Shown: positions 1 through 64,000 of the stretch, piece by piece
Numbering within the stretch: position 1 is the first letter of the stretch
Layout of the letters: the number at the start of each line of letters is the position of its first letter
Assembly: GCA_951406725.2 (NCBI GenBank)
Contig: OX597841.1
Span: 1,736,001 to 1,800,000, forward strand
Direction: 5' to 3'
Length of the DNA: 64,000 bases
Origin: Octopus vulgaris
Lineage: Eukaryota
The notes under the pieces: model-generated
The model's input: the letters and a program-made list of their open reading frames with translations, nothing else
Database searches by the model: none
What the model was told of the DNA's origin: nothing
Program-made: the position numbers and the translations under genes

Positions 1-116
1 TCTGAGAGAGGGATGTGTTGAATAAAATCATAATTGACTGATCCTCCTAGATTTTCTTCTTCGTATATGAGAAGCGACAAAAACTAACACAAGTAAGAAT
101 AAGACAACTGATGAAC

Positions 117-952
117 ATCTATCTATCTAGCTATCTATCCGCTCAGTCGAAGTCGACTCTCGGTCACTCGTTGGATCAGTGTCCTCCAGTCAGTTCTATC
201 CTGGGCCGCTTCTTTCAGATTGGCTATGACCATTCCGGTATCACTCTTGATGGTGTCAAGCCAGCGGGTTCTTGGTCGGCCTCTTCCTCTCTTGCCACTG
301 ACCATTCCGAGCACATATATATATATATATATATGTATCTATCTATCCGCTCAGTCGAAGTCGATTCTCGGTTACTCAATGGATCAGTGTCCTCCAGTCA
401 GTTCTATCCTGGGCCACTTCTTTCAGATTGGCTATGTCCATTCCAGTATCACTCTTGATGGTGTCAAGCCAGCGGGTTCTTGGTTGGCCTCTTCCTCTCT
501 TGCCACTGACCATTCCGAGCACATATATATATATATATGTATCTATCTATCCGCTCAGTCGAAGTCGATTCTCGGTTACTCAATGGATCAGTGTCCTCCA
601 GTCAGTTCTATCCTGGGCCGCTTCTTTCAGATTGGCTATGTCCATTCCAGTATCACTCTTGATGGTGTCAAGCCAGCGGGTTCTTGGTCGGCCTCTTCCT
701 CTCTTGCCACTGACCATTCCGAGCACATATATATATATATGTATCTATCTATCCGCTCAGTCGAAGTCGATTCTCTGTTACTCAATGGATCAGTGTCCTC
801 CAGTCAGTTCTATCCTGGGCCGCTTCTTTCAGATTGGCTATGACCATTCCGGTATCACTCTTGATGGTGTCAAGCCAGTGGGTTCTTGGTCGGCCTCTTC
901 CTCTCTTGCCACTGACCATTCCGAGCATGATGTCCTTCTCTAGGGATTTTCT
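117..952 (-). mobile_element. Tandem array of four 3' ends of an RTE-BovB-like LINE (period 202-208 bp)
   Basis: ATCTATCCGCTCAGTCG recurs at 133, 341, 545 and 747. The reverse strand translates as (KSLEKDIM)LGMVSGKRGRGRPRTRWLDTIKSDTGM.IANLKEAAQDRTDWRTLI..VTE.RLRLSG* followed by an (ATAG)n tail, resembling the RTE/BovB ORF C-terminus. Confidence 0.8.
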
Positions 953-1003
953 CCACATAATATGATGAACATAGGTCTTAACTAATCGAAGTGCAGTGTA
1001 AAT

Positions 1004-1200
1004 ATCTTTTATCTTTTACTTGTTTCAGTTATTTGGCCGCGGCTATGCAGGGGCACCACCATGATGTGTTTTAAGGGGACAAATCGACGGGTTTCTCAAA
1101 GGCTTGTACTTATGCTATCGCTCACTTTTGCTGAAATGTTAATTTATTGTGACGTAAACACACAAGCACCGGTTATAAAGCAGTGGGGGTGGGAAAAAAA
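1004..1200 (-). mobile_element. Degenerate 3' half of tRNA-derived SINE family A
   Basis: TTTTACTTGTTTCAGT..GCGGCTATGC..GCACCACC..GACGTAAACACAC is the reverse complement of the tail of the intact copy at 29471-29887. Confidence 0.65.
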
Positions 1201-3319
1201 CTAAGACATACGCACATAGATATATACATCTATCTATCCGTATATGTGTGTGTATAACCCGGAACTAGGTGGTTGTAATCCTGTCTGATGATACTCCGTC
1301 GGTCACGACGAGGAGCGTTCCAGTTGATCCGAACAATGGAACAGTCTGCTCATGAAATTAACATGCAAGTGGCTGAGTACTCCACAGATACGTATACTGT
1401 TAACGTAGTTCTGGGAGAAATTCCCAAAGTTGCATTTGCTATTACTGATATTCGTCTTGTTAATCTTGCTGTTAGTGTTGTTGCTGTTGTTATTGTCGTT
1501 ACTTTTATTATTTTGCAGGTTTTGAAACAGCTGATTCCATGGCCATCTTCATCTGCCTAAAACCTTAACTAACCAATCAAAAGATCTGTTTTAGACGACG
1601 TGACCACACGGGTTCTGTCAACCAAATTCACTCGCAAATAATTACTTTTATGATAAAACCCGGGACTATAAGTAGAAAACTCTTGTCCAGGGTGCTGCAC
1701 AGTAGGATTGAACCCGAAAGCACATGGTTGCAAAGCAAGCTTCTTAACCACACAACTATGTCTGCATCATTGTGTTTGCGTATGTATATGTGCATCTGTA
1801 TGTATGCATATTGTGTGTGAGTGCACGCACACGTACAGTGTCCCAGAATTATCTATTTCGGTGAAATCGGACATCTTTTTAGAAACTCATTTTTATTTAT
1901 GTTGATAAACAAAACATTTTAATACCTGTTAAAATATATAAATTTTTAATTTTGCCTATAATTTTATAATCTTTATAATTGTTACCCTGCGTGCGCAAGT
2001 GAAAGCATGGTATTGTAATCACTGGTCTGTTCGTCTGTGTGTTAGCAAAATAACTGGAAAACGACTGAACGGACTTTCGCCAAATGTGGCAGAAATACTC
2101 ATTGGATGAGTGGCTCGAAATGATGAAAATTTGGATTCATTATCTTCAAAATATACATAAATACATACATAGATATGCTACTGTGTGTGTGTGTACAGTT
2201 ATGGATTCGAGGGATTCGTTTATTTAGAGTTGATTTCTTAATTTCACTGGAGTATAAATACCTATAATGGTGAAAAAAACTCTCAAATTCTATGCAATAT
2301 TTTCTTTAAGTATTTCATTTTGTTCACTTTCTTTTACATATGAATCGACCCTCGACTACACGGAGTACCTATGCGCGAGACACGTGTGTGTACATACATA
2401 CATAAATACATACATGTGGGTGTGCGGGTATGTATGTACGTGTACAGTGATGGATTCAAAGATTTCATTTATTTACGAGTTGATTTCTTAATTACACCTG
2501 AGAATAAATACCTATGATTGAGATACTAGGAAAAAAATGTTGAGTTTAATTAAAAAGCATGGGTAATCAACGCATTGTAATCCACAATATAATTTGCGAA
2601 AAAAATTATCTGGGCGCAGGATATGCATCGCCCCTCCGACGCCTATTTTTTTTTTACTTCTTAATAATTTATTTTCATTCCTATTGGCTCTTGCTTATCT
2701 GTCCACAAGTTTTTCTCCCCAATTTTGCTCACTCACTCTCTCAACCTCCACCTTCTGGATGGAGCAGTAGTTTGGCTGAATTTAAAGGATACATTCAGAG
2801 AGCATTGCAGGAGATTTTTGATATTTGATATAAGATATATAAATCTACATTTTAACACCATTATTAAGTAAGAAACATGAATTTTTGTGATTTTTAAAAT
2901 CAATTTGCTCGATCCTGGGACACCTTCAATATGATAATCCTGCTTATGTATGTGTCTATATATTCATATAGGCCTTAACTTTCTCTTTGCATAATTGATT
3001 TTACTTTATTTATTTATTCATTTATTGATCTGCTCAACAGGCAAACACATTTGAAAACAATATGATACACGTGACTATTAAGGTTTTTGTTTCTAATTAC
3101 TTCTAGAACAACCCGGTGATGATGAAATTCATCATTTTAGTTGGTCTCCCTGTAAATGTAAACACCTCATCCACTCACACAATTTGAAACCCGTTTGGTA
3201 AGTTTGATAAGTGTCAATGCACGAAACACTGAGTCACATTGTAACTTCTGGCTATTAAATAAAAAATATTTATATACACACTTGTTTTCAGTTCTATTTC
3301 GTTGTTATATACATACATA

Positions 3320-3472
3320 CAACAGGCTTCTTTCAGTTTCAATCTACCAAATCCACTCACAAGGTTTTGGTCAGCCTGAGGCTATAGAAGAAGACACTTG
3401 CCATAGGTACCACGCAGTGGGACTGAACCCGGAACCATGTGGTTCGTACGTGAGCTACTTACCACACAGCCA
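3320..3472 (-). mobile_element. SINE family A head (tRNA-like plus CORE-like part)
   Basis: Reverse complement of the 5' ~165 bp of the copy at 29471. Confidence 0.8.
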
Positions 3473-3899
3473 AACTCTATGTTTTAATATGTATTCATTA
3501 CTTTCTTTATTATAAAGGAAAAAGTTCCAGAAAGCAAAAAATTTTAAATATAGTAAACAAGGTGCCCCAGCATGGCCACAGTCCAATGACTAAAACAAAT
3601 AAAAGATAAATGATGAGAAGATGAAAGCTGTCAAAGATCATAAGAATGCAGGAGATAAGTATACAAAGATGTGAAAGGCACACACATTGTCTCTCTATTA
3701 TGTACAACACTAAAGGTCAGTGATGTTACCTTTTACATATTTTTGAGGCAAGCTAAAACACGATTGTTAGCAAGTGGTCCTGTAACAACCACCAGGAACC
3801 TTCCTGAGTATCATCTACAAATAATACGCTGGGACGAGATCTAAAGATAACAAAAACTCCCTTGTCATCCGTACGCAAATACATTTATGCACATACGTG

Positions 3900-4115
3900 G
3901 TTGTTGCCAGCCCCGTTTGGCACCTGTGCCGGTGGCACGGAAAAAGCACCCACTACACTCATGGAGTGGTTGGCGTTAGGAAGGGCATCCAGCTGTAGAA
4001 ACACTGCCAGATCAGACTGGAGCCTGGTGCAGCCTTCTGGCTTCCCAGATCCCCGGTCGAACCGTCCAACCCATGCCAGCATGGAAAGCGGACGCTAAAC
4101 GATGATGATGATGAT
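3900..4115 (+). mobile_element. Isolated 3'-terminal module of the RTE-PHD LINE with (GAT)n tail
   Basis: GGAGTGGTTGGCGTTAGGAAGGGCATCCAGC..CCAACCCATGC.AGCATGGAAA.CGGACG.TAAACGATGATGAT, the same module that ends the LINE copies at 23550 and 26168. Confidence 0.8.
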
Positions 4116-4343
4116 AGCCCTGTTTATACAAGCAATAGGGAATACGTACTCGATACCGAAAGTACAGTTAATTGCAATGATACTTTCAATTTTGGCCCAA
4201 AGCCATTAATTTTGAAGGGAGGGGCGAGTTGATTATATTGGCCCAGTAAAAAGCAAAGTTCTTCTCAGTGGAATTTGAACTCGGTAAGAGCCAAAAGATT
4301 ATTAGCAGTTTGTTCGACGCGCTAATGATTCTGCTATCTTGCC

Positions 4344-4505
4344 ATCATCATCATCATCATCATCGTTTAACGCCCGCTTTCCATGCTGGCATGGGTTGGA
4401 CGGTTCAACTGGGTCTGGGTCTGGGAAGCCAAGAGGCTGCACCAGGCCCAGTCTGATCTGGCAATGTTTCTACGGCTGGATGCCCTTCCTAACGCCAACC
4501 ACTCT
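4344..4505 (-). mobile_element. RTE-PHD LINE 3'-terminal module (inverted)
   Basis: (CAT)n followed by CGTTTAACG..CATGCTGGCATGGGTTGGACGG..GGATGCCCTTCCTAACGCCAACC. Confidence 0.8.
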
Positions 4506-4897
4506 TAATCTTTACAATTAATTACAACAACATGAACAGAAGAAGTGGGACTTTCATAACTGTTTTCTCCGTGCCTGAAGTTGTTTCACATGACTGAACA
4601 GGATATTTGGTACATCGGTCAGTGTACCCAACGCAAGTTCGAACTGTAACCAACAGATGATGAGGAAAACACTGACGACGTCGACGGTGGTGGTGGTGGT
4701 GGTGCAGCTTTTCAAAACATAAATGGATAACGTTTATCAAACGAGACAAAACTAGCAAAATTCGCCCAGGTTACACTTATAAAGGGAGGTTAAAGAAACG
4801 AGAACACAAAGAGTGTTCTCCCCTGAATAAATAAAATTATGAAGAACTGCATGAGATGGTTTGCATGTAGACACAATGTTGGATATAGCAGTCACAT

Positions 4898-5425
4898 ACT
4901 CTTTTACTCTCTTTTACTTGTTTCAGGCATTTGACTGCGGCCATGATGGAGCACCGCCTTTAGTCGAGCAAATCGACCCCGGGACTTATTCTTTGTAAGC
5001 CCAGTACTTATTCTATCGGTCTCTTTTGCTGAACCGCTAAGTGACGGGGACGTAAACACACCAGCATCGGTTATCAAGCAATGCTAGGGGGACAAACACA
5101 GACACACACACGGAGTGGTTGGCGTTAGGAAGGGCATCCAGCTGTAGAAACATTGCCAGATAAGACTGGAGCCTGGTGCAGCCTTCTGGCTTCCCAGATC
5201 CCCGGTCGAACCGTCCAACCCATGCCAGCATGGAGAACGGATGTTAAACGATGATGATGATGATATATATATACGACAGGCTTCTTTCAGTTTCCGTCTA
5301 CCAAATCCACTCACAAGGCTTTGGTCGGCCCGAGGCTATAGTAGAAGACACTTGCCCAAGGTGCCACGCAGTGGGACTGAACCCAGAACCATGTGATTGG
5401 TAAACAAGCTACTTACCACACAGCC
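4898..5425 (-). mobile_element. Full SINE family A with a LINE 3' module (5109-5262, + strand) nested in its internal microsatellite
   Basis: SINE tail at 4898-5110 and SINE head at ~5272-5425 flank a LINE terminal module with a GAT tail. Confidence 0.8.
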
Positions 5426-6206
5426 ATCTCGTTCAAATTCAACAATTTGAACTCAAACTTAAAGACAGACGAAATACCACTAAGCATTTTGCCCGGCGTG
5501 CTAATGATTCTGCCAGCTTGCTGCCTTGTTAACATATTTTTAATGTTTGAAGCATTTAAAAGTTGATAAAGAATAAATATACAGTAAATTGGGGAAATGA
5601 TATTCAACAAAGAATCGTGTTTAGGCTTTCCTGCAAAAGGAGTTTCAGTCGCTACACCATGAGAAAGGAAAAGGATATGGAAGTGAGGGGACTGGCTGAA
5701 AGGAGATAAAAGACAAAATAAAAAAGAAAAAAAGGGAATTTTTGGAAATACATTATTTTCATTGACAGAATCTCCATTACATAAAACACAGGAATATCCA
5801 AAAGGAAAAAGAAGTTAAAAAACAGAAAACACAAACTACTTTTTGTTTTTTTTTCTTTTGTTTCTGTATGAACAGATTTGTGTGCAGATAATTTACTCCT
5901 TTCAATGAATGATTTAACCCCTTAACATACTGACCCATATATTTTCATCCAGAGATGTCTGGTAAATATAGATTTGAACAAAAATATACATTCACTGTAC
6001 TCTGAGGTATATGCCACATATTTCTAACCTGAAATAATTCGTTTGTGATGTTATTCTCATTTGCTATCATTAACTATCAGTAACTTCATAATAAATCATA
6101 ATTGACCCAAAATAATTTGTGTACTTATTCTTCATTATACACAGATTCAAAATAAATAATAAAAAATATATATTTTTTACATGGAAATTTTTTTTAAATG
6201 TGTATG

Positions 6207-7196
6207 TTAAGAGGTTAACATATCATAGAAATGTGGTTCCTCCCCTGTATGAATACGTTTGTGTTTCGTTAAGCTGCTATTTTGAGAGAATGATTTACCA
6301 CAAATGCCACAGTGAAAGGGTTTTTCTCCTGTATGAAAAAGTTTGTGTTGAGCTAAGTTTCCATTTTGAGAGAATGATTTGCCACAGATATCACAGTTAT
6401 ATGGTTTCTCTCCTGTATGAATACGTTTGTGTGGAGTTAAAGCACTACGTTTAGTGAATGATTTACCACAGATATCACAGTGATATGGCGTCTCCTTTGT
6501 ATGAATACATCTGTGTGAAATTAAGGTACTATTTTGCGAGAATGATTTACCACAGATATCACACTGATATGGCTTCTCTCCTGTATGGATACGTATATGT
6601 ATTGTTAACTGACTACTCTGAGAAAATGATTTACCACAGACATCACAATGATAGGGCTTTTCTTTGGTATGAACATGATAGGGCTTCTCTTTGGTTTGAA
6701 CACGATATGGCTTCTCTCCAGTATGAATTCGTTTGTGCGGAGTTATTTTACAACTTTGAGAGAATGATTTACCACAGATATCACAGTAATATGGCTTCTC
6801 CCCTGTATGAGTACGTTTGTGAGTATATAGATTACTTTTTTGACAAAAGGACTTATTACAGATGTCACAATGGTAGGGCATCTCTCCTGTATGAATACGT
6901 TTGTGAGCATATAGATTACTGTTTTGAGAAAAGGATTTACCACAGATATTACAGCAATACGGCATCTCTCCTGTATGAGTACGTTTGTGTCTAGTTAGGT
7001 TACCACTGGAAGTAAAAGATATACCACAGATATCACAGTGATATGGCTTCTCTCCTGTATGAATATATTTGTGCATAGTAAGATTTCTTTTCTGAGAGAA
7101 GGTCTTATTACAGACGTCACAGTCATATAATTTTTTTCTCTTTTTAATCATGTTCTCTGGTAAAATAAATTCCTCAAGTTTCTCATTCTTTTCCAT
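6207..7196 (-). CDS. C2H2 (Kruppel-type) zinc-finger protein, 10 fingers, ~329 aa, single coding exon
   Basis: Open frame with ten C-x2-C-x12-H-x3-H motifs and TGEKP-type linkers. The first in-frame ATG is at 7196 ([10 protein letters not shown]...); the ORF-track start at 7289 is a GTG. Stop at 6207-6209. No KRAB, SCAN or BTB domain is visible. Confidence 0.9.
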
Positions 7197-7880
7197 TATT
7201 TCCCTTCTCAAACCACCATATATATTTTTCCTGCTTTTGTTCTTATAGTTTACTCTTACAAATACTTCCACTGCTGTATTTCTGTCCACTGTTACCTTTC
7301 TCTCAGAACTCTTTTTTGTTAAGGCTTTTTGAAGATTAATTTGCCTACAAACTCATCTTCAAAAACTCCAGTAAGAGATGTTCAGAAATATTGCTAATAA
7401 TCTCAGGTCAGAGCAAATATTTTATAGGAATTTTACCATAGATTTAGAGAGAGTCTTATATATTTCCTCTGTATAACATTTTCCTTTAGTCTTTAAAAGA
7501 TGATAAATATTGTGAATGGATCTTCAGTTATGCCAATGTCATTCCATATTCTGAAATAACAAAGAAATATCAGTGGAAGATAAAGATGCTACATAAAAGA
7601 AGAGATTCAACAGTGGAAAATTTATAAATTTTCTATAGATATAAACTTTAGAAATATACATTTACCTGAACAACTGAACTGTTTAATTTATTATAATTTA
7701 CATCACAGAATCTTGTGTGAAACTTACATATTTGCAAACAACAACTAAACCTTCACATTGTGTAACAATATTTAGATTAAACAACAGAATAATGGACAAT
7801 GACAATATTTTCTCAACTGAAATATAATTTGACACTGTTTAGCCCTGAGACAGCTCTAGTTGAGCAAAAATTTGATTAAA

Positions 7881-8477
7881 CCCTGAGTATTTAGATTAAT
7901 CGTCAAATTTGATGCTTTCTTTATTCACATTGTCTTGAATTAATCACACACTATCTCGTAGCTTCAATATTTCAAATTACACCATCTAGAAAATTACATA
8001 TAATAGAAGTATTAAAATCAAAATAACAATAATATACCGATGATTAAGTAAATTGCAAAAAAAAAAGCATATAATTGGTAGAATAACGACACGTGTTTCG
8101 TGGCTGTATTTAAGAAATGATTGTAGTAAAAAAATTGATAGTAGTAGTAAAATCACTTCGATATCAATATAGCAACTGTTTATTTTTAGAATAACAGCTC
8201 AGGGAAGGTGTGAGAGCCTGAATCTGGCTGGTTTGAACATAAAACAAGTAAAACATTTGGACTAGACATCAGCATCATCATTTAGCATCCACCTTTCATA
8301 CTGGCATGGGTTGGATGGTTTGACAGGAGCTGGCCAAGCAGAAGTGTCTGTGTCTGTTTTGACACAGTTTCCTAAGAGTGGACGGAGTGCTTTTTACACG
8401 GCACAAACACAGATGAGGTCAATTTTGGCATGGTTTTTACAGCTGGATGGCCTCTGGCCAGTTTAAATGCTAAAGGG
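7881..8477 (-). mobile_element. Degenerate piggyBac-like MITE (same family as 9371-9592) carrying nested inserts
   Basis: TTAAACCCT start and GCTAAAGGGTTGA end; internal segments match the reverse complement of 9371-9592; interrupted by a hammerhead-like piece (~8084-8176) and a LINE tail (~8268-8450). Confidence 0.55.
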
Positions 8478-9324
8478 TTGAATATATTCCATCCGTGAAT
8501 ATCTTCCTCTCTTTCACTCTAGCATGGTATATCAAGGACTACATCAAACAATACAGTCTTCAATGTTTTTGACTGAAAGGTGATATTCAAGGGAGAGGTG
8601 CTGTTATTTCTAATAGATTGTGTGACCACATAGAGAGCTATGATCAAAAACCAAGTTGTTTACAAAGGTCCTATAATTTTTATGACAGAACAAAAAGAAA
8701 AATTGATGAAAAATATAACTGGCCTGCCAAGCAGTGGTCAAGACATTTGACTCCCAGCCGTGTGATTTGGGGTTCAGTTCCACACTGCAGCACTGTCAAC
8801 AAGTGTCTTCTACTATAGCATCAGTGAAACCAAAGCCATCTGAGTGGATTTGGTAGATGAAAACTGAGAGAAGACTGTCATAGGTGTCTGTGAATGTATT
8901 CTTGTTCTGACATTCTAATGATAGATGTAAACAAGCATCAAAATGTCATTTGATTCCCATCTTCCATGGAAGAATGTCTGGACATGGGAACATACTAGCT
9001 TGCTTGGGAGCTAGCAAGGGTTGGTGACAGTAAGGACACCTAGCTCTAACTTCTGCTTCTATGAATTCTGTCTGACCCAAGAAAGCATGGAAAAGTGGCT
9101 TTTCAAATCATAATAGAGATGACTTAATTATATTTCATTTATGGAGGGGTTTCTCTCAGCATGGACTTCTTTTGCAGAATGCCATCATTGTCATCATCAT
9201 CACTGTTTTCCTGGACATGTTTACACAAGATTGGAAGAGAATGACACTGTCCATATAAGTGACACTCATTTACAACTATAACATTATGTGAATGCAAAGA
9301 CACACAAAGTGACACACATGCATG

Positions 9325-9355
<31 letters not shown>

Positions 9356-9370
9356 GATGAGATTCTTTAA

Positions 9371-9592
9371 CCCTTTAGTGTTTAAACCGGCCATATCTGG
9401 CCCAATATATTCTACATGTTTTATATTCAAACTGGCCATATCTAGCCTCTCACACCTAACCTACATTGACATTCTAAAACTAAACAGTCACGTCATTGAA
9501 ACCTCAAAGCTATAAGATAATGCATGATTAATTCAAAACAATTTGAATTAAAAAAATATTACATTTAACAGAGTAATCTGAACACTAAAGGG
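9371..9592. mobile_element. piggyBac-like MITE with TTAA target duplication
   Basis: TTAA|CCCTTTAGTGTT ... AACACTAAAGGG|TTAA: 12-bp perfect TIRs, 222 bp long. Confidence 0.8.
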
Positions 9593-10869
9593 TTAAGTTT
9601 CCATTTACTAAATTCACTCACAAGATTTCAGTCAGAAATAAAGACATTTGCCCAAGTTACCATACAGTGGGACTGAACAACCCAAGACCATAAGTTTGAG
9701 AGGCAAATAAAAGATGAATTAAAAAGATAAAACTTATCTATATATATTATTTCATTTGTTTCAGTCATCTGACTGGAGCCATGCTGGAGCACCACTTTTA
9801 GTCGAACAAATTTACCCCAGAACTTATTCTTTGTAAGCCTAGTACTTATTCTATCAGCCTCTTTTTCCAAATCACAATTTAAGATACGGACAGTCGAAAT
9901 TTTTTTTGTATTATATCCCAGCAAAAGACCATTAAATGTGTTTATGGGGGAAAATATATTTAAAAACATCAATACGTCAGACTAAAGAATGAGAACGGTA
10001 CGAGGTGGTCGTAAGCTATGCTAAAAATAACAGCTAAATATCCCTTAAATCATACAAGAAAACTTTTTGTTTCTGCATAGTCGTATGATCTCCCCTGTAT
10101 GGAACACAAATTCGCAAAAGTTTTACAAAAATTGCCCAAAAATAAAAAAGGTATGATGGGTTATATGGGATGCGTAGAGCAGAATTCCGCCCTTTTGTGC
10201 TTTTCTTTTTACTCCCCTCCCCATGTCCAGGAACTTTTCTCTCTTCCATGACGTAGGGACCTCTACCATACATTCTTGTGATTAATGCTACAAACGTATG
10301 GCGGTGGAATTGGTCACTCGTTTTCGGGGTAACCCTAACTCTAAACCCTAACCAGGAGAAAATAAGGAATACGTACACCCAGTGTTTAGGGTTAAGATTA
10401 GGGTTAGTGTTAGGGTTTTTGTTACGCCGAAAGCGGGTGGGTACGTATTCTTTACCTCCACCCTTAAACCCTAAACACCGGGTGTGCATCTTCTTTGCCT
10501 TCACCAAAAAAGCAATAGAAAATGATACAATATCTGCAATGTAATAATTTTTCAAACAGGGTAGAGAGAAAATAACGAGAAATAAGAAGTTACTCATTCT
10601 GCCCCACCGATTTTCAGTAAGTTTGAGAGTTGGGCACACATGGGTAGTTATAGCAAGAACTGAGCATTCGATAAATTATGATAAAGTATTGGTTTATGGA
10701 CATTTCAGTGATTGGAGTGCATTTGAGAGTATTTCTCAAACTTAAACAGACAACAAACTAAACGTGCAACGATGGAGTGTAGAAGGTAGCTTCCATAGCT
10801 AGAAATAGTAGCCAAATCCCGCACAATCATAGACATTACTTTTGCACAGCTAGAAATAGCAACCAAATC

Positions 10870-11211
10870 GGTACTACATAAGAGTGGACACCCCCACCCG
10901 ATTTACAGTTTACCCATATTTATACATATAGATGGTTCTGGCGTAACTTCGGTATAAGTACCGGATACATTTCAAGAAAGTGTTTTTTTTTAATATTATA
11001 TCGGGGGTTAGAGTTTGTGCTAGGGTTAGGGGTGGGATAAAAGGGTTTCTGTTATCTTCAGAAATGTAAACAAAGCCACTTCCGGTACCGGTACTTATAC
11101 CGAAGGATCGCCAGGGTTTTTTGTATCGCGGGTGCCTCTGACTTGTGCGTGCATCCGTCTACGGACTAGCGCGAAGGGTGCGTATCAGGTCCACTCTTCT
11201 TAAATAGCACC
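10870..11211. mobile_element. Merlin-like MITE with a nested inverted-repeat element (10938-11114)
   Basis: Termini GGTACTA..AAGAGTGGAC / GTCCACTCTT..TAGCACC flanked by near-identical 8-mers ACCAAATC/GCCAAATC. The inner element has a perfect 18-bp IR CTTCGGTATAAGTACCGG and TTAGGG-like runs. Confidence 0.5.
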
Positions 11212-11400
11212 GCCAAATCTCGTACCAATCATAGACAACTCTCTTCCACAGTTAGAAATAGCAGCCAAATCCCACACCAATCCTAAACATCTCTAATTCA
11301 TAAAAGATAGAAAAGACACAAAGAATCGAGAAGTCAAAAACCGAAAGTCTACAAAATTAAATAATACGGTTGACCAATATTTTCATTGTTTAATACTTAC

Positions 11401-11520
11401 GGAAATGTTTCATAAAGGAAACATTATAAAGGACACGTTATAAAGTGTGTCTGTCGCATGTCAGAAATGCATTAAAAGTTGAAAATAATTTCAAGCAACA
11501 GACATTTTTAATCTGGTGTC
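11401..11520 (-). other. Predicted non-coding first exon of the ZNF gene
   Basis: Unique sequence between the promoter motifs and a consensus GTAAGT donor; TSS position approximate. Confidence 0.45.
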
Positions 11521-11530
11521 AAAAGACAAA

Positions 11531-11555
11531 CGGAAGTAAGCGTAGTGCGCATGCG
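11531..11555. promoter_or_regulatory. ETS (CGGAAGT) plus NRF1-like (TGCGCATGCG) promoter motifs
   Basis: CGGAAGT at 11531-11537 and TGCGCATGCG at 11546-11555 in a CpG-containing unique patch; this pair is typical of metazoan TATA-less promoters. Confidence 0.55.
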
Positions 11556-11572
11556 ATATCTTGATGTCTTTA

Positions 11573-11986
11573 GGCGGCGAGCTGGCAGAAACGTTAGCGC
11601 GCCGGGCGAAATGCTTAGCGGTATTTCGTCTGCGTTACGTTGTGAGTTCAAATTCCGCCGAGGTCGAATTTGCCGTTCATCCTTTCGGGGGTCGACAAAT
11701 TAAGTACCAGTTGCGCACTGGGGTCGATGTAATCGACTTAATACCTATGTCTGTCCTTGTTTGCCCCATCTGTGTTTAGCCCCTTGTGGGTAATAAAGAA
11801 ATAGGTATTTCGTCTGTGTTACGTTGTGAGTTCAAATTCCGCCGAGGTCGAATTTGCCTTTCATCCTTTCGGGGTCGATAAATTAAGTACCAGTTACGCA
11901 CTGCGGTCGATGTAATCGACTTAATACCTATGTCTGTCCTTGTTTGTCCCCTCTGTGTTTAGCCCCTTGTGGGTAGTAAAGAAATA
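11573..11986 (+). mobile_element. SINE family B with internal tandem duplication of its 3' ~185 bp and a 17-bp TSD
   Basis: Head GGCGGCGAGCTGGCAG..GAGTTCAAATTCC; central GGTCGA.TTTGCC.TTCATCCTTTCGGGGTCGA occurs twice; TSD GATATCTTGATGTCTTT (11555-11571) / GATATTTTGATGTCTTT (11987-12003). Degenerate relatives lie at ~4200-4340, 5440-5527, 28525-28700 and 29190-29390. Confidence 0.8.
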
Positions 11987-12142
11987 GATATTTTGATGTC
12001 TTTTTTTTTATTTGGCGCCTAACGCTTATTTACCTCTGTTTACGCGGTCATTCTGTAGCAATCCAAGGTGTTAATTCGCTGTCAGCTGGTGTTTCCCTCT
12101 TTACTTGGCTCTCTGGCAATTTTAGATTGCAAATATGAAATT

Positions 12143-12145
<3 letters not shown>

Positions 12146-12226
<81 letters not shown>
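12146..12226. repeat. (CA)n microsatellite
   Basis: Pure AC dinucleotide run. Confidence 0.95.
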
Positions 12227-12233
<7 letters not shown>

Positions 12234-12235
<2 letters not shown>

Positions 12236-12330
12236 GTGTTTCATGGCTATATTTAAGAAATGATTGTAGTAAAAAAATTAATAGTAGTAGTAAAATCACT
12301 TCGATATCAATATAGCCACTCATCGGTTAG
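12234..12330 (-). ncRNA. Penelope-type hammerhead-ribozyme-like motif with long stem II (second partial copy at 8084-8176)
   Basis: Minus strand: CCGATGA-GTGGCTATATT...AATATAGCCAT-GAAAC; the 8.1-kb copy continues GAAAC-ACGTGT-C. Confidence 0.5.
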
Positions 12331-12346
12331 AAATAAACTAGGTTAG

Positions 12347-12408
<62 letters not shown>

Positions 12409-12694
12409 GATTAATAAATATATACACACACACACACATATATATATATGTATATATATATCTCTTATGATAAAAGGCAGATTTTCTCTGCCTCTGACAT
12501 AGTTTGTTTTTAATACAATTGTACAATATAGAATTTCTTCAATTGGAATTTACCTATGATTTTTCGAAGTACATTCCATTCTATATTTTAAAGGATAAAA
12601 ATATTGCAAGAAGTGGACAGATGTACATATATACATACATACATCCATACATACATGTGTGTGTGTGTGTATGTGTATTAATGCGTGTGTGTTA

Positions 12695-13082
12695 TCTCTC
12701 TCTATATAAAGCTGAAGTCGTCTGTGTGCGCCAGGTTTGGTAACCTTCAACTAACACTATCTCCTCCGAGACCCTGTGGCGCAAGTTGACCAAAATTGAG
12801 AGTATGATAGAAGAAGGCTTGCTCTTCCTTCTGTAGAAGATAAAAATCAAATCGGACCATGTTAACACCAAAAATTATTTACATCAAAAAGGTGCTTTTT
12901 CTATAAAAATCCCTATTTTTTACGATTTTTTCACTGCTGTGTCGCCACTTTTCGGTGTATTTCAACCAGATAAATGTTCACTTGAAGAGAATAACAAGCT
13001 ACATAATGCAAAATTTTACTTTTCAAAAATTCCAATTCCAGCGGGTCGAAACAAACCCGAGCAATGCCGGGCGATACTGCTA

Positions 13083-13083
<1 letters not shown>
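12695..13083 (+). mobile_element. Non-autonomous Helitron
   Basis: 5' A|TCTCTCTCTATATAAAGC; 3' hairpin CCCGAGCAATGCCGGG followed by CTAG|T. Confidence 0.75.
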
Positions 13084-13123
<40 letters not shown>

Positions 13124-13212
13124 CACACACATATATATATACATATACACACACACACATATATATACATATATATATATACATATACACATGTATATAT
13201 ATATACATATAT

Positions 13213-13433
13213 ATGATGGCTGTCCACTCGTGACCGAGGAAGACCATTGCCGACCTTCAGGAACATTGTGCGCTCTAGGACTAACTTATGTTTTGCATTT
13301 GCGGCTCCTTTGGTGGCTAATGAGCCCTGCTCTTGACAAGCATACACGACTGCAAACATTGCAGACCAAGCTTTCCCCATTCACTATACGATCCGTGCGC
13401 TTTCGGGCAGCTCGCTTAAGTTCTTCATGCTGG
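13213..13433 (-). mobile_element. 3' end of a second RTE-clade LINE with C-terminal zinc-finger-like motif
   Basis: Translates [48 protein letters not shown], then a short UTR ending CTCGGTCACGAGTGGACAGCCATC; flanked by TA repeats. Confidence 0.7.
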
Positions 13434-13453
13434 ATATATATATACATACATAC

Positions 13454-13730
<277 letters not shown>

Positions 13731-13731
13731 T

Positions 13732-14118
13732 GAAGTTGTGTGAGTGTCTGTCTCCTACGATTTAGATTCCTAACTACTCCCACATTTTGCGGTGCAGTTT
13801 AACCAAAAGTGGGTATCTTATAGTCGTGATTCATATCGAGCCCTTCTGGGTATTAGCGTGCGTCTACAATGAGTCTACGATTTAAAAAAAAATTTACCAT
13901 CATTTTTTCCCGTTTTTAATACATTTTTTCGCTATTATATAAGGGAAGTAACTCTCTAAAAATGTCTACGATGAGTCAACGATTTAAAAAAAAATTTACC
14001 AACATTTTTTTTTCCATTTTTAATGCATTTTTTTGCTATTTTTTGGCTATAACTCTCTAAAAATGCTTATATAGTTATTTCCTTTACAAACCCGAGCAAC
14101 GCCGGGCAATACTGCTAG
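13732..14118 (+). mobile_element. Non-autonomous Helitron (5' end lost)
   Basis: 3' hairpin CCCGAGCAACGCCGGG followed by AATACTGCTAG|T, nearly the same 3' end as the element ending at 13083. Confidence 0.7.
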
Positions 14119-14294
14119 TATATATATATATCTAATGTAGGATAAAATTTTTTCGAAAAAATTTTATCAATGGCCAGCATATTAAAAAATACCTTTAAAG
14201 GTTAAATTTATAAACAATTCATAAATAAGGGCAAACGAATTGTATATATATATATATACATATATCTTATGAGTAAGATCCAACGGTGTTTAAA

Positions 14295-14371
<77 letters not shown>

Positions 14372-14518
14372 CAATAGGGTTCAGCAACGAATTATTCGTT
14401 ACTAAACCCTTAATTATAGTATTACTTAAATTTTCCTCGAATGAGACTTTTACATGCCGAAGACTACTTGGTGTAATTGATAATTATTCCAAATTAATTA
14501 ATTTCACCCTTCATTATT

Positions 14519-14598
<80 letters not shown>

Positions 14599-15379
14599 GA
14601 TATGTATATACATGTATATACAGTTTCCCTGTTTCTACCTACCAAATCTGTCCACAAAATTTTAATCGGCCTGGGCTATAGAGTAGTAGAAGACATGTAC
14701 CCAAGATGTTACCAGACATTCGGGACTGAACAGAAAACCATGTGGCCAGGAAGCAAACATGTTAACAATTGGCTCACAACCCAGCCAGCATGATCCCACC
14801 ACCACCAACATCCTATGCAGAAGCCATCTCACACACACACACACACACACACGCACGCGCGCACACACAAACATCCACCTTTTACAGACTTATGGTAACT
14901 CACTGAAACAGCTTGCTCGACTGACCATTAAAATGTGGATGTGTTATATCAGGAATTCACGAAAGCCATCAACAAACTTGATTGCAGAATGATATGTCAC
15001 AAACAACATAATCTCGTCATTGTGGAACAACTTGGAGTGTGGCTTAATTGCATTTTTTAAATGGAAGAACTCAAGCTGTTGCCACCTGTGGAGCTTCTTT
15101 GGGGTGTTTTTATTTGGTGTTTTGTTTTTGCTTTTTTTTAATGACACTATAATTTATTCTGAGCAAAATGCTTTACTCCAGAAAAGTCTCTTAGCAGTCA
15201 TCATTGTCATAAAATACCTAAATATAGGACTTGTTTTACAAACTAGTGCATTCAAATAGATAAATACGTGTGTGGTATATGTCTGCGTGTGTGTGTATGT
15301 GTGTATGAATATACATATGAATATATATTGAATACATATATATATATATTGAATATATATATATATATATATATATTAA

Positions 15380-15958
15380 TATTTCTAAATCTCTCTAAAG
15401 GAGACTATGGCAGCAGTACTGGATATTAATAGTTATCGCCAAGCTAACATGGTAGTCCAGAGAAACAGGACGAATGCTGCTGTTGATTAGCTCCAACAGG
15501 CCATCGCCTCTAGCTAGCTATGTGACACACGAACCTGTGTCCATTATAACCTTCGAATGGGGGAGGTCAGCAGCTTCCCCTTGCTGGTTTGACATTAACA
15601 GACTAGTTTCAGGTTAGTTGCTCTTTATCAATGTGGAGTAGCCAGACCCAGCAGGCATCACTACTGACTGCCTGTTCGAAGGTTTATTTACCTAAATTCA
15701 GTGGAATACATCCACTGGTTTTCAAAAATAGAGATATTAACATTTCTATTTTAATATCAATAGAAATATTAAAATATTCTTTGTTATCACCAAGCTAATA
15801 TGGCAGTCCATAAATATAGGACGAATGCTGCAGTTTATTAGCTCCAAGAGGCCATCACCTCTAGCTAGCTATGTGACACATGAAACTGTGTCCATTATAT
15901 CCTTCGAACAGGGGAGGTCAGCAGCTTCCCCTTGCTGGTCAGGCATCTGCAGACTAGA
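15380..15958 (-). mobile_element. Penelope-like terminal repeat, partially duplicated, with degenerate hammerhead (15598-15636)
   Basis: ~175-bp direct repeat at ~15433-15606 and ~15783-15957; minus strand TTGATAA-AGAG..CCT-GAAAC-TAGT-C. Confidence 0.5.
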
Positions 15959-15959
15959 T

Positions 15960-16345
15960 TCTTAGGATCTTTCTGATTAAATATGTTGAGTTGGACGGTG
16001 ATTTTTGCTGTCATCTTACAGGCCTCTGCTGCATCAGTTGCTATTAGCAGTATTGCTGTTTTGTACAGACAAATCTTCAGTTCCATACTTAAGTTATTGC
16101 TACACCAAAGTGTTGTCAGTTTTCTAAGTACTGCCACAGGCTTGCCAATTTTGCAGCTTATATCCGTGTCTGCATTACCATTGCTTGTCACTCTGCTTCC
16201 AAAATATGTGAAGCTTTTAACTTCTTCAACTGGTTCTTGTCCAACTTTCACTGGGACACTCTCTACTTGTTTCCCAACTTGCATTACCTTCGTCTTTTGA
16301 CCGCTGATTCTCAACCCAGTCTTTGTTGCTTCCCTTTCCATGTTT
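15960..16345 (-). mobile_element. RTE-type LINE RT C-terminal fragment (older, without PHD insert)
   Basis: ORF 15895-16404: GLRISGQKTKVM..VEEVKSFTYFGSRVTSNGNADTDISCKIGK. Confidence 0.75.
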
Positions 16346-16567
16346 TTGTGTGTGTGTGTGTATGTATATAGTTGGTATGGATATAGAATCCTAGCAGGTA
16401 CCATATTAGCTTTTACAGGTTAATAATGCTGGCTAACCTCCGTGAGTGTAGAAGAACTCCAGTTAATTTATTTTGCTATTCACAGCAGATTTTCACATTG
16501 GTAAATCCATATATATATATATATTTTTTTTTGTAAACTATATATATATATTTTCATAAACTCTCCC

Positions 16568-17418
16568 TATCATCATCATCGTTTAACGTCCGTTCTCCAT
16601 GCTAGCATGGGTTGGACGGTTCGACCAGGGATCTGGGAAGCCAGAGGCTGCACCAGGCTCCAGTCTTATCTGGCAATGTTTCTACAGCTGGATGCCCTTC
16701 CTAACGCCAACCACTCCGTGAGTGTAGTGGGTGCTTTTTACATGCCACCTGCACAGGTGCCAGGCGAGGCTGGCAACGGCCATGGTTGGATTGGTGTATT
16801 TTATGTGCCACTGGCACGGAAGCCAGTCGAGGCAGCGCTGGCATCGGCCACGAGTCGGATAGTGCTTTTTACGTACCACCAAACCAGGCATCCTGGCTGG
16901 TTCAATTCGATTTCGCTTCCGCTTGCCCCAACATGTCTTCCCAAGCAAAGGGGGCCTGTCGTACGGTCGGATTGGTGTATTTTACGTGCCACCGGCACAG
17001 AAGCCAGTGGAGGCGGCGCTGGCATCGGCCACGAGTCGGATAGTGCTTTTTACGTACCACCAGACTAGGGATCCTGGCTGGTTCAATTCGATTTCGATTT
17101 CGCTTTCGCTTGCCCCAACATGTCTTCGCAAGCAAAGGGGGTTGGCATGGGTGCCTGTCGTCGGATGAGGTTCTATATCGACTTCGCTTGCCTCAACAGG
17201 TCTTTGTGTCCAAGGGAGGAAAGGCATTCATAAGTGGGCTGGGCTCACTTGTCCTGCCTGGTCTTCTCACGTACAGCATATTTCCAAAGGTCTCGGTCGC
17301 TGGTCATTTCCTCAGTGAGGCCTAAAGTTCGAAGGTCGTGCTTCACCACCTCGTCCCAGGTTTTCCTGGGTCTACCTCTTCCACGGGTTCCCTCAACTGC
17401 TAGGGATTGGCACTTTCT

Positions 17419-17419
<1 letters not shown>
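16568..17419 (-). mobile_element. 5'-truncated RTE-PHD LINE (ORF end plus 3'UTR repeats)
   Basis: Minus strand VEGTRGRGRPRKTWDEVVKHDLRTLGL; structured UTR units; GAT tail; abuts (TA)n. Confidence 0.85.
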
Positions 17420-17456
<37 letters not shown>

Positions 17457-17459
<3 letters not shown>

Positions 17460-18306
17460 GTAACTAAGGGCTTCTCCCTCAGAGTGAAAGGCAGATTGTA
17501 TGATGCTTGTGTGTGAACAGCTATGCTCTATGGCAATGAAACATGGGCTGTGGCTGCTGAAGACATGCATAGGCTTGAAAGAAATAAAGTTAGTATGCTT
17601 CGTTGGATGTGCAGTGTCACTGTGCATGTACAACAGAGTGGAAACGTCTTGAGAAAAAAATTGGGCATTAGAGGCATCAGATGTGGTGTGCAAGAGCGAC
17701 GACTGCATTGGTATGGTCATGTGATATGCATGGATGTAGACAGCTGTGTGAAAAAGTGCTGATCTTTACTAGTGGAAAGATGCTGTGGAAGAGGGAGACC
17801 CAAGAAGACATGGGACAAGGTGGTGAAGCATGATCTTTGAATGTTGGGCCTCACAGAGGCCATGACTAGTGACCAAGATATTTGACAATATGCCGTGCTT
17901 CAGAAGACCCGTCAAGCTAAGTGAAATTATAGTTGTGGCCATTGTCAGTGTCATGTAACTGGCACCCATGCTGGTGGCATATAAAAAGTGCCTTTTGAGT
18001 GCTGGGCCCCATGGAGACAATGACAAATGACTGAGATCTTTGGCAATATGCAATGCTTGACAAGACCCATCAAGCCAAGTGAAATTGTAGTCATGGCAGA
18101 TACTGGTGTCATGCAACTGACACCTGTGCCAGTGCACGTAAAAACACCCATTATTCTCGGAGTGGTTGGCACTAGGAAGGACATCCAGCCATAGAAATCA
18201 TGCCAAATCAGATTGGAATCTGGTTCAGCCCCTCAGCCCTAGTCAAACTGTTCAACCTATGCCAGCATGAACAATGGATGCTAAATGGTGATAATGATGA
18301 TGATGA
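17457..18306 (+). mobile_element. Degenerate 5'-truncated RTE LINE
   Basis: MLYGNETWAVAAEDMHRLERN..RLHWYGHV followed by a terminal module. Confidence 0.8.
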
Positions 18307-18337
18307 GGATTTATATAAATATATTAATCTGTATATA

Positions 18338-18374
<37 letters not shown>

Positions 18375-18640
18375 CTTTTACTTGTTTCAGTAATTTGATT
18401 GCAGCCATGTGAGGGCATTACCTTGAAGGGTTTTAGTCGAACAAATCTACCCCAGGACTTAACTTTTTTTTTTAAGCCTAGTACTTATTCTATCAGTCTC
18501 TTTTGCCAAACTGCTAAGTTACAGGGTCATAACCACACCAACACCAGTTGTCAAGCAGTGGGAGGAGGACAGATACAGCACAAAGACAAACACACATTGA
18601 TATGTACATATATATATATAGATATACACACAAACACACA

Positions 18641-18671
<31 letters not shown>

Positions 18672-18672
18672 T

Positions 18673-18720
<48 letters not shown>

Positions 18721-19045
18721 CTTCTTTTAGTTTCTGTCCACCAAATCCATTCACAAGGCTTTGGTCAACCCAAGGCAATTGTAGAAGACACTTACCCAAG
18801 GTATCATGGCAGTGACACTGAACCTGGAACCATGTGGTTGGGAAGCAAGCTTCTTTCCCCACAATCATGTATATATATATATACTTCATACATTGATGTT
18901 GAGTGGAGGAATCCTAGAACCCCAACAGTTAAGATCACCAATCATAGTCAAGAGATTAACTGCAACGCATCCATAGGTGTGGCATCCATGATTGTGTAAT
19001 GTGCTAATGGAAGATTCGTTGTGACTCAAGCTTCCAGTTCAAATT

Positions 19046-19395
19046 TGTAGTGATGCTACTGTGTAGGGTTCAGCGTGCATGCGCAGAATGGGACTACTTC
19101 CAGGTGGCCACCGGAAGTCTTCCCCATGCGCATGTGCGGGAAACGTTCCCTTAGGCCCGCCAAACTCAAATCCTCCTCTCTGGCAAGTCAGCCAACTCGA
19201 TCGGACGTACATTTCACAGGCTCTGATAACCTCACCAACTTAGCCGCCAACGACCATCGAACCTCTTCAACAAACGAACAAGAAGCTGTACATCAGAGGC
19301 TGTCCTTCTCCCATCAGACACACGTATGCCATCGCAACAAATAAACAAACTGCTGTCTTTTACCTGCAACCTGACTTCGTCTGTATTGTCTTACA
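19046..19395 (+). mobile_element. Probable solo LTR
   Basis: 350-bp GC-richer island beginning TGTAG and ending TTACA, with AATAAA near 19340 and imperfect flanks AAATT/AAAAT. Confidence 0.5.
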
Positions 19396-19544
19396 AAAAT
19401 TGTATGTGACTGGATCAGATCGACACCCTTTCAGTGAATCGATAACAGATCCTATTACAAATTCATTATAAAGGAATTGGATGATGACAGAAAGTCATGG
19501 AAATCCACAAAAAGGAGCAAAACCAAAGAAGTGGAATATATATT

Positions 19545-20530
19545 TGAAGCTAGCATGATCCGCTGGATGTGTAACGTCAGTGTCCATGCCCGACAGAGTG
19601 TAAGCACCCTGAAACAAATGTTGGACATAAGAAGCATCGAATGCAGCGTGCAGGAGAGACGTTTGCGTTGGTATGGTCATGTACTACGGATGGATGAGGA
19701 GAGATGTGTGAAGAAGTGCCACTCCCAAACTGTTGAAGGAATCCGGGGTAGAGGTAGACCCAGGATGACATAGGACAAGGTGGTCAAGCATGACCTTCGT
19801 ACGTTGAGCCTCACAGAGGCTATGACAAAAGACTGAGACCTCTGGAGATATGCGGTGACTTCAAAGACCCGACAAATGGAGTGAGTTCATGGCTTGCAGG
19901 ATGGCCTGCTGTGCTTGAGGAGACCTATTGTGTCAAGTACATCAAAATAGAAATTGAATGGATATTGTAGTTGTGATACCTGTGCCGGTGGAATGTAGGG
20001 CCTCACAGAGGAAATGACGAAGACTGAGACCTCTGAGATATGCTGTGTCTGTGAAGACCCGACAAATGAAGTAAGTTCTTGGCTCACAGGACGGCCTGCT
20101 GTGCTAACCTTGGATCGTAGAGTGACCTGCTATTCTTGAGGAGACCTATTAAGTCAAGTATGTCAACACCAACATCAAAATAAAAATTAAATAGAAATTG
20201 TAGTTGAGATACCCGTGCCAGTGACACGTAAACAGCACCACCCGAACGTACCAGATGCCAGAGCCGCCTGATTGGCATCCGTGTCGGTGACACATAAAAG
20301 CACCAACCGATTGTGGTCGATCATGGCCCCTGTGCCGGTGGCATATAAAAAGCACCCACTACACTCATGGAGTGGTTGGCATTAGGAAGGGCATCCAGCA
20401 GTAGAAACACTGCCAGATCAGACCGGAGCTTGGTGTAGCCTCCTAGCTTCCCAGACCCCGGTCAAACTGTCCAACCCATGCTAACATGGGAAATAGACGT
20501 TAAACGATGGTGATGATGATGATGATGATA
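19545..20530 (+). mobile_element. 5'-truncated RTE LINE with 3'UTR
   Basis: EASMIRWMCNVSVH..RLRWYGHVLRMDEERCVKKC..GRGRPR; GAT tail at ~20505-20530. Confidence 0.85.
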
Positions 20531-20699
20531 GTTATCTTTTAGTTTCCATTCTATCAAATCCATGCAACAATATTTTGTGGAACTGAAGCTGTAGAAAAAG
20601 ATATTTCACTAAGGAGCATGATAATGGGATTGAACCTGAAACCACAGGACACTGAAGCAAACTTTTCAACCACATAGCCACGAAAGCACCCCAACTGTT

Positions 20700-22473
<1,774 letters not shown>

Positions 22474-22479
22474 ATATAT

Positions 22480-23550
22480 TTGAAAGTGTAACGGCTAGAG
22501 TAAGGATAGCCTCGGCAAAGTTTAGGGAGCTCTTACCTCTGCTGGTGACAAAAGGCCTCTCGCTCAGAGTAAAAGGCAGACTGTATGATGCATGTGTACG
22601 TACAGCCATGCTACATGGTAGTGAAACATGGGCCGTGACTGCTGAGGATATGCGTAAGCTCACAAGAAATGAAGCCAGTATGCTCCGATGGATGTGTAAT
22701 GTCAGTGTTCATACTCAACAGAGTGTAAGTACCTTGAGAGAAAAGTTGAACCTAAGAAGCATCAGTTGTGGTGTGCAAGAGAGACGTCTGCGCTGGTATG
22801 GGCATGTGATGAGAATGGCTGAAGATAGTTGTGTGCAAAAGTGCCACACTCTAGCAGTTGAGGGAACCTGTGGAAGAGGTAGACCCAGGAAAACCTGGGA
22901 TGAGGTGGTGAAGCACGACCTTCGAACTTTAGGTCTCACCAAGGAAATGACTAGAGACCGAGACCTATGGAAGTATGCTGTGCATGAGAAGACCCGGCAA
23001 GACAAGTGAGAACAGTCAAAATCAAACCAAATCAACATCAGTGGAAATTGCAGCTGTGGTTAAGCGAACCATCCGATCGTTTGTCCGTTGCCAGCCTCGC
23101 CTGGCCCCCGTGCTGTTGGCACGTGAAAGCACCATCCGTTCGTGTCCGTTGGCAGCCCTGCCTGGCCCCCGTGCCACTGGCACATAAAAGCACCATCCGC
23201 TCGTGTCCGTTGCCAGCCTCGCCTGGCCCCCGTGCCGGTAGCACGTAAAAGCACCATCCGTTCGTGTCCGTTGCCAGCCTCGCCTGGCCCCCGTGCCGGT
23301 GGCACGTAAAAACACCATCCGTTCGTGGCCGTTTGCCAACTCTGTCTGGCACCTGTGCAGGTGGCACGTAAAAAGCACCCACTACACTCATGGAGTGGTT
23401 GGCGTTAGGAAGGGCATCCAGCCGTAGAAACACTGCCAGATCAGACTGGGCCTGATGAAGCCTTCCGGCTTCACAGACCCCAGTTAAACCGTCCAACCCA
23501 TGCTAGCATGGAAAACGGACGCTAAATGATGATGATGATGATGATGATGA
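22480..23550 (+). mobile_element. 5'-truncated RTE-PHD LINE with five UTR units
   Basis: ORF 22545-23009 is intact to the stop; UTR units at 23068-23380; GAT tail. Confidence 0.9.
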
Positions 23551-23865
23551 TATATATATACAGCATATATATATATATATATATATACATTGTACCTACC
23601 AACAGTTATGTGTGTTTGTGTAATTATTCTTTTATTTGTTTCAATTATTTGACTGTGGCCATGCTACAGAACCACCTTAAAGGGGTTTTTTAGTCAAAGA
23701 AATCAACCGCAGGATTTATTCCTTATTCGAAACCTAATACCTATCCTATTGGTCTCTTTTGCCAAACCGCTAAGTTCTGGCGACATAAACACACCTACAC
23801 TAGTTATCAGGTGATGGCGGAGGAACAAACATAGGCACAAAGTGATTATCACATAAATACATACG

Positions 23866-23899
<34 letters not shown>

Positions 23900-24090
23900 G
23901 GCGCAGGAGTGGCTGTGTGGTAAGTAGTTTGTTTACCAGCCACATAGCCACATGGTTCCGGGTTCAGTCCCACTACGTGGCACCTTGGGCAAGTGTCTTC
24001 TACTATAGCCTCGGGCTGACCAAAGCCTTGTGAGTGGATTTGGTAGACGGAAACTGAAAGAAGCCCGTCGTATATATGTATATATATATA

Positions 24091-26168
24091 TTGCTCTAAT
24101 TGCTGAGTCATTATCAGAACTGGAGAAGAAGTTTCAGGTGTGGAAGCATGGTTTAGAATCGAAGGGCCTTAGAGTCAACCTAGCTAAAACCAAAGTCGTA
24201 ATAAGTAGGAAGGTAGACAAATCACAAACGCCTTCAGGTAGATGGCCCTGCTCGATCTGTAGAAAAGGTGTAGGTAGAAACTCTATAAGATGCACCAAGT
24301 GTAAGCTATGGACACATAAGAGGTGCAGCAATGTCATAGGAAGGCTAACTAGGAAGATGGTTTTTGTATGTGGCAGATGCTCGGGAGCATTAACCTCTGA
24401 AAATCTGCAGAAAACAACTTCCGTCACTTTCCAGGGGGAAAAACTAGAAGTGGTTGATAGCTTCCGTTATCTTGGTGACCAAGTCAGTAGTGGGGGTGGG
24501 TGTGCTGAAAGTGTAACGGCTAGAGTAAGAATAGCCTGGGCAAAGTTTAGGGAGCTCTTACCTCTGTGGGTGACAAAAGGCCTCTCGCTCAGAGTAAAAG
24601 GCAGACTGTATGATGCATGTGTACGAACAGCAATGCTACATGGCAGTGAAACATGGGCCGTGACTGCTGAGGACATGCGTAAGCTCGTGAGAAATGAAGC
24701 TAGTATGCTCCGTTGGATGTGTAATGTCAGTGTTCATAGTCGACAGAGTGTAAGTACCTTGAGAGAAAAGTCGGACCTAAGAGGAATCAGATGTTGTGTG
24801 CAAGAGAGACGATTGCGCTGGTATGGTCATGTGGTGAGAATGGATGAAGATAGGTGTGTGAAAAAGTGCCACACCCTGGCAGTTGAGGGGACCTGTGGAA
24901 GAGGTAGACCCAGGAAAACCTGGGTCGAGGTGGTGAAGCACGACCTTCGAACTCTAGGTCTCACCAAGGAAATGACCAGAGACCGAGACCTATGGAAGTA
25001 TGCTGTGCGTGAGAAGACCCGGCAAGACCAGTGAGAACAATCAAAATCAAATCATATATCAGAAAGCAGGGGTTAAGTGACCCATCTGTTCGTGTCCGCT
25101 GTCAGCCTCGTCTGGCACCCGTGCCGGTGATACGTAAAAGCACCATTCGCTCTCGGCCGTTTGCCAGCTCTGCCTGGCCCCGTGTCGGTGGCACGTAAAA
25201 GCACCATCCGTTCGTGTTCGTTGCCAGCCTCGCCTGGCCCCGTGCCGGTGACACGTAAAAGCACCGTCCGTTCGTGGCCGTTTGCCAGCTCTGTCTGGCC
25301 CCGTGTCGGTGGCACGTAAAAGCACCATCCGTTCGTGGCCGTTTGCCAGCTCTGTCTGGCCCCGTGTCAGTGGCACGTAAAAGCACCATCCGTCCGTGTC
25401 CGTTGCCAGCCTCGGCTGGCCCCCGTGCCGGTGACACGTAAAAGCACCGTCCGCTCGTGGCCGTTTGCCAGCTCTGTCTGGCAACCGTGTCGGTGGCACG
25501 TAAAAGCACCATCTGTTCGCATCCGTTGCCAGCCTCGGCTGGCCCCCGTGCCGGTGACACGTAAAAGCACCATCCGTTCGTGGCCGTTTGCCAGCTCTGT
25601 CTGGCCCCGTGTCGGTGGCACGTAAAAGCACCATCCGTCCGTGTTCGTTGCCAGCCTCGGCTGGCCTCCGTGCCGGTGACACGTAAAAGCACCGTCCGCT
25701 CGTGGCCGTTTGCCAGCTCTGTCTGGCAACCGTGTCGGTGGCATGTAAAAGCACCATCCGTTCGCGTCCGTTGCCAGCCTCGGCTGGCCTCCGTGCCGGT
25801 GACACGTAAAAGCACCGTCCGTTCGTGGCCGGTTGCCAGCTCTGTCTGGCCCCGTGTCGGTGGCACGTAAAAGCACCATCCGTTCGTGTCCGTTGCCAGC
25901 ATCGCCTGGCCCCGTGCCGGTGACACGTAAAAGCACCATCCGTTCGTGGCAGTTCGCCAGCTCTGTCTGGCACCTGTGCAGGTGGCACGTAAAAAACACC
26001 CACTACACTCGCGGAGTGGTTGGCGTTAGGAAGGGCATCCAGCCGTAGAAACACTGCCAGATCTGACTGGGCCTGACGAAGCCTTCCAGCTTCACAGACC
26101 CCAGTTCACCCGTCCAACCCATGCTAGCATGGAAAACGGACGCTAAACGATGATGATGATGATGATGA
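24091..26168 (+). mobile_element. Young 5'-truncated RTE LINE: RT C-terminus plus PHD finger, 15-unit UTR array, GAT tail
   Basis: Uninterrupted frame ALIAES..GLRVNLAKTKV..C4HC3..LEVVDSFRYLGD..RLRWYGHV..GRGRPRKTW to the stop at 25034. Confidence 0.92.
25082..26000 (+). repeat. ~61-bp minisatellite, 15 units, A/B higher-order alternation
   Basis: GGTGRCACGTAAAAGCACC recurs every 60-62 bp; unit order ABABBABABABABAB. Confidence 0.95.
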
Positions 26169-26679
26169 TATATATATACTTTATTTAAAGCAGCAGAAAA
26201 TTTAAAGTAGCAGAAAATTCAACAAAATCTGTTACGCATATATATATGCGTGTGTGTGTTTGTGTGTCTGTGTTTGTCTCCCAAGCATTGCTTGACAACC
26301 AATGCTGGTGTGTTTATGTCCCCGTTACTTAGCAGTTTGGCAAAAGGAGACCGATAGAATAAGTACTGGGCTTACAAAAAGAATAAGTCCCAGGATCGAG
26401 TTGCTCGATTAAAGACGGTGCTCCAGCATGGCCGCAGTCAAATGACTGAAACAAGTAAAAGAGTAAAAGAGTATATATATAAATATGCATATATATATAT
26501 CTATGTATGTAAGTATACGATAGGCTTCTCTCAGTTTCCAGGTACCAAATATTCTCACAAACTTTTGGTCAGCCCGATGCTAGCATAGAAGACACTTGCT
26601 CAAAGTGCCAAGCAGTGGGACTGAGCCTGGAACCATGTGGTTGGCAAACAAGCTACTTACCACATAGCTATGCCTATAT

Positions 26680-27220
26680 ATGTGTGTGTGTGTTTGTTTC
26701 TATGTGTTTGTGTGTGTGTGTTTGTTTCTATGTGTTTGTGTGTGTGTGTATGTGTGTGTGTGTGTGTGTGTGCGCGTGTGTGTGTGTGTATGTATACATA
26801 CATGTATATATGTATACATAATTGGTATATAAGTATACATAATTGGTATATACAGCATTTTGAAAGCTAATTACTATATATGTAATTGTTACCTCACATA
26901 TATGTATATACACAAACATATGTATGTACATAAATATGTACATATACATACATACATACACACACAAACACACACACACGTACATACATACATACTTACA
27001 TACATACATATATACATACATGAGTACATACAAATGTGAGAGTGTATGTATGTTCAAGTTGTTTCGATTTTTCTCTGAATGAATGGTTTGCTATAAATAT
27101 ATATATATAGATACATACATACATGCACGTGTACATACATATGTACATATGCATGTGTGTGTATGCGTGCGTTTGTGTATATAAACATAGGCATATATAT
27201 GCATATTTATAAATATATGT

Positions 27221-27273
<53 letters not shown>

Positions 27274-27575
27274 TATATACATATATATACACACATATAT
27301 ATATATATATATATTTATATACACACACATACACATATGTAGAATAAGAGCTAAATATTCATTCATAGAAAAATATGTATATACATACATACACATACAT
27401 ATATATATATATAAATACATACTTGCATACATACATATGTAAATATACATATGTATCTATGCATTTGTATGTGTGAGTATATATACACACACACAATTAT
27501 ATGTATATATATATATCTGTATATATATATATATATAGTATACATACATATAGTATGTATGTATATATATATATG

Positions 27576-27609
<34 letters not shown>

Positions 27610-27886
27610 TGTATGTATGTATGTATGTATGTATGTATGTATGTATGTATCTGTGTATGTATCTGTGTATTGTTAGTCTAGTTCTGGCAGTATCCAGACA
27701 GCAATATTGAGTCAGGTCAGTCTGTCTTGAATAAATTCCAAACAATAATGTACTCTGCATGCTTCAGTGAATGACATTCCTCTGTCTACATATAGCATAT
27801 AGGTATATATGTGTGTGTGTGTTTGTGTGTGCATGCATGTATGTATGTATGTATGTATGTATGTATGTATGTATGTATGTATTGTG

Positions 27887-27929
<43 letters not shown>

Positions 27930-27945
27930 TTGTATGTATGTATGT

Positions 27946-28004
<59 letters not shown>

Positions 28005-28350
28005 CATATATACATACATATATACATACATATATACATGTGTTTGTGTGTGTGTGTGTGTGTGTAGTGAAATTACAAGTGTGAGAGGGAGAAATACATA
28101 TGTATATAAATAGAAATAAAGGGTAGAAAGAGAAAAGTGATGTAGAGAGGGAGGATGGGAGAATGCGAGCAGGAACAAAACAACAAATATTGTAAATTGA
28201 TTTTCAAAATAAAGCTATAGAAATTACATAATGCTAGATATATAAACATGCTTTTGTGTGTGTGAATGTGTATGTGTGTGTAAGTATATATATATATATA
28301 AAAATATAAATAAAATCTTGCACACATTTGTGTGCATATATATATACATA

Positions 28351-28386
<36 letters not shown>

Positions 28387-28420
28387 TGTATGTATGTATG
28401 TATGAATGTATGTATATACC
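26680..28420. repeat. Compound (TG)/(TA)/(TATG) microsatellite field
   Basis: Nearly continuous alternating purine-pyrimidine repeats with short unique interruptions. Confidence 0.9.
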
Positions 28421-28699
28421 CCTCTTTCTTCCCCTGTCTGCTGCATAATCATTATTTCAATTCTTTTTATTATTGTTGTTGTTATTATTAATATTATTGT
28501 TATTACTGTTATTATTATGAATTTAGGTTTAGTGGCATTTTGTCCGTCTTCATGTTCTGTGTTCAAATCCCACTGAGTTTGACTTTGCCTTCCATCCTTT
28601 CGTGGTCAATAAATTAAGTACCAGTTGAGCACTGGCATTGATATAACCAACTATCCACCTCCCCCAAATTTCAGGCTTTGTATCTATAGTAGAAAGGAT

Positions 28700-29163
28700 T
28701 TATTATTATTATTATTTTATGCTTGACTTTTGCTTTACATTTGCACAAGTTGGATCCAAGTCTCACTCAGAGACCTCAAGAGACAACAAGTTGGGAGTTC
28801 ATGTTGGTGTTATGCCTAGGGTGCCATTATTTTTGGTTTTGTACATAGTGTTGTACTAGAGAATGTTTAAGAAACCATAAGAAAATTATGTTTGTTTTAA
28901 AACTTGAGATTACATAGAAAGTATTTTGCGTAGGATATGAGCAGTTCCCATGAGCACTATCTTTTGAATTTCTGCCATTTTGGGGTTTCTTGATATCTGA
29001 GTTAGGTAGCAATCAGCCCCTTTTGCTATCATTCCCAGGGTACCTATGACAACAGGTATTGTTTTAGTCTTCAAGTTCTACATTTTGCTGATTTCTATTT
29101 CAAGATCATTATACTTGCTCAGTTTTTGGTAGGTCGTGACATATACATTTATATTGATTGGGA
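28700..29163 (-). mobile_element. 3' end of R4/Dong-clade LINE (restriction-like endonuclease C-terminus) with (TAA)n tail
   Basis: Translates YQKLSKYNDLEIEISKM*NLKTKTIPVVIGTLGMI..IQKIVLMGTAHILRKILSM* (stop 28910-28912); TAA tail at ~28700-28716. Confidence 0.8.
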
Positions 29164-29423
29164 GAGTTCATCATTATAATAATTAAGACTGTGAGATGGC
29201 AGAACCGTTATCACACCAGGCAAAATGCTTAGTGGCATTTCGTTCATCCTTACAGTCTGAGTTCAAATTCCACCAAAGTTGACCTAACTTTTCATCTTTT
29301 TGGAGTCAATAAAATAAGTACTAGTTGAGTACTGGGGTTGATGTAATCTACTTACTCCTCCCCAAAATTGCTGGCCAAATTTGAAATGGGCATTGTAAGA
29401 CAATTATGAGGGGAACTTGTACA

Positions 29424-30884
29424 CGTTCTGTTTCTGAGAGTTATCCTATTGGACCTCTGTCTAATCTATAGGTGCAGGAGTGGCTGTGTGGTAAGTAGCT
29501 TGCTAACCAACCACATGGTTCTGGGTTCAGTCCCACTGCGTGGCATCTTGGGCAAGTGTCTTCTGCTATAGCCCCGGGCCGACCAATGCCTTGTGAGTGG
29601 ATTTGGTAGACGGAAACTGAAAGAAGCCTGTCGTCTATATGTATATATATATATATGTGTGTGTGTGTGTTTGTTTGTCTGTGTTTGTCCCCCTAGCATT
29701 GCTTGACAACCGATGCTGGTGTGTTCACGTCCCCGTCACTTAGCGGTTCGGCAAAAGAGACCGATAGAATAAGCACTGGGCTTACAAAGAATAAGTCCCG
29801 GGGTCGATTTGATCGACTAAAGGCGGTGCTCCTGCATGGCTGCAGTCAAAATGACTGAAACAAGTAAAAGAGTAAAAGAGTAAAGAGTAATCATTAAAAC
29901 ATTGTTTTAATGATTCAGCATTAAGTGCTGTAACATGCCTTGGCTAATCTTGGGAAAGTCTCATCTCCCTTTTCTCTACAGACTCCATTTGATGTGTTGC
30001 AGCCTCCCTTTGCTGATCTTGAGAAAGTCTCATCTCCGTTCTGTATTGAGACTCCATTTGACATACTGCAGCATGCATTTGCTAATCTTGGGAAAATCTC
30101 ATCTCCCTTCCCTCTCGAGACTCCATTTGACATTCTGCAGCATGCATTTGTTGATCTATGGAAACACTCATCTTGCTTCTGTTTTGAGACTCCATTTGAC
30201 ATGCTGCATCATGCATTTACTGATCTGTGGAAAGTCTCATCTCTCTTCTCTCCTGAGATTTTCACCTTTGGTTTTCTACAATCCTCTTTGCTTTATATTT
30301 GTGTCTTTGGTGGCATTTTTTTTTTTCAATATTGTCAACAAAAAGTTATGAACATAGAAGAAATTATACAGTAATCTCTATTTTTGTAAGCAGTTGTATG
30401 CAGTATGTCTTTATATTTGTATACAGTATAAATGAACCAAATAGAAGCACATGTATGAACTGCTAATTTAACAGTAAATGCCACAATAATTATTGTAGAT
30501 AAATTTCTTAATATATATATATTAAGCACATGTATTAAATGTTAATTTAAGGGTAAATATGTAATTGTAAGTACCGTGCAACTTTGTAACTGCTGCGATA
30601 ATTATTAACTGGTAATTAAATAGTAAATGTGTATTTTTATATACCCTGGTCCTGACACCCCATTGTTTTTTGTCAAGAGTTTCACCTCCAGCTGTTTGTT
30701 ATGTCAGTCAACACACATACACTGACACACCATTCTGCTGTCGAGGCTGTAAAGATGGAAAGTTGCTGATGTATAATGTTGTTCACATTAGGATATAAAT
30801 TATTCCTTTATTTCAAATATAATAGAAATAAGATGATCTTAGTGTTATCACATAAGAATTAAAAGCGAAACAATATTATATCAC
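29424..30884 (-). mobile_element. Duplicated Helitron 5' segment (paralog of 32170-33083) interrupted by a SINE
   Basis: Long near-identical blocks shared with 32170-33083; 69-bp repeat present about five times. Confidence 0.75.
29471..29887 (+). mobile_element. Intact tRNA-derived SINE family A (CORE-like, internal TA/TG microsatellite)
   Basis: A-box-like TGGCTGTGTGG, B-box-like GGTTCAGTCCC, CORE-like CTTGGGCAAGTGTCTT, tail (GTAAAAGA)n; TSD TAATC confirmed by the empty paralogous site near 32210. Confidence 0.9.
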
Positions 30885-31199
30885 CCTAGGATACTCAGGA
30901 TTACTCACTATTAAAATGGCATAGTTTATATATATATATATATTCGCGGTGCACCCACCCTGCCCACCCCCACCACCAATACCGGATATCTCTATATTTT
31001 TGCTCCATCTATACCGGATGTTGTTTCTCCCACCACCATTATAGGTGTCTACTCTTCGAATGCCCCCTCCTCAATACGCTATTTTCACCATGCATTACCC
31101 TCTATCCTACGTTCTACTTGCCTAAGAACCTGTCATCATTCCTCTGAACCACCCCTCCCCACTGGTGCTCCCCTATATTTCTGCCCCCCCCCACATAAT

Positions 31200-31450
31200 A
31201 AAAAAAGCACCATCCGAACGTGGCCGATGCCAGACCCCTCTGGCACCTGTGCAGGTGGCACGTAAAAAACACCCACTACACTCGCGGAGTGGTTGGCGTT
31301 AGGAAGGGCATCCAGCTGTAGAAACACTGCCAGACTAGACTGGAGCCTGGGGCAGTCCCTAGCTCCCCAGACCCCGGTCGAAACCGTCCAACCCGTGCTA
31401 GCGCGGAAAACGGACGTTAAACGATGATGATGATGATGATGATGATGATA
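31200..31450 (+). mobile_element. RTE-PHD LINE terminal module with one UTR unit
   Basis: AAAAGCACCATCCG..GCCAGACCCCTCTGGC..terminal module and GAT tail. Confidence 0.8.
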
Positions 31451-31744
31451 TATATACTACTGTTATGCTGAAACATACAGTGATACAGAAAAGTGCAGCA
31501 TTGATGACAAATCATTTGTGGAGTAAATGGTTTGCTAATTCAACTAAGTGACATGTCATGAGTCTCTTTGGAAGATTCCAGGCCCAAAACTGTCATGGAA
31601 AATTGGGGGTGGGGGTATGTGGTGGGTGAATACACCAAAAAGCTGTCAGTGGATATACTCTCCCTTGCAGAGGTCAATACTGCATCTAACACAACCCATC
31701 ACCTGAAGTTTTGACACCTTCGGGTTTGTTGTCCTACATCACTC

Positions 31745-33297
31745 ATAAAGTAAATTTGGAGGAACTTCGGTTGTTCATTTGTGGGTAACAGGGAACCAAT
31801 GAGGTGATAGACTTGTCCTTGAACTTTGTCAGCATAAACCCATGTTCAACTATATCCTTAGATGCACCAAATAATGTCATCTGAAATGCAGGGTTATATT
31901 GTCTGATATTGTTCAGAAAATTCTTTGACTGGATGGTAGAGCCATCCAGAAGTTCCATGAGAGGTTAAGGAGGAGCTGGTAGTACTGGCAATCTTACCTT
32001 AACACTTGAGCAGCACATGCCATTAGTGTCATTTGGAAATTTTAAAACTATGCTGAAATGACAATTTGAGTTTAGCACACCAATTTGGATGGAATTATCG
32101 TTTTTATAAGAATAGGATGGATCATATCTGAAAGCAGCTACAAGAGCTGTGAAGAACAAATTTGTATGTGTTCTGTTTCTGAGAGCTATTCTATTGGACC
32201 TCTGTCTAATCATTAAAACATTGTTTTAATGATCCAGCATTAAGTGCTGTAACATGCCTTGGCTAATCTTGGGGAAGTCTCATCTCCCTTCTCTCTGGAG
32301 ACTCCATTTGATGTGTTGCAGCATCCCTTTGCTGATCTTGAGAAAGTCTCATCTTGCTTCTGTCTAGAGACTCCATTTCACATTCTACGACATACTTTTT
32401 ATGATATTGAGAAAGTCTCATCTCCCTTCTCTCTTAAGACTCTTGCTTTTGGTTTTCTACAATCCTCCTTGCTTTATAGTTGTTTCTGGCGAGGTTATGT
32501 CTTTTCTTTGGTGGCATATTTTTTTCAATATTGTCAACAAAAATTTAATAACATAGAGAAAATTATATATTAATTGCTATTTTTGTAAGCAATTTTATGT
32601 ATGTAGTATATCTATATTTTGTATGCAGTGTAAATTAACCAAATCTAAGTAAATTAACCAAATAGAAGTACATGTATGAACTGCTAATTTTACAGTAAAT
32701 GTCACAATAATGATTATAAATAAATTTCTTAATATATATATATTAAGCACATGTATTAAATGTTAATTTAAGAGTAAATATGTAATTGTAAATACCCTGC
32801 AACTTTGCAACTGCTTCGATAATCATTAACTGGTAATTCAGTGGTAAATGTGTATCATTATATACCCTGGTCCTGACACCCCATTGTTTTTTGTCAAGAG
32901 TTTCACCTTTGTCAGATACACTGACACACCATTCTGCTGTTGAGGCTGTGAAGATGGAAAGTTGCTGATGTATAATATTGTTCACATTAGGATATAAATT
33001 ATTCCTTTATTTCAAATATAATAGAAATAAGATGATCTTAGTGTTATCACATAAGAATTAAAAGTGAAACAATATTATATCACATTACAATATAGATCTT
33101 ATTCTTTCACTTTTGACATGTAATATCGAACCAGTACCAATATTATATTGTTTTAATCCAAATGAAAAAAAATTATATGTTGACATGCATGGGGTCTGAT
33201 ACTATTACCTTGTAAAATTTGAATTGATTTGGTTGAGCTGTTTGAGAATGCATAGGTAACAGACAGGCAAAGAGACAAAGAATTTTATATGTATAGA
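31745..33297 (-). mobile_element. Helitron 5' portion with degenerate RepHel N-terminus
   Basis: 5' A|TCTATACATATAAAA at 33297; peptides GMCCSSVKVRLP, FLNNIRQYNPAFQMTLFGA and VQGQVYHLIGSLLPTNEQPKFLQIYF, with stops and frameshifts. Confidence 0.85.
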
Positions 33298-35448
33298 TGA
33301 TGGAACTCAAAATAGGTGAAACTACCTGAAATCACACGTAAATATTGGGGGTAAAAAGCCTCTTGGGTGGAAAAAGTGAAAGGTTGTCAATGATATATGA
33401 ACCCACAGTTGTGGTAAACATGATAAACATATCTCAAAACGAAGACCAGTCTGAAAACCCTGAACCTGAAAGCTAATCTCAAAATGCTGAAGATTAAGGA
33501 GGTAACAGAGGACTGAGATACATGGCACATTGCTGTACTTGAGAAGACCCACCAAGCACAACAGTATTAAAATCCTAAAACCAAGGTGCTGCATGAAGAG
33601 CATTAGTGTGGGTGCTGGTGTCACATAAAAAGCACTGATGATGGTGCTACATAAAAAGCACCCAGTACACTCTGTGGAGTGGTTGGCATTTGGAAAGGTA
33701 TCCAGCTGTAGAAACCAAGCCAAAACAGACTAAGGGAACTGGTGTGGCCCCTGGCCTTGCCAGTTCCTGTCAAGCCATGCCAGTATGGAAAACAGATTTA
33801 AATGATGATAACGATTGATGATGTATTTAATAAAGTGGAAGTTTTGCATTCATTTTGTTTACACTGCCATCCTGTGATAAAGTAACCTGTCCCCTGTTCT
33901 AACTGATTCTATATCAATAGAACCCATGGTAATAATTTGACCTTTTATCATTATCGTTCTTGCTGTCATTGTTTTCACATCCACTTTGCCATGTTAGCAT
34001 AAAAGGAAAAGAATTCACTGAGGCAGATTTTCTATGGCTGGATGCCCCTATTGTCACCAACCTAAACCAGCCCTCACCTGTTTCCAAGTGATTTAATATT
34101 TCTCCATTGCCTGGACATGTTTTCATGGAATATTCAAAATGAAGAACAGCACTTGTGTGACAGTGAAACTCATTTACAACTATTATGCAGAGTGGTTAGC
34201 AATAGGAAAGGCATCCAGCTGTAGAAACATCACCAAAACAGACCAGAGTCTGGTGCGGCCTCCTCCCACCCCCAGCTTCCCAGCTCAGGTCAAACTGTCC
34301 AACCCATGCCAGTATGGACGTTAAATGATGATGATAATGATAATGATGATGATGATAATGATATATGTATATCCATCCAATCCATGCCAGCATGGACAAC
34401 AGATGTTAAATGGTGATGATGATGATGAAATGATGATGATGATAATGATGACACACATATGTACATACAGACAACCTGTGTACATATATACACACTCATA
34501 CATACACATACAAGTATATACACACACACGTATATAAATAATTTATATTTAAATATATATATATATATATACATAAATATATATTTATATATATATATAC
34601 ACACATATATATAAACATGTAAGATAGAAACATCCTTCAAAATGAATAAGTATGCATGTATGTATTCATTGGATGTATGTGTGTATGTGAGAGAGAGTGT
34701 ATGTGCATGTGTGTCTGTGTGTGTGTATATACACATATACATACATACACACACATGAATGTTTATATATGTATGTGTGCTTCTATCATCAACGCAAACA
34801 CAGCCACCTACAGCAACAGTAATGTATATGTAGTAAGAGAAAGATAAGCGAATCTATTTCAATTAAATACATATAATGTGATATCCTAGTATATTTTAAA
34901 AGATCAATAAAATGTTTTTGATTTTAGGTCTATGAGGATTGCCTTGAGACTAAACAGCCACAACAATACAATTAGCAAGAACAATATGACTACTACACCA
35001 TCAACAATACCAGACCACCATCGCTAACATCTAAGACAGTGCAACCCACATCATCATCATTATCAATCCGCCAACTTTTGAATCCATTTGGTGCATGAGC
35101 GTATGTGTCTATGTGTGCTTGAGTATGTGTGTATGAATGTGTGTGTTTGTGTATGAGTGTCTGTATGTGTATGAGTATGTGTGTGTGTGTATGTGTGTGT
35201 GTGTGTTTATGTTTAAAGTCAGGATGGACAAATTGCCTATAAAACTTTGTGATCTTTCGCCTAACTGTTGTTGTATAGTACTTTCTCTTTCTCAGTCCTT
35301 CACCTTTTCATCTCATTTTCATTGTTACATCTATAAGAAAACAATTTTCCACTCTCACAAAACAGATAATTCCTGGACCAATTGTTTTACTATATATTTG
35401 TTGTGGATAATTAATTGCTGCTGCTGTTGGATTTGCCTTCAATCTAAG

Positions 35449-36540
35449 ATGTCTGGAAAGAAGCTGTCGAGTGGGAACTGAAGGCGGTTGTGCAAAATGG
35501 AACCGCAAAGGGATTGCACAAGATATTAAACTTGATGTCGCAAAAAGATTTGAAGCAGAAGTAAAACTCAGTTATATTGTCGAAACATTAAATCTTATAA
35601 TGTCTACTGTGGGACAACAGAGAGAAAATTATGTCAAGTGCTTCAGAAACCAGTCTGTTAACTGCCTGGATCTTATTTTTCCATACATCTAATGTAATGC
35701 TTAAAATGGAGTAACTCCTGAGTGTATTGATCCAGGTTCAGAATCAGTGAAATGAGCCGATAAACATGATGGTAAATCAAAAAGGAGCCAAAAGTTCATA
35801 CGATGATTTGCAGAAAAGGAAGGTGAAACTTCTTTTAAAGCCTGGTTTGAAAGTTTTAAGAAGCACATGAATTTGCACAACATAAAAATGACTGTTGAAA
35901 CTGCGAGCGTTGATACAGCAGCTGCTACTAATTATCCTGAGCAGTTAAAGAAAATGATTGTTGAAGGGAGTTACGCACCAGTGCAATTATACAATGTTGA
36001 AACTGCAATTTTTTAGAAGTGCAAGCCTGCTATGACTTTTATTTTTTGAAAATGAAAATCAACACCAGGATTTAAAGCTTCTAAAAATTATCTGAAACTT
36101 CTTTTGGGAGGAAATGCCACTAGTGATGTAAGAGGAAAGCCTCTATTGGTGTATCACTCCAAATTTGAGGGATTTCAAGGATCACACAAAGTTTAATTTA
36201 CCTCTCATTTGATATTCAAATAAGAAAGCATAGATGACTCAGAGCCTTTTCCAAGAATGGGTTACATAGAAGCGTACAGTGTCAGACATATTTCCAACAA
36301 AGCATTGCTTCTTTTAAGACAATACACAGAGCCAATCTAATGAACTTAGATGACCTTTCTGATAATGTGCAAATAAAATATATCCCCAAGAATACAGCTT
36401 CTTTGCTCCTGTCGATGGATGACAGGGTGACAGCTAACTTCAGTCATATTATATGGGAAGAACTTTCAAACTTATTAAAGCAATTGACAGGAAGGACAAA
36501 CCTACTACTGGAGATTTCTAGAAGAAATTCACCATAATGG
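35449..36540 (+). pseudogene. Tigger/pogo (CENP-B-like DDE) transposase relic
   Basis: RKGIAQDIKLDVAKRFE..STV; WFESFKKHMNLHNIKM..ETASVD..YPEQLKKMI; PGFKASK..LLLGGNA..KPLLVYHS; many stops and frameshifts. Confidence 0.85.
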
Positions 36541-36555
36541 AAAATTTTGCTCTGT

Positions 36556-36646
36556 GCATGTTTCCTGATGAAGGAGTCATTGCCGTGATGCACTTTAGTG
36601 TAATTGAACTGTGATAGTGAGCTCCCGAAATGGCCATTGATGTGTG
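36556..36646 (+). ncRNA. Hammerhead-ribozyme-like motif (Penelope type I, extended stem II)
   Basis: CTGATGA-A-GGAGTCATTG...TAGTGAGCTCC-C-GAAA-TGGCCA-TT; stem III lies within the palindrome AATGGCCATT. Confidence 0.55.
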
Positions 36647-37108
36647 TGAATTTGACCTGTGAAAATCTGTTTATTCATGAACTTTTGGAAATACTTGTGT
36701 GAGGGAAGTAAAAAGACTTTTTTCAAATATTTTTAATCGTTAGATAAACTTTTTTAGTCATTGGACATTTACTTTATCTTTGTCTATTAGTTTTGCTAGT
36801 TTACGAATTTTTAGTCGTTTATATTTACCTTTTTGATAGGCCGTTCTATTTGTATTTTATTTGAATATATATTTTTATCTTCTGTGTTTTTATGTATATG
36901 TATTTTTTAATTTTTTTATGAGTTTAAGAACCATGGTGATATTTATATGTGATTAAATGTTTGAGGTATGGTGTTATATATAAAGTCGTTGACTCAAATT
37001 TAATGTTTGTTCTATAACTAATGTTTCTTTATCTTCGTCTCATTTACTCTTGAGCACTTTTGCAGTCCTATGAACCCTTTTGCTTCTATAAAAAGAGACA
37101 GATATTTC

Positions 37109-37148
<40 letters not shown>

Positions 37149-37164
37149 TATATACACACACACA

Positions 37165-37733
37165 CATGAGGTGTGTTCATTAAAGATTTCTTCTGTCCAC
37201 CTTCTGGTTATTGCAGGAAACAGAACTTGTACAGGTATATTCATACATGTTTCTATGTTACATTGTAAATTGCAGCTTTCCACTAGTATTCATTTGTCTT
37301 TTACGGCTGCTGACGTGGATTAAGGTGTTATAATGGAGGCAGTTGAATGCAGATCACTGATCAGGTTCTTATGCTTGAATGGTTGTACACCAAAAGAGAC
37401 TTTTAATGAGATGAAAGAAGTTTATGGTGATGATGCACCATCATACGACGTGGTCAAGCAATGGCATCGCCAGTTCGAATGTAGTCAGACAGGTAGAAAC
37501 CGATCCTATTCCTGGACAACCACATTCCTCCATTGATGATGACTCCATCCATAAAGTGGAGGATCACCGTATAACTATTCACTAACTAGGTTTTCACAGC
37601 TGCATAAAGCAATGGGAGAAATGTGTCACCATTAGTGGTGGTTATGTAGGGAAGGACTAATGATTATGTCAAGTTTTGTGCATCCCAGTCCTTGGGAAGT
37701 AGGTCAGAGGAAATCTTTAATGAACACCTCTTG
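37165..37733 (+). mobile_element. Internally deleted mariner element
   Basis: TIRs GTGTTCATTAAAGATTTC at both ends; N-terminus MEAVECRSLIRFL..YGDDAPSYDVVKQWHRQF joined to C-terminus WEKCVTISGGYV. Confidence 0.85.
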
Positions 37734-37783
37734 TCTGTGTATATATATATACTTGTATATATAGTATACACACACACACATTT

Positions 37784-37840
<57 letters not shown>

Positions 37841-39672
37841 CATGTGCATATAGATTATATACATAATTGAAGCTAGAAGACAAAGAAAGCAATTAGCCCA
37901 TCTTTAATTACCAGTAGCAATTGTTTTGATACTACTCTGTTCTCTGTTTTAATGCTCTTGCATGTGAAAATTCTATGTGAAAAGTTGAGGGCAGCATTGA
38001 AAACATTCCAATTTTCTATTCTATCAAAATCATAACACACACACACACGTGTGTGTGTATACATTTGTATGCATAGTAAGAAGCTTGCTTCCCAACCACA
38101 TGGTTCCAGGTTCAGACCAACCAAAGCCTTGTATATAGATGCTATATTTGTGTGAGATTTGCATAACAGTTGAAAATACTGGAAAATATTTTCTGTAGAG
38201 CAATGATATCAAAACAGGAGATTGGCAAAATTTATTTGTATTATTTTCTCAGCATTACACATGTTTCATTTAATAATAGGAATTACAAAATTGTAGAGAT
38301 AGTAGAAAAGATGTAAGATATCTCCTATTAGAAATTTTTCAGGTGGAGAAGAATTTTTAATTGGGGATATCTTACATGTTTTCTACTCCATGTACAATTT
38401 TTTAACTCCTATTAGCAAATGAAACGCATGCAATGGTAAATAAATAATACTAAAAATTTCTCCATTTTCCTGTTTTGATGTGTATGTGTGTGTGTGCGTG
38501 TGTATCTATGCCTATATCTATGTATGTGTATCTGTGTGTGCATACATGCATGTGAGTGGGTACACATGTATGCATGCCTGCATGTACCCATATAGCCTCT
38601 CCCTCTCTCTCTCACACACACACACACACACAAATACACACCATTTGATCAATAAATAAATTTGTATGCTTTAAAACATCTGCTGTGTCATTATTCACAC
38701 CCACACCCACTTACTTCCAGCCTTTCACATACTTTTGGATTTATGTAAACACACACACACACACATATATATACACACATGTATTTATGAATAAAGATGT
38801 CTATTTTGAAATACATACCTCTTGAAATTAAACAGCTGTTGAATTATATATTCAGTCCAAAACAGACATATACATATACACACACATATATATATATATA
38901 TGTATATATATATATGTGTGTGTGTGTGTATGTACGAGTATGTTAATATGTATATGCATACACATATATATGTATATATACAGACATACATATAGACATG
39001 AATATAGATATATACATATATAAATATATATGCATATATGTGTGTGTGTGTGTGCGTGCCCTGTTTGTAGTTGTTTCACCTTGTCTTTGTGTTTTCTTTT
39101 GTACTTTGGGGCCATACACAAACACATACATATCATGTATATATATATATATACATATATATACACACACACACATGTATAAATATGTGCATGTGTGTGA
39201 TCTTCTGCATGGCTTCTGTCATTGGACAGTGGTGGTCAGACTGGAGCAGTATTGTGAAGCATTTAGTCAATGAAATCAATCCTAATATTTATTTTGAATC
39301 TGATACATTCTATTCTATGAGTGTAACTTTGGCAAGCTGCTAAGTTATGGGAATGCAAACAAACCAACACCAGTTGACAAGTGGCCAATGATAAATACAA
39401 AATGCACTCACACACGCATGTACATTAACTCGGGTATGTACATGCACACATACTTACACATACATATATATGTACATAAATTCAGTCACATACACACAAA
39501 GACATACACACACACGCATGACTGTGTTGTAAGAAGTTTTGATTTCCAGCCATAAGGTCCTGGGTTCAGTCCCACTATGTGGGCCCTTGGGCAAATATCT
39601 TCTACTACCTGGACCAACCAAAGCCCTGTGAGTGGATTTTGGTAGATGGAAACTGAAAGAAGCTCATCATGT

Positions 39673-39715
<43 letters not shown>

Positions 39716-42032
39716 CATCGTTGTCATTTAATGCCTGCTTTCCATGCTAGAATGGGTTGGACGGTTTGACTGTGGGCTGGCGAACCAGATGGCTGCACCA
39801 AGCTCCAGTCTTGATCTGGCAGAGTTTCTGCAGCTGGATGCCCTTCCTAACGCCAACCACTCCAAGAGTGTAATGGGTGCTTTTATGTTCCACCGGCACA
39901 GGGGCCAGTCAGGCGGTACTGGCAACGACCTCGCTCGAATTCTTTACACATGCCAACGGCACAGGTGCCAGTAAGGCAATGCTGGTAACGATCCTGCTCG
40001 AATGGTGCCTCCTACATGTCACTGGCACGGAAGCCAGTTAGCCACTCTGGCAACGATCATGCTCAGATGGTGCTCTTAGCACCCTACTAGCACGGGGCAC
40101 AAGTGCCAGTAAGGCAAGGCTGGCAATGATCACGCTCGTGCCCGTCATCGAATTTCACTTTGATTTTGATTTCAGTTTCGATTTCACTTGCCTCAACAGG
40201 TTTTCGCAAGCAGAGATTAGTGTTCAGAGAAGGAAAAGGTACGCACAAGTTGGCTGGTTACACCCCTGGTACAGACAAACGAGGTTATGGTCTCATTTGG
40301 CTTGCCGGGTCTTCTCAAGCACAGCATATTTCCAGAGGTCCCGTTCACTAGTCATTACCTTGGTGAGGCCCAGTGTTTGAAGGTCATGCTTCACCACCTC
40401 GTCCCAGGTCTTCCTGGGTCTACCTCTTCCACAGGTTCCCTCAACTGCTAGGGTGTGGAACTTTTTCACACAGCTATCCTCATCCATTCTCGCTACATGA
40501 CCATATCAGCGCAGTCGTCTCTCTTGCACACCACATCTGATGCTTCTGAGGTTCAACTTTTCTCTCAAGGTACTTACACTCTGTCGAGTATGCACACTGA
40601 CATTACACATCCATCAGAGCATGCTGGCTTCATTCCTTGCGAACTTACGCATGTCCTCAGCAGTCACAGCCCATGTTTCACTGCCATGTAGCATGGCTGT
40701 TCATACACATGCGTCATGCAGTCTACCTTTTACTCTGAGCAAGAGGCCCTTTATCACCAGCAGGGGTAAGAACTCTCTGAACTTTGCCCAAGCTATTCTT
40801 ATTCTAGCAGCTACACTTTCAGAGCACCCTCCCCCACTACTGACTTGGTCACCTAGGTAATGGAAGCTATCAACTACTTCTAGTTTTTCTCCCTGGAATG
40901 TGGCAGAAGTTGTTCTCTGCACGTTGTCAGTGTTTATTGCACCCGAGCATCTGTCACATACAAAAGCTATCTTCCCAGTTAGCCTTCCTTTCATATTGCT
41001 GCACCTCTTATGTGTCCATAGCTTACACTGGGTACATCTTATAGAGTTTCTACCTACACCTCTACTACAGATCGAGCAGGGCCATCTACCAGAAGGGATT
41101 TGTGGTTTGCCTGCCTTCCTGCTTATTAGGACTTTGGTTTTAGCTACATTGCTCTAAGGCCCTTTGATTCTAATCCTTGTTTCCACACTTGAAACTTCTC
41201 CTCTAGTTCTGATAGTGACTCAGCAATTAGAGCAAGGTCATCAGCATAGAGGAGCTACCAGGGGCATCCTGTCTTGAATTCCTCCGTTATTGCCTGGAGG
41301 ACTATGATAAATAGGAGGGGGCTGAGGACTGAACCTTGGTGGACCCCTACCTCTACCCGGAATTCTTCATGGTACTCGTTGCCAACCCTCACCTTACTTA
41401 CAGCGTCCCTGTACATGACTTGCACAGCTCTCACTAACCATTCATCTATCCCTAGTTTCCTCATTGACCACCAGATAAGTGATCGGGGGACCCTGTCAAA
41501 ATTTTCTCCATGTCAATGAAAGCGATGTACAGGGGCTTATCTTTGGTTAGGTATTTCTCCTGCAGCTGTCTTACCAGAAATATAGCATCAGTGGTGCTTT
41601 TTCCTGGCACGAAACCAAACTACATCTCATCCAAACTGACTCTCTCCCTATTTAGTTGGGCTATGACCCTCTGTGACCTTCATTACCTGATCCAGCAGCT
41701 TAATACCTCTGTCATTATTTGTATCTAAAGCGTCACCTTTACCTTTGTAGCAGTTGACTATTATGCTGCTACACCAGTCATTGGGTATGACTCCTTCGTG
41801 TAACACCTGGTTAACTATACAGGTGACTAGGCTATAGCCAACACTGCCAGATATTTTGAGCATCTCTGCAGTAATTCCTGATGGGCCTGGGGCTTTCCCT
41901 GTCTTCATACTTCTAATTGCCTTAACTACCAAAGAACTGTCAACTCGGATAGCTGGTCCCTCCGTTGGGTCGACATTCGGCAGACTCTCTTTATCCCATT
42001 CATTTTCTTTATTCAGCAACCTTTCATAATGG
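39716..42032 (-). mobile_element. Longest RTE-PHD LINE copy (RT domain to 3' tail), inactivated
   Basis: GKAPGPSGITAEML, GVHQGSVLSPLLF, LLYADDLALIAES, PHD finger and GRGRPRKTW, with stops and frameshifts; four UTR units; both ends in TA repeats. Confidence 0.92.
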
Positions 42033-42589
42033 CATATATATATATACATATACACACAAATACATACATATATATGTTTGTGTGTGTGTGTGTAGATATA
42101 TATATATATATTAGGAGGAGCATCCAGTGATACAAGCCATGTCAAAACAGGCAATTGGAGTCTGGTGCAACTCCTCAACTTACCTGTTTTGGTCAATCCA
42201 TCCAACCCATGCCAGCATGGACAACAAATGTTATATGATGATGATGATATAAACCTGTGTATCATACCAAATCCAGATACGTCATAGAAAGCTAAAGTAG
42301 CTGAGGTGTTTATCCATAGATAACATGTCTTATGGGTGTACTATTCTGTCACTCTCCGTTGCTTATCTTTGATCTATATATGCAAATATTTGTATGTGGA
42401 CGTGTGAATCTGTTTTATTCAAGTATGTATAATTATTTGTATTTATATTTCTCGTGTATTATGTTGACGAAGAAAAAAAAGCCTGTTTCTATGGCTTTAA
42501 TCTAGAGATTGGACCCAATTCACAATTAATGTGAAGTCTTTTTTAATGTTTTTTCAGTTGCTTGCCTACAATCCGTGTATATTTTTGGA

Positions 42590-42850
42590 GTTGCTCAGTA
42601 GTATCTGAATGCCTTAATTTGTTGTTTATGCACATTTACACGGCTGGTCAGTTTCTTTCCTGTCTCTTCAATGTAGTCTTCATTGAATTGTGGGCATGTG
42701 ATGCAGTAGATGAGGGTTTTTGTTTTTTGTTTGCATTCACTTTTAATTCCTTCCTATTCTTGCATCTTTTGGTTGTCCCTCACTCAATTAATTTGCATGT
42801 CCCACAACAAGGGTCTCCACAGTTGGTTACTTGCATCGTTTCTGGATTGC
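42590..42850 (-). mobile_element. Penelope-like GIY-YIG endonuclease fragment
   Basis: CGDPCCGTCKLI...LIYCITCPQFNEDYIEETGKKLTSRVNVHKQQI (frameshifted). Confidence 0.75.
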
Positions 42851-42856
42851 CTCAGG

Positions 42857-44110
42857 TTTTCCGTCCATAAAGGGTTAAGCTTTATGGCATATCATCAGAC
42901 CCCAAAACCTGTTGGCCTATGACCTCTTCAAAATATGGAGTGGGGAAAAGCCTTGCAACTCAAAGATAAAGAAGTATCAGCCATAGGCACAAGAACAGAG
43001 CCAGCAACACCACTACCATTGCCACAGCTGACAGCATTAGCAACAATAGCAATAACAGCATCAGTGACAACATTTGCAGTTCCCACAATGGCAGCAACAC
43101 TAACAATAACAACAGCAGCATCACTATCAACACCAGACTTACCAATAGCTTCCCTAACATCTACAGTAGTAGACCTGACAACCCCTATAGGTGCAACAAC
43201 AACAGGTCCAGTGCCACCACCAGCTATAACAGCAGCAACAGTGACCCTGGCAGAAACACCAGCAGAATCTCGGCTAATGACACCTCTGGCAGCAATGGCA
43301 ACTCCCCTACTGTTGGCAAGGACTGCAACAATAACGATGGTGCCTTAACTATAACAGGCAGTGGTGATAACATTACTGACGTCACCACTTCAAGTGATGC
43401 CAATACCAGCAGTCACAGCTCCAACAACTATGTCGGTGACAGCAGCAGCAACAACAACAGCAACAGCAACAACACCAATAGGTACAGCACCAACAACACA
43501 CGCCCACATAGAAACATCAGATGTTCTGAGAAATCTTTCAAGCAGTGTATTTCCAATCATGTCTTCTTCCAAAGTTCTTGAAAGGAGAGATGTAACATCA
43601 CTGGCCAGCCATGTCTGGCAACTAGGAGACAATGGGATACCATACGCAATCTCATGGAAAATCCTTGAGACCTCAGGCCCCTACATCAACGGGACGAAAC
43701 GTTACTAGTTATGCATAGCTGAATGCATGAGAATCCTAAAGGACTCACTCAAACCAGGGAACATCCTCAACTCCAGAATGCAGATCTTCAGGCCATGTTT
43801 ACATTTTAGGAGGTTCCTGCTAACGTTTTGGAGCCCACAAGATGGTGGTTCAGCCAGAAGTCAGTAGCTAATAGCAAACGGAGATAATTCCCAATTATTT
43901 ACCTTTGAGTAGCAAGGCTTTTCACCCTCCATATTTTGAAGAGTTCACAGGTCAACAGGTTTTGGGGTCAGACAATACACCATAAAGCTAAACTTTTTAT
44001 GGACAGGAAACATAAGGTAGTGTCATAAACCAGCCTTCCCCATTTTTAATATATACTGCTCTACATCTTAGAGTGTGCTTCTTTCCAGATTTATGAGTTC
44101 TGCAAACGAT
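42857..44110 (+). mobile_element. Penelope-like element: GIY-YIG C-terminus, terminal repeat and inverted partial terminal repeat
   Basis: TSLASHVWQL..ISWKILETSGPYINGTKRY*LCIAE..ILNSR..PCLH at ~43595-43830; ~110-bp imperfect IR at 42861-42970 vs ~43898-44006. Confidence 0.75.
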
Positions 44111-45289
44111 ATATATATAAATATATATACATATACATATATATATATACATGCATATATATATATATATATATACATACATGCATATAAATATATATAC
44201 ATACATATACATATATACATGTGTATATGTATATATATAGGAGAAGAAATGGATAAAGTAACAATAACAAATGAACAAAATAACAATATTTTCTTCTATA
44301 TAACCTAAATTCCAGTTTACCAACCGAACCACTGGCTACCGTACAACCTTACAAAAGCCTGTACTTACCCAGCTAATAGCCAGGAGCAACTCTGGATTTA
44401 ATTATCCCTTAGAGGTATTAAACCCCACTAACTTGATATCTATACACACACACACACATACATATATATACATATACAAATATATATACATATATATACA
44501 CACACACATATATATCGATAAATAGATATACATATGTTATACATATATATGTATATATAAGTGCAGGAATGGCTGTGTGGTAATTAGCTTACCAACCACA
44601 TGGTTGGGAAGCCTTGTGAGTGGGTTTGGTAGATGGAAACTGAAAGAAGCCTGTCATAACTGCTAAGTTATGGGTACATAAACACAGACATGCAAACATA
44701 TATATATATATATATCGCTTGACAATGCTGGTGTGTTTATGTTCCTATAACTTAGCAGTTCAGCAAAAGAGACTGACAGAATAAGTAATTGGCTTACAAA
44801 GAATAAGTCCTGAAGTCGATTTGTTTGACTAAAAGGTGGTGCTCCAGCATGGCCACACTCAAATAACTGAAACAACTAAAAGAATAAATATATATTATAT
44901 ACACACACACACACACATATATATGCATACATATATATCTCTGTGTCTGTGCATGCCTATGTAATCACACACATATATACATATGTATGTATCTGTGTGT
45001 GTGTGCGTGTATGTGTGTGTATATATTTTTGCATACTCACACGTACATTCATATATTTGTACATGCATGCACATTTCCATCTATCCATACAAACCCACTT
45101 ATCCATCACCACCACCACCCCACTCTTCTCCTCCCCATTGCCCCCAAATATCAATTATAGGTAAACAACATCTAACAATGTTCAATGTTGTTCACCATTG
45201 TTTAACAATATTGAACAATAGTGAATAAAAACAGGGGAAAATGCCTGATGTAAAGCATCAAGGAAGTCAATGAAAAAACTAAACAAAAA

Positions 45290-46620
45290 TAAGGCTGCCT
45301 ATCCGTCCATCTGTCTGGTTGCTTGAATGCTTGGTTGTGTCTCTTCTTGGTTGCCTGCTTGGTTGACTGCCTGTCTGCCTGGCTGTCTAGCACTCAGGCT
45401 TGTCTAGCTGCCTGGTTGCTTGAATACCTGGTTGTGTCTCTTCTTGGTTACCTGGTTGTCTGGTTGCCTGATTGTCTTGCTCTCTGCTTGTCTGTCTAAT
45501 TGTTTCAATCCTGTTTAGTTGCCTAGTTGTCTGTTTGGTTGCCTGGCTGCCTCTCTTGTTGCCTGCCTGACTGCCCGGTTGATTAGCTACCTAGCTGTCT
45601 AACTTCCTGGCTGCCTGACAGCCTGTTTACTTGACAGCTTGCTGACCATCTGCATGGCTATCTGGTTGGTTGAATGCCTTGTGTCCCCTCTTGGTTGCTT
45701 GGCTGCATTGCAGTCTGACTGTCTTACTCTCTCTCTATCTGTCTTGTTGCCTCACTTCTTGGTTTGGTTGCCTGTTTGCTTGACAGCCGAGCTCTCCACC
45801 TGCCTGGTTGCCTCACTGCCAAGCTGCCAGTCTGCTTGATGGTCTGTCTGCCTGGCTAACTGGCTGCATGATTCCCTAGCTGTCCCTCTCATTCTTTGGC
45901 TGCCTGGTTGCCTGTCTACTTGGCTTCCTGGTTGTTTGCCTGTCTCCTTGGCTGCTTGACTGCCTGAGTGCATGACTGTCCAGATGCCTGTTTATTTTGC
46001 TGCCAAGCTGCTTAAGTGCTTAGCTGTCAGACCGTTTGACTGTCCATCAGTTGCATGGTTGCCTGGCTATTTTTTGTTTAGCTACAAAGTCATCAACCTT
46101 CATGCTAGCCTGATTGCTTGGTTGTCTGTCTACCTAGCAGTCTGATTCACTGACTGACTGACTGCAAAGCTAGCTGGTTGCCTGGTTGCTGGTCTACTGG
46201 TTTATTTTGCTGCCTGGTTACCTATCTCACTATCCATCTGCCTGTCTGACTACTTAAACTGTCTGTCTGTCAGGCACCCAAGTTGCCTGGCTGCCCTTCT
46301 TTCATGTTACCTGGCTTCCTGACTGCCTGGCCAACTGACTGTCTGTGTGCTAAGCTGTCCAGATGTCTGTCCTTCTGATCAGCTGCCTGTCTATTTGGCT
46401 GTCTGGCTGCTCGACTGCTCGACTGCCTGGTTGCCTGTCTACCTGGCTACCAGGCTGCCCAACTGCCCAGCTGCCCTACTGCCTGTCTTCTTAGCTGCCT
46501 GGTTGCCTGACAGCCTGGCTGCCAGGCTACTTGACTGCCTGAGTGCTTGTTTGTCTGGATGTCTGTCTGTTTATTTGCTTACCTGGCTGCTTGGCTGTCT
46601 GCCTGTCTATCTTCCTCACC
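45290..46620. repeat. Degenerate (TGCC/TGGC/TGTC/TGGT) low-complexity tract
   Basis: Recurrent TGCCTGG.TG words over ~1.3 kb; the + strand is strongly A-poor. Confidence 0.8.
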
Positions 46621-46805
46621 CCATTCCCGCCAACCCACCAGTCTTCCCTCCTTCCCCTCCTTCTTGCCTCCCCACCTTCACCGCTTTCCCCACCTGCCTG
46701 CCTGCCTCACTGTTTTCTCCCTGTCTAACTTAGACTTTTTTTTTACTTCGATCAATTGTTACACAAAGAGAGAAAGACAGAGAAAGAAAGACAGTACAAC
46801 AGAGT

Positions 46806-46842
<37 letters not shown>

Positions 46843-47969
46843 TAAAAGAAAGAGAGTAAAAGAAAGAGCCAAACAGTAGAGAGATTATTCTTTCTGTTTG
46901 GAGATATTTTCAACCTGCGTTGGATGTTCTCTGATTTGTTAAAAAACAGACGATGGACAACGTTCTCAGCTTGTTTTTGTTAATCTAACATTGGAAAATA
47001 TCCTCTCTTTCTTTTTATAATTTCTCTTTCACTTTATATTTTGCCTTTTGGTTTTGTTTTCGCTTTTCATGCATTCAATGGATTAACAATTATTAATACA
47101 TCATAATTACTGCTGACTAATTAATTAATTTGTTAATTAGTTAATTAATTGAAGAAAATGAAATATATTTAGATTTCATGTATATATATTTCAAATTGGA
47201 TAAAAGGTAAGGATTTTGTTTTTCTTAAAAAACATAATGTGTGTGTGTGTATCACTATCTATGTATGTATGTATGTATGCCTGTGTATATATATGTGCGT
47301 GTGTGTACATTTATAAATATACACACACATATGTAAACAGACATATTTTTGCATACATGCACAAAAATGTGTAACTGTATTCTTTGTGTGTGTGTGTATG
47401 TATGCATTTTTGTATATATGTATGTATGCATGCATGCATTTATGTATGTTTGTATGTATTTATTTATATTTGTACATATGCATGTATGTATTTATTTATG
47501 TATGCATGTGTGTATGTATATATTTATGTATCTATGAAACTATCTATCTCTCTATCCATCTATCTATCTACATATATGTCTTGTCTATTTGTCTGTCTAT
47601 GTATCAATGTGTATATATATTGTACACACTCACTAACTTATGCGTATGTGGGTGGCTCTATATGATTATAAACACACACACATGCACATGTATATATAAT
47701 GTTCAAATTGGTTGGGACCTCACCCATCAGACTGTAACAAGCAACTCATTCCAAAAATGCAGATAGATGAGACTTGAAGTCCTAATCATATATTAACTTC
47801 TTTTCAACTATATATTGTGGCAGTGCAGTAAGAAGATTGTTTCCCAAACACATGGTTCTGAGTTCAGTCCCATTCACTTGGGCAACTGTCTTCTACAATA
47901 GCCTCAAGCCAATCAAAGCATTGTATTTGGATTTGGTAGATGGAAACTGAAAGAAGCCTAACATGTTCA

Positions 47970-48013
<44 letters not shown>

Positions 48014-48579
48014 ATATATATATATACAAAGACACATACACACATACATATATGTGCATGTATATGCATATATATATATATATATATACATTTTCTTTTT
48101 TGTTTTCGTTTTCTTTTTCTTCTTCTCCAAGTAAGTTTTATTACATACATATATACATTTTCTTTTTCGTTTTCATTTTTTTTTCTTCTTCTCCAAGTAA
48201 GTTTTATTATATACATACATACATTTTCTTTTTCGTTTTCATTTTCTTTTTCGTTTTCATTTTCTTTTTCGTCTTCTTCAAGTAAGTTTTATTACATACA
48301 TACATACATACATAAAGGGTGGTGCAGAAACTTAGCATTTCAGTGAAAAAGGGTGATAAAATAAGTAACAGGCTTAACAAAAAAATAAGTTCTGGGGTTG
48401 ATTCATTCAACTGAAACAAATTCTTCAAGGCAGTGCTCCACCATGGTCACAACCTATTGACTGAAACAAGTAAAAGATAAAAGATACATATATACCAAAG
48501 ATACATGTGTGTGTGCATGTGTGTACGCTCACACATGCATATATATATATATATATATATAATACACGAGCATGAATGT

Positions 48580-48696
48580 GTATGTGTATGCATTTGTACA
48601 GGTAAGAAAGTATAAGTTAAATTTAAATTTTTAAGTCACACTTTAAAAATCAAATTTAACTTATACTTTCTTACCTGTACAAATGCATACACATAC
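48580..48696. repeat. Perfect 45-bp inverted repeat with 27-nt spacer
   Basis: 48580-48624 is the reverse complement of 48652-48696. Confidence 0.9.
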
Positions 48697-49164
48697 GCAT
48701 TATAGAAAAACAACTTTTCATTTCAGTTGGTTCACAAAAGATGATATCTAAAAAACAAGAAAGTAGAACAAATATATTTCTTTTCTTTTCTTAATTGAAC
48801 TGAAAAAAAAAGATCATTCCCTTTTTATGCAAAAAACATGTATGTAGGTATATACAGATTTGTGTGTGTGTGTGTACTGAATCTGTACATGTGGATTTGC
48901 TATTTCTTGTGTGTGGGCATATGTCAGCGTGCTTTTTTTTATTCATGTGTGTTAACGTAATAAAATCGTTATTAAACTACCATTAGTAAAATGTTGAAAA
49001 TTTTCATTTCTATGTTGATATATTAAGGAACAAAATTTTTCCACTTTGAAGGTTCCATTCATGCATTTATAACTATATTTATAAAGTCATTTTATTGTTT
49101 CCTCTACTGTTTCCACAAAAATTCGGGAATATCAAGCAAATGTAAGAGAAACTATGTATGTATG

Positions 49165-49198
<34 letters not shown>

Positions 49199-49284
49199 TG
49201 TATGTATGTATGTATGTATGTGTGTGTGTATGTATGTGTGTATGTATGTACATATACATATATAAATACACACATATATATATT

Positions 49285-49318
<34 letters not shown>

Positions 49319-49339
49319 CATACATATATACATACATAT

Positions 49340-49391
<52 letters not shown>

Positions 49392-49701
49392 ATATACATA
49401 TATATATATACATGTATATATGTACATTCATATATATATTTATCTCTATTAATGTTTGTTTTTATGTTCAGTTATAATGAAGGATTACTCTATACTTTTC
49501 TAGAGTACAAATTTATCATTCTTAAACAAGAATGTTACTGAAAGTGACTTCAAGTTTCAATTAGCTAGTGTTGAACTGCCCAGTCCGATGATGGCTTAGC
49601 TGGCCAAAACTTCAAAGTCACTATCAATAGTATTGAGTGTTTGAGAATAATATACATATATGTATGTATGCATGTATAGTATATATCTATATGTATGTAT
49701 A

Positions 49702-49771
<70 letters not shown>

Positions 49772-49995
49772 CATACATATTTATATATGTATATATGCAT
49801 ATATATATATACATACTTGTATACATGTATATATGCCTACATACGTAATACATACATATATATGTGTGTGTATGTATGTATATATATGTATATATATGTA
49901 TGTATGCATATCTATATATATATATATATATATATATACCTGCATATATACATACATATATATATATATACATATATATATACATATATATATAT

Positions 49996-50034
<39 letters not shown>

Positions 50035-51343
50035 TATGCATACATACACATGTGTACATAAATTTATATATATGCATACATGCATATATACATACAAACA
50101 TACATGCATACCTGCTTACTTACAAACATTTATCAGTATATCCATCTGTATACACCCCACACACACACACTTGCACACACCCATATACACATGCAAACAG
50201 TCATACAGGTGTATATAGTTTTGCATACAGTCACACACAAGTATGTTTAACTATTTTTATCAATCAGTTTATCTATTTCTCAGTCTGTCTGTCAATCTGT
50301 CTGTGTATGCATGAATATGTATGTATATTGTACACACTCAAAAATAAGCATATGTGTGGGTATGATTTTATATTCAGTTAGAATGAAAACAATATATAAT
50401 TATAAACACACACACGCATATTTATATATATGTAATGTTCAAGTTGGCTGGGGCTTCAGCTATGAGATTGTACAAACAATTCTAGAAATACAGATGGATG
50501 AGATGTGTGTGTGTGCGTGCGTGCATGTGTGCGTGCGTGCATGTGTGCGTGCGTGCATGTGTGCACTTGTGTATATGTATGCACATGTGTGTGTATGCAT
50601 GCACATGCATTTGTTTGCAAGTGAGAAATAGCAGGTAACTAATAAATTTGATTCTTAAAATCTGACTTTCTATATTTGACTTCTAGAATTGTAGAAAATC
50701 AGCTTTTTAGTTGGTTCACAAAAGATAATATCTGAAAAAATAGAAGCAGAACAAATTTCTTTCTTTTCCTTTTTTCATTAAGATGAAAAAAAAATTACTT
50801 TTAACAAAATATGTATGTACTTTTGTTTGTGTGTGTGTGCGCGCGCGCGTGCATATGTGAGTGTGTCTGTGTGTGTGTGCATGTATGTATATATATATAT
50901 ATGTTATGTATATATGTGTATGTATATGTATGTATATATGTGTGTGTGTGTATGTGTGTATGTGTATATATGCTTGCACACACACATAGACACACACCTG
51001 TACACATATTTATATATGTATATCTAATGTTCATCAGACTGTACCCGCAATGTGTGTGTGTGTGTGTGTGCATGTATGTGTGAGTATTATGTGCAGGTGG
51101 GACATGTGTAAGTTAATAATAAATTTGATTCTTAAAGTGCGACTTTGTATTTGATTTTTAAAATTGTAGAGAAACAATTTCTCTTTTCAGTTGGTTCGCA
51201 AAAGATAATGTCTAAAAAATGAAGCGGAACAAATATATTTGTTTTCTTTTTTTTAATCGAGACAAAAATCATTCTTTTATGCAAAACATATGTATGTATG
51301 TACACATACATATATATATATAAATATATATCTTTAAATATAA

Positions 51344-51583
<240 letters not shown>

Positions 51584-51626
51584 TTGTTGTGCAAGATTTT
51601 TTATGTGAAGTCGTGTGTTGAAACAG

Positions 51627-51945
51627 ATATTGTTATATTTCGGAATGGTCATTTTGCCAGTTTAGTCAATAGAAACACACGCACTATATGTATGTATATA
51701 TGTGTGTGTGTGTGTATGTGTATATATGCTTGCACACACACATACACACGTACCTGTACACATATTTATATATGTATATCTAATGTTCATCAGTAACACC
51801 AAATATATAGTACGTGTGTTTTTATTGGCTAAACTGGCAAAATGACCATTCCGAAATATAACAATATATATATATATATATACAATTGCAGCGTGGAAGG
51901 TGTGTTTCTTAAATGGCTTATAAACACCTTCCACGCTGCAATTGT
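51627..51945. repeat. 63-bp inverted repeat followed by a perfect 22-bp hairpin
   Basis: Arms 51627-51689 / 51805-51867; stem ACAATTGCAGCGTGGAAGGTGT at 51882-51903 / 51924-51945. Confidence 0.85.
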
Positions 51946-52098
51946 TTTCGTTTCAGCACACGATCTCAGATCAAATTACTTGCTATGCGAGTACATCTCC
52001 GTAATATATATATATATATACATACATACACACACGCATGCACACACACACACACACACACACGCGCACGCACACACATATATAAATGCATTCATATA

Positions 52099-52645
52099 CA
52101 GGGTTATTAAAAAAAAATGAACCGATTTCATTATGCAATATTTTAATAAGGAAAAGCAATAGAAAACTCCAGCTAAGTCACAAGTATTTACTCACAATCA
52201 ACTTTTATTTCCAGTCTTACAAGTGTTCAATGTAGCCACCACCTGCAGCATGGGCAACATCAATGCAATAATAGAATTCCTCCAAGATTGTATCAGCATA
52301 TCAAAAGCAAGTTCATTAAGGAACTAAAGAATAGATTTGCTTTGCTTGAGGTGATTCCAGAAGATATTGACAAAGAAGGAAAATGGAAAAACTTTGTTAA
52401 AGCATTCAACCAGACGGCCAAAGAAGTACTCAGTGCATCATGTTATGCTGATACACATCTGGAGGAATTCTCTTATTGCATTGATGTTGCCCATGCTGCA
52501 GGTGGTGGCCACATTGAACACTTGTAAGACAGGAAATAAAATTTGATTGTGAGTAAATACTTGTAACTTAACTGGAGTTTTTTATTGCTTTTCCTTATTA
52601 AAATATTGCATAATGAAATTGGTTCATTTTTTTTTAATAACCCTG
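52099..52645. mobile_element. Tc1/mariner-derived fold-back MITE with ~200-bp arms
   Basis: TA|CAGGGTTATT...AATAACCCTG|TA; arms 52099-52300 / 52444-52645 include a transposase-like end GGGHIEHL*. Confidence 0.85.
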
Positions 52646-52649
52646 TATA

Positions 52650-53225
52650 TATAAGGCTGGGCAAAGTTTAATGACCTCTTTGGTAATAAAGGTTCCCGCT
52701 CTCAGGGTGAAAGGTAGATTGTATAATGCCTGTGTGCAAACAGCCATGGTACATGGCAGTAAAAGTGGGCTGTGACTGCCAAGGACATGCATAGACTTGA
52801 AAGAAATGAGGCTAGCATGCTTCACTGGATGTGCAATGTCAGTGTGCAATGTGTAAGCATCTTAAGAGAAATGTTGTGCATAAGAGGTATCAAATGTTGT
52901 GTGCAAGAGAGACAAAACTGCTCCTGGTATAGTCATGTGATGTATATGGACAAGGATAGCTGGCGTCGATCTCCAACTGTGGAGGGAACCTGTGGAAGAA
53001 GCAGACCCTGGAACACATGAGACAAAGTGACGAGTGACTGACACCTTTGGCGATATGCTATGCTTGAGGAGACCCACCAAGCCAAGTGAAATAACAGATG
53101 TGGCTGATGACAGTGTCATATAACTGCCACTCATGCTGGTGACATGTAAAAAGCACCTTTCGAACATGCTGCCAGCATGGACAACGGACATTAAATGATG
53201 ATGATGATGATGATGATGACGATGA
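52650..53225 (+). mobile_element. Degenerate RTE LINE 3' fragment
   Basis: DMHRLERNEASMLHWMCNVSV..VEGTCGRSRP; GAT tail. Confidence 0.8.
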
Positions 53226-53772
53226 TATATATATATATATATATATGTATGTATATATATATATATACATATATATATATGTATATATATATATGTATGT
53301 ATGTATAGCTATGTGTGTGTATGTGTCTTTGCACCTGTGTTTGTTTCCCACCACTGCTTGACAAGTCATATTGGTTTGTTTACAACTCATAACTTGGCAA
53401 TTTAGTAAAAGAGCTAATAGAATATGTACCAGGTTGTAAAAATTAGAAGTGGGTTTGATTGGTTTGCTTAAAACCCTTCAAAGCCATGTCCCAGCATGGA
53501 TGCAAACCAATTACTAAAACAAGCTACTAGATAAAAGATAAAATGTATATATATTTATGCACATGCACACACACACACACACATATATGGAGGGAGAGAG
53601 ACAGAGAAAGAGACAGACAAACATACAATGATTCAAATAAGCAAATAAAAATCTTAAGTTTTAATGTACAAAATATATATACAAGTATACATGTAAAAAG
53701 AGAAGACAAACTCATACTTGATTGTTAATCATCTGAAAATTTTAAGTCTGCCCTCTCTTTTGGCATGTATAC

Positions 53773-53823
<51 letters not shown>

Positions 53824-53964
53824 GCATTAAAACCTAAGCACTTTATCTGTTTATTTGAATCATTGTCTCCATATCTGCTCACTTGGATTCCCCTTATGGC
53901 AGCTCTTTACCTTGCTGATTTGGACCTCAGTGAAGATATCGGACTGTAAGTTCAATAATCCTGT

Positions 53965-54425
53965 GGATCTTATGTAATTCTGATGGCAGTCCAAGCATCT
54001 TATAACATAAATCAGGTTTTCCGAGGCACAAGTAAAGTCAGATTTGATTTTGAATTTTTGTCCCTCTTTAAAAAGGAATTCTGATCCTCCTAGAAGGTGG
54101 GGCATGTTGCACAAGCTGGTTGACCACATTTTTTTCACTTTTGCATCCGTTATTTTAGGAAATAATTTTGCCCGTATGAGGATCTTTTTTAGTGACTTCA
54201 GTTGTTTGTGGCTTTTAATGATCTTATGTGCGTGTAAAATTTCCTTTAGTTTGGGGGTCCTTATGTAGCATTGGTAGATTTGGGGTGATGATGGTGGCAT
54301 ACAACAACTGCTACCACAATTTGTAATCTTTCCACTTTATCAGTGTGCTATTGGAACACCAACACAAGTTAGATTAAATAAGGAAACCTACTTCATTGAA
54401 AAATACAAGCCAAAACTTAATCATT
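53965..54425. mobile_element. Penelope-like GIY-YIG fragments in opposite orientations
   Basis: Minus strand FKIKSDFTCASENLIYVIRCLDCHQNYI; plus strand FPLYQC..RLNKETYFIEKYKPKLN. Confidence 0.7.
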
Positions 54426-54654
54426 TCTAGTATTTCTAAATAAGGAAACTTACCTCATTGAAAAATATAAACCAGAAGAGAGTCAAAGGTGACCACTATT
54501 CCACGTGCCTTCACTTTTTTTGAGAACTCAGCAAACAAAATATTTTCATGAAAATATAAAATTTTTTCATTTAAAATGATATTTAAATATCTTGTTAAAC
54601 ATGCAGGAAAAATTAAGGTAATATTTCAATTTGTGTATTATGTGTTTGGTAATT

Positions 54655-55163
54655 TATGCTGCGATTGAGAAGACCCAGCAATTAAAGTGAGATCGCAGCC
54701 ATGATCGATGCCAGTGTTGCATGTCTGGACCATTTAAAAGTACTCTGGCTGTACCAGGTGATATGATATGCTTGAGAAGACCTGTTGAGTCAAGTAAAAC
54801 CAAAATCGTAGCTGTGACCAGTGCCCACTGACTGGCTCGTGTTCTGGTGGCATGTAAAAAGCACCAACCAAACGTGATCGATTCCAGATCCGCCTGACTG
54901 GCTCCTGTGCCAGTGACATGTAAAAAGCACCATCCAAATGTGGTTGATGCCAGGTCTGCCTGACTGGCTCCCATGCCGGTGACATGTAAAAAGCACCAAC
55001 TACATTCTCGGAGTGGTTGGTGTTAGGAAGGGCGTCCAGATGTAGAAACATTGCCAGATCAGATTGGAGCCTGATGCAGCCATTGGATCTCCAGACCTCA
55101 GTCAAACTACCCAACCCATGCCAGCATGGAAAACAGACGTTAAACAATGATGATGATGTGCAA

Positions 55164-55235
<72 letters not shown>

Positions 55236-55535
55236 ATGTGCTTGAGGAGACCTATTGAGTCAAGTACATCAACATCAAAATAAATATCAAATGGAAATTG
55301 TAGTTGTGATACCTGTGCTGGAGGCATGTAAAAAGCACCATCTGAACATGGCCGATGCCAGCACTGCCTTGACTGGCTTCTGTGCCGGTGGCACGTAAAA
55401 AGCACCAACCAATCATGGACGCTGACAGCCTACTCTGACACGTAAAAAGCACCCACTACACTCACAGAGTGGTTGGCATTAGGAAGGGCATATAGCTGTA
55501 GAAACACTGCCAGATCAGACTGAAGCCTGGTGCAG
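54655..55535 (+). mobile_element. Two adjacent RTE LINE 3'UTR fragments
   Basis: Structured UTR units and terminal modules at ~54655-55158 and ~55235-55535. Confidence 0.75.
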
Positions 55536-55784
55536 ATAGCCAGAATTTTGAATAATTATTTACTTAGCATTTTTATTTCATTTTGGAGAATCATCAGGAA
55601 TGATATCTTTACAGAAAATTTGTGCATTTTATATATATATATATATGAGTTAGTTGGTAATATCTGAAGTTGAATGAAGAAGAGAATGTTCTTCGCTATT
55701 TTGAATTTATTTGCATGTGTATATAATTGTGTTTGTGTGTGTGTGTGTGTGGTGAACTTTGGAAGTTCTTGGTTAGAAGGTTGT

Positions 55785-55815
<31 letters not shown>

Positions 55816-57598
55816 GATAAAGGGTCTTTTTCTGGAATGGTTGAAATTGTATTCTTATGGACAGTTGTCATGCTGCAAAAAAGGGTTTTTGTCTGGGATG
55901 GTTGAAGTTGTCAGTATTGTTTTAGTTATTGTTTTGTCAATTGTTATGCTATCCAGCTGTAGAAAATAGAATTCTATCAAAACCGTTTTGGAAGGAAAGT
56001 TATTAAATGTGAATGTTCGCGCGTGTGTGTGTGTGTATAAGAGAGTGTGTGTATTGCGTGTTGTTTGCTTAAAGGAATTATTTCAGTTATTTTAGTAAGT
56101 GTAATGAGAATATTTTAATAATGATTTCACATGTATTCATATATATATATATATATATATGTGGTGGGGGCATACATATATACTTATTTATCTATCTATA
56201 TCTAAGTGCGTGTTCACTATGCTTACCTCTCACTCTCCAATCCTATCTTCACGTCCCTGTTTCTCTGTATCATTGCTATTCCGTAACCCCCATTCTACTC
56301 TATATATCCAAGTTTTCACTACTCACTTCCTCTCTCCACTCTCTAATCTAGCTTCTTTGGCAATCTTCCACCACTTATATTATGACCTTTGAACCTCAAG
56401 GGTATGCCCTGGTGCTTGCCACCATCTATATCTCTCTGCCTTTATTTGACCATCCCATCCCTTGTATACCCAGCACTTGCCACCATCTTGATCCTGATGT
56501 CTCCCACTCTCTCTCTCTCCTTCTCCTGTCCTTCCCCCAGGTTGGGTAACCATGTATCTCCTTTGCAGCAGCACACCCGTTTCTATCCTCATTCATGATC
56601 TCTCTCTCTCTTCCTCTCTCTCCAGCAAGACACCTATTTCTGTCTCTCTGTCTCACTATAAACTTTCATCATCTGACACAAGATCACCTCCTCCAATTCC
56701 CCTTTCCCCTCTCAAAATATTTTTGTCTTGCAGGTTACTTGGTTACTTGGCAAGTGCCACTTAAAAAGCATTCAGTCCACACTACAAAGTGGTTGGGATT
56801 TGGAAGGGCATCCAACTGTAAAGACCTTGCCAAAACTGACCTCACCTGTGCTTGTGCTATGTAAAAAGCACTAAGTCCACTCTGCTTGGTAGTTGATGTT
56901 AGGCTGAGCATCCAGTTTTAAAAATCCTACCAAAACAGTCACAGAAGTCTGGTACAAGTTTCTGCCTGGCTGGTTCCTGTCAAACTGTCCTACCCATGGA
57001 AGGCAAACATTAAACAATGATGAGGATGATACATTTAGCCTAGATAAGATTTTTTTTTTTTAAGTAAAAAGCAGTTTTATTACCTTCCAGTACTTTTGGT
57101 CATCCCTTGGGCATGTATATGCATTTATATATATGTATATGTATATTTATGTGTATACATATATACATACACACACACACACACATTCATAAGTAAAAAA
57201 TTTTAATTTAGGTACACACCTTGTAGTATGTCATTTAAAGCCTATTCACTGTATTTGTCATCAACAGTATGGATTTAAATTCCACTGGATTTACTTCAGG
57301 AATTCCTTCTTGGTACCTTTAAACAAGTCACCTGACAAGACACCTCTTCACCTATGATGCACCACAACTGTTTGTGCAGCATCTCACTCACAAGGCACTG
57401 GTGCACGATGGGATGAAGCAATTGTAGTGAATAATGAAGAGCATGGCTCTGTGGTTAAGAAGCTTGCTTTGTACTCATGTGGTTTCAGGTTCAGTTTTAC
57501 TGCATGGCACCTTGAGTAAATCTCTTCCACTATAGATCCTTGGTCCAACCAATGCCTTGTTAGTGGATTTGGTAGATGGAAACTGATTGGAAACCCAT

Positions 57599-57636
<38 letters not shown>

Positions 57637-57768
57637 CAGACATATAAATATACACACACACATATATATATCCACATATATTGTAAATAGATATTGTATT
57701 AATAATAATGAGAATGGAGATTTTTCACATCCATAATTTTGATTTAACAGTTATTTACATCCTTTTCT

Positions 57769-57854
57769 GGACCTACACGTGTTGCAACTGTATTGACGCC
57801 ACACTGTTGGGTATCCAACATGGTGTCATGGTCAGTGCAGTTTCATCAAAGTCC
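57769..57854 (-). ncRNA. Degenerate Penelope-type hammerhead with long stem II
   Basis: GGACT-TTGATGA-AACTG...CAGTT-GCAAC-ACGTGT-A-GGTCC. Confidence 0.55.
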
Positions 57855-58708
57855 TTACTCTCTGTCATTTCAAAGCGAAACTGAAGGAAACAGCAAACTG
57901 AATGAATAAAGTGTCTTTTAGGAGATATGGATGCTATTATTAATAGTTGTAGGAATCTTGACCTAAATGTGGCAGGTAAAGCAAAACATATTCCAAAATA
58001 TAGGTCAAGGTTGGATTGAATGTTTATGTAGATTTACAATTACTATTAAAAGTTTACCATTCCACTCATTTCATAAAGAATGTTCTTCGTTTAGAGGTAT
58101 TTAATCAATTTTGATTTATTTTTTGGTTCTTGTTTTTACAATTGTTATCTTAATAATTTTTATCATTATATAAAGTGTAATGTGTTTATTTGAATTGTTT
58201 GAAAGTAAATTTCCTTGCATGAAGAGATCTTAGAGCACGTTCTTGTCTTGTCTTTATTAGCTTAAATTTAGAAGTAAAAATTTGATACATTTCCTCTATG
58301 CATAAGTTGCATCTTTTACCCTCTGTTCTATAGAATAGGTACTGCTCTCTTAACATAAGCTAAGACGGGACAATAGGATAACAGAAATTACAAGAAAAGA
58401 CAAGAAGGAAGTAGATGTAAAAGGTAGAAGGTTGAAAACACCAGAAAATGAAAAAGAAAACAGCAGAGCCTGAAGATTGCATGAAGACACTAGATGTGTT
58501 ATAAAATGTTGTTTGAACTGTTTCTATTGCATGAAACTGTTAACAGCTCATAAAAATACATACTGTGTTTATTAAATAATATTTATTTCTCACCAGATGT
58601 AGTACTTCTTTTGCTGATCTTACCAACACGGAACAGTACACTATTATATATAAATGTATGTATGTATGTTTGGAGGGCAGATATTAAACGATGATGATAT
58701 GTGTATAT

Positions 58709-58753
<45 letters not shown>

Positions 58754-59101
58754 CATATCATCATTTAATGTCTGCCCTTCATACATATATATATATATAT
58801 ATACACGTGTGCGTGTGCATGTGTATATATATATATGTGTGTGTGTGTGCGTATGTGTATGTTTGTGTGTGTCTGTATATAAATATATAGGTATATGTCT
58901 CTATACATATGTGAGTATGTGTTTGTGTATGTGTGTGTATCTTCGTGTTTGTGTTGTAACCCCACTGCTAGATAAATGTTGTTAGTTAATGAAAAACTTG
59001 TTGGTTTCAGTGGTCCACCATATATTTATATATATATATATACATGTATATATATAAATATATATATATACATGTATATATATATATATTTATATATATA
59101 C

Positions 59102-59138
<37 letters not shown>

Positions 59139-59394
59139 TAATATATGTATAACATATACATATATAATACATGTATAACATATACATATATAAATATATA
59201 CATATATATACACACTTTCAGATATCCATATACAAATATACATACGCACATTCAAATGTGTGTGTGCACGCGCACGTGCGCGTAATTCTTTTCAGTACTC
59301 ATCTTTCATCATAGGTCACCTTAGATTCTGATGACCTATCATCAAAGGAATACATACACAGCCATCACATTTATATTTAGGGCTTTGTGGGGGG

Positions 59395-59615
59395 TATCAT
59401 CATCAGCATCATCATCATCATCATTATCATCATCATCATCATCATCACCATGATCATCGTCGTTGTTGTCATTATCATCATCATCACTATCATCAACATT
59501 GTCATTATTGCCATTGTCATCATCATCATCATCGTCATCATCATCATTGTCATCATCATCATCTTCGTCATGATCATCAGCATCATCATTGTTGTTTGTC
59601 ATCATCATCAACATC
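59395..59615. repeat. Degenerate (CAT)n trinucleotide repeat
   Basis: ATC/GTC/ATT triplets. Confidence 0.9.
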
Positions 59616-60187
59616 AGGGTTGTGCAATCAATGTAAAATAAGTGGAGAGGGACAATGTTAGAATGAAGGGTGGATGTTGAGTGAAGTTGCTCAGGGTAGT
59701 CAAAAAGATAGCCAGCATCACAGAAAAGATGATAAAATATGGAGTTATACTCTCACTAAATTATATCCTTACATAAATATATATACATACATATATGTAT
59801 ATACATACATATATATAAATATATATATATAATTGAAAAAATTTGAAGTCAACAAGAAGGAGTATGGCTGGACATTTATTTTTCAATCACTACAGTGATT
59901 GAAAAATAAATGAAAAATAAATGTCCAACTATACTCCTTGTTGTTCGTACCAAATTTTTTTAATTATCTATTCACACATGACAGATGCCCAAACACAAAC
60001 CTAGAAGTACATATAATGCTACTAATGGATAGCACAAGGGGAAATTTGAGGGTGGATGAGCTTTATACTGTACTCTACTACATTCTTAACAGAATATACT
60101 ATAACTATATATACATATATATATATGTATATATGTATATATGTATATATGTATGTATTTATGTATGTATGTATGTATGTATATATT

Positions 60188-60231
<44 letters not shown>

Positions 60232-60239
60232 TATATTTC

Positions 60240-60720
60240 TCCCTGCTCCCTCTCTCCACCCCCTCCTCCTCCTCTCTCCCCTCCTCCCCCTCCCCTCCCT
60301 TCTCTCTCTCCCCTATGCCCCGTACCCCCTCCCTTCTCTCCTCATATACCCACCTTCCCCTCCTTCCATAAACCCACCAACCCCTACTCCACCTTCCCTA
60401 TCCTTCCCACACTCTTCCCCCACTCTACTCCACACATTCCCCTACACACCTCACCCCTATCCCACACCTCTCCCCCACATACCTCACCCATATCCCATAC
60501 CCCTCCCTCACATACCTCACCTCTAACCCCACCCTCTACCTACCCACAACTCCCACTCTACCCCCACCCCCACCCCACCTGTGCTTTCCCCACCTCCCCA
60601 CAACATCACACCACACTACACTACACCATACAACATTACACATCACATCACAACACACCACCCACACACCCATCCCCACATTTCCACACCCACACATACA
60701 TACACACACGTCCAGACCAC
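60240..60720. repeat. C-rich low-complexity tract
   Basis: Almost no G on the + strand; many CCC runs. Confidence 0.85.
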
Positions 60721-60924
60721 CAGCCTTCTTTCACATGCACATACATACTCTCTTATACACACACACACACCTTTATGTTGGGGCACCTTCGTATTGGAAG
60801 TCACTTGACCCTGTTATCTCCCCTACTGTCCCTCTCAAGTCTGACCACTGTCCAAAGTTAGGACGCCATGATAGATTGTTACCTCCTACACGCATTTTTT
60901 TCTCTCCTTGTTTTTTTCTGTGTA

Positions 60925-60962
60925 TCTTTCTGTCGAAGAGCATAGGCTCGAAACGTAAAAGA
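60925..60962 (+). ncRNA. Minimal Penelope-type hammerhead-like motif in a probable terminal repeat (~60780-61055)
   Basis: TCTTT-CTGTCGA-A-GAGC-ATAG-GCTC-GAAAC-GTA-AAAGA. Confidence 0.6.
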
Positions 60963-61105
60963 CTTTTTCTATTCCTGAGCACTATACTAATACATTTGTT
61001 TGTTTGTACTCCACCTGCCTTCGTCTTTTATTTATTTTCATAAACTTTCCCTTTTTATATATATATATATATATATATATACGTATATATATATATATAT
61101 GTATA

Positions 61106-61167
<62 letters not shown>

Positions 61168-61509
61168 TATAAATATATATATACACATACATACATACAT
61201 GCATACATACATACACACTCACACACACACATGTAAGGTGTTCCAGGAGTCATGAAGGGGTTTCAAAATGCGGAAAATATTAATTCCTTGAATACATATT
61301 GTAAATTTAAAACATGTCATAACTTTTCAAACACCCTGTATTTATAAATGTGCACCACAAACACACACACATACAAACGTGTGTGTAACTCTGCCAGATC
61401 AAGATTGGAGCCTGGTGCAGCCATCTGGCTCGCCAGCCCTCAGTCAAACTGTCCAACCCATGCTAGCATTGAAAGCGGACGTTAAACGATGATATATATA
61501 TATATATAT

Positions 61510-62640
61510 ATGAGAGTAAGTCAAAATTTATATGCCCTCTTGTTTCTGTAATTCACCAAGACAAAAACAAGGGTTGAACAATTACATCCCTTTTCAATGC
61601 ATTTCCTCCAGTAGTCCACACACTTGCTTATTTCATCAGAGGAGGTTTGCAACTGGTTGCTCAGCCATTTATGCACACCCTGTGCTTCTATATCTGTAGC
61701 AAATCGACAGCCTTGTAAAGGATGTTTGAGTAGCCCAAAGAGGTGATAGTTGGAAGGAGCAAGATCTGGAGTGTATACAGGATGTTCTTGCAACTCAAAA
61801 TCCAAGTTTTCAATGGTTTCAACAGGGTGGGCAGTCTTATGTGAGCATGCATTTTCGTACAACTATAACACTTGATTTGGCAAAAGAATTTGGCACTTGA
61901 TGCAAATTGCTGGTTTCAGTTTGTTGGTCAGCAATTCACTGTAGCCTACACTGGTGACTGTAGACATCTTTTCCAAGTAATGTTCCAGTATTGGACCTTT
62001 TCATGTCCCAAAAAATGGTTAACATCTCTTTTTTCTGCGGAAGGTTGAGACTTGAATTTCTGTTTTGCTAGCAAGTACGAATGTTTCCACCATCAAACCC
62101 CACCTTTTGGATTCTGGTTAACAGTGATGGGCCCAGGTCTCATCTCCTATGGCAATTCTCTCAAAAGAAGCTTTGCCTTCATTCTTGTAACAGTCAAGTA
62201 AGCATTTATATATCTCCACATGATTACACTTATGTGCTCCGTTAAGCTCTCTTGGCACTCATCTCACACAGACTTTATGGAAGCAAAGCTTGTTATGAAT
62301 GATTTCATATACAGAACCATGACTAACTTGCAGAGAACATAACACACATTCTATGGTTGTTAGTCAGTTTGCCAGAGCCATTTCTCAAACTTATTGAACC
62401 TTCCTGTAAGTAGTGGAGGTTGATGAGCATTCTGCTCTCATTTTGTACTTCACACCTGTCCAACTATTTTTTAACTTCTTGGTCCACTCATACACACATC
62501 TATGCATTAGTTCTGTCTCTATATTGTACTGAAAGATCATGAATTTAAACCTCTGACACACCTTCAGATGAAAGAAATTGTGTCATTGATCTCTGTTCTT
62601 CCTTGGCACACACAGCCAATGGAGTGGCCATACTCACTCT
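61510..62640 (-). pseudogene. mariner transposase relic
   Basis: ATG at 62631 (MATPLAVCAKEEQRS), IAIGDETW, HPVYTPDLAPSNYHLFGLLK and WRKCIE; disrupted frame. Confidence 0.85.
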
Positions 62641-62796
62641 GCAACACAAGAAAGAAAACTAGAGCAATCAAGGTCAAACATTGGTGATGTAAATATGACA
62701 GTACCACCTTTTAGCATGCAAACACTGAAGGCAATGTGGCTAATCTAAAGAAAGTTTAGGTGAAAGTGCAGATAAGTTTTTCACTTCTCCTAATAA

Positions 62797-62837
62797 ACAG
62801 ACAGACAGACAGACAGATAGATAGATAGATAGGTAAG

Positions 62838-62880
<43 letters not shown>

Positions 62881-62888
62881 GTAGATAA

Positions 62889-62928
<40 letters not shown>

Positions 62929-62966
62929 GTAGGTAGATAGGTAAGTAGATAGATAGACAGACAGGC
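62797..62966. repeat. (GACA)/(GATA)n microsatellite
   Basis: Tetranucleotide run. Confidence 0.95.
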
Positions 62967-63123
62967 AGACGCATACATACATACATTTATTTACATAACC
63001 TCTTTCCATGGGTTCTTCTAGCAAACACTAGTTTGTTGTGCAGTAGTAATCATTACACAGACAACTGCATAATGATTGCATTATAATGCTATATATACAT
63101 ATATATATATATATGATATGATA

Positions 63124-63275
<152 letters not shown>

Positions 63276-63447
63276 TGTGTGTGTGTGTGTATGTACACAC
63301 ACACACACATATGTGTGTGTGTGTATAAAATCCATACCAGCCAGGAAAATGGATGTTAAATGATGATGATACTATATATGTATTGTTTATTGAAAGTGAA
63401 TGTTTATCTTTATCATTATATATATCTTTATGTACATATATATATAT

Positions 63448-63501
<54 letters not shown>

Positions 63502-64000
63502 GTGTATGTACATATATATGTATGTATGTGTGTATGTACATATATATGTATGTATGTATGTATATATATATATATGTAGATATGTATATATGTATATATA
63601 TATGTATATCTATGTATGTATGTATATATGTATATATATATATAAATTTATATACATATATATACATATATATGCATGTGTGCATATATATCATCATCAT
63701 TATTTAACATCCGCTTTCCATGGTGGCATGATATACATACATACATGCATACATACATCATCGTCAAATGATGATGATGATGATGATATATGTATGTCTG
63801 TATGTATGCATGTATACACGTATGTACGTATGCACGTATGATAAATATGATGTATATGTTTATCATATATATACTTAATGATTTTCTATCTTTAAATGCC
63901 GCATCAACAAATGTGTTTTTCCCCATTTTAAATCATTTTGTTGTTATCAATTGTGAATTAAAAGTAAAGAATTCAATGAAAGGTACACACACACACAAAC

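What the first reader, a model, noticed from the sequence alone, without database searches (positions are those of the whole stretch)
25082..26000. Covarying, hairpin-structured 61-bp A/B repeat array in a LINE 3'UTR
Seen: 15 units ordered ABABBABABABABAB. Each has a GCCAG-N6-CTGGC-type hairpin and a TAAAAGCACC motif. A bodies are enclosed by GGCACG…CGTGCC and B bodies by GACACG…CGTGTC, a compensatory pair that keeps a perfect 6-bp closing stem; the extra B unit closes with a G-U wobble. Inference: the RNA folds into a chain of identical modules, possibly multivalent protein-binding, packaging, localisation or small-RNA precursor elements. Caveat: amplification of a single ancestral dimer counts as only one covariation event. 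This is my best candidate for an undescribed system in the window.
Basis: partly seen in the sequence, partly recalled or inferred. Interest (0 to 1): 0.7.

Follow-up and report, generated by a model that had tools for sequence, protein, structure and literature searches.

The report
Variable repeat array in LINE tail
The 15 repeats are real and sit in the tail of a young jumping gene, whose copies across the genome carry 5 to 20 of them in the same order; each repeat is predicted to fold into a small RNA structure, but the one paired change between A and B repeats arose once, and the extra repeats are likely spare copies made by slippage rather than a new working system.

Summary
In detail: 15 units, ABABBABABABABAB; 10 of 14 two-armed units have a perfect 6-bp closing stem. 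The array is the 3' UTR VNTR of a young (99% identical) RTE-type LINE subfamily, likely in an octopus. All 30 best-matching insertions carry it (5-20 units) in one ordered series. The 15-unit order recurs on other chromosomes, so it travelled with the element. The unit is a general 3' UTR module of at least six subfamilies, which carry 1 to 14 bodies (an older family has none). The A/B pair is one event. Folding predicts that neighbouring palindromic junctions pair over 14 bp, closing only alternate units. Best reading: a slippage-grown VNTR of a mildly constrained RNA module, with the extra copies near-neutral. This scan already reported the same module on other DNA of this genome.

The parts
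24091..25034 (+). 5'-truncated remnant of an RTE-type LINE ORF (end of RT, PHD-like Cys/His insert, C-terminal region); stop codon at 25032-25034
   Evidence: sister copies give a 1047-aa stop-free frame with endonuclease and RT
25035..25078 (+). subfamily-specific A-rich spacer between the stop codon and the array
   Evidence: present in the 30 best-matching copies
25079..25980 (+). 15-unit VNTR (60-62 bp), order ABABBABABABABAB; junction GGT anchors at 25126, 25187, 25247, 25308, 25369, 25430, 25492, 25553, 25614, 25675, 25737, 25798, 25859, 25919, 25981
25187..25246 (+). type A unit: GGT, GGCACG, TAAAAGCACC, linker, GCCAG/CTGGC hairpin, CGTGCC
25247..25307 (+). type B unit: GGT, GACACG, TAAAAGCACC, linker, GCCAG/CTGGC hairpin, CGTGTC
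25975..26000 (+). terminal junction core (TGTGCA-GGT-GGCACG-TAAAAAA-CACC), present in all seven subfamilies examined; candidate H-type pseudoknot
   Evidence: the pseudoknot is inferred from sequence, not shown
26018..26063 (+). conserved GGAAGGGCATCC domain, also found in SINE-like elements of other organisms; likely the RTE 5'-UTR/Ceph-type domain (assignment recalled, not aligned to the published figure)
   Evidence: absent from this subfamily's own 5' UTR; PMC5786205 section 19
26111..26142 (+). 3'-terminal stem-loop of the element (CGTCC/GGACG with an inner hairpin)
   Evidence: predicted fold, z -1.57; similar terminal stem-loops in RTE relatives from metagenome contigs
26150..26169 (+). 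(ATG)n tail, followed by the (TA)n target microsatellite

Best explanation
The array is a variable tandem repeat in the 3' UTR of a young RTE-type LINE subfamily, present in the same unit order in many independent insertions, and it likely grew and shrank by slippage between look-alike units, so that the extra units are likely near-neutral spare copies of one predicted RNA module. Shown: location, unit order, inheritance across insertions, variable copy number, hybrid units at breakpoints, CpG decay after insertion, and the same module in 1-14 copies in sister subfamilies. Inferred: the source element carried 15 units (the window copy keeps that order) and most shorter arrays are block deletions; the A/B pair arose once in a two-unit ancestor and was then amplified. 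Inferred, weakly: the junction core (GTG..GGTG.CAC.TAAAA.CACY) and the hairpin arms are under mild purifying selection in transposing lineages and fold as a stem crossed by a GGUG/CACC helix. The copy next to the 3' end would be part of the RNA surface that the element's own protein recognises, as in other stringent LINEs.
For: 30 of 30 best matches carry the array (5-20 units, 11 units in 9 of 30) with identical first and last alleles. The 15-unit order with the diagnostic alleles m and l recurs on other chromosomes (L001, L018, L024), in 5'-truncated, (ATG)n-tailed copies. Allele l is a hybrid of the head of one unit and the body of another. 0 of 30 loci repeat a rare whole-unit allele. Of 179 private changes in 322 units only 1-2 non-CpG changes are shared by two units of one locus, against about 0.4 expected by chance (hand estimate). 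CpG sites mutate at 0.024 versus 0.005 elsewhere. Sister subfamilies duplicate other 3' UTR blocks of 5, 17, 26-30, 62, 183 and 355 nt, so duplication is not specific to this unit. A subfamily with near-100% identical copies has degenerate junctions. One subfamily has one body and the oldest has none. Hairpin arms are paired in 79 of 80 cells over 16 different loops. In homologous source junctions G2A, G7A and C14T never occur, while at least 6 changes hit C1, C6 or G15 (hand count; p 0.016 at 50:50, about 0.08 when weighted by dead-copy rates).
Against: The A/B pair keeps Watson-Crick pairing, with a chance of about 0.02-0.03 for a structure fixed in advance, and it weakens the local hairpin (-1.8 and -5.3 versus -8.0 kcal/mol) while keeping cross-pairing, which a neutral model must call coincidence or templated repair. 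The two youngest subfamilies examined have the longest 3' UTR arrays, which could mean that longer arrays are favoured. Whether resizing happens during reverse transcription or in DNA could not be decided. The copies were chosen as best matches to a query holding the first four units, so the 5-20 range is conditional on that. No binding or activity data exist.
Confidence: 0.63

Rival explanations
1. Functional multivalent chain. Every unit folds as RCACG/CGUGY closing a junction with the GCCAG hairpin, with GGUG/CACC crossing it (a permuted pseudoknot). The A/B change was selected to stop local hairpins and fix the register, and unit number tunes protein loading or transposition.
For: The long-range stem is kept better than the local one across 17 modules (93.8-96.3% versus 84.7% of cells) and is the RNAalifold consensus. 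Two modules that lost the upstream arm keep the downstream pairing (F3 first, F8 first). One foreign element (L425) has GGTG-TC-ACAG-TAGAAA-CACT at the homologous place, with ACAG pairing downstream (1 of 30 foreign segments; shuffle rate 0.006).
Against: Covariation is not significant (42-51 of 500 shuffles). The fold z-scores of single units are near zero, and 14-bp junction-junction pairing (-24.1 kcal/mol) competes. Subfamilies with one body, no body or degenerate junctions spread widely.
Confidence: 0.13
2. Fully neutral. Neither the unit nor its core is under RNA-structure selection. Conservation reflects recent duplication, and apparent compensation comes from palindrome-templated repair between GTGC/GCAC words or from CpG decay on both strands.
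For: The junction is a 15-nt near-palindrome, so any two junctions pair. A similar cross-unit 'compensation' (GTCAG in one unit, CTGAC in the next) appears in subfamily F8 and fits no single-module fold. The second double change (CG to TA) is CpG-type, and CpG decay is strong. No structure passes the shuffle test.
Against: Hairpin arms stay fixed while loops vary in length and sequence. Inner CpG positions never change in source lineages although they do in dead copies. The terminal core is kept in all seven subfamilies, including one about 80% identical, and at a homologous place in L425.
Confidence: 0.13
3. Poly(A) substitute. In an RNA that ends in (AUG)n, tandem local H-type pseudoknots with an A-rich loop stabilise the RNA or aid translation, like the upstream pseudoknot domain of tobacco mosaic virus.
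For: Each junction can form S1 GTG/CAC and S2 GGTG/CACC with an A-rich loop. In the oldest family C11-G22 extends S2, and bare junction cores form arrays of their own. First and terminal junctions keep the upstream arm although the long-range model gives them no use for it.
Against: The local model scores below its shuffles (430 of 500). In this array the local 5:11 pair is U-G or C-A. No expression or stability data exist; the analogy rests on one review passage.
Confidence: 0.09
4. Local post-insertion satellite expansion or an assembly artefact.
For: Tandem arrays are error-prone to assemble. One non-CpG private change is shared by units 10 and 12 of this copy.
Against: The same ordered alleles occur at 30 loci on many chromosomes, and the same 15-unit order at three of them. 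Units differ by diagnostic alleles rather than being collapsed copies.
Confidence: 0.02

Closest known systems
SVA/LAVA composite retrotransposon VNTR (Lupan et al. 2015, PMC4432496; passages read)
   Same: A GC-rich VNTR inside a retrotransposon, with subfamily-specific ordered repeat units, conserved terminal units and hybrid units at breakpoints.
   Different: Here it is in the 3' UTR of a LINE that encodes its own ORF, not the centre of a non-autonomous composite, and the unit is a predicted structured module. That paper places remodelling at the DNA level, which could not be tested here.
Hypervariable 3' UTR tandem repeats of Ogre/Tat LTR retrotransposons (Vondrak et al., PMC7004042; passages read)
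   Same: Short tandem arrays of variable monomer and length downstream of the coding region, carried with the element.
   Different: Those are plant LTR elements; this is a non-LTR element, and its monomer is shared between subfamilies with a conserved core.
RTE-clade LINEs and the RTE 5'-UTR/Ceph domain of bipartite elements and SINEs (Kojima 2018, PMC5786205; passages and section 19 read)
   Same: Single endonuclease-RT ORF, trinucleotide tail, and a conserved domain followed by an RTE-type 3' end as in SINE-like elements.
   Different: Here the domain lies in the 3' UTR of a coding element and is missing from its 5' UTR. RTE relatives in metagenome contigs have short 3' UTRs, and the octopus-type core had 0 hits in 79 loci. 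The paper's alignment figure and supplements were not seen.
A-clade R2 3' UTR pseudoknot-hinge-stem (PMC11601368; passages read)
   Same: A 3' UTR pseudoknot near the terminal stem, as proposed here for the terminal core.
   Different: In R2 it is a single copy, solved by cryo-EM and tested by mutation. Here it is multi-copy, predicted only, and in another clade.
RTE-2_OV of Octopus vulgaris (Petrosino et al. 2022, PMC9115989; passages read)
   Same: An RTE-clade LINE with one ORF of about 1100 aa.
   Different: It is described with a C2H2 finger and a 3' UTR that is mostly microsatellite; 'tandem' does not occur in its main text. Sequences were not compared, so identity is untested.

Membership tests
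RTE-clade LINE | Single ORF with AP endonuclease and RT | tested here: met
   1047-aa stop-free frame in sister copy L414 with Exo_endo_phos and RVT_1 above cut-off
RTE-clade LINE | 3' short-repeat tail and 5' truncations | tested here: met
   (ATG)n tail in 29 of 30 loci, (GTG)n-like in L020; varied 5' truncation points
RTE-clade LINE | Target-site duplication | tested here: inconclusive
   Both flanks are (TA)n, so a duplication cannot be delimited
RTE-clade LINE | Placement inside the RTE clade in an RT tree with named references | not tested
   No named reference elements were at hand; the clade label rests on structure and recalled features
Retrotransposon-internal VNTR (SVA/LAVA type) | Ordered, subfamily-specific repeat units with variable number between insertions | tested here: met
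   16 alleles in 3 or more loci, in fixed order; 5-20 units
Retrotransposon-internal VNTR (SVA/LAVA type) | Hybrid units at duplication or deletion breakpoints | tested here: met
   Allele l, in 6 loci, joins the head of a GACACG unit to the body of the extra B unit
Retrotransposon-internal VNTR (SVA/LAVA type) | Remodelling at the DNA level after insertion | not testable with these tools
   No orthologous loci available; deletions leave no signature in private mutations
SVA/LAVA family proper | Non-autonomous composite with Alu-like and SINE-R or L1 parts | tested here: not met
   The array follows the ORF of a coding LINE
Known Rfam RNA family or self-cleaving ribozyme | Match to a covariance model | tested here: not met
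   None of 29 matches up to E 5 in 20000-27000 overlaps the array
H-type or permuted RNA pseudoknot | Two crossing helices possible in most members | tested here: met
   GGTG/CACC 90.8% and RCACG/CGTGY 96.3% of cells paired in 17 modules
H-type or permuted RNA pseudoknot | Compensatory changes beyond chance | tested here: inconclusive
   No double change in GGTG/CACC; 42 of 500 shuffles reach the score; the local form 430 of 500
H-type or permuted RNA pseudoknot | Fold shown by probing or structure | not testable with these tools
   Needs SHAPE/DMS or structure determination
RTE 5'-UTR/Ceph domain (Kojima 2018) | Sequence match to the published domain alignment | not tested
   Figure and supplement not seen; motif assignment recalled. 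The motif precedes RTE-type tails in foreign SINE-like elements

The most novel reading that the evidence does not exclude
This LINE lineage moved a conserved leader-type RNA domain to its tail and built in front of it a chain of circularly permuted pseudoknot modules. The A/B double change locks each module into register by destroying the local hairpin, making a multivalent landing strip for the element's own protein, so that unit number acts as a dial on retrotransposition.
Probability: 0.12. Interest if true: 0.7.

Novelty: new variant of a known kind. Interest (0 to 1): 0.33.

Why it matters
Ordered VNTRs inside retrotransposons are known. Here one sits in the tail of a very abundant LINE group (108 terminal domains in 1.26 Mb sampled), and its unit is a candidate structured module. 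The natural series of 1 to 14 bodies across subfamilies, and 5 to 20 units within one, is a ready dose series for asking what RTE-type proteins recognise in their RNA. If unit number changed activity, it would be a tunable 3' cis-element not found in my literature searches. As it stands it mainly documents how LINE tails seed minisatellites.

Tried and rejected
Rfam: no family overlaps the array. Ribozyme: the unit resembles part of the HDV core by recall, but lacks the required adjacency of helices; no hammerhead or twister core by inspection (features recalled). Coding role: + frames through the array contain stops; two long minus-strand frames are repeat-derived and were not pursued. Expression: no RNA holder listed on record. 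Contigs of three runs guessed to be RNA span spacer, first unit and first junction; only X10 bridges the stop codon by 31 or more letters. The same runs touch 6, 11 and 2 of 30 bins of a unique control stretch, against 29 of 30 for X15. Copy-level mutual information on 230 junctions was set aside: rows are not independent, include false positives and are dominated by CpG decay. In one search one false-positive row (F5 row 1) and one private variant (L010 row 3) were dropped by hand for the CpG count. A general pseudoknot in the GGAAGGGCATCC domain (loop with downstream TGCC) was rejected because annelid-type copies lack the partner. The claim in earlier notes that the core sits in relatives' 5' UTRs could not be confirmed: none of the 12 foreign loci showed it before an ORF, and viral contigs gave 0 hits. 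An unbiased sample anchored on the last unit gave coordinates only, so the rate of truncation inside the array is open. Literature: eight searches found no description of this array; 'cephalopod + RTE + pseudoknot' gave 0 papers. Subscription journals, Repbase/Dfam entries and supplements were not seen and may describe it.

Full report
1. Observation. The window holds a 61-bp tandem array at 25082-25994. Splitting it at the GGT-RCACG-TAAAA anchor gives 15 units in the order ABABBABABABABAB. All 15 carry a 5-bp hairpin with a 6-nt loop, and 14 of 15 junctions are followed by TAAAAGCACC. Ten of the 14 units that have both arms close with a perfect 6-bp stem, three with one G-U, and the last with two mismatches.

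2. Context. The array follows the stop codon of a 5'-truncated ORF (24091-25034) with a PHD-like insert. Its homologues carry RVT_1, and the closest named hits are from Octopus, so the genome is likely an octopus (inference). Sister copies extend to about 4.0 kb upstream of the stop, and one has a 1047-aa frame with endonuclease and RT. After the array come a terminal junction, a GGAAGGGCATCC domain, a stem-loop and (ATG)n. This is the anatomy of an RTE-type LINE; the clade was not tested by a tree. Rfam has no match on the array.

3. The array travels with the element. A search of the genome with the ORF end plus the first four units gave 40 top places at 98-100% identity. All 30 fetched loci carry the array, with 5-20 units, 11 in 9 of 30. 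Sixteen unit alleles occur in three or more loci, in a fixed order. L001 (this copy), L018 and L024, on three chromosomes, share the 15-unit order with the diagnostic alleles m and l; the 11-unit type equals it minus one 245-bp block. Both lengths occur on both sides of another diagnostic change (alleles g and i), so I infer a 15-unit source with recurrent block loss. No locus repeats a rare whole-unit allele (0 of 30). Of 179 private changes in 322 units only one or two non-CpG changes are shared within a locus, close to chance (hand estimate 0.4). Private changes are five times more frequent at CpG (0.024 versus 0.005). The sample is biased to copies that keep the first four units. An unbiased resample returned coordinates only.

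4. The unit is a general module. In 1.264 Mb of unselected sequence (window plus 120 stretches, mostly from small chromosomes) there are 108 terminal domains, and 69 have at least one junction upstream. Thirty copies each of six further subfamilies were aligned. They carry one body (F4), about three (F5, F8, F3), or none (F9, the oldest, about 80% identity). F2, whose copies are about 100% identical, has degenerate junctions and 355-bp duplications that include the ORF end. Blocks of 5, 17, 26-30, 62, 183 and 355 nt are duplicated in these tails. Duplication is therefore a property of the whole 3' UTR, and many bodies are not needed for spread. RTE relatives in metagenome contigs have short 3' UTRs with one terminal stem-loop (part of that output was cut), and the core has 0 hits in those 79 loci.

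5. Structure. Single units fold no better than shuffles (z -0.55 and +0.34). Each junction is a 15-nt near-palindrome. The A-to-B and B-to-A junctions pair with each other over 14 bp (-24.1 kcal/mol), while their own hairpins are weak (-1.8 and -5.3; the ancestral type -8.0). In the whole 3' UTR only 4 of 14 closing stems exceed probability 0.5, mostly alternate ones, so a chain of identical modules is not predicted. But 51 of 500 shuffles reach its covariation score. Only two pairs have double changes: the A/B event and a CpG-type CG-to-TA change. The top pair is broken in 3 of 17. The chance that two of the four non-loop A/B differences form a compensatory pair is about 0.02-0.03 for a structure fixed in advance, for one event.

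6. A crossing helix. Pairing them gives a pseudoknot with 90.8% of cells paired, no double change, and no significance (42 of 500). Indirect support: hairpin arms are paired in 79 of 80 cells over 16 loops. Among homologous source junctions the CpG transitions G2A, G7A and C14T never occur, while at least six events hit C1, C6 or G15 (hand count after dropping one false-positive row and one private variant; p 0.016 to about 0.08). In the oldest family C11 can pair with G22. One foreign contig, L425, has a homologous core at the same distance from the domain, with a different stem pairing downstream (1 of 30 foreign segments; shuffle rate 0.006). This is suggestive and no more.

7. Expression. 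No holder is on record as RNA. Contigs of three runs guessed to be RNA span the spacer and first unit, and those runs barely touch a unique control stretch. Strand and origin are unknown, so I treat this as a hint only.

8. Mechanism. Shown: position, inheritance, order, variation, hybrid units, CpG decay, dispensability of multiple bodies in sister subfamilies. Inferred: slippage between look-alike units, in reverse transcription or in DNA, resizes the array; the A/B dimer arose once; the terminal core with the adjoining domain and stem-loop is part of the RNA signal read by the element's own protein, and upstream copies are redundant. Confidence 0.63. The functional chain gets 0.13, full neutrality 0.13, a poly(A) substitute 0.09, and a local or assembly artefact 0.02.

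9. Known systems. It works like the SVA/LAVA VNTR (PMC4432496, passages) and the Ogre 3' UTR repeats (PMC7004042, passages), but belongs to neither family. The terminal domain recalls the RTE 5'-UTR/Ceph domain (PMC5786205, passages and section 19; figure not seen); this subfamily's own 5' UTR lacks it. A tested 3' UTR pseudoknot exists in R2 (PMC11601368, passages), and tandem ones in TMV (PMC13564737, one passage). Passages of PMC9115989, PMC13282606, PMC4824008, PMC5804259, PMC3747384 and PMC8967140 do not describe the array; no supplements were read. Eight searches found no description. Earlier unreviewed notes of this scan report the same module on other pieces of this genome. My pseudoknot reading was written down before I saw them, and they are not counted as support.

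10. Verdict. A real feature; a new variant of a known kind; function unproven. Interest 0.33.

Noticed in passing
window 21070-22420 (+): A very young sister subfamily (30 copies about 100% identical) whose 3' UTR holds tandem 355-bp duplications that include the ORF end, then three 62-bp units; junctions partly degenerate.
   Followed up: partly
window 19032-19544: A unique stretch with motifs of promoter type (ACTACTTCC, CCGGAAGT, TGCGCATG; factor assignments recalled). RTE copies to its right lie on +, the one at 16.7-17.1 kb on -.
   Followed up: no
window 6207-7352 (-): C2H2 zinc-finger exon with at least nine fingers.
   Followed up: partly
L256 92-560 (+): About 14 copies of a 30-bp repeat made of the bare junction core without the hairpin body; shorter 26-bp versions in L064 and L257.
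   Followed up: partly
L414-L416, 5' region of near-full-length copies: An intron-like stretch of about 126 nt (GTAAGG...TTTCAG) near the start of the ORF, kept in the genomic copies, plus tandem duplications in the 5' UTR.
   Followed up: no
L425 about 740-520 (-): A foreign contig with a homologous core, the GGAAGGGCATCC domain and an RTE-type tail; L429 and L431 carry tandem variants of the domain itself.
   Followed up: partly
subfamily F9, L380-L409: In the oldest subfamily the duplicated block is junction plus GGAAGGGCATCC domain (two copies), with no hairpin body.
   Followed up: partly
window 29926-30258 and 32251-32442: 69-bp tandem repeats with a 23-aa periodic open frame; origin unknown.
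   Followed up: no
window 120-927: Four 204-bp tandem copies, 96% alike, each with a (TA)n stretch; looks like the reverse strand of a short LINE 3' end.
   Followed up: no
L001-L030 flanks: Most insertions of this subfamily abut (TA)n microsatellites on one or both sides.
   Followed up: no
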